A DNA stretch of 62,479 nucleotides, the filler included, from Globobulimina sp. (taxonomy: Eukaryota), in the NCBI GenBank assembly GCA_003354225.1. It is 19 parts of 19 records of this genome, joined end to end, with 100 filler letters (N's around TTAATTAATTAA, not from the genome) between each part and the next. Parts side by side here need not be neighbours in the genome. Positions count along the whole stretch, not along the records: positions 42,834 to 46,025 come from PIVH01003456.1; 18 more parts are not named here. One strand, written 5' to 3'. The notes under the pieces are model-generated. The model made no database searches and was not told the origin of the DNA. It was given only the letters and a program-made list of their open reading frames with translations. Positions 1-62,479 of this stretch are shown piece by piece. Position 1 is the stretch's first letter, and each line of letters begins with the position of its first letter. The translations under genes and the position numbers were made by a program.

Positions 1-225
1 GCGGATGAATTGAAAAATTTTATGAAAGGATTGGAGGGAATGTTTAAATGTTCTGTTAAAGAAGCCGGTCGTTTAATAACTGAAGATCAGGGTTATAATT
101 ATAATGACATGGATTTCAAACAATATGCTGTAAGTGTCACGAAACAAAATGTTGATAAAACTGTGGATTATGAAAAAAAATGGAAAGTTGATTGTAAATA
201 TTGTTGTAATACACCATGGCTTTGA
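1..225 (+). CDS. 3' end of an unidentified gene (contig-edge fragment)
   Basis: Open frame from the window edge to TGA at 225. No family recognised. Confidence 0.4.
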   Translation, partial: ADELKNFMKGLEGMFKCSVKEAGRLITEDQGYNYNDMDFKQYAVSVTKQNVDKTVDYEKKWKVDCKYCCNTPWL

Positions 226-335
226 AAAATACTTGTTTGGGACTTTTTTTTACTATTAATACATTTATCTATATACTGTATAATATATACTTCAAATATT
301 TTGGACTTGTATATTGTTAAAAACAACCTGAAACC

Positions 336-1759
336 ATGGCAAGTTTAGCTTTAGCGCTTCTTCTAATAAACAATGCTTACGGCGGTTTTGTGACTACATT
401 GGGCAGCAATTTTATGTTGAATGGTAAACCATATAGGTTTGCAGGAACAAATTGTTATTACTTAACATATCAAGACGAGTTTATGGTTGATAATGTAATG
501 GAGACAGCAGCATCTCAAGGATTCCAAGTTATTCGTACCTGGGCATTTATTGACATTGGCTACCAAAATGGTTCAAATTCAGCAGATTCGAATGGTCCCA
601 TTAAAAATGGAATATATTTTCAATATTATGACCCAGAAACAAAAGCACCTATGTATAATGATACCAATTTAAAAATGTTGGATTATGTATTACATAAAGC
701 GAAACAATTTGGAATTAAAATACTGTTAACTTTAACTAATAATTGGAGCGATTTTGGCGGAATGGATCAATATAATATTTGGCGACAAATTGCTGATCCA
801 AACATTAAGTTATATCATGATTCATTTTATAATGATACTGTTATCATGTCTTGGTACAAAGCGTATGCAAAGCATCTAATTACAAGAACTAATACGTATA
901 CAAATGTGAAATATTCTGCTGATGATACTATATTTGCATGGGAACTCGCCAGTTAATTATTAATAATTATGTAATTATAGCCAATTTATTCTGTCGATTC
1001 AATGCAAATGAAATTGCATGATAACAAATGTTGTCTAGCCAAGCACTTGAAACCATGCATTTGCACAAAATCAACTGATTAAAATGGGACATATATATAT
1101 ATACAGATGAGCCACGTTGTATGGGCAGCGGCAAATTTGCATCATCCAATACTTGCACCAAGAATTATGCTGTTTATATGGTACAACCAGAGGCGTGGAA
1201 AATAACTGCATGGGCAGATACAATGAGTACTTATATAAAATCAATTGATCAGAACCATATGATTGCAACTGGTGATGAAGGATTTTATTGTGAGATCTAT
1301 CAAAATTGCCCACATTCATATTGTGATTGTTATTATGGCATTGATACAATAAATAATACGGCATTATCCAATATTGATTTTATGTCAATGCATTTATATC
1401 CGGACCAATGGGGAGAACAAAGTGTGTGGGGAAATGAATGGATATCTAATCATACTGCGACTGCAAAGGAAATTGGTAAGCCTGCATTATTGGGAGAGTA
1501 TGGTGCTAGAAATGATCAACATAATGTATATACGCAATGGACAAATACTATTTATACAAATGGAACTGGTGGTGATTTATTTTGGATGATTTCTGGAATG
1601 GATGATGAACCACAGCATCCTTATTGGGTTCCAAATTATGATGGATATGCAGTATATTGCCCAAATGCAACCCAACCCCAACCACCCGGTGACATTGACT
1701 CATGTCCAGTACTTCATGCTCATGCAATGGATATGGAGAATAATAATAATGTATTTTAA
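336..1759 (+). CDS. Secreted GH5 endo-1,4-beta-mannanase-like enzyme, 2 exons (336-951, 1107-1759)
   Basis: Signal peptide, GTNCYY, IRTWAF and NNWSDFGGMDQY motifs. The intron 952-1106 (GTTAAT..ACAG) rebuilds WELANEPRC (acid/base Glu). HLYPDQW and LLGEYG (nucleophile) follow. Confidence 0.93.
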
Positions 1760-1800
1760 ATTGTATAAATAATATCGTTACTCCGACTTTGCTAAAGAAA

Positions 1801-2826
1801 ATGGCGTCAGTTGTAGATTGGTCTCAGGATCCAGATTCTTTGCACAAGGAATTATTACAATTAACACAACACAAATTAATTCAAGCATGTAAGTATAAAA
1901 ATATATCATACAGTCGGAACAAGAAAGAAACTGTGGATCGTTTGCTGCAAAAGATCAAAAAAAAATCATCATTGGCTGATCGTATATCTTATTATGAAGA
2001 AAAAGATTCAAATGTTAAAAAAAACACATCTCATAAACACGGCAAACAACAAACACTATTTAGTGACCATGAATTAGATTCAGTTGGTTTATCTTGGCTG
2101 AAACCACCACCTCTTACAACCACGGAAATTGAAGAAGATGACAATGAGAATGATAATGGCAATGATCACTATAATATGCAACATATAATACGCCCGCAAA
2201 CAACTCAGGCACTGTCATACCCATCGCCTTATGAACATTATCAGCATGAAGAAGGCAATGAAAATGCATTAAAACAAGAGTTAAATAAAAAGATCGAATC
2301 TTATGGTACTTTTGAAGTAATGTCATCGCTTTTATTTGGCTTTGCTGTGACCATTGCTTTTGAGAATGTAAATAGTGCGAATAGGGATAATAAGGACATT
2401 TATGAGGAGATTGCTGAAATAATATTTACTATTTTTATTACTATTGTGTTGATCTGCAATGCGTATACAATGATTGTTTTATCATTGACATATTTTTATG
2501 TTCATCGTTATATGGCCGATAAAGAATATATTATGGCCACTATTTATTTAAAATTGTATGCGAATTATAGAAAATATGCAAGGAGATGTTTTTATGTTGG
2601 ATTGGTTTCTTTTATTGCAGCCATTGGCATTTATTTATTGCCATTGTTACCCATTATAAGTAAATTGTGTGTTTTGTTATTTTTGGGAATTGGTTTAATT
2701 ATTATTATTTTTACATTGATTACAATGACTAATCCGTCAAGAATTGCTGATAGAAATAATCCGGGACATAGGAAATTTTTAAGTGCATTCATTGAAAAGG
2801 GTGGTGTTAATGAAAAGACATTATAA
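1801..2826 (+). CDS. 4-TM membrane protein with Orai-like TM1 and a SAP-like N-terminal segment
   Basis: Four C-terminal hydrophobic helices. SSLLFGFAVTIAFE aligns in register with Orai TM1 SALLSGFAMVAMVE. Confidence 0.55.
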   Translation: MASVVDWSQDPDSLHKELLQLTQHKLIQACKYKNISYSRNKKETVDRLLQKIKKKSSLADRISYYEEKDSNVKKNTSHKHGKQQTLFSDHELDSVGLSWLKPPPLTTTEIEEDDNENDNGNDHYNMQHIIRPQTTQALSYPSPYEHYQHEEGNENALKQELNKKIESYGTFEVMSSLLFGFAVTIAFENVNSANRDNKDIYEEIAEIIFTIFITIVLICNAYTMIVLSLTYFYVHRYMADKEYIMATIYLKLYANYRKYARRCFYVGLVSFIAAIGIYLLPLLPIISKLCVLLFLGIGLIIIIFTLITMTNPSRIADRNNPGHRKFLSAFIEKGGVNEKTL

Positions 2827-3197
2827 TATATTATATAAATTCAATAATGTAAATATTTGTGATTACTTTTTGCATCGCCCAGCAACGTTATTCTAATTTG
2901 CTGTACATGTCCGCCACTGTCCGCTGAATTTGTTCTAGAGTCGCTTCAAACATTAGGCCAATGCGTACATGCAAAGAACGTCGAAATTGGAAAAACTGAG
3001 AGCTCGTTTATGAGGTCGTCGATCCCAATACACAATTGTTATCTCCCTGGTGTGCGAGGATAATCTAAAAAATAATATTAATATTTTACATAAATAACAC
3101 AATCATATTAAAGAACAGAGTTCCTTCTTATACGTACAGAGTTCATTCTTTTTCTTTTTCATTTTCATGTTCATTTTCATTCCAATTTCCACCAGTG

Positions 3198-3297
3198 NNN
3201 NNNNNNNNNNNNNNNNNNNNNNNNNNNNNNNNNNNNNNNNNTTAATTAATTAANNNNNNNNNNNNNNNNNNNNNNNNNNNNNNNNNNNNNNNNNNNN
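3198..3297. other. Artificial contig linker (44 N + TTAATTAATTAA + 44 N), first of 18
   Basis: Identical 100-nt spacers start at 3198, 6495, 9791, 13087, 16382, 19677, 22972, 26267, 29561, 32855, 36148, 39441, 42734, 46026, 49317, 52608, 55899 and 59190. The 12-mer gives stops in all six frames. Confidence 0.99.
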
Positions 3298-6132
3298 CAA
3301 GTTCGTAAACGACAATGATTTGAAAAATGCCTCCAACAATCTGTTTTTTTTATGATTTACGTGTTTTAATTTCCGCGAATTTCTATTTTTGTACACCATC
3401 TCCGAATCACTCATATACACCGCGTCCATATTGGATAAGCCACCGGCTGTGCCCCCGCTAATTCTGTCACTTTTGTCCCTATTTCGCCGCGATTTCAATA
3501 GGCCCATAAAGGTTTGGCCAGAGTTTCGAACCGAAGTCGGCCGCGAAATGGTGACATTTATTTCCTTCATTTTTTCCAACGTAATGATTTTATATAAAAT
3601 ATGAAATAAACTGTTGATATATAACAATTGGTACTGTTGCAATTCAATATCGATCACTACGCCGTCATCATCCATACTCACCACCGAATGCATATCGATT
3701 GTCAGACCATTCTCCATCCGCTCCTTCATAGACTGTAGCTGTGTACTCGACATTGGCACTGTATGTGACTTTTCCTCATCATTATAATCCGAGTGTTGCT
3801 CAAACTTTTCCACTTCGTCAATGCCGCTCATTCGCTCTTTGGACGCGTCTACCATGGCATCATAATCACGCAAAGATAATATGGAATCCGCTTCGCTCAA
3901 ACCATATATTAATTGAGTATGAATGGAGGAAGGCGTGCCATGTTCATCCGTATCCATGTCCGATATGATAGATATGCCTGATTTTTCGGACGGGATTCGA
4001 ATGAGAGTGCCGGTGCGTATATGTTCAGTGTCAGGATCAGTGTCAAATTCTTGCGACACACTCAGCAAATACTGCGGTACCGGCCGCGTTGTACCAATAT
4101 CTTCCTGCGACGATGCATCCGTCTCATACTCCGACACCTCACTCACATGCGTCATAGCCGAGATTTGCCGCAATAAATCCAGATCTGTATCACGTACAAA
4201 CTCCGCACTGCTCCCAGTTTTGGTCGGTTTAGTCAACGTTTTCTGCTCTTGCAATTCTAACAAATTCTTGCGTTTCTGATGTTTGATGATGTGCTTGTTC
4301 ACCGTAACCTGCTCCATATCGCCACGATGACTGTTCATCGAGCTAAACAATGAAAGCTGTAATAGGCTGCGAGTGCTCCCCGCCGCAGACTCGTCAATGC
4401 GCGGCAAAGTATGTTGCGATTTGTATGAGGAATAGCTATTGGTTCGAGTCAATAAATATTCGTTTTTGGTGGTGCGTAGAAACGAATCTATCATGTCGTG
4501 CATCTGCGAGTCATTCATGATCTCCTCACCAATCTCGTACGCCGCGTCTAACAAAGCAAGCAATGTGTCCTTGCAGGCGCGCGTAATACGCACTTCATCG
4601 TAGTCCCTCTTCATTGTACTCAACACCTTCTGATGTATCTTGGTGGTGCACCATAGCATGGTATCGATCACATCCAAGCGGCAAATATCGCGCGTGATCT
4701 TCAACACTGCCAAAATGTGGCTGAATGAGTTGGACACAAAGTCCACAGAGTTGGCAGAGGCGATAGCAGCCAAAGGATGCATGTTTTTGCTGGATTGTTG
4801 CGGTGATTGCAAGGAAGGGATCGACAACGTTTTGTCGATGAGATTTATACCATGCTGGGCGAGGAAAGGGGCCCTGAACTCGTCGCGTTGGGTGAATTTG
4901 CACAGTGCTTGGATGGAATAGGTAATTAAAGTGGAATTTATTGTTTTTACGCCTAAATTCCAGGCAAATATCAAATTGCCAATGATGTCGTAGCTGAATA
5001 GATATTTATACGGTATATTGAACTGTGCTGCGTACATATTGTAATCAGTGAGGAATTCATCCAAAATGACATTGATTTGGGAGCCGTTGTCGAGTTTTTT
5101 GAGGCTAGTTAGTTGGAAAAAGATTGCCGCGATTTGTGCGGGTTTGGGTGACGGCGGTGTCGGTGTGTATGATCGGGTTTGTTTTTTTGCAGTGGAATGC
5201 TTAAAATTAGCAAAGGAGGCTGGCGCGGTGACGGCGGTGTGGATGATTGAGGGCTCACTGGGTATAAAGCTAAATTTGTAGCCATTGTTATGTTTTAAAT
5301 TCAAAGTGTCGGCACTATGCGCATGTTGACCATGTACAGAACCATCATCGCTGAACTTTTTTTGTAATGTGGTGGTTGGCAATGAATTTGATTCCATTAT
5401 AGGTACTGGGTCTGGTATGGTGGGCAGGTTGCTGTTTGTGAATGTTTTCGGTGTTCTCACATTTTCATCATAATAATCACTCGATTCACTGTCGTGGTTG
5501 GATTTATTTTCAGTGCGCTTTGGATTGGGTTTGTGCGTTTGTACAATGTTCTCACTGCGTGAATAGGTCACGGTGGTGGTATTGGTGTGGTTGGAGTTCA
5601 AGGTTTGGATGGAATGCATGGTGGAAATGGTGTTGATGGTGTTGATGGTCGTGACGGTGGTGTCTGAATGGCGTTTTTCGATGGAGGTTTGAGGCAGTTT
5701 GGGCGTGGTGGGTATTGGAAGTGAGGCTCCTTTCTCGAGGTCTATGCCTTCATTGTCATGATCATGATGATGGGTGTTATGTTTTTCATAATTATAATCA
5801 TATTTTATTGGTTTCTTTTTTCTTTTTCTTTTTTTTCTTTTTTTTCTCAGTCCTTCCGCTTCAGAATCTGTTGCTGTATCAGACGCAGAGGACAGGTCGA
5901 CTGGAGAATATTTTATCTTTGGTTTGCCATTCGATGTTTCATCTGTGATTGTTTGAAATTTTGATTTATTTCTTGATTCGCGAAATCGGGTGCGACGAGG
6001 ATCAAAATCTGCTATATTTTTTGGTGAAGGTCCAAACAAACCATTCTTAAGCTGTTTAACATTCGTACTGTCCAGGTTGGTAAGCATTTGACCTTCTTGT
6101 ACATCTGTACAAGCGTTGAAAAAATTGCCCAT
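3298..6132 (-). CDS. Large hypothetical protein, 3'-truncated, with a possible N-myristoylation start and a central helical (ARM-like) region
   Basis: About 945-codon ORF running off the contig. Starts MGNFFNAC and has low-complexity Ser/Thr/His regions. Confidence 0.7.
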
Positions 6133-6675
6133 GTTTCAGTTACACACAAGTTTAACAAAAACGGGAAAAAAAACGTAAACCTGTAAAAAGCGAACAAGCG
6201 CAATAAACTGCACCCATGGTTTAAACAGACAAAAAAGAAGCGTAATTGTCTTAGAATCTTACCCCGACCGCGTTTAGATCCGTAGCACAATAATTTTTGA
6301 ATAATGGCATACGTTCAACCTGTTTGTACACAATTATGTTAATTGTGTTTCTGCTCTGTTATAATAATTATTGTTTACATTTGATTTTCATCGAACAACA
6401 ACCCTTTCCAAAATATCGCAAAATTATTATGTAAAAGAACTAGTATTAGCTGGATTTGATAGATCACTAAAAACAAAGTTCAAATATATATATANNNNNN
6501 NNNNNNNNNNNNNNNNNNNNNNNNNNNNNNNNNNNNNNTTAATTAATTAANNNNNNNNNNNNNNNNNNNNNNNNNNNNNNNNNNNNNNNNNNNNCCTCTG
6601 GAAAAAACTAAAAACTTTGTTCGTAGGTGAAGACTACAGGGAAACGCTTTAAGTAATCTGTAAGCGTTCAAAGGT

Positions 6676-7494
6676 TCAGGGTTTCCCGTTCAGGGCTAAC
6701 GACAAGGGCAAAATAGACCGCCAAGAAATAGGTTTCACCGGCATATATGGCTTACCTGGCTTTGAAATGTGGACAATAAAACAGTCTAGATCTATATTCC
6801 GAAGAGATCTACGATGATGCCAGGTTTTTTGATCAAATTTTAGACAAGGCGATTCCCAAACGGTATATATATTATTTTCAACAAGTTGTAATTTGTTGAG
6901 ATCTCGATACATCAATAGAGAAAGAAGCGCCTGATCATGGCGATGTGCTGGTTCGGTTGCCTTGATGTTATCCTCGTTTTGAGCCAGTCTCAATGCTTCT
7001 AGCAATATCTTTAAGATGACACCTTGTTTTCTGAATACCATAAAACAGCCGTTTAACGTGGTCTTTTTATTTCTGAAATTTGGCTGGACCATGCAACCAT
7101 GACAAGCTGCTTCTGAGGCGTTTTCCACAAGCGGGTGATTGGTAGAAGTGATGACGTAGCCCTGCTGTTTAAGCTTATCAAATATTTCATTCATGGGTCT
7201 TAGCACGACCATACCTGCGTCCATCCATAACACGTTCTTTGCTGGTGCATTGTTGATACACCAAATTTTCCATGTGAAATGTTTTCGCCAATGCTCACAA
7301 AAGGCGGGTACTTTTCTTACCGTTATCTGATGTTGTTTTAGGATGGACAAGCTGTTCTCGTTAAGTCCGATATCATAAACCAGTATAGGTGGATGTTCAG
7401 GCCAGTTGACGTTCATTGATCCCAATAGAGCCAATAGTGATTCGCTATAGGATTCCGACGCCGCTGTTATAATAAGTTGATTGGTGCTAGTCAT
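6676..7494 (-). CDS. Glycosyltransferase-like protein (DUF1647-like), intronless, bacterial-looking
   Basis: IITAAS, ILVYDIGL, FTWK, LWMDAG and HRHDQA motifs recall the DUF1647/GT-A-like family. No signal anchor. Confidence 0.6.
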   Translation of the reverse strand: MTSTNQLIITAASESYSESLLALLGSMNVNWPEHPPILVYDIGLNENSLSILKQHQITVRKVPAFCEHWRKHFTWKIWCINNAPAKNVLWMDAGMVVLRPMNEIFDKLKQQGYVITSTNHPLVENASEAACHGCMVQPNFRNKKTTLNGCFMVFRKQGVILKILLEALRLAQNEDNIKATEPAHRHDQALLSLLMYRDLNKLQLVENNIYTVWESPCLKFDQKTWHHRRSLRNIDLDCFIVHISKPGKPYMPVKPISWRSILPLSLALNGKP

Positions 7495-7562
7495 CAGGGG
7501 ACATAGATAATAAGTTTGGTTTAGATTCCGACACTGAAGATATTAATGACAATGATGGGACA

Positions 7563-8389
7563 ATGTCAACTTTTACTGATTGGGGCAAGACGTCGATTGT
7601 GGTGAAGCAGGGTTGGATTAAAAAAAAAGGGAAAGTTAATAAATCATTCAAAAAAAGATGGTGTAAGTTATTCACAAATAACAAGTTGATATATTTAACG
7701 CAGCCTGGACCCAATGGTGCGTTGAAAGGACATATCGATTTAACTAAAATTATTGTTATGAGGAAGGTTTGTGTACATTTTATTTGCATTTTATTGTTTT
7801 TAGCGTATTACTATAGGCGGATGACACTTTTATTGATATTAATACGAACACAAGATTGTGGTCGTTGCAGTTTGATACAATGAAAGATAGAGATGAGTGG
7901 TTTAAGGTATTTACAGCCATACAAAGCGTGAGCATAACACAGACGGCTCATGATTTTGAACAAGATATTAAAAATATGGAAACAATGTTGGTTTCGCCAT
8001 GTACTCCGAGCTTTAAATCATGTGAATATACTGGCGTACAAATGCGATTTATGATAATTGTGAATGATGTTTCTGTTTATAATGACAAAGAACTAACGAA
8101 ACAAATACCTTTTGTGCAAATAAAAAACAATGAAATTGTGAGGGGGCAATATATTGATTCGAATGTGATTCTATTGGAGGAGCAAAAAGTTTTTATTTCG
8201 ACAATGGATGTTGTAGAAGCAGATAACGTTATTATTAGAGATGATTATGTCACACCGAGACCGCCACCACGGTTTTCACCAAACTCTGCAGATAATGATG
8301 ATGGTGGTGAATATTTTTCAGATTGTAACAAAAACAGAAAAGATAATAATGCATTACCAAAAAGATATAAATATGTCGATGATTTTTAG
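7563..8389 (+). CDS. PH-domain protein, exons 7563-7766 and 7817-8389 (true 5' end may be missing)
   Basis: VKQGWIKKKG..KSFKKRWCKL, KGHIDL and RDEWFKVF motifs. The 50-nt intron 7767-7816 joins the two ORFs in frame. Confidence 0.85.
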
Positions 8390-8569
8390 TTTGTTGCCTT
8401 GCTTTTTAATTCATAAAGGCTGCAGATAGCAATTGATTTATCTCAATGATTTGTGTACATTTAATGTTTTCATTGTTTTCAGTAATCAATATATCCGAAC
8501 GTTAGTTATCCACTTCTTGTGCTTTATGTACTGGCCATAGAAGAATAAAAAAATAAAACAAACTTCAAA

Positions 8570-8719
8570 GATGACTAGCTCACTTCAAGAAAATCTTAAT
8601 ATCAGCCTCATAGACGACAGTGCAAGGATAGATTTTTCCAGGATTCTGGCATATGAAAGAAGAGACAAATCTATGCAATAAAGGTAAAAATGTGTAGTCT
8701 ATGAAGTGAGCTAGTCATC
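8570..8719. mobile_element. 150-bp MITE-like element with perfect 18-bp terminal inverted repeats
   Basis: GATGACTAGCTCACTTCA (8570-8587) and TGAAGTGAGCTAGTCATC (8702-8719). Flanks AACTTCAAA and AACTTATAA match at 7 of 9 positions. Confidence 0.7.
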
Positions 8720-8770
8720 AACTTATAACATCAAATAAATTCAAAACGTTTCGATAAAGTTTACTTTATT

Positions 8771-9790
8771 TTACAACCTAAGCGCATTTCCATGACTTTT
8801 CTTTTGCGTCACACTCAATTTAGTCTGTTTCTTTTTAGCCTGTTTAAACGCACATTTATTTGCTTTCTTCTCTTTTCTCCGTTGTTGTTTCATTTCTTTT
8901 TGCAATTTCTTTCGTAACCTCTTCTCTTCCTTACTCTCTCCTTTTCGCTTCGAATAGGCACTCACAACACATCCATCATTTTCATTGTCATCCTCTTCAT
9001 TCTCGTCACAATTATTGCTCATATCCATATTTTCATTCTTCACATCATCAAATTTTGTAAATTCAAAAATAATTTGTTTCCCATCCGATTCCATAACAAT
9101 ATCATCGCCATCATCATCACCAATATTACCAAACGAAAAGGATACATCCACATCGCCCATATCCTCCATACTACTTTTTTCTTCCTCTATTTTTTGCAGC
9201 GGTGCACTTTGTACCTGCACATGTTTATTTTTTTCTTGTTTATTCACATTCACATTTACTTTGATTTCAATTGGATGATTTTCATGATTCGTCCTCGTGG
9301 ATAATATCGACTCGCAATCCCATTTCGGAGGTTCTTTTTTTTTGAACTGCTCATTAATTTCCGCATCAATTCTCCTCTCATCATCGCTGTCCAAGTCCAT
9401 AACATCAATCTCGTTTTTACTCTCAACGCCGAGCCCAACCTTCTCCGAATCAGAATCACTGAAAAAAATAATTTCCTTCTCATCCTCATCAATATTTTCC
9501 TCATTGCAATTAATTCCCATTAGCCTCAAGGTAACATTACGTGTACTTTTCTTCAATGATCGTCGTAATCGCGCTTTCTTCTTTTTTAAATACACATAAT
9601 ATTGATACCGTAACGATTCTTTTTTATTTGTATTTCTAACTGTAAATCGATCCGATATTTTATAGCTAAAATCACCGCGCAATGCCTCCAAATCATCATC
9701 TAATTCACCAATATATTCATCATTGTATTGTGTATTTAACATTACTTCAAACTGATTGTCCAATAAAGTCATCTCTGGATTATATGCATT
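8771..9790 (-). CDS. LTV1: LTV1 40S ribosome biogenesis factor, C-terminal part (5'-truncated)
   Basis: KWDCESILSTRTNHENHP, LLDNQFE..YNDEYIGELD and the basic C-terminal ESKEEKRLRKK..RRKEKK match LTV1 motifs. Confidence 0.85.
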   Translation of the reverse strand, partial: NAYNPEMTLLDNQFEVMLNTQYNDEYIGELDDDLEALRGDFSYKISDRFTVRNTNKKESLRYQYYVYLKKKKARLRRSLKKSTRNVTLRLMGINCNEENIDEDEKEIIFFSDSDSEKVGLGVESKNEIDVMDLDSDDERRIDAEINEQFKKKEPPKWDCESILSTRTNHENHPIEIKVNVNVNKQEKNKHVQVQSAPLQKIEEEKSSMEDMGDVDVSFSFGNIGDDDGDDIVMESDGKQIIFEFTKFDDVKNENMDMSNNCDENEEDDNENDGCVVSAYSKRKGESKEEKRLRKKLQKEMKQQRRKEKKANKCAFKQAKKKQTKLSVTQKKSHGNALRL

Positions 9791-9890
9791 NNNNNNNNNN
9801 NNNNNNNNNNNNNNNNNNNNNNNNNNNNNNNNNNTTAATTAATTAANNNNNNNNNNNNNNNNNNNNNNNNNNNNNNNNNNNNNNNNNNNN

Positions 9891-10605
9891 ATTTGCGGAA
9901 TGTTTGGGTGGTTTGGTGTCGATTATTGGGCAGAATTTGAAGGTATCTGTGGAAGCATTGAATGATGTTTCGATTAATAAATGTTTATCGGATGGATACA
10001 CCATAAATATCAACAAACCAAATAAAATGTATACGATATCGATTAATAATTTACAATCGGAGGAGAATAGAGATTTAATATTTGAGTTAAAAGTACCGCA
10101 ATTAAGTGCAGCCAAAGATGGTGATCCCATTATTCAATTAGGTGTAAAATATAAGAATGTGGTCAGGAATAAAGATGAGGTCTTATCCAATGTGTGTCGT
10201 ATTAACCGGATTGAAGGCAAACAGATTGGAGAGAGGAATATCGAATTAGATATTCAATATAACCGTGTATTGGCTGCGAATGCCATGGAGGAAGCGGATG
10301 AATTGGCGAATAAAGGGAAATTAAACGAGGCGCGGCAGATTTTGACCAATGCACAGAAACATATTCAAAAATCGCAATCGAATAAGAATAAATTTTCCAA
10401 GGCGTTAGTGGACGATATTCAAATCGTACAGAATAATATGCAAAATAAACAACAATATCGTTCTCATGGTGGCAAAATGTTGAAAATGAATAAGAAAGCA
10501 CATAAAATGCAAAGATCGGTGCAAAGTTCGGCGTATGCCTCGCAAAATGCGTATCAAAATAGATCAAAAAGTGGAATGAAAAAGAAATTTAAATCTTCCA
10601 AATAA
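9891..10605 (+). CDS. C-terminal part of a vWA-domain-containing protein
   Basis: FAECLGGLVSII..., INNLQSEENRDLIFE and NRVLAANAMEEA..A..G.L..A match the typical post-vWA region. Confidence 0.65.
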
Positions 10606-10952
10606 ATTAATTCGTTTTATAATTATAAACTAGCAATGCAATTTGTGTGTTTGTTTCCAAATTGACATTGCAAGTTCTATATTACTACAAATTATAAATA
10701 TTGAAATAAAATAACTTTATCCTTGCACAGTACGACAAACGCCAACGGCAGTTTGGTATTATACTAATAATTCTAAAAATATTTGCCTCAAGCGATGGTT
10801 TAAAAATATTTTTCGAATTAAGTAATTTACTGTGATGGACTCGACCAGAGTCTACCGAAGACAAATCAAGAAGTAAAGTCTGAAAATATGACGTATTATT
10901 ATGATTTAGAATTACAATTTATTCAATCGTTTCTATTTCATATTAATTGTAC

Positions 10953-12023
10953 ATGATGGCAGTGGAAACAGCACCGATAATGAAAAAAGAATTAGATGAA
11001 ATCATGGATGCTAATGAATTGATGCGACGCCAAATAGATTTATTCGCAGCGTTTATTTGGAGACATCAACAAAAAGAAAAGCATAAAAATGAAAAGAAAG
11101 AATCCAACGAAGAGAAACAAGACAAACAACATGACGAAACATACAAAATATCAATTAGTGAATACGATGAGTTACAACGACAACTTTTGATTGATTTACG
11201 TTTAAAAATGGGTAACACCGAAAAATATTTAATAAAAAACGAAATTGAAGAATTGATTGTAAAATCCGAAAAAGATATGGATACATTACGTGCTGTTTTG
11301 GAGGAGTGTAGATTGCGAATGGCCGAAACGAAAAAAGATGCCTATGATTTTCGGCGAGATATTGTTATTTCTTATCAACAAAATAAATATAACAGCAACA
11401 ATCAAGCGGAAAAAATAAAAAGATTTATAACGGATAAATTAAAAACAAAACACGGAGTTTTCAAAAAATATAAAACCAAAAACCAATCTTTACAACAACA
11501 AATATCAAAATTGCAGGAACAATTAAAAATATCTACATCGCAAAGTGGTGACTCTTTTCATGTCATAGATTTGGAACAATTAAAAATCCAAAACGCGCAG
11601 TACAACCAAATTATATTGGAACGAAATAAGGAATTATTGAAATTAAAAATGAATACTGGCAAAACTGTGCAGCAATTAAATAATTTTAAACAAGAATTAA
11701 CAAAACAAACTAAAAAAACGACAATATTGGAAAATAATATTGTTGATCGAAATAATTTATTGGTGAAATTGGACGACGAATTAACTTCAGTCCGTAAAGA
11801 ATCGCGTAAACAAAATAAATTACTAAATCTAAACAAACAGAAATTACAAAATGCGGATGTCCCGCACATTATGGACTATGTGAACCAGAAACAAAATAAA
11901 TATAAAATCAAAGCAAAAATGAAAAGTGACGAAAGGAAATTGGAAATCGCAGAACTGAGTGCTAAGAGAGCAAAGAAATTTATATGGGAGCAAAAACACA
12001 AAAACACTGAGGTTGAGAGCTAA
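10953..12023 (+). CDS. CCDC113: CCDC113/CFAP263-like ciliary coiled-coil protein (DUF4201)
   Basis: AETKKDAYDFRRDIV, FHVIDLEQLKIQN..I.ERNKELLKLK and VPHIMDYV motifs. Confidence 0.75.
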   Translation: MMAVETAPIMKKELDEIMDANELMRRQIDLFAAFIWRHQQKEKHKNEKKESNEEKQDKQHDETYKISISEYDELQRQLLIDLRLKMGNTEKYLIKNEIEELIVKSEKDMDTLRAVLEECRLRMAETKKDAYDFRRDIVISYQQNKYNSNNQAEKIKRFITDKLKTKHGVFKKYKTKNQSLQQQISKLQEQLKISTSQSGDSFHVIDLEQLKIQNAQYNQIILERNKELLKLKMNTGKTVQQLNNFKQELTKQTKKTTILENNIVDRNNLLVKLDDELTSVRKESRKQNKLLNLNKQKLQNADVPHIMDYVNQKQNKYKIKAKMKSDERKLEIAELSAKRAKKFIWEQKHKNTEVES

Positions 12024-12030
12024 GCCTCAC

Positions 12031-13086
12031 TTATTTTATATTGTTATAGATCGAGAAACTATATTTCTTTAAATTGTCTCTAATCTTTTTATTTTTTGTA
12101 TAATTACTTGTTTGTTTCTTTACACCGCAATCTTCAAAATATGCACCAGTAATATTATTCAATTTTATTCTCTTATCACAGGCCAATAACATCGCAGTTG
12201 CACCCATTTGCTCCTCGGATTTCAATAAAAACGAGAACAATTTCTGTGAGAGACTCGTAATATATCGATGCACATTATCTGCCGAGAAATGCTGATCAAT
12301 CATACCTGTATCAAAACAAGTTCCCGGATGACATGAATTAAATAAAACATTATGTTTTTTGTATTCCTCAAACATCATTTTTGCATGAACTATATTAAAT
12401 AATTTAGATACTCCGTAACTATACGCATGGTTAAAATTATTATCCAAATGATATTTATTAATGCTATCCATACTCAATAAATCTGTCTCCTTTAATGCGG
12501 AGGCTACCGTATGAAATATAGAGGATTGGTTGACAATCCTACAGTGTTTTTCATTGTTCCTAAAATAAGTGTCATACATTAATTGTGTCAGTATAAACGG
12601 TCCCAGATAGTTGACAGCAAATGTTTTCTCGAACCGTCTGTCCAAATTATCATCAAATTTGACAGATTGGCCTTCAGCAACCATAGAAATACCTGCATTG
12701 TTTATTAAAATTGCGATGTTGTCTTGGATATTTTTAGGCAATTTTTTTAGTCGATTTACAAATGCTGTAATCGATTGTAATTTGCCTAAATCGACTTGCA
12801 TAAATCGAATATCTGCATTGGGGAATTGTTTTAATATTTGCTTAATTGCTTCGTGTGATTTTGTTTTATTGCGTGACGCCATTATAATACAACAGGGTAT
12901 GCCGTCATTGCTGGCATTTATGGCTTCGGACTGTTTGTGTGATGCTGCCGACAATGCACTGCAAATTGCATAGCCAACGCCTGAATTACCACCCGTGCAA
13001 ATAATTGTTTTATTCAATAAATTGTCAATATTTTCCAATGCAACTTCCGACGCAGTTGAACTTGATCCATATCCATATTCATGTTT
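12031..13086 (-). CDS. Short-chain dehydrogenase/reductase (RDH/WWOX/TIC32-like), 5'-truncated
   Basis: TGGNSGVG, LINNAG, VNYLG, YGVSK and HPG motifs. The frame stays open upstream (GYGSSSTASEVA) to the contig edge. Confidence 0.92.
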   Translation of the reverse strand, partial: KHEYGYGSSSTASEVALENIDNLLNKTIICTGGNSGVGYAICSALSAASHKQSEAINASNDGIPCCIIMASRNKTKSHEAIKQILKQFPNADIRFMQVDLGKLQSITAFVNRLKKLPKNIQDNIAILINNAGISMVAEGQSVKFDDNLDRRFEKTFAVNYLGPFILTQLMYDTYFRNNEKHCRIVNQSSIFHTVASALKETDLLSMDSINKYHLDNNFNHAYSYGVSKLFNIVHAKMMFEEYKKHNVLFNSCHPGTCFDTGMIDQHFSADNVHRYITSLSQKLFSFLLKSEEQMGATAMLLACDKRIKLNNITGAYFEDCGVKKQTSNYTKNKKIRDNLKKYSFSIYNNIK

Positions 13087-13629
13087 NNNNNNNNNNNNNN
13101 NNNNNNNNNNNNNNNNNNNNNNNNNNNNNNTTAATTAATTAANNNNNNNNNNNNNNNNNNNNNNNNNNNNNNNNNNNNNNNNNNNNCTGGTCTTTTTATG
13201 TTCTTGTCTTTTTAAAAATGTGTAAAAAATGTGTTTTACTGAAAATGTCTGTATTTTCATGTCAATTTGGAGATTGGAGAATCTTTGATTTGATTGTTAT
13301 CTTCGATTTGCCAGCACAAAACGATTTTGGATTGCTTTATTCCATCAATAAGTTGCGGTAAGGAAAACCATTTGATAAATTTTCAACTATTTTTTATTAT
13401 TTTTGTTGTTCGCTTTTGCTGGTGTTTGTTTAATTTTTCAGGATGGTCAAAATCCATGGAAACGATAATCATGGAAGAGGCAATCGTTGAGATGGTAATG
13501 CTAGCCAAAACAATGGTATTTCAATAAAACATTATCCCAAATGAATACATCAGTAAGTTGTATGAAACTTTTTGGTACCGTATAACTAAGACATTATGCC
13601 GAAATAGTGTTTTATTCACAACATACTTG

Positions 13630-14172
13630 TTAAAACCAATAAACAACTATCTGTTCGAGTTTTTGCACTTGATATTTAGTCAATGTTACATCTCCTACGC
13701 TAGCATACAACAATTCATTCTTATCTCCGAAACAAGTAGTTATGTCTTTATATTTCATAGCTTTGTAACATTTATCAATCTTTATGTTGTAGTTACTGCA
13801 AATGACTTTGTTTTGCTGTGGACACCAGAGCAAAAAATAGCGAAGTGTCTGAGCTTCAATTTGATTGTAACCATATACCTTGTTCGATAGTTGTAGGGTC
13901 ATCGAATGATAGCGTCGACTTTCAAGATATTCTTTGCACAATGTAGCTGTATTAGTGCCATTAGGGTCTAGCAAAATCTTACGTTTGTCATAACAAGTTC
14001 CATTCACCAAGTTAGGTGTAGAAACTGGATGGAAAATAAATTGAATCACAAATACCAAAATCAGCATGCATAGCAGACTACAATATTTGCAATCAATTTT
14101 TGACAGATTTTCTACTGTCTTTTTCTTCGTTTTTGGATTAAGAGCTTGAACCACATCCACCGGCTCCATCAT
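13630..14172 (-). CDS. Small single-TM, Cys-rich protein downstream of the pPolB
   Basis: 180-aa intronless ORF with hydrophobic helix LLCMLILVFVIQFIF and several Cys. Same strand as the polymerase. Confidence 0.55.
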   Translation of the reverse strand: MMEPVDVVQALNPKTKKKTVENLSKIDCKYCSLLCMLILVFVIQFIFHPVSTPNLVNGTCYDKRKILLDPNGTNTATLCKEYLESRRYHSMTLQLSNKVYGYNQIEAQTLRYFLLWCPQQNKVICSNYNIKIDKCYKAMKYKDITTCFGDKNELLYASVGDVTLTKYQVQKLEQIVVYWF

Positions 14173-14339
14173 GAGGCTTATAGTTTACTGAATGACCGAC
14201 AACTCTAAGTTGATTTACTTATATACCTTTCTGTCAAAAGGAAAACTGTTATTTACACTCAAACTATTTTTGCTGAATTTATTTGATCAATTTAAAGTTT
14301 TTCTTACAAATAATACACTATCTAACAATGAATGTGTAA

Positions 14340-16381
14340 TCATATATTTTCAACTTCCTCCAATGATTCATCTAATGGTTCAGTAAAAATCAAATCAGGT
14401 GCTAACAATTTTCTTTTTATGTAGAAAGGTTGAAGCCCAATTCGTTTGGCTCTGATTGTATAGATTCCTGTTCTGTTTTTAACTGTACGAAATGAAACAT
14501 TTGTTGCTTCTACATGTTTTCCTTGGTACAGAGCTGCTTTGAATGTTTCAAATCGTAATATATCTGTGTTAGTTTTGGCTGAAACTCCCTTTGCAGCATG
14601 TTTCACTGTGTTTTCCGTTTCATCAGCCATTATGTAACATTTAGCGGATAGACCAATAAAACCTTTGGCCTGTTTTTCGACTTTGAAAAGCCCAGGCTGA
14701 CGCTTTGTGTAAGCTTCTCTTGCGGAGGAGCGATCGTCTACCAAATACTTGTACTTTTCTTGATTGTACTCATGTTGCAAGTGTGGATGAACTAACCTTT
14801 CTGGAATTGAATCACCCCAGCTTACAATAACACTGTCTGTATCCGATCCACATATCGCCAGTTTTGTATGATCGAAATATTTTAAAACAAAGCTGTGTAC
14901 AAATCTCAACAAATTCAACTTTGCAGCACCAAATACTGCTACTGCAATCTGTACAGGTAGATCATACTTTATCGATCTTGGTTTTAACTCAACTTCACAA
15001 TAATCACCACCCAATTCCAGATGGCTAACATAATGTGGGCCATTGATTATATTGTTCACTTCACTATCAGTTACTATTCGATACGTGTTTCGTTTTAAAG
15101 GATTGTATGCAAATTTACCCCATGCGCTTGCTCCTAAATGTTTTGACATGTTGGTCTTTACAGTGTTTCCTGTCCTGTCACCATCTCTGCGATCATTTGC
15201 GATTTTTGTTTCATATTCTTTAAATGGTTTTTGATTTGCTTGATATTGTATCACTTGATGGATTTTTGTTAATTTCACTCCAATTTCACAGAGATATTTA
15301 AGCAATGGTGTGTACATCAACACTTGCTTTCCTGTCATACAGGCCACGAGGTTTCGTCTTGGTTTCATGAACATTATCCCATTTTCATCACCTATTTTCA
15401 AAACTTCGTTGCTTATCATGTTGCGATTGATGTCGAGGTGTCGAATAATAGGTGGAAACATTTTTAGTTTCTCATAGTTTGGATGGTTTGGATCGCATTC
15501 CAGATCAACCAGTGCAAATCCAAATATCTCGCCTGATTTTAGTTTGTTGGCCATTGACTTTTCGCTGAGTTCATGAGTATTGTGTCCAAATCGTTTGGGA
15601 CCTAGCATCCAATTTTTAAGAAATTCTGTCAATTCACCACCCATGTTTAATTCTTCCAAGAATTCACATTCCTGTTTCACAATAAGATTTGCATGTTTTG
15701 ATCGCCATATTTCATTGCGTTTTTCTGTTTGCTTGCACATTTGATTGTATGTTTTTCCTGTCACTTTACTTATCTGCTCGCCATCGACATGACCAATGAT
15801 AGGACAGCTTGGTCGATCGCAACTATGAAATTCGCAACCATCAAATTCATAAATAGTGTCAAGTTCATGGCAGTATCCATCTGGTCGCATCTGCTGTCCA
15901 TGGTTGTAGAAAACATGTTCACCTCCATTCAATTTGTGTCTAATTACGAATTTCATTTTCGATGCCATGTAATCCATCCATTGCACAGCAGATGTTGCAC
16001 GTTTTTCTCCACACAGTTCTGGTTTAAATTTGCTATCTGCTTTTCTTACAAGGTATGGTCCTGCCGGCATTTCGGATGCCAAAGCTGCTAAATATTGACT
16101 GTTAGAATCTAGACTTTCAATCAACTCTGTTTTTGTTGAGGAGTCAGGACCGACTGTAGTGACACCTGCTTCTTGGTGGCGAGTAAAAATTTCAGCCAAC
16201 CCTCCAGTAATCCCTTTTAATCTGAATAAGTTCATAGTAACTTCATCGGGAAGTGTAAAATATATTTTTGGTGCAGTGGAAAGTAAATAAGGGACAGCGG
16301 CGGATTGAATTGTGCAATGGTTACTGAATAAATCAATCTTTCTATGATGCCATTGATTTTGGAGACATTCAACAGCAGGTA
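14340..16381 (-). mobile_element. Protein-primed family B DNA polymerase (Polinton/Maverick-like) with an inserted VSR-like nuclease, 5'-truncated
   Basis: Motif A DSNSQY, motif B KHLGASAWGK, motif C SDTDS, PGLFKVE, SAKCY and AKGV. The nuclease-like insert is PDGYC..TIYEFDGCEFHSC. The frame is open from 16379 and has no introns. Confidence 0.9.
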
Positions 16382-16481
16382 NNNNNNNNNNNNNNNNNNN
16401 NNNNNNNNNNNNNNNNNNNNNNNNNTTAATTAATTAANNNNNNNNNNNNNNNNNNNNNNNNNNNNNNNNNNNNNNNNNNNN

Positions 16482-16754
16482 TATTAAATGATTGGTATTA
16501 TACATTGGTGCATTACTGTGAGAATCACATATTATTTAATTCAACAAAATTATGAAAAGCATCCGAGTCCGAAGGAATTTTATAGATTTACAGGGCATAA
16601 ACAACAAACTCGAATACGTTTATTAGATAATATTCATTGCCATATCTTACATTCCTATGATATCGGATTTAAATTAACAAAAAGCGAAAAAGAATACGTC
16701 GAATTATTATCTGTTCGGCGAGCAATGGAAATGAAATATTATTATCCGTTATAA
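16482..16754 (+). CDS. 3' fragment of an unidentified protein
   Basis: Contig-edge ORF containing LLDNIHCHILHSYDIG. Family not assigned. Confidence 0.35.
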
Positions 16755-17129
16755 ACTGCTTATTGTCGCATAATTATTGCAATTATATCTCGGCCATATC
16801 GCGCATAGAAGAGACTTAATTGAGCAGCAAATAAAGGATATTACTTGAGGCAATATATTATATTATATTATTCATGTTTGTGTTGATTGAAATTGCTATT
16901 TCTGTCTCTGGTAAATGCTTTCTTTGTGTTCGATCAAATGATCCATTTAAGTCAAAGTTTAAATATTATAATAATGATCTTATATTAGTTGTATATATCC
17001 AACTAATTATAATTATATTTAAGTTATCTTGCAAGACGCGACAAGAGAATGACAGTAAACGGTTTTTAGGTTAGCGTTTTTAGAGTATTCAGTGTTGTAA
17101 TCCGGTCTTGTTGGCAACGTACATATTAA

Positions 17130-19028
17130 ATGGGTGAAACAACATCAATAACAACCTGCGGCAATACTGTGCATAAAGAAAGTAAGCATGACATCGAACC
17201 CAAACAAAAAGCTACAAAATACAATTGCAATCCCAACAACATCGACAAGCATGAATACCAACATCATAATCCATTGTACAACCAATATGCATCAAAATCA
17301 AAATCAAAATCAAATTACAAACACCCAAAAGCAAGCAAACGAATTTTAAGCAAATCCAAAAAACACAATTCAATCCCAGCTGACCTCGACCTCATTATAC
17401 ATAACACCGACGACTTGGACATGCACATAGCCATAGACAGCGACGATAACATTCTCGACGACCATTTGGGTCTAACCCTCCAAGACTACCACCACCACCA
17501 CGACAACGACGCATTGACTCCCTCCAAACGACGCATAAAATACCGAGAACGGCACGAAACCCACGGCCTCATCGACAGCAACAACAACAACAAATACCTC
17601 AAATATAAGAAATACAAAAAACTGCGAGCCAGATACCTGAAAATGGATCAATTCATCGACAACCTCCTCTCGCTAAACTGCAAAAACTTGCAACATATCC
17701 TAATCCTCCGCAAAACCGACAATATAAACATCAACAACTTTTATCGCTACATCCTGTCCGACCAACACCGCCGCAACAAAAGCCAAAGCAGCCTCCATCT
17801 GCCTCAACTAAAACGCGTCTCTGAGAGCTTGTCATTCTACGCCGTGTCGTTCCGCGCCATCAACAATTCGCGCAAGTTATGGCATATCCTGTTACAGGAC
17901 CAGTGTCGCCAAAACATTGTGATCCACGAATCGCGCATTCGTTGCTGGACAAAACAGCTGTTGTTGGCCGTCCACTTCCTGCACAAACACAACATCGTTC
18001 ACTTGGACATCTCGCCCGAATCTATCATCATTTGCAACGACGCCGATCGGTTAATATTGTCCGGCTTCGACGCCTCGATGCTGGTCAATGACCACATTAC
18101 GTATAACCTCAACAGCGAGCTACTAAATTCCTGCTGGCAGTTACCGCCAAGCATACGGCGCAGGAACGACTTCAATGGCTTCGAGTGCAAAGCGTTCGAT
18201 ATGTGGAGCATCGGCGTGTTGGTGTTTTTGTTGTTGACGGCTAAGTTCCCTTTTTTTAAGGACAAGCGCAGCAAACGCATTCCAGAGAGTTCCTATGTGA
18301 GCAACGAGCAACGCCTCAGCCATCATTGCAGGGACTTCATCGGCAAATTGTTGTCGTCCAACATAGGCAATCGGATGACTGCGGCGTCCGCGTTGCAGCA
18401 TCCATGGATAGCTTCGCACAGAGAACACAATATCAAACTGGATGGCAGCATTTACGGCAATATGTACCAGCATCATCAGCAAAAATTGAAGCTGAAATAC
18501 GCGATTTTGGCGCAGGAGACCAAGCAATGTCTGTTTGTGTGTGATCAGAAACGGTTGAATAAGAAAATCAAAAAGTTGAATAGGAAGATATGCAAATACC
18601 AGCAGTGCATTGACGAGGAGAATCTGCACGAAGTCAAGCGGAGAAAGTCAAAGTATGGCAATAAGCGGAGCAGTCTCAACCTGTCCAAGTCGCATACGAA
18701 GTATTTGACGTACAATGACTATGCGGACGCGGAGAGCGAGGACAGTACGTCGCTGTATTTGAGCGCATCAGACGCCATTTCTGAGTCTAGTGTTACGGAG
18801 ACATCGTCGTCGCGCGATTCTGCTGTGGCAGATACTGCTTATTATAGACAGAAAAATAAACAATTGGCGTTGCATAAGAGTGCAAAAAAGAGGAAACATC
18901 ATAGTGATTCGTTGAGGATCACCGCGCATAAATATGACATAAAAAAAAGGAATCGGTCCAATTCGACGGCTACGTATGGCGAATATCGGGCGAATAACTC
19001 GGTGAATAAGATCGATGTCGAAAGTTAA
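17130..19028 (+). CDS. CAMK-like protein kinase-fold protein, probably a pseudokinase
   Basis: QLLLAVHFLHKHNIVHLDISPES, FDMWSIGV, PFF and RMTAASALQHPW are present. DFG is replaced by GFD, and no Gly loop is seen. Confidence 0.8.
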   Translation: MGETTSITTCGNTVHKESKHDIEPKQKATKYNCNPNNIDKHEYQHHNPLYNQYASKSKSKSNYKHPKASKRILSKSKKHNSIPADLDLIIHNTDDLDMHIAIDSDDNILDDHLGLTLQDYHHHHDNDALTPSKRRIKYRERHETHGLIDSNNNNKYLKYKKYKKLRARYLKMDQFIDNLLSLNCKNLQHILILRKTDNININNFYRYILSDQHRRNKSQSSLHLPQLKRVSESLSFYAVSFRAINNSRKLWHILLQDQCRQNIVIHESRIRCWTKQLLLAVHFLHKHNIVHLDISPESIIICNDADRLILSGFDASMLVNDHITYNLNSELLNSCWQLPPSIRRRNDFNGFECKAFDMWSIGVLVFLLLTAKFPFFKDKRSKRIPESSYVSNEQRLSHHCRDFIGKLLSSNIGNRMTAASALQHPWIASHREHNIKLDGSIYGNMYQHHQQKLKLKYAILAQETKQCLFVCDQKRLNKKIKKLNRKICKYQQCIDEENLHEVKRRKSKYGNKRSSLNLSKSHTKYLTYNDYADAESEDSTSLYLSASDAISESSVTETSSSRDSAVADTAYYRQKNKQLALHKSAKKRKHHSDSLRITAHKYDIKKRNRSNSTATYGEYRANNSVNKIDVES

Positions 19029-19162
19029 GATATTTGTTGCTTATATTTTATACAAAAACGCACTGTTTCTGTATATTTGTTGTCTATTAATTTGAAAGCA
19101 CAAAAACACACTGTTTTTCATGTCAAATTAGTTCATTCATTGTTTGTTGAACAGCAATATTA

Positions 19163-19676
19163 ATGTTTCTGTTATATGTTTTGTGTTTGTATGTGTTGTT
19201 TGTCACAGAATGGCAGGGGACCAAAAAGGGCGGAGATGAGGAGGAACACATTAAAAAACAGAGCATATTGTCGCCGCTGATATCGCATACACATGAAGTA
19301 CATGAACAATATCCATCCACCAACACAGACATCGAACAGAAACACAATCTCATGAATACTGTACATATATCACCTTCGCACAATCAACAACAAACGCAGC
19401 GCCATCAAATGCATTTTGTACGTTCGCAACATTTAACCCCTACCAACGCAAAGAAAAACTGCAGCGGCAACATACCCATTTATTCGCGTGGCACTTCCGG
19501 ACATAACACCAATGTCACAACACCAAATCCCACCTCTTCCTCCACGCAGCCTAACAACAACAATCCATATGAGGATAGATTCAAATTTAAAATCAAACAC
19601 CAACACAAAACCTCGTACGGCAATTTAATCGCAATCGAACGCTCCGTTGGGCCCCAAACATCGCCCAAACAGTCGC
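19163..19676 (+). CDS. Low-complexity coding fragment running off the contig
   Basis: Open frame to the contig edge. The first about 45 nt look intronic (T-rich, ending CAG). Confidence 0.4.
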
Positions 19677-20109
19677 NNNNNNNNNNNNNNNNNNNNNNNN
19701 NNNNNNNNNNNNNNNNNNNNTTAATTAATTAANNNNNNNNNNNNNNNNNNNNNNNNNNNNNNNNNNNNNNNNNNNNTTTTTTTTTGATCAAAAGTTGTAA
19801 AAGGAAAAATATGATGAAATGTTAAAATGTAAGGAAATCATTAAAAACTGTCAAAATTAAATATTTATTGGATATCCGCAATATTGATAAAAGTATGAAA
19901 TTGCCGCAAACCGCAAAATTCCGACGAAAGTTTCTCAGAATCAGGACAAAATCATCAGAATTCTTAGTTAATCAGGACAAAATGAAAATATCCAAATTAA
20001 TTCCTGCAAAAGGTTAATGATCTCAATTTTATTGTGCTAAGCATTCAATGAATTTGAACATGATTTTGATGAAAATGGCATATTATAGGCGATGGCACAG
20101 ATTTTGATG

Positions 20110-20435
20110 CAGAGATGCCGCCCTGCTCGACTTTTCTTCACTGAGTAGGAGCAAGCAGGAGTCGAGCATCTGCTCGACTCGACTCGACTTTCATTTTTGC
20201 CTTTTTTATCTGCTCGACTCGACTCAACTCCTCATCCTTTTCCATCTGCTCGACTCGACTCAATATGAGCAAATAACAACAAGTCAGTATGGGCAAATAA
20301 GGACATTTTAATTGCTTCAATCTGCTGAGTCGAGTGGAGTCATTATTCTGCTCGCTGCTCGACTCGACGCGACTCACATTTGTGTCACATAATGGCTGCT
20401 CGACTCGAGTCGAGTCGAGCAGGACGGCATCTCTG
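20110..20435. mobile_element. 326-bp hAT-type MITE
   Basis: 23-bp TIRs CAGAGATGCCG(C/T)CCTGCTCGACT with 1 mismatch. Perfect 8-bp TSD TTTTGATG at 20102-20109 and 20436-20443. Internal CTGCTCGACTCGACTC repeats. Confidence 0.93.
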
Positions 20436-20737
20436 TTTTGATGATATCGATATTTTTGGGCAAAAGAAAAAATGGTATGCAGTTTCAAATTGTTTGTAAT
20501 ATTGGGTGGAATTGAGATGATACATTTCTTAGAATTGTGTGACCAGAAAGAGCTACATTGGCGTTGTTCGTTCCGTCTACTGATGATGATAATATTGTCA
20601 TATGAGACCAATATCTTAAATGTATATATTGTTCCATCTGCATCTTATAGTCAAACAAGGAAGGAATGTGTAGCTACTGTTTTTCCCATGAATTGATTTG
20701 TAAAAAACACAAAGACACAAAGTAGCTATTGCATATA

Positions 20738-21479
20738 ATGACTCTTTTACTTTTATTGCGATTAGTAACATTAACCAGTTGTTCTAAAACAACAATGGAG
20801 ATATATAAAATCACCGCATCCACGGACGTTTCTAAAACAACAATAAGCGAATTTGTTCAATAGATTGCAATCGATGAAATAAATGCAAACCCGAATATTC
20901 TGCTATGCATATGATGCCAGCCAGATACTCTGCTATGTACGCATTGGAAGCATATGACAACAAAAGCTCACTGAAACAGCAATTATTGGACTGTAATCTC
21001 TTGGGTATCAGTCACAGCAAACTGCAATTTTTAGTTTATTGTATAGTTGTGTTTGATACACAGATGATATTAGCAATGGTTTGCATGAGATCTTGAACAA
21101 CAACATAGAATTTATTGGCATGGCAGGACCTGTTAAATTTAAAGCTGGTGATCGAGTCAAAGGTCTGTTGGTTTATGGAATTGTTGAAGCAAATGGCGCT
21201 GATATTAGAGTAAGAAAACTTGGCCATTTTGCATATGGTTTGCAACGAAATGCAAATGTTTATATTGGTGATCAGTATATATATCAAATATGGTATGATA
21301 TTTGGTGTGTCAGTAGTCCTATTATCGTATGTGTTGCATTTACATTTAGTTTTTTAGCATTTATTACATCCAAATCGGAATTGATGAACATCATTATCAA
21401 GTTTATGAAACAGGAAAAGTTTCGGCAATATAAAGGAGATGAACATGAAGATAATGTTTTTTCTTCACTGCAGAATTAG
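20738..21479 (+). pseudogene. Degraded class C GPCR / ANF-receptor (Venus flytrap) remnant
   Basis: Signal-like start MTLLLLL, then an in-frame TAG, then IAIDEINANPNIL. Later come YSAMYALEAYD and FIGMAGPVKFKAGDR, interrupted by stops and much shorter than a full domain. Confidence 0.6.
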
Positions 21480-21692
21480 GGAATGTTGGTAAATGAAGTA
21501 ATTAAAATTTGACCCTAGGTCCATTTCATTCCCTTAGACAATGTGCATTTAACTAAATTGAAATCAATTGAATCAAAATCATATAAGTAATAAAAATACA
21601 ATATATTGGCAAGAAATTAGAAATACGTACGGCAAACCTTAAAGTAGAGCGTCTGTCTTTGTACCAATTGTGCTGTAAATACCATTGGCGGA

Positions 21693-22409
21693 CCAGGCAA
21701 CGATTTGGCGGACTTATTTGCCAAACTTGCCATGTATAATCTTCATCAATCAACCAATTGGAAAGAATACAAACTATCCCCAACAATAAATGAATGGGAA
21801 AATTATGACTTTCAAGCAATTAAAAATAAACACAAACGACTCGCATGGCACAATTCATTAAATAAATTAAAGAAAAGATATAAAATTAACAAATCAAAAA
21901 ACCATCGGAATAACTTATCAAAATATTACACCAAATGGAATATAACATATAGCAGAATCTTTAAATCAGAATTGAAGGAATTGGAATTTTATAAATGGAA
22001 AAATATAACAACACTGCGTATTGGCCACGGAATCCTCAAAGCTCAATCAAAATGGAAAGCAGATAAAATTTGTCCATATATAAACTGCAATAATCCTGAA
22101 ACCACTGCCCATTATCTACTGCACTGCACAAACTATAATGATATGCGAAATTATTTGATAGATACATATACAAATATTATTAGTGAAATAATCCCAGATT
22201 TTGATTGGCCACAAACCGATGAAAACCAATTAAAAACAATTCTATTTCCATTCCAACAACAAATTATGGACAAAGATATTCAACGCAACGATTTTTTATG
22301 GACTCAAATAAGTGGCGCAAGAATTGCATGTCTTAAATCACTGTCAAATTATATCGACAACACGAAGCGATTCGAGAACCAATGGAACTATAACTACCAT
22401 ACTTGGTAA
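21693..22409 (+). mobile_element. 5'-truncated non-LTR retrotransposon ORF2 end (RNase H tail plus CCHC zinc motif)
   Basis: PGNDLADLFAK matches the RNase H GNxxAD motif. TTLRIGHG and CPYINCNNPETTAHYLLHC follow, then a T-rich putative 3' UTR. Confidence 0.8.
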
Positions 22410-23071
22410 CCTTTGAGCAAATCTTATTATTAATACACACTCTCATTAACTATGCCACCTTTCTTTCTATTTACTTTTTATCTTTGTTAGTGTTAAATTT
22501 ATGAAATAAATTTTTGTGTGTTTCTGTTTACTATTTCTTTTTATTATTTCCTTTTATCTTTTTATGTCTGGGTTATGTGCATTTTATGCACAAACACCAC
22601 CAGCTGGTTATTTATAGTCTTACCACTTTTTTTATTGGTAAGCATTTAATTTAAGCACTACTACTTGTTTTCCCTCCGTCTTCCAAAAAAAAATTGATTT
22701 GCAAACACAATATTGATAAATAGAAACAATATAATGTCAAATGGAAACAGTATTTGTAGACTTGCGAATATGTGCAGTATATTGTTTCAGTTGTACATAC
22801 AACCTTGTTTTAGATTTATTGGATGGCTCCGAAATTTCTTGCCATATAAGTGATAAAAATACAATCATGGACATTATTCATTTATTGACACTTTGTTTGA
22901 TATGTTGATGATGAATACCATCTTCTTGGTTATCATTCAAATCTATTTGCAATTTACATATTTTTTCAACANNNNNNNNNNNNNNNNNNNNNNNNNNNNN
23001 NNNNNNNNNNNNNNNTTAATTAATTAANNNNNNNNNNNNNNNNNNNNNNNNNNNNNNNNNNNNNNNNNNNN

Positions 23072-24829
23072 CAAAAATTCAAAAAGCCCTTGTTTAAAGG
23101 GGATAGTTTTGAGAAAAGAATATTAAGTTATAACCGGACTATTTCAAGTATTTACAATACATACAAAGTAAATGCGCTATACATTGCCTTTGTGGGTAAT
23201 TGGGTGTCACGATACATCAAAATCCCACTCGAAACATTTTGGCTAACTGCTCTCTACCAACACGCAAACAATCAAAAAATAAGCGTCCAACAATTTGGAT
23301 TATCGAGTGGATTATTTTATGTATTTATGGCTATATCTGCATTATCCATTGGTCCATTATCATCAAGGTTTGGTAAAAGGCCATGTATCTTAATTTGCTT
23401 AATCGGGCTTAGTTTAACGCTCATTGCTCAATCATTATCAAACTCATTTGGAATGGTATTGGTATTCAAGTCATTGCAAGGCTTATTTGTGGCGACTATG
23501 GGCTTATATCAATCCTATATTGTGGATGTATGCGACACTCAGCATATTCTCAAATATTCGTCAAGATTATTTTTCATGCTTGGATTGATTATGTGTGCCT
23601 TGCCATTAATTTCAGGCGCAATGACCACTGCATTCGATAAGGTGCTCAAAAAACAATCCATAATCACATATAATGCCACATTACAATACAGATGTTCCCA
23701 CTTAGTCGCTGCTGCAATTGCATTCTGTATATTTATTTATTGTTACTTCAAACTACAAGAATCGTCTACGTGCACATTATACGTAAACGAGATAACTGAT
23801 GAACAAGTTGACGACAGCTCCGATACGAAAATTAAAAAGAACGAATTAGTTAAACAACAATTAGATAGTATCTATGAAGGATTATTACCTGACAGATATA
23901 AAACAAATGAGTTTAAATCGAGATTAAGATTGTATTTGATATTGTTATTGGTCATAAATATTTTATTGGAAATGTGCACAACAGCACTGACCGTATTGTA
24001 TCCACTGTTAAATGATGGAAGCCATGGAACCAGCAACGGATTAAAATGGTCACATTTGCATCATTGTGTCACTTTATTCTTGTTTGGCGGCGCTGTTGCA
24101 TTGATTCAGATATTCTGTTCGACATTGCATAAAAAGTATGGATTATTTAGTATTGGTGGAGTAGGTGCAGTTGCCATGGTTGTCAGTTGCATTTCAATAC
24201 CATTAATGAATCATGTGTGTAAAAGTTTTTTCGCGGATAGCTCATCGTGGATTCAGTTGTTAGTACACTTACATGTTCCTATCTTGGCAGGTGCCGGGTA
24301 TGGGATTATTTGTACAGTCATAGCAACTGCGTTTAGCGATTTAGCAAAGAAATTGAGCCACAGACATGTTGATTATTGGTTGGCTGGATGGTCAGGTTCA
24401 GGTAGTTTTGGCTGTTTGTTAATCATTCCGAAAACAATGATTTCTAAACAAATCGGCATTTCCAGGACGATTTTGTTCGTCAGTGTTCCATGCGCCGTGA
24501 TTTTAGTTGGATTGTTGGTGTATTTATATTTGGTGACAAAAGATATATCAATTGCTGTGGATATGGATAAAATTATGGAATGTGAGGCTGAAGCTGGGCA
24601 CCAGACATATAATGAAGAAATGCAAAGAGCATCAAGAGAATCCATAAATAAATTTGTGTTTGGAATGAATAGTTACTCTCAAACAATGGATATTATTTCG
24701 CCTGCAATGTTGCAAGGAATGGCTGTGAATAAATCAAGATCTCATTCCTGCAGAGATTTAAATGTTGTAGTTCCAACAGATGACGATGGAAATGTTAACA
24801 TAGACAGTATTCGCAAGCAAAGTGTTTGA
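23072..24829 (+). CDS. MFS transporter (DHA1/tetracycline-exporter-like), possibly 5'-truncated
   Basis: Motif A-like GPLSSRFGKRP and about 12 hydrophobic segments in two halves. Confidence 0.85.
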   Translation, partial: QKFKKPLFKGDSFEKRILSYNRTISSIYNTYKVNALYIAFVGNWVSRYIKIPLETFWLTALYQHANNQKISVQQFGLSSGLFYVFMAISALSIGPLSSRFGKRPCILICLIGLSLTLIAQSLSNSFGMVLVFKSLQGLFVATMGLYQSYIVDVCDTQHILKYSSRLFFMLGLIMCALPLISGAMTTAFDKVLKKQSIITYNATLQYRCSHLVAAAIAFCIFIYCYFKLQESSTCTLYVNEITDEQVDDSSDTKIKKNELVKQQLDSIYEGLLPDRYKTNEFKSRLRLYLILLLVINILLEMCTTALTVLYPLLNDGSHGTSNGLKWSHLHHCVTLFLFGGAVALIQIFCSTLHKKYGLFSIGGVGAVAMVVSCISIPLMNHVCKSFFADSSSWIQLLVHLHVPILAGAGYGIICTVIATAFSDLAKKLSHRHVDYWLAGWSGSGSFGCLLIIPKTMISKQIGISRTILFVSVPCAVILVGLLVYLYLVTKDISIAVDMDKIMECEAEAGHQTYNEEMQRASRESINKFVFGMNSYSQTMDIISPAMLQGMAVNKSRSHSCRDLNVVVPTDDDGNVNIDSIRKQSV

Positions 24830-25088
24830 ATGTAATTAGCCGCCATTGTGAGTAGTTTGTATCTTTCACCATTTCATTTTTATATTTTAATTTTCCATTT
24901 CTTTGATTTCTGCATCATGTTTGATGAATTTTTATATGAAACATGATGTCCCATAATTTGGGATCAAATTGACAAATCCATAAGAAGATGTATCAATATT
25001 TGAAAAATGTCTTCATACCGCTGCCTTTCCTATCTTTGGGTAGCATCTTTTTTTTAAATGTCCCCATCCCACTGCAAACATTTTGGTG

Positions 25089-25175
25089 ATCGGATTTCAA
25101 CTTTCACTGCAGACACAACGTACTATTAAAATTAGCTCAATAGTGTCTGCAGTGGTATTGCTTTTGAAGTCCGAT
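25089..25175. repeat. Nested inverted repeat / long hairpin
   Basis: CACTGCAGACAC (25105-25116) pairs perfectly with GTGTCTGCAGTG (25143-25154). ATCGGATTTCAA (25089-25100) pairs with TTGAAGTCCGAT (25164-25175) with one G-U. Confidence 0.7.
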
Positions 25176-25390
25176 TAGTTGTATTTATTGAGTAAAAGTT
25201 AAGTTTTTTCATGGGGCACGTCTTCAGTATTGGTGAGGCCTTTAACTTTTTCGTGGCTGTTCTTGATTTACTTTAAAGAACAACATATCAAAAAATTATC
25301 ACTTTTTGAGCAACTTTATTCCAATTTTTTTCAAATGACACTGAAACACAAACAATCGAATAATAAATTCACAGCTAGTACCATTAGCAC

Positions 25391-26266
25391 TTATTTTTTG
25401 CTTTTTGGTTTATTTTGAACGCCAATTTTTACAGCAATCAAAAAATGATCTGACGAATAAATTTCATTTGGTAATCTACAGTGAAACCTTTCAATTTCTT
25501 TTTGCTCCCATCCCGATAATACCTCTTGTACAACAAACGAATGTTTGGCCACCATAATATAATCAAAACATGCTTTAACATCTCGATCTTTATAACCTGA
25601 ATAAACACTAAATGTATTCCTCTCATTATTCCAAAGAGATTCAAAAACCAATCCATTATCACCATCCTTATCCTCATCATCATCCAGTTTCATTTCCTTA
25701 TCACTCGTCAACAGTTTATATGCATTTGCATTGACAACCATACCTTTCTCAGTAATGAGATTCTCAAAATGCAGATTTAAATCGCCACAAAGTACAATTG
25801 GCATATCTTTCGAATATATTTTCATAAAATCCATCAAAATGCCACATTGTTTCATGCGTTTATTCTCCGATTCTTTCGACCTCCCTGCTTTTAAATGTGT
25901 ATTCCAAACATCAAAGGACAAATCATTTGCTTTTAATTGCAATCTCAGCCCCAACGCAACCTGACAACATTCACGTTTATCACCCAAAATACATTCAAAA
26001 TGTTGATTTAAATACTTTATTTTGTGCGTATTCCAAAATATGGCCAAACCATCTTGTACTGAGATGTGAGAGTTTGAACTGTTAATAACATTTTTCATCA
26101 AATACATGCCCTCATAATGGCCATGGCTGTGCAATAAATTCGGTTTATAAAATGAATGAAAATGTATCTTATCAACTTCTGTCAAGCATATAACGTCGCA
26201 TTTGTACTGCAGTATTTCGTATAAGATTCGTTTACATCGATATTGCCAAATTAAATATTTTGGGTC
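25391..26266 (-). CDS. Endonuclease/exonuclease/phosphatase, nocturnin/CCR4-like, 5'-truncated
   Basis: DVICLTEVD, DGLAIFW, NTHLKA, VLCGDLN, FDYI and LPNEIYSSDH motifs. Confidence 0.88.
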   Translation of the reverse strand, partial: DPKYLIWQYRCKRILYEILQYKCDVICLTEVDKIHFHSFYKPNLLHSHGHYEGMYLMKNVINSSNSHISVQDGLAIFWNTHKIKYLNQHFECILGDKRECCQVALGLRLQLKANDLSFDVWNTHLKAGRSKESENKRMKQCGILMDFMKIYSKDMPIVLCGDLNLHFENLITEKGMVVNANAYKLLTSDKEMKLDDDEDKDGDNGLVFESLWNNERNTFSVYSGYKDRDVKACFDYIMVAKHSFVVQEVLSGWEQKEIERFHCRLPNEIYSSDHFLIAVKIGVQNKPKSKK

Positions 26267-26465
26267 NNNNNNNNNNNNNNNNNNNNNNNNNNNNNNNNNN
26301 NNNNNNNNNNTTAATTAATTAANNNNNNNNNNNNNNNNNNNNNNNNNNNNNNNNNNNNNNNNNNNNCATTGTAACTCATGCTTCATAGTATTTTTATTTA
26401 TATTTCCGTTTGTATAAATTATTTATATTTTAACTATCTTATATTAAACTAAACTGCAAATCATG

Positions 26466-27587
26466 TCATGTATATTGTTTTTGATGCATTCTTTTTGCCA
26501 ATACACGTTTAAATCGATTATAACATGATGAATGACAGCAATTACAAAATGTACGATACAAAGTGACATTAAATCCAAAATTCAAATATAAGGCGAATGC
26601 ATTAATGACCCCTTGTGTGGATTTTATAACATTTGAATACGCCAAGAAACATAAATCCTGTTTATTTTTAACTTGTACACGTCCACAATAAAGGACTGAC
26701 GCATAAAAAAATTGATTTGCTATAATCGCAATACTGCATAATATACTATGTCTTGTAATAACTTCAAGCAAAATAATTTGATCCTCACTCAAATTCAAAT
26801 TTAGCAAAAGTGTTTCCGTGCCGTAACTGCATTCACTTTCCGACGCAGGATCGCCAGCATTATCATCGAGCGAAGGAGATTCATAATCATCTCTATCGTA
26901 TCCCATTTGAAAATAACTGCATTTTGTAATTGTAGCATCTGTTTTTGGTTTTGCACTTTGCATATTATATTTATTTGAATAATCTACAATGATACGAAAT
27001 AACTTATGAATAAACACAATTACCATAGACATTGTCAATAGTAAGTCGCTGAAAGCTACAATCCAAAATATCACAGTTAACATGTCATAAAAAAATACTT
27101 TATTTGTATATAATAATAATAAAGATATGGCATAAAATTGAATTAACAGTCCAATAAACGATATCATAATAACTATATAATATATTACGCGTACATTCAA
27201 TTGATACGTTTCGGCAGAACTCTTAAGCGTAAAATATAACTTTCCAAATACAAACATATATAATGTTACAGCTGAAATGCCATAAAAAGAATTGGTTAAT
27301 GCAATCAGCCATATACCGTTACTATGAATAACATCAATGCCAGTTAAAAAATAATACAACAAATCGATAAAATCAATGAAACTCGATAATATAAACGAGA
27401 AAATTGAGATAGAAGTGACAATATTGTAAAATCTCGATGGTACATCATTGCTGGTATTATTAGGTTGTCGTAGTTTCTTTAATAAATCAGCTAAGATGAC
27501 TATCATTCCTATAAAACAGATGCCGAGATATGGTGCTGTAAGCATATGCCAATTTGGTTCGAATTCTGTGACTTGTTTGTTGTTCAT
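26466..27587 (-). CDS. 7TM GPCR-like membrane protein
   Basis: Seven hydrophobic segments, a long third intracellular loop and a C-terminal Y..FC..CH motif. Confidence 0.7.
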   Translation of the reverse strand: MNNKQVTEFEPNWHMLTAPYLGICFIGMIVILADLLKKLRQPNNTSNDVPSRFYNIVTSISIFSFILSSFIDFIDLLYYFLTGIDVIHSNGIWLIALTNSFYGISAVTLYMFVFGKLYFTLKSSAETYQLNVRVIYYIVIMISFIGLLIQFYAISLLLLYTNKVFFYDMLTVIFWIVAFSDLLLTMSMVIVFIHKLFRIIVDYSNKYNMQSAKPKTDATITKCSYFQMGYDRDDYESPSLDDNAGDPASESECSYGTETLLLNLNLSEDQIILLEVITRHSILCSIAIIANQFFYASVLYCGRVQVKNKQDLCFLAYSNVIKSTQGVINAFALYLNFGFNVTLYRTFCNCCHSSCYNRFKRVLAKRMHQKQYT

Positions 27588-27826
27588 GAGAACGTTATTT
27601 GATTACAAATCTTTGCCGAAGTGCTACAATTTCGGTATATGTTTCTTGTGCAAGGACAGCATACTTTGGCAACTGTGATTTTCAATGAATTGTACAAATA
27701 CAAATTCCTGACGACAGGAATCTGCAACAACAAAAGGTTTAAAACTATTAAAATAAAACCGTACAACAAAAATACGTACAGCCAGTGTGAAGAAACAAAA
27801 AAAGGAAATTTAAACATGTACCAATA

Positions 27827-28627
27827 TTATACTAAATCAATATATTTATTATATCCTTTCACCCGCCGTCTGTGACTGTGACTGTGCTTCTTATTGCTTT
27901 TAATATGCGAGACGGCGTAAGACATATTAAACACAGAAAATACAATTAATATTAGAAAGATTACGGTTAATATAATATCCATAGATTGTGGATGACCAAT
28001 ACGCTCATTGCCATATAAATCACTTGCCAATAATTTCCGTTTTGAGCCATTTACAGCATTATAATTATTGTCAGCTTCTGCAACTTGAATAGCTACAGTT
28101 TGATATATTTGATTTTTAGTGTTACACACTGTATTTTTAGGATGCATTTGAGATATAATTGGAGCTGCGTTTGCCGATAATTTAAAATCAATATATTTTT
28201 TACCATTGCACTGCTTTGAACCGCCAATACATATTAAATCATCAAAAAATAATATTTTATTTTGTTTTTTTATCTCTGAAATTTGCACATCACCGATGCC
28301 TAAATTTTCAAAATGTAATATTTCATTTTGTGAATTATACGAAGAAATACAGGCGGTATTTACATCACAAATTAATGCTTCCTTTTTGTTAAATGTGTTT
28401 GCATTGAAATTAAATGTACAGTCCATGACAAGTTTATTTATATATAATATTGAACGAAGACTTTGAGAAAATGCAACACCTCTTGGTGGTGTGAGTGATA
28501 ATTTGGATGAGATTCTTGTTGGTGAAGCAGGCACAATAAATTCTAAATCTACTATAATTTTAGATGGTTTCAATGCAGTTGAGCATAGGGTAAAAAATAA
28601 AAGAATAAACGGGTGAAAGACAGCCAT
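27827..28627 (-). CDS. Signal-peptide, single C-terminal TM protein with a KRKLL motif
   Basis: Hydrophobic N-terminus, Cys-containing ectodomain, KRKLL and TM IILTVIFLILIVF. The C-terminus may be spliced. Confidence 0.6.
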   Translation of the reverse strand: MAVFHPFILLFFTLCSTALKPSKIIVDLEFIVPASPTRISSKLSLTPPRGVAFSQSLRSILYINKLVMDCTFNFNANTFNKKEALICDVNTACISSYNSQNEILHFENLGIGDVQISEIKKQNKILFFDDLICIGGSKQCNGKKYIDFKLSANAAPIISQMHPKNTVCNTKNQIYQTVAIQVAEADNNYNAVNGSKRKLLASDLYGNERIGHPQSMDIILTVIFLILIVFSVFNMSYAVSHIKSNKKHSHSHRRRVKGYNKYIDLV

Positions 28628-28932
28628 TGTTGCACTCGAGTCGACGAATAAAAAAAAAAAATGAAAACTGTATGTTTACATCAAAGCTTCTGTGGAAAAT
28701 TGCGAAACAGAAACAGAAGCAGAAACATATAACACATCTGATGTTTTTATAATTTTGTACATGTTACAGTCGAACTAATGCTTCATATTACATTAAATAA
28801 ATTCCGTGTGCCATTCAACTTTATTTCTGTTTTAAGAGACAAAATAAAGGGATATCAAATAATGAGTCAGTTCCATTCGGTAATGAATATTGTATTTCCT
28901 GTAAATCATTCACTTCTGATCCAGGTCTTCCT

Positions 28933-29560
28933 TCACTGTCCATATAAATATTCTAAATTGATTGTCCATCCAGGTTTTGCAAATTCTTCCAAATGACGAA
29001 TCACAAAATGAAGAAAATCACTATGTTTTCGTGCTGCAAATAATGAGTTTGTGGCCCCTAAATTGGGAGTTTCCACTAACATCACATCTATGTTTGACAA
29101 TAAACTTTGAATGTTTCGTTTTGGTGAAATATCCAAGTCGCAGTAGATTCCGCCATAGTGATAGATTATAAAATATCTGGCTGCATCCACCCGTTGTATA
29201 GCATGCGAATAAGCATTGAAAACAGTTACAAACCACGGATAATGCTCTTGTATGAATAATTTAATGTCATTATCCGTCCAAAACATATATTCAAAATCAG
29301 GATGAAATTTTTTCCATAAAAGAGGGCCGTCCTTCCAACGCTCTGGTATGCTATCGAGTGTTTTATATGTTTGATGTATAATTTTGGGAATCTCACATTT
29401 TAAAATATTTTTATCTGGTTTGATGTAATCATGATGCCACCACAAAATATTACCACCAAAAGCCACAGATAATTGAGCACCCACTGTCATCAGTAATGTT
29501 GTCGCCATGTAATTTAATACTACGACCAGCGCCATAATTAAAACAAACTTGGAAATACTC
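28933..29560 (-). CDS. GT32 glycosyltransferase (SUR1/CSG1/OCH1-like mannosyltransferase), C-terminus apparently short
   Basis: IPKIIHQT, HPDFEYMFWTD and QRVDAARYFIIYHYGGIYCDLD (DxD). Confidence 0.88.
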
Positions 29561-29660
29561 NNNNNNNNNNNNNNNNNNNNNNNNNNNNNNNNNNNNNNNN
29601 NNNNTTAATTAATTAANNNNNNNNNNNNNNNNNNNNNNNNNNNNNNNNNNNNNNNNNNNN

Positions 29661-31814
29661 TATCGATATCAAATTAATTGTTTCTCTTTTTTCAATTCTG
29701 GCACAATGTTTTTCCATTGTATGTCTTCTGTGGCGTCTGCGTATTCTGCCTCTTTTCCGTGTTTCCATCAGTCGGAAACCATTACTTTTGGCGAGTTTTA
29801 TGCGGTCATTTCGGTCTTTATCGATTTTGGATAAATAAGACGCAGCACTCATAAATCTGATACATAACACAACATCCGCTGTATCTAAAATATTATCCAA
29901 ATCTGCTTCATCACCAAAGGTTTGTATGCCAATAAATGGATTATATTTAAAATGTATTAAATATAAGCCAGATTTCATGGTACTTGACCTCATTGTTTCG
30001 CCACTTAATATATCGGATAAGTCAAATATCTCCTTATATTCACCATTATTATCTGCATATATTTCCCTGCGAATATCGCCATTCACTAAACTCCACCTTT
30101 TAAGCATTCGATTGGTTGGAATGGTTTGTTTTCGATCTAAATTAAAATACACCACATTGAATCTGCGATGCAATAACAATTCTTCGTTGATATCTGGCAT
30201 ACACATTGAATTATACATTTCTGGAATATAATGCGAGTCTAAATTATTTATCATATTACAATCTTGAAATTCACTATATTTTAACGCGATTTTTGGGACA
30301 TTTGTTGGTGTTACAATTCCACCATCATTGCCATTGCCATTATCATTGTCATCAATAACATCATCCTCATCTTCACTCATTTCCTCTTTGCCATTTATAA
30401 CTATTTGCTGTATTTTATAATTATGTTTTCGAGATTTTTGAAATAATAAATCAAATGGTGAGTGTGCATAAAAACCAATTTTATTATGAACGATCCGTTT
30501 CAATTTTTCATATTTTGTAAACCAAATGGCATCAAAACACATTTTAAAACCAATGTCCATGACATGAGCATTAAACTGTGCTAAATCCGGCGGGCGAATC
30601 CATAACGGAGCTAAATTTTGTATGGCACCGCTATTTGCGCCAAACCCTTCATTTTCCATTGGATATGCATATGATACACCGATTTTGCGCTTAAATGTAT
30701 TACGATTCTTATTATTTTGTACATTTCTATTTATATTATTCACAGAAACTTTTATTCGCTGTTTACTATGTTTATGATACAAACGATAAAACCTTTCTGG
30801 TCGTTTTACACTTTTAATTTTCAAATCTGTACATGCTATTTGTAGTATATTGAGACGTAAAGTCGTATTATTCTCTCGGCAATGTTTAAACCATTCTTCG
30901 TTACATTTATTGTGTTGTTTTATTGTTTCGGGGTTAGATTTAGGTGGTTTTTGTTTATGTTTATGTCTGCGTCTATGTCTACGCCTTGATTTTCTCATTT
31001 TTCTTGTATTTATATTATGCGAATCAATATATATTGATTTCGTATTAATGTGTACGTGTGATTTATGGCGGCGTTTTTGTCTTTGCACAGAGGCACTATT
31101 TGGATCTAATGGTTTTCCACTTAATGTATATCCTTCGCCGGAAGCTCTGACTTTATCAGGCAATGCAACGCCAATTCTCCATAGTTTAATAAAATAACTT
31201 TGTGCGTGGGATGAGACGGATGAACGCGGTCTGTCAATAATACCATCCATTTCTGATATTTTCGTCCAATCTCTACCGTAAAGTTTTAAGCCACGTTTAA
31301 ATGTTTCTTGTTCGCGTTTTGTCCATCTGCGCGGTGCTTGCCTTGTTTTCTTAGCATTATAACAAATTTTTTATATTTTATAAATCCGATGGAGTATACT
31401 CCGTGAATATAATACTTAACTTTGTGAACATATGGTGCTCGTTTACGAACTCTTGGATAAATATTACTATTTTTGTTAAAATTATTATTATCATTATCTT
31501 CATTTTTATTTTGATTTAAGCGATTTTGCAGAATTTCCCTCTGATCTGTTATTGATTTATTGTGTTGTGTTGATTGTGTATTTGCTGTATATATACATTT
31601 GATGCTATGCACGAACAAAAAAAACAAAGTGAATTCCAGACAACATACAATTGACTGTATTTGGATGAATACCATCATTTATCTGTGCTGTTGACGTATT
31701 TTGAATTGGGTTTGGGATTTGTAACATTGATTGGAATAAATCAAATAATTGATTGTTGTCGTTTGTGTTGGGGTTGCATAGTGGTGCAGGTGAGGTTGTT
31801 GTCATGGTTGACAT
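29661..31814 (-). CDS. Myb/SANT (SHAQKYF-class) protein, multi-exon, 3'-truncated
   Basis: The frame upstream of ORF 31250 reads RWTKREQETFKRGLKLYGRDWTKISEM..R..VSSHAQSYFIKL. Intron 31585-31648 is clear. A second intron near 31350-31420 has uncertain edges. Confidence 0.8.
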
Positions 31815-32256
31815 TTTGAAAACGTTTTGGGGTAAAAGGTCAGATTGTTTATATAAGAAAAAACACTAAATGAATAAAGACAAGACCACATTATGTAAAA
31901 AATGAATATGAAACACATCGACATAGATCGCCACATCAACAAATTGTTTGATTAATATGTTGTGATATGTAGCGAACCAAAGAACGCAATATATCAACGG
32001 AAATAAATGGAATATGCACGTCACAAAATGTGGTGATCACATACCTAAAAATAATTTACCTTTATCCATTATTTAAACTGTGCACAGTTTTCCATTTCCA
32101 TCATTGATATTAAATAATGCACAGTTTTCTTTTTAAACAGGCTCCTTTTCTTTTAATTCACGTCGTCCAACCCATTAATTATCGTTTTCTTCATTATTAA
32201 ATTAAATCTGATGCAGTGTAATCATTCTTTTTGTGCTTGTATTTTAGAAATATAAA

Positions 32257-32854
32257 TTGTATACACAGCTCAGAACTGTTAGGTTTGGATCCGAATATTT
32301 ACCTTGTATCGTCATTGTATTATTTTACAACATGTATTTGTCTTTCTATCAGGTTGCAATATTTTCTCTTTTCCGTAATGGGGAAAACGTACATCAAGCT
32401 CAACTGCAAAAAACTCGACAACGAAAACTCAAAGATCTTGTATTTCTCAACAACGAAATGAAACTACTATTCAAATGCGACAAATTCCAATGCATCAAAT
32501 CAGGACCGACTATGTCAGGATTAACCCGTATTAATAAGTATCACTTTTGCCAGCAACAGGAACAGCAGAAATCTCTGGATGTTTCTGATACAATGACAAA
32601 CCCATTAATCCAATCATTATCGCAAAATGAGAACTTTCAAAATCTGTCACCGGATCCAAACTCACACAAAAGACACCACAGAATTGAGGGCATAGCGTTG
32701 AAACGTCAACATCGTAAAGTATGGGACGTGGACGCAAATTCAGTTTTTGCCGGAATTTTGGGATCAAAATCAGTACAGGAAGTTCGCCAAAATTTAGCCG
32801 CATTCAAAGAATCTGTTGATGCCAAAAAAATGTCTGGAATAAAGAAACAAAAAC
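32257..32854 (+). CDS. Unidentified coding fragment running off the contig
   Basis: Open frame to the contig edge. Start and exon structure are uncertain. Confidence 0.35.
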
Positions 32855-32954
32855 NNNNNNNNNNNNNNNNNNNNNNNNNNNNNNNNNNNNNNNNNNNNTT
32901 AATTAATTAANNNNNNNNNNNNNNNNNNNNNNNNNNNNNNNNNNNNNNNNNNNN

Positions 32955-34263
32955 TGTGAATGCATTGGATGAAAATAAAGAAGATAGCTCCTTAAAAGAA
33001 GTCCGATTAGCATTACAAAAACAATATTCTGATACACCATTGTCAACAAAGCGTAGTTTAAAAGATTTATCAGCTAAATCCAAATGGAAATGGGCATTTA
33101 ATCAATTAACTAAGAAAACAAAAACAGTCTCATATTTCCGATCAAGTGGCAGCTCCACAAACCTATCAACAAAAGCATCCAAAATATTAGCATTAAGTGG
33201 GGAGAATGATGAAATTCAATCAATATTAAAAAGCAATAAATTCACAGAATGGAACTTTAATGTCTTTACAATTAAACACAACTATCCATTAATGATAATT
33301 GCACATGAAATACTTATAAATATTTCGCAATTCCATCAAAAATTTGGTTTCTCGCAACAAGAATTTATAACGTTTTTATATCGCATCGAAAACGAATATA
33401 AAAAAAATGACTATCATTCGGCATATCATGCCGCCGATGTATTAGTGTCAATATTTTGGTGTTTAAATAATTCGCTATTAATTCAAAAAAATTTAAATGA
33501 AATTGAGATATTTGCAGTATTAATCTCAGCCATTGTGCATGACGTAGGCCATAATGGAAGGAATAATAAGTTCCATGTTGATACATGTTCAGATTTGGCA
33601 ATAACATATCATGAAATATCACCGTTAGAAAACTATCACATTGCAACAGCATTTAAATGTTTATATCATAGCGATTCGAATTGGATGAGTTTGCTTTCTA
33701 TTCATTTACAAAAAGAGATCAAAAATATAATTATTCAATGTGTATTAAGTACAGATATGAGTCACCATCAACAGACCATTGATAATATTGCACAGTTATT
33801 ATTTGACGTTGATATTGATTCGGATTCGGTTTTCATTGAAAATATAGTTTTAAATTGTAAACAACGACTATTTGTCATGAAAACATTATTACATTTTTGT
33901 GATATTTCAAATCCTATGAAACCATTTAGTATGGCATTAAAATGGGGATTGAAAGTTTATAAAGAATTTTTCAAACAAGGTGACGAAGAAAAAGATATTG
34001 GATTATTCAATTTAACGCCTTTATGTGATCGGAATAATTCAAATATTCTGAAAGGACAAATTGGTTTTTGTAAATTTGTGGTCTTACCATTGTTACAAAT
34101 GATGTTGTTTATATTTCCGGAATTTAAAAATATGAAAAAAAATATAGACCAAAATTGTATCATTTATTCAAATGTATTGTCGCGATCTCAAAATCAAAAA
34201 CAAATTCCACAAAATACAATACAAGATATTACAAACTATTTCAAAGAGAATAATTATTTTTAA
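32955..34263 (+). CDS. Class I 3',5'-cyclic nucleotide phosphodiesterase (catalytic domain), 5'-truncated
   Basis: YHSAYHAADV, HDVGHNGRNN, LENYH, STDM, HFCDISNP, EFFKQGDEE and GQIGF motifs. Confidence 0.95.
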
Positions 34264-34466
34264 AATATTTTCAATTCAACTTCTGATAAAATACTATTAC
34301 TCTTTGTTTTGTTTAACTTGCATCAAAATTAAACTTAATCTTAGTAAAAAACTTAAAAGAAAAAATTTTATTGCAAAGGGTTCAACTACTTCCTAAACCA
34401 TTATTTATTAGTTTCCACTTAATCAACCACAGACAACGATAATCGAATTAAACACTTATACAAAAT

Positions 34467-35652
34467 ATGTATTCACTCGAATATGTGGCTTATACCGCAT
34501 TATTAACAATTTTCCCCGTTGGCACGCTCATATTAATAATTTTACAATTCCTTGCAGACAAATATGGACAGCAACAAATTAAAGACAAAACTGCCAAAAT
34601 ATTGTTATATGGTGTCTATATATCTGCATTTATATGCACTTGCTTTGGTTTTTCATTGCACACTATTGCCTATCCATTATGGTGTACAGTGTATGGTATG
34701 CCGCCATGTTTTGCTGTGCTTGGATCCACCAAAGGATTCTTATATGTATTTTTTTTACGCCGTGCGAAAAGTGCACATGCCGGCCGCGGCAATGTTTGTA
34801 TGAGTAAAAGATTAAGAAAATTATTATTTGACAAAATCGGTCCTCTCTATATATTTATTTATTGGGCAATATATGTGATATCAGCAACTTCGGTTTTTAC
34901 GGGCAAACCTGTTGAAACCAGCACAAATACACTGGTAACGAGATGTTTATTTGATTCATGGAAGTGGTGGTTCGTTATATTTGCAGATTGTGTTGATTTA
35001 TTTAATAGTATTACGACATTGATGTTATTTTTGGTTCCGTTGCTAAAATCCATCCGTAAATTAGAAACAGATGATACTGTCAATAATCGCTTATTGACAA
35101 AATTTATTGCGGCCATGAAATGGAATGTTGTTTTATCATTTATTGCAACAATGTCTTCTGTTAAGATCTTATATAATTTATTCTGACACTTAAGTTCCTT
35201 AAGTTTCTTAAGTTCCTTAAGTTTCTTACATCTGACTATGTTGTTTTGTTATTATAAATTGCAATTTATTTTGTATTACATAGGTAATCACATTAATCGC
35301 ACTGCCCAACGTGAAGGCGTATGCGTGGCTCTTTTGTGTTGGAGACCCATTCGTGAATTCAGTTTGTGTGTTTTTGATGATGGCTACAAACCGAAAATTT
35401 ATAAAAAACAGATGTCGCCGTTTTCAAATTCAGCATTCATTTGAAAGTGAATTAAAATCAAAAACAAAAGCCACCTCTTATGATATGGGTGATATTGACA
35501 TTGCTCCCGATATTGGAAATGTAGAAGGTGTTTTATCAGAGTTTAGCAAATCTGACGATCAGAATTTAAGAGTTGAACGGCTCGTCACATTGCCATTGCC
35601 ATTGCCGTATCAATCTCATTCATTGCCATTGTATGACGTATTACCGCATTAA
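34467..35652 (+). CDS. 7TM GPCR-like protein, exons 34467-35159 and 35284-35652
   Basis: Intron 35160-35283 (GTTAAG..ATAG) joins the ORFs in frame and gives seven hydrophobic segments, with DPFVNS in TM7. Confidence 0.75.
35189..35228. repeat. Intronic tandem repeat of CTTAAGTT(C/T), about 4.5 copies
   Basis: cttaagttc-cttaagttt-cttaagttc-cttaagttt-ctta. Confidence 0.85.
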
Positions 35653-36247
35653 AACGTGTATATAATATTATTATATATTATGTAAAAAACAGATGACTAA
35701 TTATATATTATAGACTGGTTTAATAATTATTACACAAAAAAAATAATTACGTAAACTGGTCGCGTCTAAATCGCTCCTAAATATTTTTTTTGTTCTTTTT
35801 TTTGTTTTTGTGTGTATTAAAAATGTGATAAATATATGTATTCTTTATAGCCCAAAAAATAGAAGCACCTTTTTTTGTAATTTGTGTTTTGCTTTTTGAG
35901 TGTCAAAATTCTGTTTTTTTTGTTTCTATTTTATTAAATAAAACAGTTCTGGGTCTAGCTAAAAACAGCAAATAAAGTTACTTTTATGGCGTTTTTTGGT
36001 AATAAAATATTTGATTAGAAATCCAAATCTGTGCTATTTCCGATATGCCAAGTACTTTAGAATATGACCTGTTTAAAACACATTGTTTTTAAAATCCGCA
36101 AATTCGCAAGTCGTTTTGTTAGGAGATGGTGATGACCTCTCCATAGGNNNNNNNNNNNNNNNNNNNNNNNNNNNNNNNNNNNNNNNNNNNNTTAATTAAT
36201 TAANNNNNNNNNNNNNNNNNNNNNNNNNNNNNNNNNNNNNNNNNNNN

Positions 36248-37078
36248 CATATGCACGCAACGCAGATAGAACCGATGGCGACCTCTACCCAAACACTACC
36301 GGATAAATCCACCAAATCCTCGTCAAAATCCAAGCATTGCAGCATGAAACGACCGTATTCCGCGACCTTCGCGACGTCGACCCGGAAAATTGCGATTTTG
36401 ACCAATTTGGAAAATACGCCGCCACCAATATTGCCCTCCTCTGTACGGGCACATGCCTTTAAACCGCAGTTAAAAGCCAAAGCGGTGCGGTTTTTCATGT
36501 CGCCCAGTAATAAGAGCCAGGATGTTGGCAAAGGGATAAATGGCGGCAGTGGCGTTGGGATGCATTATTTTCGGAGTTATGATAAAATAAAAGGTCGCAA
36601 ACGACATAGGTCGTCGTCTGCCAATTCATTGGAGTTACCGTTGCCAGTTAGTATTAATAATAATATTTTAACTCCGCGGAGTATATTACGGTTGGGGAGC
36701 AATGCGAGATCCACCGATGAAATGTTTAAGTCATTGACACCAAAATATGCAAAATCTATGAAATATATTAAATCAATCAGTCCAAACAATATTAATATGC
36801 TGAATTATAAGAAAAGCAAGAATAGTGATGGTGCTATGTTGAGAACTAAATCGAGCGACAATGCGCCTGCAAGAGGCAAAATGCATAGGATCTCACCCAA
36901 ACAATTTATATCACCGTATTCTAGGTCGCATGGCCATGATGTTACACTTTTGCAAAGGAACGATACCGGCAATACCAATGCCAGTGCGATTACTATACCT
37001 ATACATGAGGAGAAAAGTAGTAGTGACAATCAACAGCGTTTTAAATTTGACCATCAAGTCATTCAAGAAACAAAATAA
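36248..37078 (+). CDS. Basic, Ser-rich disordered C-terminal fragment
   Basis: 275-aa ORF from the contig edge. No domain recognised. Confidence 0.55.
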   Translation, partial: HMHATQIEPMATSTQTLPDKSTKSSSKSKHCSMKRPYSATFATSTRKIAILTNLENTPPPILPSSVRAHAFKPQLKAKAVRFFMSPSNKSQDVGKGINGGSGVGMHYFRSYDKIKGRKRHRSSSANSLELPLPVSINNNILTPRSILRLGSNARSTDEMFKSLTPKYAKSMKYIKSISPNNINMLNYKKSKNSDGAMLRTKSSDNAPARGKMHRISPKQFISPYSRSHGHDVTLLQRNDTGNTNASAITIPIHEEKSSSDNQQRFKFDHQVIQETK

Positions 37079-37138
37079 TACTTTTTTTTTTATATAAGTA
37101 AACTATTTTTGTTGCGAGTTGAAAAGTGCATATTAGTG

Positions 37139-37853
37139 TCATTCTGTTTTGTGATCATCTTGATTTTCAACTGATTGTTGAATATTATTAATGTCATCAA
37201 TATGCTGTTTTACAAACTGCTGTGTTTCTTTAAACTTGTTATGTTTGGCATCTCCTAATAATTGAAATACCATAGATTCAGATGTGGTCAATACAGCACC
37301 ACATTGATTTAATCTTTTCATAGCAATATCTTTATCCACAGTTCTTTGTGAATCAATTGCATCAACACATAAATGAACGTTATATCCTTTTTTTAATAAA
37401 TCAAGAGCTGTTTGTAAAACACAAATATGTGCCTCAATCCCGGTCAATATTATGTCATTTCTATCTTTTAAACCTCCAATTTCAAGTAATTTAGTGTCAA
37501 CTTCATCTGTAATCATGGAAAATTTTGTTTTTTCAAATATTATTGTTTTTGAGCTTGCCAATTCATCTCTTGTTCTACCAAATGCTTTTGGATATTGTTC
37601 AGTAGCAATCACTGGAATATCCATTGCAAAGCTACAATGCATTAAAAACTTTGAAGAACATACAACACGTTCAATATGTGGTAGATGGGCACCCTTTTAT
37701 TTTGTATTTTGGTGCAAATGCACATGATTGTATTTGAATTAATTTATAACACATTAACTAAACAAATTTTCCCTGGATATCGCATAGCAATAATATTGAT
37801 GACTTGATAGTTGGTGTGTTCAACACTTTGCTTGCAATCGACGTGTACGCCAT
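37139..37853 (-). CDS. Isochorismatase-domain protein (ISOC/YcaC-like), exons 37853-37764 and 37693-37139
   Basis: LLCDIQGKF, TEQYPKAFG, KTKFSM and GIEAHICVLQTALDL. The 70-nt intron 37694-37763 (GTTTAG..AAAG) restores the frame. Confidence 0.92.
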
Positions 37854-39540
37854 TGATAAATTAAAGGCTTTCAGAAGTTTTTTATGACAACTACAAAATA
37901 CAAACCACAACAACCCAAACATCCTTTCTTCTTTACTCCAACTCTCACAATTCAAAGTTCGTCTGCAATTATGCAGAAATAGTAAGTTAATCTCCAAGAC
38001 ACATCATATGATTTTAATGATGATATCTTTAGAACCCGCTGAGTTTTATTGATGACACAATTCAATTATACGACTTCTCTTTCTTCTGATAATAAAACTA
38101 AACTTCCAACCTCTTTTATTTACCATCAAATTCATTTTATTATTGATTCGTTTTATACACAGCCAACCCAAATGGTCGACATTCTAGATTGAATTGCAAT
38201 ATTTCCATCCACCCCATCTAAAAATGTATGCTATTTTATTATGACATGCCATGTTTTAACAATGATGATACTCTGTTTTACCCTCCTGAGCAAAACTGCG
38301 TTGATGACGACCAAACCTTTACAACTACTCATCCCCTGATATTTCCTCATTTGCATTATCAGATATTATGACATTAATTTGTCCAAATCTATGTTACATT
38401 TTGCCTGCATTTGATTTGATTATATTTAGCTGAGCAATTATATATCATCGGAAAATTCTGGAATTTTATTACTAGCATCAAAAGAAACACTTATTATTAT
38501 TTAGGATAAATGGCTGATGGCGCAAAAGCAAAGAGCAATGTGGTATGTTTTTACATCTTAAATACAACTCTTATTTTTTAAAAGATGACCATTAGAACTG
38601 CTGTTGAATTAATTTTGTTACACCTTAGAACATGAAAAATCATTCCAACTGCTGATACAACAAAAATTGTTTTTCTTTTTTGTTTGTTTCGTCGACATGG
38701 GAATTAATGAATATTTTGCTATGTGTTTATTAAACAGATAAAGGTCTATTGATTTATCAATGGAGAGGTAAGCGAACATGGCATTATTCAACTTATGAAA
38801 TGAGCACATTGCGCGATTTAATGGTGATTGCAGACAAAAGTATGTTTTACACAGAAATTTAATCTGTTTTTTTTTACGTTTTGATGATCCATCTAATACT
38901 TTTCGAGTGAGTAGAGACATCTGAACTTTATTTATGTGGATGCTTTCGGATAATACTGATATTTTACAAGTGATTTTTGTTTATATTGTCATATTTTTGT
39001 GCTGGATTTATAAATGAAATAATATAACTAATAAATAGATGGTTTATGCGATGCAAGAATACAATCATCAAAACATGAAACTTTAATGATGACAAAGCAA
39101 GACAATGCGGCCAAAGGTATATTATATTAACAATGTTTATGGTTTATTTGAATGATGACAGAAAATACGTCAAGTCAGTTGAAACTGATATTGTTAAATA
39201 TGATTATTAACGCATTCCTAATGCTGACTTAAAACCATTTATTTCTTTCCCCTCTCTGCAATAATAAATCATTAAAACCTGTTTTTTATTTTAATAAACA
39301 GCAATAATACATTAATAATTAACGGACAAAGGTGTATGGCCCGGATGGATATTCTGAAGGTATGACACTAGCACTATACACTACATTTCTTTAATATGTT
39401 TTTGTGTTTTAAACGTGTCAGAATATTAAAATTGATGCTTNNNNNNNNNNNNNNNNNNNNNNNNNNNNNNNNNNNNNNNNNNNNTTAATTAATTAANNNN
39501 NNNNNNNNNNNNNNNNNNNNNNNNNNNNNNNNNNNNNNNN

Positions 39541-42500
39541 ATTATTCTCCTCGATATCCGATACACGCAAGAATGCATTCTCGTTGTTCTTTGCATATAT
39601 TTCCATTTCCTCCGCTTTGATGTCAAACTGGATGCCATAAATCACCGATAACAATACACAAAAGACAGCCACGCAAACTAATATAGTCCAAGCCATTTTT
39701 TTATACCAATGTGGAAATGGATAGTTATAATTAAATAAAATTAACCGGATTTCGGAGGCTAAACCGGCCTTTTCAGAGGCATTCGCTTTTGTGTTTACAT
39801 AATGCATACATTTACGGACTAATTTCATGTCGGGGCGGCTGGTCTTCTTTAATTCTGCCATGGCACTCCAATACGTGGTGGATAGCCTCTTTTTTGTTAC
39901 ATCTGTGTCATGCATTTGTCCAGTTTGTTTTAAATATTCTTCATCTTTTTCCTCCAAATCAATATTATCCATATTATCCATAGTGTCCATAGTTATATTC
40001 TCCGTGGTGGACGGTATCGGATCAGAGGTTGAATCCGTGATTAATGGTTGATTAAATCCCGGATTTGTGGATCCAGAGCGTGATTTGGCAGATTTTACAA
40101 TTCTAGGTTTACTCCATTGAAATAATACTCGTATAATATAAACAGGGACGGTACCAATTAAACTAATCAGTGCAGAAGCCGTTAAATCGCCGATTGGCTT
40201 TCTGGTCGTTTGATTGCCATAAAAAATTGCGTCCGCCATCATAATGCAATACATGTACAATAAAAATAAACCAATTCGTTGTTTGGTACTAAAGTTGGTT
40301 CCATCTGTACGTTGAAACACGGATAATACGGTATGATCATTTTTGAGATAGGTTCGAAATAAATTTACGGACAATAAACAATAATATTTTCCGGTTTTTG
40401 ATTTCCTTTTAACGTTAAAACCAGCGGTATTACGGTGAGAGACATGACTTGTTTGCGTTGGTGATATAAATAATGGTGAATTATTTACAAATTCACTATC
40501 TTCCGCAGCCATATTCTCCTTTAAATCTTGTTTAATATGTTCAATTTTGGTATACCATCTGTCAATTTGTTGAATTTCATGCCATTGTTGGTGTTTATGT
40601 AAATATTGATCGCGGAATTCTTTATAAATAATATCTTCAAAGGCAATGATAGGTTTATCGGCATTATTATTTGGTACACAGATACAAGCCACGACTAAGA
40701 CCACCACAATCATCAACATGGTGACCCAGGTGGTTGGATGTTTGCCGATATTGGCTTTCGACAATATTCGTAAATCTGCAGTGCTCAATAATTGCGCTTT
40801 GGGGTCAAAATCTTCCGCCGACACTTTAAAAGTTGTTAAATGCGTACAGGCACAAATCACACTGTCCACATCAACATCATACACCACACAGCCTGTCCCA
40901 TTCCATTCCGATTCCATTTTATCCCAAAATATGCATTTTGGATACGAAATACCGGAGGTATTGTACCAATCGCCTGTAATCGCAGCATCAAACACATTAG
41001 AATCACCATTGGCATTCACATATTTGGACGGCAAATTCATAGATATAAAATAGGGGAAACAACTATCATTGGTTTCAAATACACGCGTACCATCGGCAGA
41101 GAATAAATCAATGGCGACCTCATCATCCACATCGATCTTGGTAATTATACATTTTATGCTCTCTTGACTGGTAGCCGCATTATTCGGTGGTATGGTGACA
41201 GAAACACTGCCAAACTCACATACCTCGTCTTTATGGATTAGCGAGCCCTGAGTCTGCGACCCCTCCCTTACATGGATGATCACTTCGCCGTGCCAGGTGC
41301 CCGTTAATTCCACCTCCATAATGGATTGCACATTATCGATAAGTTGCAGTCTATCTGCAGCTGTGAAATTCGACACATTCAATAAATTGGTAGCCACACT
41401 GTCGGCAATGCCACCTACTTTTTGCACAGTTTCTGCCAACACACCAGTTTCATACTCGACCTCGCTATCCAAGAGCTCCAAGGTCGTGTTTAATACGGCC
41501 GGCAACCACTCGCTACTAATTTGCAATGCAAGCTCAGTATCCACAAATGTGGGATCAGAGGTTAATAAATCCACCAATGCAACATTGGCGGTAATGCCCT
41601 CTAAGGTCGTATTGGCATTGTCCGTATCTAAGTTAGTATTACTCATAATAGTTTGCAATGCATTTGCAATTTCTTGTGCGCCATCTTCGCCGGATGGCAC
41701 TTGATCCTCTGCCACCATGCTCGTCAGCAAACTGTAGGCAGCAATCACATCTTCGTTATTTGCGGAATGCAGATTGGACACAATGTCGGTCCATAATTGC
41801 TGCGGTGTAGTAGACGCCAAAATAGTCGTTAAATTATCCCAAGAAGCTGTAAAATTAACAAAGAAGACAGGAAAGCATTCCTCATACCTCGTACCAATGG
41901 CAGTTCTGGCGCGGACCAATGCGATTAATGAGTCAGTGGATAAGGATTGGGTGCCCACAATGGTATCATTGAACTCTTCCTGTCGGACATATTTATCTGG
42001 AGCTAATAATACGTCATTCATTAATATATTAAATTGGATCTCATTTCGTATTACGCAGGCACCACAACTGTCTGAACCACGATCAATTCGACCAATACTC
42101 GCAAAATTTGGACAATCTTTGCATTTATAGCCATCACAGCGAATCTCAAATTTACCAAATGCCATCGAGGAATGCTGGGTCACGCGACATCCGGTGGGTA
42201 GTCCTATGGCGCTGGTCTTTATTGGATCGGTGCTCCATGGTTCAATGTGCATAAAATTAAACGTAAAATCTTGTGCATGCGTAGTAACACCACTATATAT
42301 TTTTATATGTTGCAATAGTATACACAAACAACACGCAATTTCGCTAAAAAAGAAAAGAGAAAAAAAACACAAACAACATGCACATGAACATGGACAAAAC
42401 TTGGTGGCAATTAAAGTAATAACAGAGGAATGATTATAGCCAAATATCCACGGTTCGGAGGTGTCAACACAATATCCATTATGTAAGGTTCTATGAGAAG

Positions 42501-42733
42501 GGATCAATAACTGTGCCACTGTAACTTGTTGTACATTATCTGGCATATTTCCACAGGCTCTCCCTAGACACGCACAGCCGGTCCTCGTCTTCAAGGCAGT
42601 ATCAAACTTGCTGTTAATCGTAGCCATATCATCGCCATCAATCGCAAATGTGATATTCAAGCTATCATCGATAATATATCCCAACCCTTCTGTAATCACA
42701 ATGGAGATATGATTATTATTCATTATTTCAAGA
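39541..42733 (-). CDS. Polycystin-1 (PKD1/REJ)-like GPS/GAIN receptor, both ends truncated
   Basis: GPS motif CIFWD..W...GC...CACTHLTTF, then TM1, HTVLSVFQR...FSTKQR and YGIQF. Probable in-frame intron at 42293-42400. Confidence 0.8.
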
Positions 42734-42858
42734 NNNNNNNNNNNNNNNNNNNNNNNNNNNNNNNNNNNNNNNNNNNNTTAATTAATTAANNNNNNNNNNN
42801 NNNNNNNNNNNNNNNNNNNNNNNNNNNNNNNNNTTACAAGAAAAAAGCAATCTAAACG

Positions 42859-44105
42859 TTATTGCCCATCCAAATAAGCTTGACAGACTCTAGCAGCGGC
42901 CTGATAAATATATTAAAATTAATATAAGCAAACACAGATAAATATATTAAAAGTATACATGTACATACATAACACCCGGAAGCTACAGCACCTCCACCTC
43001 CAGCACACACAAGAAAACCAACACCTGAAAAACAGCTACCAACGATAGCAACTGAACCAGCCCCACATCCTACAGCAGCCACAATACAATCCCATTTCGT
43101 TGTAGCTAATCTTCTTCGGATATTTTCAAAATCAATACCTGAATATAAACAATGTTTTAATTGCAACCCAGACAACAACTCATCAATGTTACTATTATTA
43201 AATAAGACTCCTAAATGTGTATATTCCGCAGATAATGCATCAAGATCTGTGTTGACAAAGTTATCCATTGCCTGTGGACTAAACCTCGAATCCAAAAATT
43301 CATCGAATGTAATTATATCATGATTTGGATCAGTTTTGGCAAAAACATCAAACTCTAATCCTGCTACGCGTTTCAAATAGTTTTCTTTTGTGACAAAGCC
43401 TTGCTGGAAATCATCCAATTCAACAAAGGTAAGCTCCGCAACATACTCCCAAAATAATTGATCTTTGTACACTGTTGTGTTATAATTATACATTTCTTGA
43501 ATAACACCTTCAAATAATGGATGTATGATATTTCGCACAGATGATAACTCACTGATAATCATGAAATAAATAACAGCTTCTTTATATGACCAAACGTTGT
43601 CGTGATTTAAATCCATAAAATCAAACGAATCATATTCACCGCCTCCGTCCATTGATTCAATATAAAATCTAATAAATTCTTCTTTTGCCCATAAATCATC
43701 GTTATCTCCATCATATTCATTAAATATTTTCTTAATTCTCGAGATTTCACTATTATCGAATGTAAATGATGTACAATTTTCATCCATTAAACACTGCGTG
43801 GGATCCTCTAATATTGCGTTTGCCAAATCCTTTTTTTTGTATAACATATTTGTTGTATAACATATTTGTTGTATTAGGTTTGTTGCAGTTATACAAAACT
43901 AAACTTCGCTCTTTGCAGTGTTATTTGAATTAAAAAATAACTGATAACAAATAATAATAACTGTTACTGCCAAAACAACGGAGCAGACTGCAATTAATAC
44001 ACCAAATAAACGTCTGCTACCTTTTTTTCTTACCACATTTGCTGATATTTCTACAATTTCATCATCGTCTAATTCGACATTCGCGGATGTTTGAAGGTAA
44101 GACAT
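42859..44105 (-). CDS. Type II membrane EF-hand protein with C-terminal RRRL and a Cys-rich peptide; exons 44105-43905, 43829-42969, 42900-42859
   Basis: N-terminal TM, EF-hand-like loops DGDNDDLWAKEE, DLNHDNVWSYKE and DDFQQGFVTKEN. Two GT-AG introns join the ORFs in frame. Confidence 0.75.
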
Positions 44106-44177
44106 AGTATTGGATGGTATGGAGTGGAGTTACAAGTTGATTAAAAAATGTCAGAGAAACACAGGTTTTCTGGTCAA

Positions 44178-45778
44178 ATGCATCAAGTTATGCTGGTTTC
44201 GTTGTTGTGTTTGTGTCTTTTTGTGACCTGTTCCGTTGGGTTTCACCCAAAAGTAAATGGAAGACGGCTAACACATCGCGATTTAGGTCCAAATCGTCAT
44301 CAATACCACGTTTCAAAAATATTGGGTTCATCATTGGATTTTGCAGATATATATTCTGCTCAAAATGAATCTGCTGCAGATTATCCGATTACAATTATTT
44401 ATGTAACAGATTATGGCGCAGATCCAACCGGAATGACTGATTCCACTGCGGCCATAAATGCAGCAATTACTGAAGCACTTACAAGAGGCTCTAAAATGCC
44501 AAATGTCTCCCTAGGTTTGAATAGCATTATACATTGTTTTTGATTGCATATTGTTAATACCATAAAACTGCAGCAAACGGCATACATGATTGTGGTGGCG
44601 TTACTATTCATGTTTAGTTGCATAGTCAGTACAACTTCTATACGTCTGCGAGTTATATAATATATATGCAGTTAGGAGGTGGAGACTATTTAATATCCGC
44701 TCCATTGATTATACCTCAGTATTATGGCAATTTAAGAATGGTCCATGGCACGCTCCGCGCAGCAAAAGCATTCACGCCAAGAAACTCATATTTATTAATT
44801 GTGGGCGATGACAGTAAATCAAAATGCAACAATCCTCAAGGTTGCTGCAATGAAAACGTAGCTATAGAAAATATGATGTTTGATGCGTCGCATATCGCGG
44901 CTGGCTGTGTACGCGTTGTAGCTACGATGGGCTTCGTCGTTTCCACGCAAATGTTCTTCCTTGGCTTCAATGCAGCGGGTGTTACAATCTCTGGCGGCCA
45001 CGAGACCATGATCTCTGACGCTTGGTTTGGCGAATTCTTATATTCCTCAAATGCATATAAAACAGCAAAAGCAACAGGGATTCAGGTATTTGGCAACGAC
45101 CATTACATCACAAATACCATTGTGTTTTCGTCCAAGATTGGAGTGCATATCACCAATCCTGCCAATATATTGACCGGGGTTCATACTTGGAACATGAATG
45201 CAGGCGATGGCGGTATTGGTATCTTGTTAGAATCGACACAAACTCGGTTATTGGCGTGTTATTTTGATGGGAATGACTTAATTATTAAGGCTCCCATACA
45301 AACTGTGTCCGTCGAGGATGGATTTTTTCTGTTCAGCTCTCAGGTGGTCTTGCAAGCGAATGGTGGGTCGTCGGTGATTGATGGATTGAGCATTGTGGAT
45401 AATCAGTTTTTGTATGGCGGGACACAGCCAATTTTACGTTTGGACGAAAGTAATGGTAAATTTAGAACGGTGAAGCAAATGATGGTTCGGGATAATTTGA
45501 TACAAAGTGGGCATCGATATGTTCAGCCGCGAATATCGGATATGATTACTACGAGTAATGCCGTTGAGTATGTATTTGATTTTAAGGGACAGTTATTATT
45601 CGATGTTAATAATATACCGATTGCATGGATGGGTTATACTGTGCAATATAATGATAATAGTTTTACAGCGCATGCCTTACGAAGGCCGAATGGAACCAGA
45701 GTGGTTGTGGAGTTTGAAAAAGCAACATCAGCGACTGTATATTTGACTGTTGACCAATCTGTGTCTGCTTCCTACTGA
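44178..45778 (+). CDS. Secreted QRT3/pectate-lyase-3-like beta-helix polysaccharide-degrading enzyme; introns 44515-44573 and 44612-44671
   Basis: VTDYGADPTGMTDSTAA. The spliced sequence LANGIHDCGGVTIHLGGGDYLISAPL, then GGHET, GNDHY and GVHTWN, resembles QRT3. The start could be 44148, 44178 or 44190. Confidence 0.82.
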
Positions 45779-46498
45779 AAGGCGTTGAAATTATTTTATA
45801 ATTTATACATACAGTAATTCACAGTAGTATGACTAACAACTTTCGTCTGTGTAGTGATGTAGGAAACCAATGTAGCTGACTACGGATGTACTGTCTCGCA
45901 GTTACGCACTTACTTTACATTTCACAATTCTTTCGCCAAAAACTCCACTCTAAAATAATAAATCAGATCCATGGGAAATTCACGATCTTTGAATACAGAT
46001 GCATATTTTAACCTAAATACTTGGANNNNNNNNNNNNNNNNNNNNNNNNNNNNNNNNNNNNNNNNNNNNTTAATTAATTAANNNNNNNNNNNNNNNNNNN
46101 NNNNNNNNNNNNNNNNNNNNNNNNNCTTCCACTGTTTTTCTCTGAAAAAACAAATAGGCAAACAATATATTTACTGTTTACCCACTGCTTATTATGTAAA
46201 CACAGTGCAGTTGAATATTGCTTTTTTTGATAGGCAAAACATGGTGTACCCAAAAACATTTTGATATGATAGATATTGTGTTGGATTTGGTTGACAGTTT
46301 GTATGCTGAATGGTTGCAAACAAGAATTAACTGCGCATACTCTCGGATTAATGTACACTTTTTCTGAACAGATGCTCCATAAAAGAAAGAATAACTTTGA
46401 GTGTTTTTTATGTGATGAGTTGCATCCAAAGTGAAGGAGGAAATGTTTGTGTTATCTGGCTGTGGCTGTAAACATTTAATTGAAAGTGTGGAACATTA

Positions 46499-47215
46499 TT
46501 ACCATGGACACATTGCTTTTATAGCATCAAAAGAGAAACCGAAATATTTGTCAGTATTTGTGTAATGAATGCAGTCCTCTTCCATGTGACTTCCATTCAT
46601 TTCGATTTCAACAGATCCGGTTATCAAAGAGTCAGTATTTACATTCCCATCTAACCATTCTTTTATATTTAACTGCAAATGGTATTTTCCACCCAATGCT
46701 AAATCATCAAAGGAACCAGATTTTGGATGATATTTTTCTTCCATTAATTCCATTTTCCCAGTTTTGTCCACAGCGCCACACCCAATGGACATGGCGTTCC
46801 ATTCTGGCCAAATATATGTCACTGCCACATTCATTAACATAGCATCAGTATCTATTTCCGATGCAGTGAATATTCCAGCATAGCTCGACGTAACTTTTAA
46901 TATTCGCCCGTCTGAATCCTTCGTTAAATGAGATTGTGCATAATTTGCTTCAACTAATAGATCTTGCACTCGATGTTGACACATTGCATCAACATCGTAA
47001 GTTTGATTGCAATGACAAAATAAACTGAACCTGTTTCAATTGGTGGCATATACAATAATGGATAAATATGATGCTGTAAGATACTAATTGGTACAAACAC
47101 ATTATATTCACTTTGTACAGTTTCATGGATTATATCTGGAATTTGTGTCAACCATTTTGGAACACCAAAAAAATATTGTGTTTGCTTGGAGGAATTTGAA
47201 GGTGTCGTTGACATG
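46499..47215 (-). pseudogene. Hypothetical gene split over two overlapping frames (probable frameshift near 46990-47020)
   Basis: ORFs 46954-47292 and 46499-46984 overlap on the same strand with no evident intron. Confidence 0.4.
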
Positions 47216-47309
47216 CTACCTGAAGAAGTTTTGAACTTTTGAACTAAGGAGTTTCGATTAGACACTTCCACGCTAAACAACATCGCACACACAAACTCTC
47301 AACAGTATT

Positions 47310-47874
47310 TCAGTGATTTTTGTCACCTTTGCTCCTTTTTTGAATATAAATGTATGCCATCAGAATCATTATTAATTGCAAAGGTAATCGGAAATTTGCT
47401 TGAGATTGGGTCGCGCCTACTTTTTTTTGTGATTCTTTCGAAATTGCCATATAAATATTTGCTGGAAATACAGCTAACAATGTTGAAATTGTTAAATATC
47501 CGCCAATATTTTGTGTGGACGAAAACAATGATAAAACACCCCCTAATATTTCAAATACGCCGCTTACATAAATTAGTTCCGCTTTGTATGGAAGTATTGG
47601 TGGCATTATACTCATATAAAAAGGCATCATCTTAGCATCGAAATGTACATAACCTAAATAAAATACATTACAATTTACAAGTTGAGAAAAAAGAATATTC
47701 AGTATATACATGATGACCTGCTAAAATCATAAAGATTGATAAGAGATAACGAGAGATATTTTGAGCTAATTTTGGTTGAATACCAAAGCAGTTTCCGACA
47801 ATACATATAGAGCCAATTCCGTTCACCATCATCAACATTAACGTGGCTCTTTTAGCTGCATCTGCGTTGGTCAT
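47310..47874 (-). CDS. DoxX-like (COG4270-type) small membrane protein, intron 47654-47717
   Basis: Spliced AGYVHF, then MPPILP, YVSGVFEILGG, AVFPANIYMA and RLPLQ. Confidence 0.82.
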
Positions 47875-47928
47875 TGTTTAAATTAAGTTTTGAGCTCTCG
47901 ACTGTTTTATTTCGTGCAACAACCGAAC

Positions 47929-49032
47929 ATGTCACAAAGTGATGAAAAGAAACAGAATGACAATGAAGCATCGAATATTAACAGAAAATGGACATTTTAT
48001 AGAAAACAGTGTGGCGATAATTTGCAATTCATAAATGGCAAAACAATTAAAAAAACGGCAGAAGATAAACAATGGAGTACATGTTTATTAAATACAACAC
48101 CAATAAGCAGTTCAATGTGCACTCAATTTATTGTAGAATATACATGGATATCAGGTTGGTGGATACATCCTGGATTTATCACATCCGCCATACATAAATC
48201 TGTGACGAATTGGAATGCGCATCTTGGCAGAAAACCGCATAATTCACTGCATTCTGTTGGATTTTTACTCGACCTTTCTGGTAAAGATTGGAGTGTTTAC
48301 AGCAAAAAGCAGTTTGGGCAGGCATCGGCATACAAAGCAAAAGATAACTTCAGAAATGGTGATCGATTCGCTTTTCTATTTGATTTCCAGTCCTCTCAAT
48401 GCATAATATATCACAATGACACAAAAGCAGAGACCTTAACATTAGAAACAAAGTCAGTGATTCCTGGATTAGCTTTGTATTGGAAATCAACTCAAGTTGC
48501 AATAACAAAATGGGAGCTAATTAATGCCAATTGGAAATATACAAAAATGATAAAATGGGGAAATAATGATGTATTGGCCTGGATAAATAATATGAAAAAT
48601 GAGTTTGATAAAATATTGAAAGAGGTTAAACAGTGTCAATGCACTGGAAAAGATATCATGTCATTACAATCGGTGCAAAATATTGGTGAATCATTTGATA
48701 TTTAAGATAATAGAGAGTTATGTAAATATATTCTAGCAAAGATTGAGAATTTTAAGGTCGCGGAGATAGTAAATGGTGCAGATAATAAATTATTTAATAT
48801 TAATATTTTCAGTCAAGGAAAGCATGTTGTTTTGAATGAGAAAGTATCAAAAACAGTGACTGTGCAATATATTAAAGTGTTATATAAAATTCAATCAAAA
48901 GTGAATGCAGATGTTGATCACATTGAATTTTATTGTAAAAATAAGTTATTACCGTTAAATTTGCGACCGATGCGGGCAATGCAGACAAATGACGACATGT
49001 TTTTTTTTTATCATTTGCTAAAGTGTTGTTAA
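47929..49032 (+). pseudogene. SPRY-like + SAM-like + ubiquitin-like protein interrupted by an in-frame TAA at 48703-48705
   Basis: GDRFAFLFDF (SPRY-like) and KWGNNDVLAWI..CTGKDI (SAM-like). The same frame continues after the single stop into ORF 48832-49032. Confidence 0.55.
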
Positions 49033-49061
49033 TTTTTGTTCATTTCAGTGACACCTTTCTC

Positions 49062-49316
49062 TTAAAAATCTCTATATTCAGATTCATCATCATCATCGTC
49101 ATCGTCATCGTCATCGTCATAGTCAGACTCAGATTCATCATCATCATCATCATAATAACCAGCACAATAATCCTGTTTATCTTGCCACTCAGTGACCAAA
49201 TCACGTATATTTTTATCAGCAATTTGAAAGTCTTCTTGTTCTGTTCCTTCTCTTTTATAACAATGGAAATAAGATTTCCGTTTAAATGCTTTGGCAAAAC
49301 AAGCAGACACGATTTG
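49062..49316 (-). CDS. C-terminal fragment with poly-Asp tail
   Basis: Contig-edge ORF ending in a GAT/GAC repeat (DDDDDESESDYDDDDDDDDDDDE). Confidence 0.45.
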   Translation of the reverse strand, partial: QIVSACFAKAFKRKSYFHCYKREGTEQEDFQIADKNIRDLVTEWQDKQDYCAGYYDDDDDESESDYDDDDDDDDDDDESEYRDF

Positions 49317-49633
49317 NNNNNNNNNNNNNNNNNNNNNNNNNNNNNNNNNNNNNNNNNNNNTTAATTAATTAANNNNNNNNNNNNNNNNNNNNNNNNNNNN
49401 NNNNNNNNNNNNNNNNTGCCCTTCATATACGAATCCCGGCATGATTCAGTTCCATTACATTCAATGTAGCAATCATACCCATCAAGGCATGAAATGGTTG
49501 CATGAATACATAAATATGGGAAAGAATTACAAAAACAAAACTGAGTTTTTTCTTCTTCATTAATAATGCATCTTAAATGCGACAAATCGGTCCCTTTTGG
49601 ATAAATTATTAATTATATACGAATTTGTATCAA

Positions 49634-49806
49634 TTATTACATTTTCAGATTTTATAACAACATGTTACCCCTAATAACATTTTATTTTGTATGCGAAATC
49701 TCAAAAATAATTTTTTGTTTGAGAAAAGTTATTTTTTTTGTCATATATATATCCATAAAATGTTATTATGGGTAACATGTTGTCATAAAATCTGAAAATG
49801 TAATAA
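49634..49806. repeat. 51-bp inverted repeat pair (MITE-like / foldback)
   Basis: 49634-49684 matches the reverse complement of 49756-49806 at 49 of 51 positions. Confidence 0.9.
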
Positions 49807-49864
49807 AACGTTAGAAACGATATCTGACTTTGAATATTATTGATAACGTTTTAGTTGAATATTT

Positions 49865-50341
49865 TTAACTGATTGGCTGCATTGCCTGGTTGTTAGGATC
49901 ACAGCTAAGATGCATTTGGTAATTGCCATACTCATTGGATCCACCAATGCCGATATAATAGATATTATTAAATAATTTGTTTGTACTTAATTGTGCCATA
50001 TATGCACATTCTCCATCATCATCGGCTGAAGTAATCGTTGCCCAATTACTATTGTAAAGATATAAATATGTATTATAGTCTGAACCACACGAATCAAATA
50101 ACGTATATAGGCCAGAATTGTTTGTTTCATTTATTGTCAATGAATAATACGCAATGTCTCCTAAATGACTTATGTTGCCATAAATCGTATCACCACACTC
50201 AATCAAACCTTCTATTTGTCGAAGTATATTGTGTGTTGACGTAGGTATGTGTGTGTTGAACAGATTAAACATACCAATTGCTTGTGAATTAGTTATGATG
50301 CATAGCAGGTATGATATGGAAAAATATAAAGCAAAGCGCAT
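49865..50341 (-). CDS. Secreted protein with a PPC-like domain, probably continuing into Cys-rich sequence at 49417-49540
   Basis: Signal peptide, CGDTIYG, FDSCGSDYNTYLYLY, SADDDGEC and YYIGIGG..GNY. Confidence 0.6.
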   Translation of the reverse strand: MRFALYFSISYLLCIITNSQAIGMFNLFNTHIPTSTHNILRQIEGLIECGDTIYGNISHLGDIAYYSLTINETNNSGLYTLFDSCGSDYNTYLYLYNSNWATITSADDDGECAYMAQLSTNKLFNNIYYIGIGGSNEYGNYQMHLSCDPNNQAMQPIS

Positions 50342-50397
50342 GGAAATAGTGTGAGGTGTTTAAAAATGGAAATAGTAATAAATAATAAACTTTTTTT

Positions 50398-50961
50398 TCA
50401 AAAGAAATCACAAACTAACCACCTTGGCACCTTTGCACAATAATCCTTAAATTGTTGTCCAAAATATTTTAATAATCCTTGTTCCTCTCGGGGTATAACG
50501 ATAAATTGTGAATAAACATAAAACAATGCCAATCCCGTTAAATGTAAATAGTTATCTGCTATGATGGAAGCGCCCAAAATAACGCCCATTCCGCCGACAT
50601 ATAACGGATTCCGTGTATACGCAAATGAACCATTGGTCACTAAGTTTCTCACAGGTTTGCCATGACGAGGACCAACATCTTGTTCACTCATTGCTTTCTT
50701 ACCTGAACTTTGCATCCAATTTCCACATACAATCAATGCTGAACCAAATATGCCACGCCATAATACAGCATTGTTATTTGCAGTAACATACTGCGGCAAT
50801 GGTGATATTACTGATAGCGGCAATGATGGCATATATTTACCAATCTTAGACCAATAATTTAAATTCCTTTTGCCAGTGAATTGAATTATTAGTGGCAATC
50901 CTAAATTCGACAATAACAGCCACAATGGGCATACAGGAACGTTCACAATCGCACCATCCAT
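50398..50961 (-). CDS. Isoprenylcysteine carboxyl methyltransferase / PEMT-family membrane methyltransferase
   Basis: LVTNGSFAYTRNPLY and EE..L...FG..F..Y..KVPRW motifs. Confidence 0.87.
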   Translation of the reverse strand: MDGAIVNVPVCPLWLLLSNLGLPLIIQFTGKRNLNYWSKIGKYMPSLPLSVISPLPQYVTANNNAVLWRGIFGSALIVCGNWMQSSGKKAMSEQDVGPRHGKPVRNLVTNGSFAYTRNPLYVGGMGVILGASIIADNYLHLTGLALFYVYSQFIVIPREEQGLLKYFGQQFKDYCAKVPRWLVCDFF

Positions 50962-51088
50962 ATTTTGTTTCCAAAAACACAAAGATCGAAAATCTTTTTA
51001 ATAAATAAATCTTTGAGCAAGCATGATCGCAGAGTTTCATTGCACCCTTCGACAAAGCCACGACATCCACCATTATGTTCAATATGAG

Positions 51089-52340
51089 ATGACATCTTTA
51101 TTATGTTACTCAGGTGTTATTGGATTTAGTTTGGTTGTAACATTTGGACTAATATCATTGATATTAATTTGCCATAAATTTCTATGGCATGCGTCAAAAA
51201 TGAATAACAAAATATTTTATGCAGCAATTAGCTTTTATTCCTCATTATGCATTGCATTCGGTATACAAATATACACATTAACATCATTTGGAGAATTTTT
51301 TATTTCAGAAAATCCGTTTCGAAAAATATTATATGCACAATATATATTTGAATTTATTTATAACATTTCCGGATATACCTTTGTTGTTTTTCAATTATTC
51401 TTTTCATTAAAAGGATCTGCATTTGCTCTCTCCAAATCTATTATGAATTTGCATTGGATTATTGCGCTAATAGCGACACTGTGTTATATTGCGCGTTTTT
51501 ATTTGTATACAAGTGACCATTTCACATCCGCCAGAAATATGGGTGCTTTTACTATATTCATTGGTTTTTGTGGCTTGTTTCATATTTCATGCATATTTGA
51601 TAGAAAATTGTATTTATTTATTGGTACAATCCGTTTTTGTTTTAATATCTATTTATATGCGTATTTAATATGTATTTAAATCGTAGACAGTTACATATAA
51701 TATGCATACAAATTGATATTTGAAAAACGGATATTTTTATAGTTGACAGAAACGCAAATATTTCAAACGCAAAACTTGATATCAATCATATGGACAATGC
51801 GAACTTTGCTAAAATGTTTAAAGTGATTACAAAAATATCGGTTTTAATGAGTGTTATGATTTGTTTTGGTTTATTACGGATTATAATTGGTATCATTGAT
51901 GGTTTAACGGGCGGCCATGAATATTATATAATTTATATATATGCACATATAATATATATGTTTGCAGTGAGCTTATGCATATTTTTAACATTATCCATAA
52001 ATCAAAGCATTTATGATATGCTATGCGTGAAATGTGATAAAAAATGTAACAAATATGCAAATCATTTGCATTGAAATCAGCCAAAGAGGAAATTGCAATG
52101 AAACAGAATTTGAAATATGTAGCAAATCATATGAAGATAAATATTGCCGCAAATATAAATCAACAGACACCAAAAACACCTGAAAGCAGTTCAAGTGGCG
52201 AACTAAAAACAGCGGAGAGTGTGAAACAAATTATTCTTGAAACAGTAACACAGTGTCAGTCAATCATTATTGATGAAGAGGAGGATTTATCCATTGGTGA
52301 TATGGACGAGATGGATCGGTATCGATCTACGCATTTATAA
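51089..52340 (+). CDS. 7TM GPCR-like protein, intron 51624-51742, with a probable 1-nt frameshift near 52050
   Basis: The intron joins ORFs 51023 and 51790 in frame, giving seven TMs ending YDMLCVKCD. The alternative frame continues ICKSFALKSAKEE to 52340. Confidence 0.65.
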
Positions 52341-52707
52341 GCAGTATTTTTTATACTTTCATACGTGCAGTGTTTTTAAATATATTTTTTTTGTGTGTTT
52401 TTATAATAAAGTTTATATAGTATTTTAATATAGTATTTTATCAAAATAGTTGACTTTTTAGGTTCACACTTGTAAACACTTCTTTTAGTAGTGGGACAAC
52501 ATTCGGCTTAAAATATAAATAACATATAGTTACAATATTAAAAACAAGTGCGAGATTGGTTGCTTCAAACATACAAACATGCCAACAATGTATATTAACA
52601 TCCCGATNNNNNNNNNNNNNNNNNNNNNNNNNNNNNNNNNNNNNNNNNNNNTTAATTAATTAANNNNNNNNNNNNNNNNNNNNNNNNNNNNNNNNNNNNN
52701 NNNNNNN

Positions 52708-54557
52708 TGGCAGTTAACAGTCAATTCTAAAAATGATAAATGTGCAGTTTTGGTTTTTTTGTGAACAGTTATTTTAAAACCAACATCCTCTCCATGATCC
52801 TTAAATTCTGGAATGATTGTAATTTCCCCTGTTTGTGTATTATCATCTTCCAAAAGAATATCATATTCTGATTCTGAATATTTTTTTGTAATATCCATGT
52901 GTGTTAATATTTCTGTCAAATTATTTTGAAACCATTGCAAATTATCACCATCTTTGACTATTTCATTATTATTTTTTCGTTTTGCTTCCTTTAATTGTTT
53001 CATCTCGTCATCATATTTTCCTATTTGATCCTCTGAAACATTCATTCTAGCCACTGGATCAATTAAAGGAATAATTTGTCTTTCATCTAAATTTATCCAT
53101 TCAGTTTCAGACAACCATTTAAAGAAAGAAACAAATTTTTTCCATTGTATAAAATTACGCTCTTTTCTAATTTTACTCCAATATCTGACACCAATAATTT
53201 TAGTTACTGGTTTTCCTTTACAATGATGTGATATTGCGTTTGCTGCATGTCCATGACAAGAGAAAAGTAAAGAGTTTAGTTCAGATATATGTCTCTCTCC
53301 AATGCAAATACCAAATGTTATTTCAAGAAATGTTCTTAATGAACATTTATTTATAACCCAACTAATGCCATTTTTTAATTTTCTGTCCCAATCAGTACAA
53401 AATGCTGGAACCTTAACATCATAATATTTCCTGACAAATAACCACCATTTATTTAATAAAGCCTGAAATGATTGTTCACCCCAGTCTCCAGCCATAAATT
53501 CAAAAATTGTCAAAGGCATTCGTCCTGCTGGGTGCCTGACAAATCCAATAGTATGACATAATTTTCTACCAAATGGGTTTGTAACAAGATTGCCCATATC
53601 ATCTACAAAAATACCTTCTTTAAAGCAATCTGCATATTGCCACAATGGATTACATGTCTTTCTATGATATATAGCAAATTCAGTGTTCAATGGATCACAA
53701 ACGGGATACCACCCTATATCATTCCATTCTAAACCTTCCTGATCTGCTGTTTTAATTTCGTCTCTTTTATATTGTATCCCTTGATTTATTAATTGTGGAA
53801 TCCAATTTTGTTTTTCTTTCCCAATCTTATCAAATACATCAAGTGTTTCCATAATTTCTTGTTTATTTATGTGATGACTTAATACATTTTGTACTTGTTG
53901 TACATCTTTGAAATGTCCATCAGTATTACAAAACAATGATCTCTCAGTATTTTTTGTAATTTGTAAATCATGATCCCATATCTCAGTCGCTTTTTTACCT
54001 TTTAAATCCATCTTTTCCCAATGTAATTTATTAATGCTGCCTTGTCTCTGATGTGACCAATGTTTACATATTGGTTTACCTTTAAATGTAATCATTATAT
54101 ATGATTGTGATGAGTTATAAATGCAACTACTTAAAGATACTGATATTTCAAACTCAGTGGAGCAACCAATTTGCTTACATTGACCTTCCCAAACACAATG
54201 ATCACTTATTCCATTGCCATATTTTAATTTTCTATGTTTATTGAATTTGATTGGAATCCATGTTGGCCATTTGGAACTGGTTGATAGCAAATAAAATACA
54301 AATTCCCTGCTATGTGAAGCGCTAACAGGAAATACTACATCATTGTTTCGGACGACATTTATTACGTGTTGCAGTAATTCACCTGTTGGTATCTCAATAC
54401 AAATATTGTTGTAACTAAAATCTGGACCATCAAATGTCCAAACATCTTCAATTGTTCCATCATGTTTCTTTGCATAGTCTACTCTAGGTTTTCTAGTCGC
54501 GTTGGCAAAATAAGTATCATGAACATGTTGTGATTGCAACACTTTCGAATGGGCCAT
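52708..54557 (-). mobile_element. Mutator/NOF-FB-like DDE transposase, 3'-truncated
   Basis: Intronless ORF of more than 600 codons with a Zn-finger-like CKQIGC..CKH. Acidic motifs IFVDDMG and PAFCTDWD..LKNG, and CxxH (SCHGH), occur in MULE order. Confidence 0.65.
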
Positions 54558-54799
54558 TAAGAATACAATGAAGAATGTAATAAACATTAACCTTCTCGTT
54601 GATGACTATGATATGGAGATGACTATGAAGATGAAAAGAAGTGTATGACGATGAGTATTAATAGATTTTATGCGGTAATTAATGTATTTATAGCAATTAT
54701 GGCAATTATGAATGAATATGGACAGTTATTTATTAATCAACAGTTTTTATATTCAAAATAATGCACAGTCGCAGTTATGTCGCAGTTAAGTAATAAATT

Positions 54800-54907
54800 A
54801 AACATAAACAATGAAAGATAAAACATAAACAATAAAACATAAACAATGTAATTAAACAGTGTTTATTGTTTATGTTTATTGTATATTGTTTATGTTTAAC
54901 TGTTTAA
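54800..54907. repeat. Array of AAACATAAACAAT direct repeats (x3) and their inverse ATTGTTTATGTTT (x2)
   Basis: Direct copies at 54800, 54821 and 54835. Inverted copies at 54865 and 54885. TTAAACAGT and ACTGTTTAA also pair. Confidence 0.85.
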
Positions 54908-54921
54908 AGAGATTTTTATAA

Positions 54922-55659
54922 ACTAATGATAATATCGTGGCAATACGTGCCGTTGCAGATAAATATCAAATATCAATGTTGGCAGAGTTATGTGATAAAT
55001 ATTTCTCGTCTTGTTTGGATGTACAAAATATTTGTTTATTACTATCAAAATCCATTGCAATAAAATTGGATTTATATGTTGCAAAATGTATACAAGCAAT
55101 CAAATCAAGCTTTGGTGCGTCGGCAGAGAAAGTAATAAAATCAGATGGTTTTTTGGCAATGAATGTGGAAACAATGATATTATTTTTACAAATCGATGAG
55201 TTAGTAATTAAGGAGGAGTATTTGTGGAAATATGTAGTAAAATGGAGTTCGAATCAAAGTATTGTTAAACATGCACATTGCGACGAAACTGCACCATCCC
55301 ATAAGAGGCAAAAATTAAACAATGGACTTGCTAACGAAGAAAAAAAAAGTAATTATGCAGTCACATTATTAAAACAAATTTGTCCATTCGTTCGATTTGG
55401 TTTAATGAATGGAAACTATTTTGTGAAAAACGTGCGACCATTTAATTGTTTGACACACAAAGAAATGACAGATATTTTGTGTCATATTCAATGTAATGAT
55501 GAAGAATGTGGAATATTCTGTGTTAAACCTCGAGAGAAAAAAATAAAAATAGAACCATCGGCATATTCATCGCCTGCAGCTGTGGGAATGGCTCGGCATC
55601 TTTGGAATTCTCATAATCATAATCGAATAAGATCTAGATATTCAAATAAGAAAAGCTGA
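54922..55659 (+). pseudogene. BTB-BACK protein lacking most of its BTB domain
   Basis: TNDNIVAIRAVADKYQI..L..LC, FL.M, L.IKEEYLW..VVKW and PFVRFGLM motifs. An in-frame TAA sits directly upstream, with no start codon or in-frame acceptor. Confidence 0.65.
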
Positions 55660-55998
55660 GTTTTTTTTGGGAGATAGAGCAATGCTTTGCGCTCTAATTT
55701 AAATTAATCTGTGCAAGGATTGTTAATTATAAATTGATGTCTGCTATAATATAAAAATGGATTTAATTGCAATCATTGTAACATAATAAAGAGAGACCTT
55801 GGAGTGTATTAAGGGAGGGACCTCCTGCAAGGGAGTGGTGTGAGGAGCTGACCCCTAAAGGGTGGAAGGTAGCCCTAAAGTGAGAAGTGATTGAAAAGNN
55901 NNNNNNNNNNNNNNNNNNNNNNNNNNNNNNNNNNNNNNNNNNTTAATTAATTAANNNNNNNNNNNNNNNNNNNNNNNNNNNNNNNNNNNNNNNNNNNN

Positions 55999-57351
55999 CC
56001 TTTTGTTCGTCAATCTCAATGCCTAAACCTGGTCCAGTTAATAATGTGACACATCCATTGTCATCGACATCCAATACACTTTTATTTTTAACATAATCCA
56101 ACAGATCAGCTTTACCATCAACATTATAATGAATACCCATTGAACTTTCTTGAAATACAAAATTAACACAAACAGCATCAACTTGTAAACAGGAAGCAAA
56201 TGCAATGGGCCCCAATGGAGAATGTGGCGCTAACGATACTTCATAACATTCAGCTAAACGTGCAATATTTAATAAATTTGTGATTCCACCACAATGTGAT
56301 ACATCCGGTTGAATTATATTTACAAACCGTTTCTCAAATAAATCTCTAAATTGTTCCATATTATACATTCTCTCTCCAGTTGCAATTGGAATATACGTCG
56401 AGTTCACAATATCTCTTTAAAACACACAAAAATCCGAAATTATATATTGAAAAACAAGTGTTTTTACATTGTTATAATTTTAATGTTTTAAAAACATGTG
56501 TTTCTATATAATTTATCAGACTTCAATGCGTTATTTTGCGATGGATGAACCACCTCCTCATAAAACAAAGGATTGTATTTTTGTAATTTAACCATCATTT
56601 TCTTAGCCATCGGTATTTTAACTCTTCCATGAAAATCCAATCCAATTTCAACATCATTACCAATGGCATTCCGAACATATTTCATTCTCTCAATTGCTTT
56701 CTGAACAGCTTTTTCTGTGTCAACATATTCCATTTTACCGCAGGCATTCATTTTTAGCATTTTATATTTTGTATTTTTCAATACATTCAATGCAGATTCT
56801 GCTGCATTTTGCGGTGTATTATCACCATCACCACCACACCAACAATATACTTTCAATTTATTGCGAACAGCACCACCCAATAACCTATGTATTGGAACAT
56901 TTAATATTTTGCCAGTGATGTCCCACAAACACTGATCGATTCCTGATATAGCACTCATAACAACTGCATTGCCATTGGAATAAAATTTTGAGCGATAAAA
57001 CTTCTGCCAAATATAATTGATTTGTGTTGGATCTTGATTTGATATTAAATCCATTAATTCGTTAACTGCTGCGGCAACCGTATCTGTATATCCTTCAAGA
57101 TTTGGTTCTCCCCATCCAATGACACCATTCTCTGTTTCAATACGAAGAAATAACCATCTTGGTGGTACTTTAAATAATTCATATTTCTTGATTTTATCTG
57201 TTTTTTTGATTATATTTGCTGTCGGATTCATTGCGAATTCTTTTTTATTGTAGTTTCCTGTCAGGTGATTTAAAATTTTATTAAGCCGAACATTTGAATT
57301 GATATTGGAGCTTATTGCAGTTGGGATTTGAGGTAATTTATTTAGAGCCAT
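55999..57351 (-). CDS. dgoD: D-galactonate dehydratase-like enolase-superfamily enzyme (DgoD-like), intron 56415-56521, 3'-truncated
   Basis: VPPRWLFLRIET..G..GWGEP.LEG, SAISGIDQCLWDI, LLGGAVR, LDFHGR, FYEE, PIATGER, QPDVSHCGGI, APHSPLGP and QESSMGIHYN. Confidence 0.88.
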
Positions 57352-57528
57352 TGTTATTTTATAACTTAAAAAAAACTGGAAATTGATGTCTTCAAACACA
57401 CTAACCATCATAGACAACATTATTGCTTTCATAGATTCCCAAGGTTTATTACAAAAATAAAATACATATCCTGGTTGTACGTGTCATTCAAAAGCAACTA
57501 CATACTGTGCAATTACATAGATTCCAAA

Positions 57529-58020
57529 ATGAGTGAGGCATCAAAAAAAGAAAAAGAAACAGAATCAAAAGTGGAAGCAACTTATAAATCAGGAATTGAT
57601 TATGATGATAATAATGTATTCAGTAAAATTATCGCCGGAACAATACCATGTTATAAAATTTTTGAAAACGATCAAGTTCTTGCGATATTAGATGCATTTC
57701 CCTCTGTTGAAGGGCATTCATTGTTGATCTCAAAAATTAATAAACCCACAATATTGGATTTCACAGAGAACGAAGCAGCAAATTATTTAAAATATTTACC
57801 AAAATTATCACAAATTGTTAAAACAGCCACCCAATGTTCAGCAGTAAATGTGATCAGTAATAATGGTTATGATGCGGGACAACGAGTGTTTCATGTTCAT
57901 TTTCATGTAATTCCACGAAGTAAAGATGACCATTTATTTAAAAATCCAGCTCAGTCAAAAGAAATGATCAACAATGAAAAAGCAAAAGCACTGTTATCCA
58001 AAATGGGAGTTACACACTGA
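57529..58020 (+). CDS. HIT (histidine triad, HINT-like) nucleotide hydrolase
   Basis: NVFSKII.G.IPCYKIFE, LDAFP...GHSL and NNG..AGQ.VFHVHFHVIPR. Confidence 0.95.
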   Translation: MSEASKKEKETESKVEATYKSGIDYDDNNVFSKIIAGTIPCYKIFENDQVLAILDAFPSVEGHSLLISKINKPTILDFTENEAANYLKYLPKLSQIVKTATQCSAVNVISNNGYDAGQRVFHVHFHVIPRSKDDHLFKNPAQSKEMINNEKAKALLSKMGVTH

Positions 58021-58236
58021 AAACAGTAACGTTTATTTTATTTTTACAGTATTTGCATTTTGTAACACTTGCTATCAGTATCAAACAATAGTTATATAAG
58101 CTAAAAAAATATTAAATCAACGTAATACGTATACAAAAAGAAACTTACCAAACAAACAATATCCAAATAATCCAATTTATCCATCAACACAAAATTCAAC
58201 AAAGAAAAACATAATAATTAAGTATAACACATGTCA

Positions 58237-59189
58237 TTACATGCCTAATGAGAAACTTTTCCGTCTTTTTTTAACCTTTCTTTTCGTTTTGATGCTCTTT
58301 GATGAATTAGCTCTGGGCGTACTTGATATCGATTTATTGGAAATACTACCAACGGATTTTACTGAGTTTATGGACGAAGATCTTTGCATTCTTTGCATTG
58401 CCCATGTTTTCTGAGGGTCTGCTGGTTTGCCATCACCATCCTCAAGTTTATCCAATTCAAGTGTTGTAATCATTGATTCCAAATCACGCGTACTATGCGC
58501 GTATTGTTTAGGTTTACACCGTTTCGGTTTAGCACCCAATGCATGCGAATGTTTTACATTCGTTTCCTGTTTATACTTATAAATACGATGAAAAACACAC
58601 ACTTTAGAAACAAAAACGAAAACAAAAAAACAACCTTTCTGTATATGGGGGAGGAGGAAGGATGGGATTAATTCGATGGCCTGGTATGCAGAGTGGGATT
58701 ATACACAAACGGGACAAACCTGATTTGTTCTCGTGATTTGGTTAAATATTTGTTTATTTCGTTGTATATTTGCATAAGCATTGGTCATTTTTGTTTTTAT
58801 AATTTTAACCGGCTTCTTTGGTGTATGTGGTGCGCTGGAACTGGGTGAATTTACTGAATTATTATTATTATTGTTATTATTATTGTTATTGTCAAGTTGA
58901 GTGAAATCTATATTGAAATCGGAATCATTTACGGCAGATTCATAGCTTTGCAATTCCTGCCATAGTATGCGTTGATGGCTTGTATTTACAATTTTCAATT
59001 TCAATTCAAAATCACTTTGTTGATGAATCTCTTTTTCCAGACTTGACATTGTGATCAAACCATTCGCTTCAAACATGGGTAAATACCGTCGCAACTGCAA
59101 TTTTTGCACCAACCATTTGCGGAATTGTTCAATTTCATATTTAAAATCATTGCATTGCTGTAAAAATAATTTACGATGGATTAAATTCT
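58237..59189 (-). CDS. SAM-domain-containing protein, C-terminal part, spliced
   Basis: KWLVQKLQLRRYLPMFEANG...LKIVNTSHQRILW is SAM-like. Intron edges near 58570-58720 are unresolved. Confidence 0.55.
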
Positions 59190-59376
59190 NNNNNNNNNNN
59201 NNNNNNNNNNNNNNNNNNNNNNNNNNNNNNNNNTTAATTAATTAANNNNNNNNNNNNNNNNNNNNNNNNNNNNNNNNNNNNNNNNNNNNAATTCCGTACT
59301 TGCATTGCTTTTTCGTTGTTGAGTGCAAGGATGTTTTACGATTTTCTTTCATTTTATCTATGTTTTTACCGGTTGC

Positions 59377-60436
59377 AATGTGGCGCTCAAAGAAAGATCA
59401 AAAGAAATCTTCCAAACAAAACACATCACTAAAACATCCAAAATCATTTATTGGAACAATAAACTCTGAACAGGGACAAAAACATCGTGTTATTGTCACA
59501 CATTTATTATCACTCACATTAACGCGTGAAGTGGAAACAGAATTATTATGGTTTGTCGCTCAAGGTTTTGATTTGCCACTTGTTATTGGTGAACAATTCA
59601 TATGTAAAACACGTGAATTTCAATCAGCATCGTACCACGCTTGCCTTGAGTTAATTAATTGAATATAATATATATATATATACAATTATTACAATAACAT
59701 GTACAGATTCACGTTAACGACATTATTTCATGAGGATTTTGCTCAGGAGATATGGTTAATGCTATTATCCAAATTACATGAATTTGAAATATGTCAACTT
59801 GCATTGAGTGGTTTGGAGAGAAAAACACGTAAATTTCACCGAAAAACCTATGAAAACTGTTTTGTTGGTCGGGAATGTACCGATTTGTTACTTAATTATA
59901 AGTTTGTACCTAACAGAGAACGCGCTGTTACTTTGGGTGAAATATGGCAAGAAAGAGGTTTAATACAACACGTTACCAACAGCAAAGGCCATACATTTAA
60001 AGATGATCAATTATATTATACCTTTGATGAAGAACAAATTATAAAACATATTAAATTGGTTCGACGATCACGGAATAGATCAAAATCGAATCGTTATAAT
60101 TCAAATATGAATATTGGACATTCCATCGATGATATTATTAACATTGAAAATAATTCGCCAAAAATGATGAGGAATAAAAGTAATCAAAGTAACTCGCAAT
60201 TATTATTTAAAAAAGTGAATAGCAATAATATGAAAAAACGGGCTAACAAAAAACATAAAAACAGTAACATCAATTTATTAAAACAAAGGTCAAAATCAAA
60301 AGATACGCGGATTTCAAGTAAAGATAATATATTTGGCGCAAACACATTAATTGATGAAGACAGCAAAATTATGTATTTTATGAATAAGGAATGGAGTGAT
60401 TCGGAAAAGGAACAAGTTGATATTGTAAGCGATTGA
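59377..60436 (+). CDS. DEP-domain protein, intron 59650-59706
   Basis: TYENCFVGRECTDLL, RERAVTLG and GLIQHV....FKDDQLYYTF. The 57-nt GTTAAT..ACAG intron restores the frame. Confidence 0.85.
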
Positions 60437-60770
60437 GACAGATTAAATTCATCAAATCAACAAACTATATGCACATAATACTACACTGTATCTTTACATA
60501 TTATATATATATAAATATTTTAAATAAGTTTTATTAATTAAATTGGTTTTTTGTTGTTGTACATGTTACCAATGACTTTGTATTTGTGGCTGGTTTGTTG
60601 TTTGTTTTTTATAATTATCTACAGTTTAATATACCTTTCAAGTTTCAAAAAGGATCCAAAAAGTAAACATGACTTTTTGTGGATAGCTAGTGACGAAAAG
60701 TTCTTGTCTTGAAATTTTTTGTGATTTTTTAAATACCTCGAGCTCACAAAACAAAAGCTAGTTTTATAGT

Positions 60771-62390
60771 TTATGGCAAATCAATGTTATCCATATCATG
60801 GTGTGTTGTATTGAGCTGTTTCCATTCCTTTTCCTCAAAAGTCATTGTAATTTGTGATGGGATACATTTAGTTTGAACATATTCGTTTGCAACTTGTGTT
60901 GAATTATTTTCATTTTTTTTCTTGTTTAATATTGAGATAACATCAAATTTGGAAATCTTGTGTTTTATATTTTGTTGATACATTATTTTATTACAACAAT
61001 TGCCGCAATACAAAATATTCTTTTTTAAACATATTTCATGTCCACAAAAATAATAACCAATCTCGGTCAAATTATATTGAATATTTATATATAATCTACA
61101 CTTTATACATTTGATTAATAATTCCTTCTTTTTATTGTCTTTTTTATAATTTAATAATGTATTTGGATGCAGAACACATTCATATAACGTATGATTATTT
61201 AAACAATACGCATTATAATCTTGTAATGATGGCAATGTGTGCTGTGTTAAATGCGTTGTTGATAATTTAATCATTTCTAAAATATTATAAATCCGAACAC
61301 ATTTATGTTGAATATATTTGTTATCAATGTCATCTTCAAATGACTTTATAATGTGATCCATATCATCTCTCATCAGCATGTAATCATTTTTAATCCATGC
61401 TTTTGTTGAAATATGTCGTGTTTTTTGTGTTAATATAAAACAAATGCAATCCATTAAAGTCTCAAAAATCGCAGTAATCACTAAGCCAAAATTCTTATCA
61501 TTAAGAAATGCAAAAATAGGATCACAAATTCTATATAATTTCTGACTTATATTTAAATCCTTAAATCTATTCTCATGCAATGGCATTGTGTATAACCTAT
61601 GAAATAAATCATTGTATAAATTATTATACACAATCTCAGACGAAAGGAGTGATGCAATCCATTGTAAACTGGCATTATATTTCTCATAAATATCAAAAAA
61701 TAATGTATTTATAACTCCGCTTGTATTAAATTGAAATTCCAATTTAATTATTTGATCAACAAATATTTCATTATACTCGTTTTCAATCAAATCCATAATA
61801 TCATCGAAATACATATTCGTACAATTTAGATCTCCAACTTTAATTAATTCAAATCCAATGCATATTTCATATTTATATTCAATACATTTTGCATTAATAT
61901 TTGATATCACACATCCTATCTTTTTCTCATATTCGAAGGGAATAAATATAAAATTCTTCGATAAGAATTGCCATACATTGCAACCTTCCAACGTTATAAC
62001 AACTGCACGCTGTAAATATTCATCTGCGTCTTGTTGGAATTCATTGTGTATAAATTTATCATATTGCTGTTGAATTAATATTTTCGTGCGATTTAGAGAT
62101 GACAATATAAAATCTAATGAATGCATTTGAATGGCCAATTTCTTTAATTTTAATTCCTGCGCTTTCTCATTCTTTTCATCTTCCTTTTTAAATGGAGCAA
62201 TATTGAGCGATAAAACAGGTCTCATTGGTAATAAACTGGATATTTTTTTATTTATATTATTGGTCATCCACACACACATTCGACATAATTGTTTTTGTAA
62301 CAGTTTCCAATATGCTTTAGAATCATTAAAATTATATAATTTGAGTGAAACTAAAAATGATAAACATCCATTCGTCATAGAATCGGCCAA
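60771..62390 (-). CDS. Helical protein resembling Munc13-homology (MHD) C-terminus, with PDZ-like and Cys-rich insertions; probably a last exon
   Basis: MRDDMDHIIKSF..ILEMIKLSTTHL is MHD2-like. IGFELIKVGDLNCTNMYFDDIMDLI is PDZ-like. A CxxC..CxxxxC..CxxC cluster follows. Confidence 0.5.
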   Translation of the reverse strand: MADSMTNGCLSFLVSLKLYNFNDSKAYWKLLQKQLCRMCVWMTNNINKKISSLLPMRPVLSLNIAPFKKEDEKNEKAQELKLKKLAIQMHSLDFILSSLNRTKILIQQQYDKFIHNEFQQDADEYLQRAVVITLEGCNVWQFLSKNFIFIPFEYEKKIGCVISNINAKCIEYKYEICIGFELIKVGDLNCTNMYFDDIMDLIENEYNEIFVDQIIKLEFQFNTSGVINTLFFDIYEKYNASLQWIASLLSSEIVYNNLYNDLFHRLYTMPLHENRFKDLNISQKLYRICDPIFAFLNDKNFGLVITAIFETLMDCICFILTQKTRHISTKAWIKNDYMLMRDDMDHIIKSFEDDIDNKYIQHKCVRIYNILEMIKLSTTHLTQHTLPSLQDYNAYCLNNHTLYECVLHPNTLLNYKKDNKKKELLIKCIKCRLYINIQYNLTEIGYYFCGHEICLKKNILYCGNCCNKIMYQQNIKHKISKFDVISILNKKKNENNSTQVANEYVQTKCIPSQITMTFEEKEWKQLNTTHHDMDNIDLP

Positions 62391-62479
62391 TGTGCATAAG
62401 TCTATAATATACTCACTTATATAATTTGTATTTGCTAAATCAGCAATATCGATATCATAATTTTTATTTGATAATACTT

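What the first reader, a model, noticed from the sequence alone, without database searches (positions are those of the whole stretch)
14340..16381. Polinton-like protein-primed PolB with an internal nuclease and rewritten catalytic motifs
Seen: a VSR/PD-(D/E)xK-like insert (RPDGYC..IYEFDGCEFH) lies between motifs A and B. Motif A is DSNSQY (usually DxNSLY), motif B is KHLGASAWGK (usually KxxxNSxYGK, so N>A and Y>W) and motif C is GSDTDS. The catalytic Asps, KxY and the frame (about 680 codons) are intact. Established: such nuclease-bearing pPolBs occur in some Polintons and related viruses. Inference: a deeply divergent Polinton-like virus or endogenous element whose dNTP-binding helix, and perhaps fidelity or specificity, is altered.
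Basis: partly seen in the sequence, partly recalled or inferred. Interest (0 to 1): 0.72.

Follow-up and report, generated by a model that had tools for sequence, protein, structure and literature searches.

The report
Polinton polymerase fragment with altered pocket
This is the back half of the DNA polymerase gene of a Polinton/Maverick-type virus-like transposon, of the known kind that carries a built-in nuclease, and its small lineage has replaced four normally conserved residues around the nucleotide-binding pocket and kept them under selection.

Summary
On the minus strand, 14340-16381 is a 679-codon open frame with DSNSQY, KHLGASAWGK, GSDTDS, SAKCY and a VSR-like insert. Two things were missed. 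First, the window is a chain of 19 unrelated ~3.2-kb contigs joined by N/TTAATTAATTAA linkers. The frame therefore runs off a contig end and is only the C-terminal ~46% of a ~1480-aa protein, and its neighbours are not context. Second, the VSR insert is the published hallmark of group-I Maverick/Polinton pPolBs.

The odd motifs are not private. Relatives at 97, 88 and 65% identity all keep DSNSQY and KH[LM]GASAWGKF, and a 40% relative keeps DSNSQY with KTFGSTCYG. Against the 65% relative pN is 0.21 and pS 0.80. Among 149 other family members, Q, A and W never occur at these positions. They map to phi29 L253, L384, N387 and Y390.

Catalytic Asps, Lys, the steric-gate Tyr and KxY are intact. The fold matches phi29 polymerase (Z 22.8) and Vsr (Z 7.4). 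The 65% relative sits beside an rve integrase.

Verdict: a real Polinton pPolB from a small clade with a remodelled pocket. Biochemical effect untested. Moderate interest.

The parts
13187..16381 (.). One 3195-bp contig. This is the only real genomic context of the finding. It is flanked by artificial 100-nt linkers at 13087-13186 and 16382-16481.
   Evidence: N runs and TTAATTAATTAA linkers. Table of 19 contigs, 3197 down to 3190 bp.
14340..16381 (-). 3' part of a pPolB gene: 679 codons plus stop (14340-14342), open at the contig end. It corresponds to residues ~804-1482 of the 97%-identical relative P0160.
16092..16109 (-). Motif A, DSNSQY. D91 (catalytic) and Y96 (steric gate) are kept. Q95 replaces the Leu that equals phi29 L253.
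15606..16010 (-). VSR-like PD-(D/E)xK nuclease core (residues ~124-258) inserted between motifs A and B. D167, G181, C182, H185, C187 and E237-C238 are kept.
   Evidence: Profile hits to 1vsr/1cw0/1odg at E ~3e-5. VIA-align matches at model residues 124-258, with 1cw0_A at Z 7.4. Column tallies.
15114..15143 (-). Motif B, KHLGASAWGK. K413 and G421 are kept. H414, A417 and W420 replace residues equal to phi29 L384, N387 and Y390.
14832..14843 (-). Motif C, DTDS (D513, D515).
14634..14642 (-). KxY motif (K580-C-Y582).
13630..14172 (-). Downstream co-oriented ORF (180 aa from the ATG, 184 stop-to-stop). It has a Lys-rich N-terminus, one hydrophobic helix and a Cys-rich C-terminal part. Function unknown. 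It is conserved next to the same polymerase lineage.
   Evidence: 6 homologues at 55-91% identity. P0154 and P0155 share source and contig length (7435, 5914) with P0160 and P0161. No Pfam hit and no Atlas hit.

Best explanation
[quoted passage not shown] The contig end cuts it.

The full protein, seen in relatives of 1376-1482 aa, adds an N-terminal region and a 3'-5' exonuclease domain. It would replicate the linear element by protein-primed, strand-displacing synthesis (inferred from the phi29-like fold and the family).

Its small clade has five sequences among those I could see. In it, four residues that line the nascent-base-pair/dNTP pocket are replaced: motif A Leu to Gln, motif B Leu to His (Thr in P0002), Asn to Ala (Ser in P0002), and Tyr to Trp (Tyr kept in P0002). 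The substitutions are held by purifying selection while every catalytic residue is kept.

My reading is that the enzyme is active and that the four changes form a mutually compensating remodelling of the pocket. Any shift in fidelity or nucleotide selection is probably modest and is untested. The VSR-like domain keeps its metal and Zn ligands and is probably a working nicking nuclease acting in cis. Its role, perhaps end processing or excision, is an inference held with low confidence.
For: Family and fold:
- PF03175 is above its cut-off.
- HMMER finds 3107 homologues at E<=1e-3.
- The AF2 model has pLDDT 89.5 and pTM 0.87.
- phi29 polymerase takes the top nine Foldseek rows.
- VIA-align gives Z 22.8 to phi29, against 10.9 for the next polymerase.

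VSR insert:
- The profile of A1 hits only Vsr entries in the PDB.
- Z is 7.4 to 1cw0_A over 120 aligned residues.
- 131 of 149 other family members carry the insert's Asp column.
- The insert is published as the group-I Maverick marker (passages read).

Not private, and under selection:
- P0160 (97%), P0161 (88%) and P0005 (65%) are intact at 1376-1482 aa and keep DSNSQY, KH[LM]GASAWGKF, DTDS and SAKCY.
- Against L001, over 675 codons, pN is 0.214 and pS 0.804.
- Identity by codon position is 0.74/0.81/0.44, and 231 of 446 identical residues use different codons.
- Motif A has 7 synonymous differences in 11 codons. Motif B has 3, including the Ala417 codon.

Rarity among the 149 other members:
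- Motif A position: L 133, M 9, E 1, gap 6.
- Motif B K+1: L 117, T 11.
- Motif B Asn position: N 144, C 3, Q 1, T 1.
- Motif B Tyr position: Y 117, F 24, I 5, V 3.

Mapping and literature:
- The positions map to phi29 L253, L384, N387 and Y390 by alignment with the phi29 gene-2 product.
- The literature places these positions in the dNTP/nascent-pair pocket (passages read in PMC3564110, PMC3799440 and PMC1976434).

Mobile-element context:
- An rve integrase (PF00665, E 3.5e-8) is divergently adjacent to the 65% relative.
- In run X1, 60 contig pieces lie on the stretch: 28 at >=99%, 13 at 95-99%, 5 at 90-95% and 14 under 90% identity.
- Overlapping pieces there have 5 of 379 and 82 of 644 differences, so there are several diverged copies.

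Clade: support is 100 both with and without P0002.
Against: - Only the C-terminal half is in the window. Whether this copy has an intact N-terminus cannot be seen, and no other piece of it is in the window.
- No capsid, ATPase, protease, TIR or integrase is seen for the window's own copy.
- Integrase adjacency is shown only for the 65% relative.
- dS is saturated, so omega is not a number, only pN much smaller than pS.
- Asn and Tyr of motif B are treated as essential or invariant in characterised family-B enzymes, so reduced activity is possible.
- No activity, expression or priming data exist.
- I saw only the best 150 of 3107 HMMER hits, so W, A or Q could occur elsewhere in the family.
- X1 may be the sample the window was assembled from, so it is not independent support.
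Confidence: 0.72

Rival explanations
1. Changed function. The remodelled pocket (Gln/His/Ala/Trp for Leu/Leu/Asn/Tyr) gives this clade's polymerase a really different substrate choice or fidelity. Examples would be use of a modified dNTP, unusual lesion bypass or a mutator-like error rate, rather than a neutral compensated state.
For: All four changed positions are known fidelity or dNTP-contact positions in phi29 and RB69. They changed together on one long stem branch (0.535 against a median of 0.094) and then stayed fixed across 65-97% identity. W, A and Q were not seen at these positions in 149 other members.
Against: There are no biochemical data. The steric-gate Tyr, the catalytic Asps and the Lys are canonical, so ordinary dNTP chemistry is expected. 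P0002 has an intermediate state (Q, T, S, Y), which fits gradual compensated drift. Other members tolerate C, T or Q at the Asn position and F, I or V at the Tyr position, so the family is generally lax here.
Confidence: 0.13
2. Crippled or non-replicative protein: a decaying copy, or a domesticated host gene that no longer polymerises.
For: The motif B Asn and Tyr, described as invariant or required, are lost. The window holds only a fragment. Pfam matches only residues 347-453.
Against: The 679-codon frame is open at P~1e-23. Three full-length relatives are intact. pN is 0.21 against pS 0.80, with synonymous changes inside the motifs. All catalytic residues are kept. Several diverged copies exist in one run and the relative has an integrase neighbour, which fits an active mobile family rather than one domesticated locus.
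Confidence: 0.08
3. Not endogenous. The contig comes from a free Polinton-like virus, or from another organism present in the sequenced sample, and not from the genome that supplies the other contigs.
For: The contig has no recognisable host flank. Its GC of 0.357 is above most of the other contigs, though their range is 0.276-0.418. 85-99% identical pieces occur in marine and marine-sediment metagenomes from two studies.
Against: Its GC lies within the spread of the other contigs. Many diverged copies in one organism-labelled run are typical of an endogenous repeat family. The relative carries an integrase. None of this is decisive.
Confidence: 0.15

Closest known systems
Group-I Maverick/Polinton pPolB with VSR insertion (Kapitonov and Jurka 2006, as cited in PMC10328495), and the VSR-bearing pPolB2 of marine nematode and mollusc Polintons (PMC10748475)
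   Same: A protein-primed PolB with a ~140-aa VSR-like nuclease inserted in the polymerase half. An rve integrase sits in the same element in the 65% relative. The family is widespread in eukaryotes. Pieces of this lineage turn up in marine metagenomes.
   Different: The clade replaces the motif A Leu and the motif B Leu, Asn and Tyr. None of 149 other members shows Q, A or W there. I could not place it on the published pPolB1/pPolB2 trees because no labelled references were on hand.
Bacteriophage phi29 DNA polymerase (PDB 1XHX, 2EX3, 2PYJ)
   Same: It is the best structural match (Z 22.8, 369 residues aligned, rmsd 3.6, model 1-650 to chain 171-575; Foldseek E 3.7e-9). Motif A, B, C and KxY align letter for letter at the catalytic residues.
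   Different: Sequence identity is 10-16%. phi29 has no VSR insert. phi29 has L253, L384, N387 and Y390 where this protein has Q, H, A and W. Use of a terminal protein is not shown here.
E. coli Vsr endonuclease (PDB 1VSR, 1CW0, 1ODG)
   Same: The family profile aligns its GC..H..C block and its 'weC' block to Vsr (E ~3e-5). The fold match is Z 7.4.
   Different: Here it is a domain inside a polymerase. The position aligned to the His just before the Gly-Cys of the Vsr block is Asp in this clade, and it is variable in the family: H 50, N 24, D 16, L 14, Q 11. T:G mismatch specificity is not implied.
RB69 gp43 and Pol delta pocket mutants (L415, L561, N564, Y567; L612)
   Same: The four substituted positions are those at which engineered changes alter base selection and fidelity (passages read).
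   Different: Those are laboratory mutants of RNA/DNA-primed replicases. This is a natural, selected combination in a protein-primed enzyme, with different replacement residues.

Membership tests
[quoted passage not shown] | Sequence match to PF03175 above the gathering score | tested here: met
   33.5 bits against a cut-off of 25.8, E 2.8e-8. Also met in P0160, P0161 and P0005.
[quoted passage not shown] | Catalytic Asp of motif A, the two Asp of motif C (DTDS), the Lys of motif B and the KxY motif | tested here: met
   D91, D513/D515, K413 and K580/Y582 align to the phi29 motif residues.
[quoted passage not shown] | Canonical motif B Kx3NSxYG and motif A Dx2SLY | tested here: not met
   Motif B is KHLGASAWG (N to A, Y to W) and motif A is DSNSQY (L to Q). 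These are conserved substrate-pocket residues, not the catalytic ones, so I still file the protein in the family.
[quoted passage not shown] | phi29-like fold of palm/TPR1/fingers/TPR2/thumb | tested here: met
   VIA-align Z 22.8 to 1xhx_A against 10.9 for the best other PolB. Foldseek ranks 1-9 are all phi29. TPR2 was not inspected on its own.
[quoted passage not shown] | 3'-5' exonuclease domain (Exo I-III) | tested here: inconclusive
   Absent from the window because the contig ends. In P0160 and P0161 I read DxE-, Nx3YD- and Yx3D-like strings by eye. No formal test was made.
[quoted passage not shown] | Priming from a terminal protein | not testable with these tools
   No terminal-protein gene or element ends are on the contig.
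Polinton/Maverick element | pPolB together with a retrovirus-like (rve) integrase | tested here: inconclusive
   The window contig has pPolB only. The 65% relative L001 has an rve integrase (PF00665, E 3.5e-8, 34.1 bits against 32.6) divergently adjacent.
Polinton/Maverick element | Capsid module: double jelly-roll MCP, penton, A32-like ATPase, adenain-like protease | tested here: inconclusive
   None is on the 3.2-kb contig or elsewhere in the window. The L001 223-aa partial ORF gave no Pfam hit, only a weak Atlas lead (one cluster, 18% of whose members carry Adeno_Penton_B), and an unusable fold (pLDDT 33).
Polinton/Maverick element | Terminal inverted repeats and target-site duplication | not testable with these tools
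   The element ends are not on the contig.
Vsr-like (PD-(D/E)xK) endonuclease domain | Sequence-profile similarity to Vsr | tested here: met
   The A1 profile hits 1odg, 1vsr and 1cw0 at E 3.3e-5 to 4.3e-5, and these are its only PDB hits. Pfam Vsr (PF03852) matches 4 of 35 single members weakly, best E 0.0065. The window's own protein is not among them.
Vsr-like (PD-(D/E)xK) endonuclease domain | Restriction-endonuclease-like fold | tested here: met
   Model residues 124-258 match many PD-(D/E)xK nucleases at Z 4.5-8.1, and 1cw0_A at Z 7.4 with 120 aligned residues. These Z values are in the range the tool calls middling. The whole model was searched, not the isolated domain.
Vsr-like (PD-(D/E)xK) endonuclease domain | Conserved Asp, GC..H block and Cys ligands | tested here: met
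   D167, G181, C182, H185, C187 and C238 sit in columns conserved in 122-131 of 149 other members.
Vsr-like (PD-(D/E)xK) endonuclease domain | Nuclease activity | not testable with these tools
   Needs an enzyme assay.

The most novel reading that the evidence does not exclude
A natural lineage of protein-primed replicases has rebuilt the nascent-base-pair pocket, with Gln, His, Ala and Trp in place of the near-universal Leu, Leu, Asn and Tyr. It has thereby acquired a different nucleotide choice or error spectrum, for instance replication of an element genome that carries a modified base, or deliberately low fidelity.
Probability: 0.12. Interest if true: 0.75.

Novelty: new variant of a known kind. 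Interest (0 to 1): 0.4.

Why it matters
The motif B Tyr and Asn and the motif A Leu are textbook fidelity determinants of family-B polymerases, and the Tyr is called invariant (PMC1976434). This clade has lost three of them plus the neighbouring Leu. It still shows clear purifying selection and intact catalytic residues. That makes it a ready-made natural experiment on how much of the pocket can be rebuilt. It would also be a candidate source of a strand-displacing polymerase with different substrate tolerance.

For Polinton biology it adds a small, well-separated VSR-bearing pPolB clade. The clade has a conserved downstream membrane-protein gene and shows traces in marine metagenomes.

The nuclease insert itself, and the identification as a Polinton polymerase, are ordinary.

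Tried and rejected
- Window neighbours as context: rejected. The window is 19 unrelated contigs. Ten of their long ORFs are ordinary eukaryotic genes or unknown: GPS, Pkinase, MFS_1, Myb and PDEase_I in 5 of 10, no Pfam hit in the other 5.
- tblastn of P0005, P0002, the L001 integrase and two L001 ORFs against the window hit only this contig.
- No whole genome is held for the window.
- A viral-contig scan with P0005 found 51 pattern matches but no relative.
- phmmer of P0002 against the PDB gave nothing meaningful (E 0.12 to a methyltransferase).
- The downstream 184-aa ORF had no Pfam hit and no usable Atlas hit.
- L001 223-aa partial ORF: no Pfam hit. The Atlas gave only unnamed clusters plus one cluster in which 18% of members carry Adeno_Penton_B, which is a lead only. 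The single-sequence AF2 model had pLDDT 33.1 and was not searched.
- OTU-like string DGLCLFRCL in the N-terminus of the relatives: the likeness to OTU proteases is recalled. Pfam at E<=5 gave no OTU hit.
- Expression: no RNA holder listed. X5 is only guessed to be RNA and holds three 151-nt pieces, so it is not used as evidence.
- Parts of the stretch without cover in X2, X3 and X5 say nothing.
- The listing of cluster members gave no accessions or names. 'Same contig' for P0160/P0154 and for P0161/P0155 rests on identical source and contig length only.
- Earlier findings of the scan: three look-ups, nothing held.
- Literature: searches for Polinton + motif B + protein-primed + very short patch, and for Y567W, Y390W, N387A, N564A, L253Q and L415Q, found no paper on these substitutions in a polymerase. 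The library lacks most subscription journals, and supplements were closed.
- A formal dN/dS could not be computed because pS of 0.80 is beyond the Jukes-Cantor limit.
Full report
**1. What is in the sequence**

On the minus strand, window 14340-16381 holds one open frame of 679 sense codons ending in a stop at 14340-14342.
- DSNSQY, residues 91-96
- RPDGYC and IYEFDGCEFH, residues 165-187
- KHLGASAWGK, residues 413-422
- GSDTDS, residues 511-516
- SAKCY, residues 578-582

At the contig's base composition a stop is expected at 7.5% of codons. That gives P of about 1e-23 for 679 open codons, and 300 shuffles of the contig gave at most 169.

**2. The window is a chain of contigs, and the gene is a fragment**

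Just upstream of the frame the sequence reads 44 N, TTAATTAATTAA, 44 N. The same 100-nt linker occurs 18 times. It divides the window into 19 pieces of 3197 down to 3190 bp, in descending order.

The true context is therefore one 3195-bp contig, 13187-16381, and the frame runs off its end. The 631-aa ORF from the first ATG is an artefact of that cut.

The other contigs encode ordinary eukaryotic genes. GPS motif, protein kinase, MFS, Myb and PDEase_I were found in 5 of 10 long ORFs scanned, and 5 had no Pfam hit. None holds another piece of this element.

**3. Family**

Pfam PF03175 (DNA polymerase type B, organellar and viral) matches above its cut-off (33.5 against 25.8 bits). HMMER against 1.84 billion representatives found 3107 homologues at E<=1e-3 and 260 at E<=1e-30. 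I could see only the best 150.

An AF2 model built on a 35-row alignment is confident (pLDDT 89.5, pTM 0.87). Foldseek ranks phi29 DNA polymerase chains 1 to 9 (best E 3.7e-9). VIA-align against 48,161 chains gives phi29 1xhx_A Z 22.8 (369 aligned, rmsd 3.6), well above the next polymerase at 10.9. This is a protein-primed-type PolB.

**4. The internal nuclease**

The profile of the alignment hits only three PDB sequences, all Vsr endonuclease (1odg, 1vsr, 1cw0; E 3.3e-5 to 4.3e-5). The family's GC..H..C and 'weC' blocks align to Vsr's.

Model residues 124-258 match many PD-(D/E)xK nucleases. 1cw0_A scores Z 7.4 over 120 residues. That is a middling Z, from a whole-model search rather than an isolated domain.

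The Asp, Gly-Cys, His and Cys columns are kept in the window's protein and in 122-131 of 149 other members.

This insert is not new. Passages I read state that group-I Mavericks are distinguished by a ~140-aa VSR-like insertion (PMC10328495, citing Kapitonov and Jurka 2006). They also state that the pPolB2 of marine nematode and mollusc Polintons shares a VSR domain (PMC10748475). I did not read Kapitonov and Jurka itself.

**5. Close relatives and the altered motifs**

A search among longer proteins found three relatives:
- P0160: 1482 aa, 97% identity
- P0161: 1480 aa, 88% identity
- P0005: 1376 aa, 65% identity

The near-length search found P0002 (1166 aa, 39-41% identity). The window's frame aligns to the last ~680 residues of each, so about 800 residues are missing here.

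P0160, P0161 and P0005 all keep DSNSQY, KH[LM]GASAWGKF, DTDS and SAKCY. P0002 keeps DSNSQY but has KTFGSTCYG.

I aligned 154 sequences: the window, the 150 listed HMMER hits, P0003, P0160 and P0161. P0004 was left out. The 149 sequences outside the clade show the following:

| Position | Clade | 149 others |
|---|---|---|
| Motif A Leu | Q in 5 of 5 | L 133, M 9, E 1, gap 6 |
| Motif B residue after the Lys | H x4, T x1 | L 117, T 11, others 21 |
| Motif B Asn | A x4, S x1 | N 144, C 3, Q 1, T 1 |
| Motif B Tyr | W x4, Y x1 | Y 117, F 24, I 5, V 3 |

Aligning the phi29 gene-2 product (fetched) maps these positions to phi29 L253, L384, N387 and Y390 in the classical numbering. It maps D91, Y96, K413, D513, D515, K580 and Y582 to the phi29 catalytic, steric-gate and KxY residues.

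Passages read in three papers place these positions in the dNTP/nascent-base-pair pocket:
- The motif B Tyr is called invariant in family B, and Y390F and Y390S change insertion and extension preferences (PMC1976434).
- In RB69, K560 and N564 bind the triphosphate, Y567 senses the minor groove, and L561A is a mutator (PMC3564110).
- L415, which equals phi29 L253 and Pol delta L612, controls fidelity (PMC3799440).

**6. Selection**

L001 is the DNA of P0005. Against it, 675 aligned codons give pN 0.214 and pS 0.804, which is saturated, so no dS or omega could be computed. Identity by codon position is 0.74/0.81/0.44, and 231 of 446 identical residues use different codons.

Inside motif A, 7 of 11 codons differ synonymously. 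Inside motif B, 3 do, including the Ala417 codon. The altered motifs are therefore maintained, not decaying.

**7. Phylogeny**

I built a FastTree on 475 columns. The VSR columns were excluded, and 5 of 154 rows were dropped for being under 70% filled.

The window groups with P0160, P0161 and P0005 at support 100 (stem 0.43). With P0002 added, support is again 100 (stem 0.535, one of the four longest internal branches; median 0.094). Root-to-tip length is unremarkable at 1.62 against a median of 1.45.

The supports are SH-like values only, and the root is at the midpoint.

**8. Mobile-element context**

On L001 an rve integrase (PF00665, E 3.5e-8, 34.1 against 32.6 bits) lies divergently upstream of the polymerase.

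In the window contig a conserved 180-aa membrane/Cys-rich ORF follows the polymerase. Its 91% and 68% homologues share source and contig length with P0160 and P0161, so the pair is probably conserved. That is an inference.

In run X1, 60 contig pieces lie on the stretch at mixed identities: 28 at >=99%, 13 at 95-99%, 5 at 90-95% and 14 under 90%. Overlapping pieces differ by 5 of 379 and 82 of 644 letters. This indicates several diverged copies, although X1 may be the source sample.

Marine and marine-sediment metagenomes from two studies hold pieces that are 85-99% identical.

No capsid, ATPase, protease or TIR could be seen because all the contigs are short.

**9. Interpretation**

Shown:
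- It is a fragment of a VSR-bearing, phi29-like pPolB.
- It belongs to a small, well-supported clade.
- Four pocket residues are replaced and conserved under purifying selection.
- The catalytic residues are intact.

Inferred:
- It belongs to a Polinton/Maverick, from the integrase in a relative and the multi-copy signal.
- It is active.
- The four changes compensate for one another.
- Any change in fidelity or substrate choice.
- Any role for the nuclease.

The rivals are scored in their own sections: a changed substrate choice, a crippled or domesticated protein, and an exogenous virus or contaminant.

**10. Novelty**

The element type and the nuclease insert are known. I found the Q/H/A/W pocket nowhere among the 149 other members. 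I also found it in no paper in the searches. The library is incomplete, supplements were closed, and 2957 of 3107 homologues were not inspected. I rate it a new variant of a known kind, of moderate interest.

Noticed in passing
window 1-62479 (linkers at 3198-3297, 6495-6594, and so on to 59190-59289): The window is 19 contigs of 3197 down to 3190 bp, in descending length order. They are joined by 18 identical 100-nt linkers (44 N, TTAATTAATTAA, 44 N). Adjacent 'genes' across linkers are therefore unrelated, and ORFs that abut a linker are contig-truncated.
   Followed up: yes
window 13630-14172 (-): A small conserved ORF lies 155 nt downstream of the polymerase stop. It has a Lys-rich N-terminus, one hydrophobic helix and a Cys-rich remainder. 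Six homologues of 117-181 aa share 55-91% identity, two of them apparently on the contigs of the 97% and 88% polymerase relatives. No family match was found.
   Followed up: partly
L001 742-1908 (-) and L001 1-669 (-): The 65% relative's contig carries an rve integrase divergent from the polymerase. Beyond it lies a 223-aa partial ORF of unknown family with a faint penton-like lead from the Atlas. A GC-rich (0.475) spacer separates integrase and polymerase.
   Followed up: partly
P0160/P0161/P0005 N-terminal halves (not in the window): Full-length relatives have a long N-terminal extension. It includes acidic Ser/Glu/Asp repeats and a DGLCLFRCL string that I recall as OTU-protease-like. Pfam gave no support.
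   Followed up: partly
P0003 (823 aa) and other family members: P0003 lacks the VSR insert and instead has a Cys/His-rich, HNH-looking segment upstream of motif A. This matches the published HNH-bearing pPolB2 class. 18 of 149 members lack the VSR Asp column.
   Followed up: no
P0162 (1796 aa) and 2 of 35 members of alignment A1: Some pPolBs of this family carry a NADAR domain (PF08719, best E 3.7e-9), a fusion I did not pursue.
   Followed up: no
window 39541-42733 (-): An entire 3193-bp contig is one open frame, part of a 1094-aa stop-to-stop ORF that reads through the linker Ns. It has a GPS (GPCR proteolysis site) motif at E 6.3e-9. Nearly every contig in the window carries a long intron-free ORF.
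   Followed up: no
window 13187-16381 in runs X2, X3: Pieces 85-99% identical to the contig occur in marine and marine-sediment metagenomes from two studies. This hints that the host or element lineage is marine.
   Followed up: partly

What the first reader, a model, noticed from the sequence alone, without database searches (positions are those of the whole stretch)
42859..44105. Candidate peptide-precursor system: TM anchor, EF-hand prodomain, RRRL and a 6-Cys hydrophobic peptide
Seen: after removing two introns, the gene encodes a signal-anchor, an acidic region with 3-4 EF-hand-like loops, RRRL, and then ATTKWDCIVAAVGCGAGSVAIVGSCFSGVGFLVCAGGGGAVASGCYAAARVCQAYLDGQ. The sixth Cys appears only after splicing at 42901-42968. 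Inference: the Gly/Ala/Val-rich, probably 3-disulfide peptide resembles bacteriocin-, toxin- or pheromone-like mature peptides. It could be held by a Ca2+-sensing pro-region and released by a convertase. I do not recognise this architecture.
Basis: partly seen in the sequence, partly recalled or inferred. Interest (0 to 1): 0.75.

Follow-up and report, generated by a model that had tools for sequence, protein, structure and literature searches.

The report
Hint-less foraminiferal EF-hand Hedgehog-like precursor
This is a real, spliced gene of a foraminifer-type protist for a membrane-anchored calcium-binding protein that ends in a small cysteine-stapled hydrophobic hairpin, and it belongs to an undescribed family whose longer members carry a Hedgehog-type self-cutting domain.

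Summary
A three-exon minus-strand gene (44105..42859) encodes 367 aa: basic N-flank plus signal anchor, an acidic domain with four EF-hand-type loops (two canonical), RRRL, and a 59-aa Gly/Ala/Val tail with six Cys. Intron-less RNA-like contigs and homologues support both introns.

New here: a profile search found 52 relatives. All 15 relatives with a taxon name, of 25 looked up, are foraminiferal. In 40 aligned members RRL is about as conserved as the Ca-ligand positions (R 39/40, R 38/40, L 37/40). What follows it varies widely in composition. Eleven of 19 members scanned carry a Pfam Hint module directly after the Cys region. The window gene is therefore the Hint-less form of a foraminiferal "EF-hand Hog" family, comparable to nematode Ground-like genes.

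Its six Cys have mirrored spacing (7-11-loop-11-7). A confident model of the orthologue makes the tail an antiparallel helical hairpin, so three ladder disulfides are likely.

Cleavage at RRL is inferred, not shown. A bacteriocin relationship has no sequence support, and a GPI signal is unlikely.

Verdict: new variant of a known kind, interest about 0.6.

The parts
43905..44105 (-). Exon 1 (aa 1-67): acidic then basic cytosolic N-flank and the signal-anchor helix
   Evidence: Translation. The spliced CDS was checked. RNA-like contigs cover it and join it to exon 2.
43932..44009 (-). Signal-anchor / transmembrane helix, aa 33-58
   Evidence: 19-residue windows reach Kyte-Doolittle 3.0, and an insertion-energy estimate reaches -3.5 kcal/mol (scale values recalled from memory). 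The five basic residues on the N side suggest an N-in, type II orientation; this is inferred from the positive-inside rule.
43830..43904 (-). Intron 1, 75 nt, GT..AG
   Evidence: Skipped in three RNA-like contigs (X6, X7, X10) and present in the DNA-like run X1. GC 0.227.
42969..43829 (-). Exon 2 (aa 68-354 = P0002): stalk with a Cys pair, EF-hand domain, linker Cys, RRRL, and most of the Cys tail
   Evidence: Translation. Homologues at 51-70% identity.
43281..43748 (-). Acidic domain with four EF-hand-type loops (about aa 95-250)
   Evidence: The window protein alone scores below the Pfam cut-off (14.1 vs 25 bits). Homologues score above it. The orthologue model shows four helix-loop-helix units with short strands. 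Matches to EF-hand proteins reach Z 7.3-7.8. Net charge of aa 62-304 is -33.
43677..43712 (-). EF-hand loop 1 (aa 107-118), canonical ligands at positions 1, 3, 5 and 12
   Evidence: Pattern scan.
43578..43613 (-). EF-hand loop 2 (aa 140-151), canonical; its D, D, S and E positions are at least 90% conserved across 40 family members
43107..43118 (-). RRRL (aa 305-308): family-wide invariant motif and putative luminal processing site
   Evidence: Column counts among 40 members are R 30, R 39, R 38, L 37. It lies in the pLDDT dip (block 311-320 = 71) between the EF domain and the hairpin in the orthologue model. Cleavage itself was not shown.
42969..43106 (-). Tail module, first part (aa 309-354): helix 1, turn, and start of helix 2, with Cys 1-5
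   Evidence: In the orthologue model the tail is two helices, H320-346 and H351-377.
42901..42968 (-). Intron 2, 68 nt, GTATGT..AG
   Evidence: The loose end of X6 record 9 continues into 42969-42982. GC 0.176. A gene prediction from another genomic contig (P0009) reads through at the same place, right after C-Y, which suggests a conserved intron position.
42859..42900 (-). Exon 3 (aa 355-367 plus TAA): end of helix 2 with the sixth Cys and a polar C-terminus
   Evidence: Translation. Transcript homologues have the same kind of end.

Best explanation
What it is. The gene encodes a type II (N-in) single-pass membrane protein of a foraminifer-specific family. Its luminal or extracellular part is a strongly acidic four-EF-hand Ca2+-binding domain. 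This is followed by a nearly invariant RRL motif and a 59-aa C-terminal module. That module is a Gly/Ala/Val-rich antiparallel alpha-helical hairpin, probably stapled by three ladder disulfides (C1-C6, C2-C5, C3-C4).

Family context. Longer paralogues have a Hedgehog-type Hint autoprocessing domain directly after the Cys module. The window gene is therefore the Hint-less form of a foraminiferal 'EF-hand Hog' family. It encodes roughly what the Hint paralogues would leave after self-cleavage.

Proposed mechanism (inferred).
- The protein enters the secretory pathway.
- A luminal endoprotease cuts at RRL. It could be an RxL/RRL-specific protease, as in apicomplexans and diatoms, or a dibasic convertase.
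- The cut frees the hydrophobic hairpin from the membrane-anchored EF-hand pro-domain.
- The hairpin is the cargo, either a membrane-partitioning or a surface/secreted peptide.
- In Hint paralogues the same kind of cargo is also released at its C-terminal side, possibly with a lipid adduct.

Shown versus inferred. Shown: gene model, splicing, family membership, motif and Cys conservation, the Hint domain in paralogues, and the helical-hairpin prediction. Inferred: topology, disulfides, cleavage at RRL, and the role of Ca2+.
For: Gene and splicing.

Family:
- 5 close homologues.
- 52 profile hits at E<=1e-3 and 25 at E<=1e-10 among 1.84 billion representatives.
- 15 of the 25 proteins looked up carry a taxon name, and all 15 are foraminifera: Elphidium 1, Bolivina 11, Nonionella 3.

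Hint domain:
- PF01079 is above its cut-off in 11 of 19 members scanned, and weaker in 4 more.
- BLASTP of the orthologue P0003 against the Hint-bearing P0011 gives E 7e-28, and the alignment runs through the Cys module.
- Hint-bearing and Hint-less members are interleaved on a tree of the EF region: 8 label changes, at least 2 of them forced.

RRL motif:
- It is among the 12 columns that are at least 90% conserved in 40 members.
- Column counts are R 39/40, R 38/40, L 37/40. There are 42 RRL tripeptides in 17,857 residues, against 0.034 expected per 450 aa.
- It sits at the border between the conserved domain and a tail whose hydropathy (GRAVY) runs from -1.00 to +1.64 and whose Cys count runs from 0 to 15.
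- Four paralogues (P0046, P0060, P0061, P0062) carry a second RRL 14 aa before the Hint Cys.
- In P0028 an RRKL lies 1-2 residues before the start of a trypsin domain.

Precedents for the cleavage:
- Passages of PMC4764566 state that Toxoplasma ASP5 cleaves RRLxx after the Leu, including at C-terminal ends of proteins.
- Passages of PMC5525289 state that diatom 'RXL domains' end in RRL and are removed by an unknown protease.

Hairpin:
- The window's Cys spacing is 7, 11, 9, 11, 7.
- The same 7-11-x-11-7 pattern is exact in 6 of 40 members, with variants in 4 more. These include the acidic, non-hydrophobic tails of P0017 and P0018.
- Steps of 7, 11 and 18 residues put all Cys on one helix face.
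- The model of the orthologue has pLDDT 82.5 and pTM 0.77, with two tail helices.
- VIA-align matches for residues 316-380 are antiparallel helical hairpins.

Luminal location:
- There is a basic flank on the N side of the anchor.
- One paralogue (P0016) starts with what reads as a cleavable signal peptide instead of an anchor (by eye).
- The ectodomain has conserved Cys and N-x-S/T sites.
Against: - No protein-level data exist. Cleavage at RRL is not shown, and no RxL-type or kexin-type protease could be looked for because no genome is held.
- A side test for RRL as a general processing signal in this organism failed. The neighbouring secreted protein has RRL shortly after its signal peptide, but none of 6 orthologues with N-termini keeps RRL; three have R-x-L.
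- Some paralogue tails look like ordinary membrane segments (P0025, P0029, and the Cys-free P0033). In those, RRL could simply be a basic flank.
- The window's tail reaches Kyte-Doolittle 1.6-2.0 over 19 residues, so insertion as a membrane hairpin is possible.
- The structure was predicted for the orthologue P0003, not for the window protein. I could not read coordinates, so no Cys-Cys distance was checked.
- The 40-member alignment left out 18 of the 58 proteins in hand. Most of those left out were fragments. 13 of the 57 proteins scanned showed no RR-type motif; 10 of these 13 are short or their match ends before the motif's position.
- The Bolivina and Nonionella sets share near-identical proteins, so they may not be independent.
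Confidence: 0.55

Rival explanations
1. The protein is an uncleaved polytopic membrane protein. RRL is a structural or basic flank, and the Gly/Ala-rich hairpin inserts into the bilayer as a two-helix hairpin beside the N-terminal anchor. The protein would then be a luminal Ca2+ sensor, comparable in logic to STIM.
For: - The tail helices are about 27 residues long in the model.
- Kyte-Doolittle values reach 1.6-2.0 over the tail.
- P0025 has a clear hydrophobic helix right after RRRL. P0033 has a Cys-free Gly/Ala/Val tail, and P0029 has a long hydrophobic stretch.
- No cleavage has been shown.
Against: - The estimated insertion energy of the best 19-residue tail window is +2.06 kcal/mol, against -3.5 for the anchor (scale values recalled).
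- Homologous tails with the same Cys frame are acidic (P0017, P0018). Other tails are basic or polar, with GRAVY down to -1.00.
- Three basic residues on the luminal side of an inserting hairpin go against the positive-inside rule.
- RRL is used twice as a delimiter in four paralogues.
- Six conserved Cys on mirrored faces fit a luminal disulfide ladder better.
Confidence: 0.27
2. The C-terminal stretch is a GPI-attachment signal that is removed and replaced by a lipid anchor.
For: The C-terminal region is hydrophobic and rich in small residues.
Against: - The last 7-10 residues are polar in the window and in its orthologues.
- The region is 59 aa long with six conserved Cys.
- Paralogues have hydrophilic tails or a Hint domain there.
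- No GPI predictor was available, so this rests on inspection.
Confidence: 0.03
3. The tail is a cleavage-activated membrane-fusion or pore-forming element. A multibasic site is followed by a Gly/Ala-rich hydrophobic segment, as in class I viral fusion proteins or glycine-zipper pore formers. The Ca2+-binding domain controls it, and it serves pseudopodial or gamete membrane fusion or killing of prey.
For: - The tail contains 12 Gly, 12 Ala and 8 Val in 59 residues.
- It sits directly after RRRL.
- The EF-hand domain is next to it.
- The likeness to fusion peptides and glycine zippers is recalled from memory, not tested.
Against: - Paralogue tails are often hydrophilic, so this could hold only for the window's subfamily.
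- There is no sequence or fold match to any fusogen or pore former.
- The feature search of the tail gave only noise-level scores of 0.80.
Confidence: 0.08
4. The tail is a bacteriocin-type antimicrobial peptide gene of bacterial origin, fused to a eukaryotic carrier.
Against: - No Pfam or NCBIfam bacteriocin family matched at E up to 10.
- The gene has spliceosomal introns, one of them inside the tail.
- All named relatives are foraminiferal.
- The tail is homologous to the pre-Hint modules of paralogues.
Confidence: 0.02

Closest known systems
Nematode Hedgehog-related genes: warthog/groundhog/quahog with a Hint domain, and ground-like or wart-only genes without it (Burglin 2008, PMC2362128, passages read)
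   Same: - A lineage-specific secreted N-terminal domain is coupled to a Hint/Hog autoprocessing domain.
- Many paralogues encode only the N-terminal domain and lack Hint.
- The window gene stands to the foraminiferal Hint-bearing paralogues as ground-like genes stand to groundhog.
   Different: - The cargo has no sequence likeness to the nematode domains.
- Here the cargo is a TM-anchored EF-hand domain plus RRL plus a Cys hairpin.
- The organisms are Rhizaria, not animals.
- The words EF-hand and Rhizaria do not occur in that paper, although one cercozoan is in its species list.
Hedgehog proteins proper
   Same: The Hint-bearing paralogues have the Hint module (PF01079), with a Cys-Phe start and a T-x-x-H motif.
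   Different: The window gene has no Hint domain, and neither it nor its paralogues have a HhN signalling domain. Sterol transfer is unknown.
Toxoplasma TEXEL (RRLxx) substrates of the Golgi protease ASP5; Plasmodium PEXEL and plasmepsin V (PMC4764566, passages read)
   Same: An RRL motif in the lumen of the secretory pathway. It can lie far from the N-terminus and near C-terminal ends, and it is cleaved after the Leu.
   Different: No protease homologue was looked for or found here, and cleavage is not shown. The organisms are free-living protists, and there is no export into a host cell.
Diatom 'RXL domain' of silaffins, cingulins and silicanin-1 (PMC5525289, passages read)
   Same: A pro-region that ends in RRL and is removed by a still unknown protease in another lineage (diatoms).
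   Different: In diatoms the motif follows the signal peptide at the N-terminus. Here a roughly 240-aa folded EF-hand domain precedes it, and the released part would be the C-terminal peptide.
Luminal or extracellular EF-hand proteins such as STIM1 and the CREC family (recalled; a weak STIM1 EF-hand Pfam hit in one paralogue)
   Same: EF-hand Ca2+ binding on the luminal side of a single-pass membrane protein.
   Different: The orientation is type II, there are four EF-hands, there is no SAM domain, and the homology does not go beyond the generic EF-hand.
Disulfide-stapled helical hairpins (CHCH twin CX9C proteins, plant alpha-hairpinins; recalled from memory)
   Same: Two antiparallel helices are joined by ladder disulfides between Cys in mirrored positions.
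   Different: Here there are three rungs with 7/11 spacing, the surface is Gly/Ala-rich and hydrophobic, the location is secretory, and there is no sequence relationship.

Membership tests
Hog / Hedgehog-related proteins | C-terminal Hint autoprocessing module (PF01079) with a nucleophilic Cys | tested here: not met
   The window ORF stops 7 aa after the sixth Cys. No Hint match was found in P0002, and transcript orthologues end at the same place. Eleven of 19 family members scanned do meet this feature.
Hog / Hedgehog-related proteins | For Hint-less relatives (ground-like type): the N-terminal 'cargo' domain is homologous to that of Hint-bearing paralogues | tested here: met
   Profile E-values against Hint-bearing members are 2.0e-28 (P0011), 7.8e-24 (P0012) and 2.9e-20 (P0015). 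BLASTP of P0003 against P0011 gives 7e-28. The two kinds are interleaved on the tree.
Hog / Hedgehog-related proteins | Entry into the secretory pathway | tested here: inconclusive
   There is a hydrophobic anchor with a basic N-flank, and one paralogue has a signal-peptide-like start. No signal-peptide or topology predictor was available.
EF-hand Ca2+-binding domain | 12-residue loop with ligands at positions 1, 3, 5 and 12 between two helices, occurring in pairs | tested here: met
   Two canonical loops are at aa 107-118 and 140-151, and two more are degenerate. The orthologue model has four helix-loop-helix units with short strands.
EF-hand Ca2+-binding domain | Pfam match above the gathering score | tested here: not met
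   For the window protein, EF-hand_6 scores 14.1 bits against a cut-off of 25. Many paralogues score above it, for example P0015 with 66.6 bits and P0012 with 65.3 bits.
TEXEL / PEXEL / diatom RXL-type processing motif | R-R-L (or R-x-L) exposed in the secretory lumen and conserved in position | tested here: met
   Column counts are R 39/40, R 38/40 and L 37/40. The motif lies in a lower-confidence linker of the model. The luminal location is inferred.
TEXEL / PEXEL / diatom RXL-type processing motif | Actual cleavage after the Leu by an ASP5- or plasmepsin V-type protease | not testable with these tools
   There are no proteomic data, and no genome is held in which to look for the protease.
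Class II bacteriocins / glycine-zipper peptides | Sequence-family match, or a double-glycine or sec leader in a bacterial context | tested here: not met
   No bacteriocin or Gly-zipper family was listed for the tail in Pfam or NCBIfam at E up to 10. The best feature score was 0.80, with one Gly-zipper cluster at 0.76, which is noise level. The gene is eukaryotic and spliced.
GPI-anchored proteins | Short C-terminal hydrophobic signal at the very end, after a small-residue omega site and a spacer | tested here: not met
   The last residues are polar and conserved in kind. The hydrophobic region is a 59-aa six-Cys module. This was judged by inspection only.

The most novel reading that the evidence does not exclude
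Foraminifera have a peptide-precursor system of their own, built on Hedgehog logic. A membrane-anchored, Ca2+-binding EF-hand pro-domain presents varied, disulfide-stapled cargo peptides. These are cut free at an RRL site on the N side. In many paralogues a Hint domain also cuts on the C side and may add a lipid. The window gene would be the variant in which the cargo is itself hydrophobic enough to associate with membranes without a lipid. The family would then be a new class of protist secreted or surface peptides, for signalling, self-recognition, or membrane fusion or attack in the pseudopodial network. It would also extend RxL-type secretory processing, so far described in apicomplexans and diatoms, to Rhizaria.
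Probability: 0.35. Interest if true: 0.8.

Novelty: new variant of a known kind. Interest (0 to 1): 0.6.

Why it matters
- **Hog proteins outside animals.** They are known mostly as sequence curiosities whose cargo domains have no known function. Here the cargo has readable parts: a Ca2+-binding domain, a near-invariant candidate cleavage site, and a small stapled hairpin. That makes a protist Hog family testable at the bench.
- **RxL-type processing.** If RRL is cleaved, RxL-type processing would be shared by apicomplexans, diatoms and foraminifera, and might be an old feature of their common group.
- **Foraminiferal biology.** Luminal or extracellular Ca2+-binding proteins and membrane-active peptides are of interest because the pseudopodial networks of these organisms fuse and remodel constantly, and because many of them calcify.
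- **Prior work.** My literature searches found no description of the family. 'Hint domain' plus 'foraminifera' gave 0 papers. 'Reticulomyxa' plus 'hedgehog' gave 7 papers, of which the 5 listed were none relevant by title or abstract. Of 'Hint domain', 'EF-hand' and 'hedgehog-like', no paper holds both 'Hint domain' and 'EF-hand'. Passages of PMC10284544 mention foraminiferal EF-hand genes only in general terms.

Tried and rejected
- **First structure job.** With a 6-sequence alignment, mean pLDDT was 38.4 and the model was unusable. The second job, with 40 sequences, was used instead.
- **Foldseek against PDB.** No match at E<=0.001.
- **VIA-align wide search.** Only generic helical hairpins (best Z 8.9) and EF-hand proteins (Z 7.3-7.8). 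Both lie in the range the tool calls a common arrangement.
- **Complex prediction.** The EF-hand domain against the tail, both from P0003, gave no verdict: score 0.00, controls not run, and my alignment was not used. This is no evidence either way.
- **ESM Atlas feature search of the tail.** The best score was 0.80, which is noise level.
- **Pfam and NCBIfam on the tail alone.** Only chance-level hits: FAD_binding_4 at E 0.028, MurB at 0.017.
- **PDB sequence search with the family profile.** Only weak EF-hand hits; the best was E 0.13.
- **Second word-based homologue search, with the 40-member alignment.** It returned only 6 proteins.
- **Own-genome search for paralogues and proteases.** No genome is held. 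A profile scan of the window's six frames found only this gene.
- **Sequencing-run search.** No holder is on record as RNA. The three runs I used as RNA-like are the tool's guesses.
- **Test of RRL as a general post-signal-peptide motif.** The neighbouring gene's orthologues did not support it: 0 of 6 keep RRL.
- **Literature search for plasmepsin V in Rhizaria.** One unrelated review.
- **Earlier-findings look-up.** Nothing on this genome.
- **Which Cys corresponds to the Hint nucleophile.** BLASTP aligns C5 of the orthologue's tail with it. MAFFT aligns C6 with it. By spacing, P0011 seems to have all six Cys plus the Hint Cys. This is left open.
Full report
**1. The observation**

The region is AT-rich eukaryotic DNA; the window's GC is about 0.26-0.44 per 2 kb. 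On the minus strand an ATG at 44105 opens a 201-nt exon.

Intron 1 runs 43904..43830 (75 nt, GT..AG). Exon 2 runs 43829..42969 and encodes 287 aa, stored as P0002. Intron 2 runs 42968..42901 (68 nt, GTATGT..AG). Exon 3 runs 42900..42859 and encodes 13 aa plus TAA.

A script that joined the exons by coordinates gave 1104 nt and 367 aa with no internal stop. Exon GC is 0.347, against 0.227 for intron 1 and 0.176 for intron 2.

**2. Splicing**

Public contigs were laid on 42840-44200. Three RNA-like contigs (X6, X7, X10; X6 and X7 are one sample) from 95-99% identical relatives join 43828 to 43904 and skip 75 nt. That is intron 1.

One contig (X6 record 9) covers 42840-42898. It then carries a 21-letter loose end, 14 letters of which match 42969-42982 exactly and uniquely in the window. 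That is the junction across intron 2.

A DNA-like run (X1) covers both introns without a break.

Caveats:
- The tool only guesses that X6, X7 and X10 are RNA. No holder is on record as RNA.
- The frame stays open if intron 2 is retained.
- The stop lies 26 nt from an N gap that holds a TTAATTAATTAA linker.

**3. Anatomy of the protein**

- Residues 1-32 are acidic and then basic.
- Residues 33-58 are a strong hydrophobic helix. Kyte-Doolittle reaches 3.0, and an insertion-energy estimate reaches -3.5 kcal/mol (scale values recalled from memory).
- The basic N-flank suggests a type II orientation, with the rest of the protein in the lumen or outside the cell. This is inferred.
- Residues 62-304 have a net charge of -33.
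- There are two canonical EF-hand loops (107-118 and 140-151) and two degenerate ones.
- RRRL is at 305-308.
- The 59-aa tail has 12 Gly, 12 Ala, 8 Val and six Cys, at 315, 322, 333, 342, 353 and 360.

**4. Relatives**

A word-based search found 5 homologues. A profile search of 1.84 billion representatives found 52 at E<=1e-3 and 25 at E<=1e-10.

Of 25 proteins looked up, 15 carry a taxon name, and all 15 are foraminifera: Elphidium 1, Bolivina 11, Nonionella 3. One more comes from a marine transcriptome set with no taxon shown, and 9 are unnamed metagenome or assembly proteins. The Bolivina and Nonionella sets share near-identical proteins, so they may not be independent.

The window itself is most simply read as coming from a foraminifer. 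No whole genome is held for it. A profile scan of the window's six frames found no second copy.

**5. The family's architecture**

A Pfam scan of 19 members gave these results:
- The Hint module PF01079 is above its cut-off in 11 members.
- It is below the cut-off in 4 members.
- It is absent in 4 members, one of which (P0028) has a trypsin domain instead.
- EF-hand families are above their cut-offs in many members.

The window protein on its own reaches only 14.1 bits against a cut-off of 25.

In the Hint-bearing members the Hint starts with Cys-Phe and contains T-x-x-H. It follows directly on a Cys-rich stretch that begins after an RRL motif. So the family is: anchor or signal peptide, then EF-hand domain, then RRL, then Cys module, with or without Hint.

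BLASTP of the window's orthologue P0003 against the Hint-bearing P0011 gives E 7e-28, and the alignment runs into the Cys module.

I built a quick maximum-likelihood tree of the EF region plus the RRL columns (40 rows, 220 columns, SH-aLRT support only):
- The window gene lies in a well-supported (95) clade of 8 Hint-less proteins.
- Hint-bearing and Hint-less members are interleaved. The tree needs 8 label changes, and well-supported branches force at least 2.
- The tree is unrooted, and some Hint-less rows may be truncated transcripts. I therefore make no claim about the direction of change.

**6. The RRL motif**

In my 40-member alignment only 12 columns are at least 90% conserved. They are Ca-ligand and core positions of the EF-hands, plus R, R and L.

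Column counts are R 30/40, R 39/40, R 38/40 and L 37/40. The 40 proteins hold 42 RRL tripeptides in 17,857 residues, where composition predicts 0.034 per 450 aa.

Selection must be stated. The alignment left out 18 of the 58 proteins then in hand. These were near-duplicates, short fragments, three generic EF-hand proteins at the weak end of the list, and the trypsin member.

In a looser scan of 57 proteins, 44 had an RR-type motif after residue 140 and 13 did not. Of those 13, ten are short or their match ends before the motif's position, and three are the generic EF-hand proteins.

What follows the motif varies widely. GRAVY runs from -1.00 to +1.64, and Cys counts run from 0 to 15. Mean pairwise identity outside the Cys columns is 0.12, against 0.245 in the EF region.

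Four paralogues carry a second RRL 14 aa before the Hint Cys. In the trypsin member an RRKL lies one or two residues before the place where a trypsin-type domain would start (the second point is my reading of one sequence).

This is how a processing site behaves, but no cleavage has been shown.

Two precedents come from papers of which I read passages:
- Toxoplasma ASP5 cleaves RRLxx after the Leu, also far from the N-terminus (PMC4764566).
- Diatom silica proteins have a pro-region that ends in RRL and is removed by an unknown protease (PMC5525289).

One test went against a general role. The neighbouring gene encodes a secreted protein with RRL shortly after its signal peptide, but 0 of 6 orthologues with N-termini keep RRL; three have R-x-L.

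**7. The tail**

The window's Cys spacing is 7, 11, 9, 11, 7. The same 7-11-loop-11-7 frame is exact in 6 of the 40 members, with small variants in 4 more. These include two tails that are acidic rather than hydrophobic, P0017 and P0018.

Steps of 7, 11 and 18 residues correspond to 2, 3 and 5 helical turns. Each half therefore puts its three Cys on one face, and the two halves mirror each other.

A first structure run with 6 sequences failed, with pLDDT 38. With 40 sequences the orthologue P0003 gave pLDDT 82.5 and pTM 0.77. That model has four EF-hand units, a dip in confidence at the RRL linker, and two tail helices at 320-346 and 351-377.

Structural matches for residues 316-380 are generic antiparallel hairpins, and EF-hand proteins match the middle of the model. 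All are at Z values the tool calls common.

I infer a hairpin with three ladder disulfides. I could not read the coordinates to check distances.

The best 19-residue window of the tail has an estimated insertion energy of +2.06 kcal/mol. It is therefore hydrophobic but not a clear membrane span.

**8. Mechanism and rivals**

My best reading (0.55) has four steps:
- The protein enters the secretory pathway.
- The EF-hand domain binds Ca2+ in the lumen or outside the cell.
- A protease cuts at RRL.
- The stapled hairpin is released as the cargo.

Hint paralogues would release the same kind of cargo at its other end as well.

The main rival (0.27) is an uncleaved protein whose hairpin sits in the membrane. 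Three paralogues with ordinary-looking hydrophobic tails speak for it. The hydrophilic tails with the same Cys frame speak against it.

The remaining rivals are:
- A GPI signal (0.03), which does not fit the polar end.
- A bacterial bacteriocin origin (0.02), which has no sequence support and is contradicted by the intron inside the tail.
- A fusion-peptide-like or pore-forming role for the window's subfamily (0.08), which rests on composition alone.

**9. Comparison with what is known**

The closest known kind is the set of nematode Hedgehog-related genes. There, lineage-specific secreted domains are coupled to Hint, and many paralogues lack it (PMC2362128, passages).

The window gene fails the defining Hint test, so it is not itself a Hog protein. 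It is a Hint-less paralogue of Hog proteins.

I found no description of the combination of a TM anchor, an EF-hand domain, RRL and a mirrored six-Cys hairpin. These searches cover only the held library.

I rate it a new variant of a known kind, with interest 0.6.

Noticed in passing
window 42734-42833 (also near 36200-36250, 39493-39540, 46074-46130, 49320-49364): There are runs of N around a TTAATTAATTAA linker, so the window is a chain of short contigs joined artificially. Gene neighbourhood across these gaps is therefore not evidence, and the gene of interest ends 26 nt from one such gap.
   Followed up: partly
window 39541-42732 (-): A 1064-aa open frame has a GPS (GPCR proteolysis site) motif, PF01825, E 5.9e-9, at residues 598-635. 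By eye, hydrophobic stretches follow it (translation). It is a second autoproteolysis-type surface protein next to the finding, although the two lie across an artificial gap.
   Followed up: partly
window 44145-45778 (+): A two-exon gene encodes a secreted protein of the pectate-lyase superfamily (homologues carry PF12708). Its closest homologues, P0063 and P0064, bear EukProt id numbers in the same style as the foraminiferal sets, but their taxon was not looked up. Its signal peptide is followed by a short stretch ending in RRL. Orthologues have RYL, RDL or RHL there, and none of 6 has RRL.
   Followed up: yes
P0046, P0060, P0061, P0062 (family members, not in the window): These Hint-bearing paralogues have two RRL motifs. 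One follows the EF-hand domain. The second lies 14 aa before the Hint Cys, in front of a conserved small Cys peptide.
   Followed up: partly
P0028 (family member, not in the window): This member has a trypsin domain (PF00089, E 1.6e-11) in place of the Hint domain, with RRL and RRKL motifs just before it.
   Followed up: no
P0012, P0016, P0020, P0025, P0029 (family members): After the Hint module there is a conserved stretch and then a C-terminal hydrophobic helix. Self-cleavage would therefore split these proteins into two membrane-anchored parts. The stretch after Hint may be an adduct-recognition region (by eye).
   Followed up: no
window 42901-42968 (-) and P0009: Intron 2 keeps the frame open when retained. 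A gene prediction from another genomic contig (P0009) reads through at the same place, after C-Y. Automatic annotation of this family is therefore likely to give wrong C-termini.
   Followed up: partly
window 44007-44015 (-), aa 31-33: A second RRL lies directly before the N-terminal anchor helix, on the presumed cytosolic side. It is not conserved in the orthologue P0003, so it is probably chance.
   Followed up: partly
window 37142-37696 (-) and 50401-50997 (-): Ordinary genes: an isochorismatase-domain protein (E 7.1e-22) and a phospholipid methyltransferase (PEMT) family protein (E 2.3e-12).
   Followed up: no
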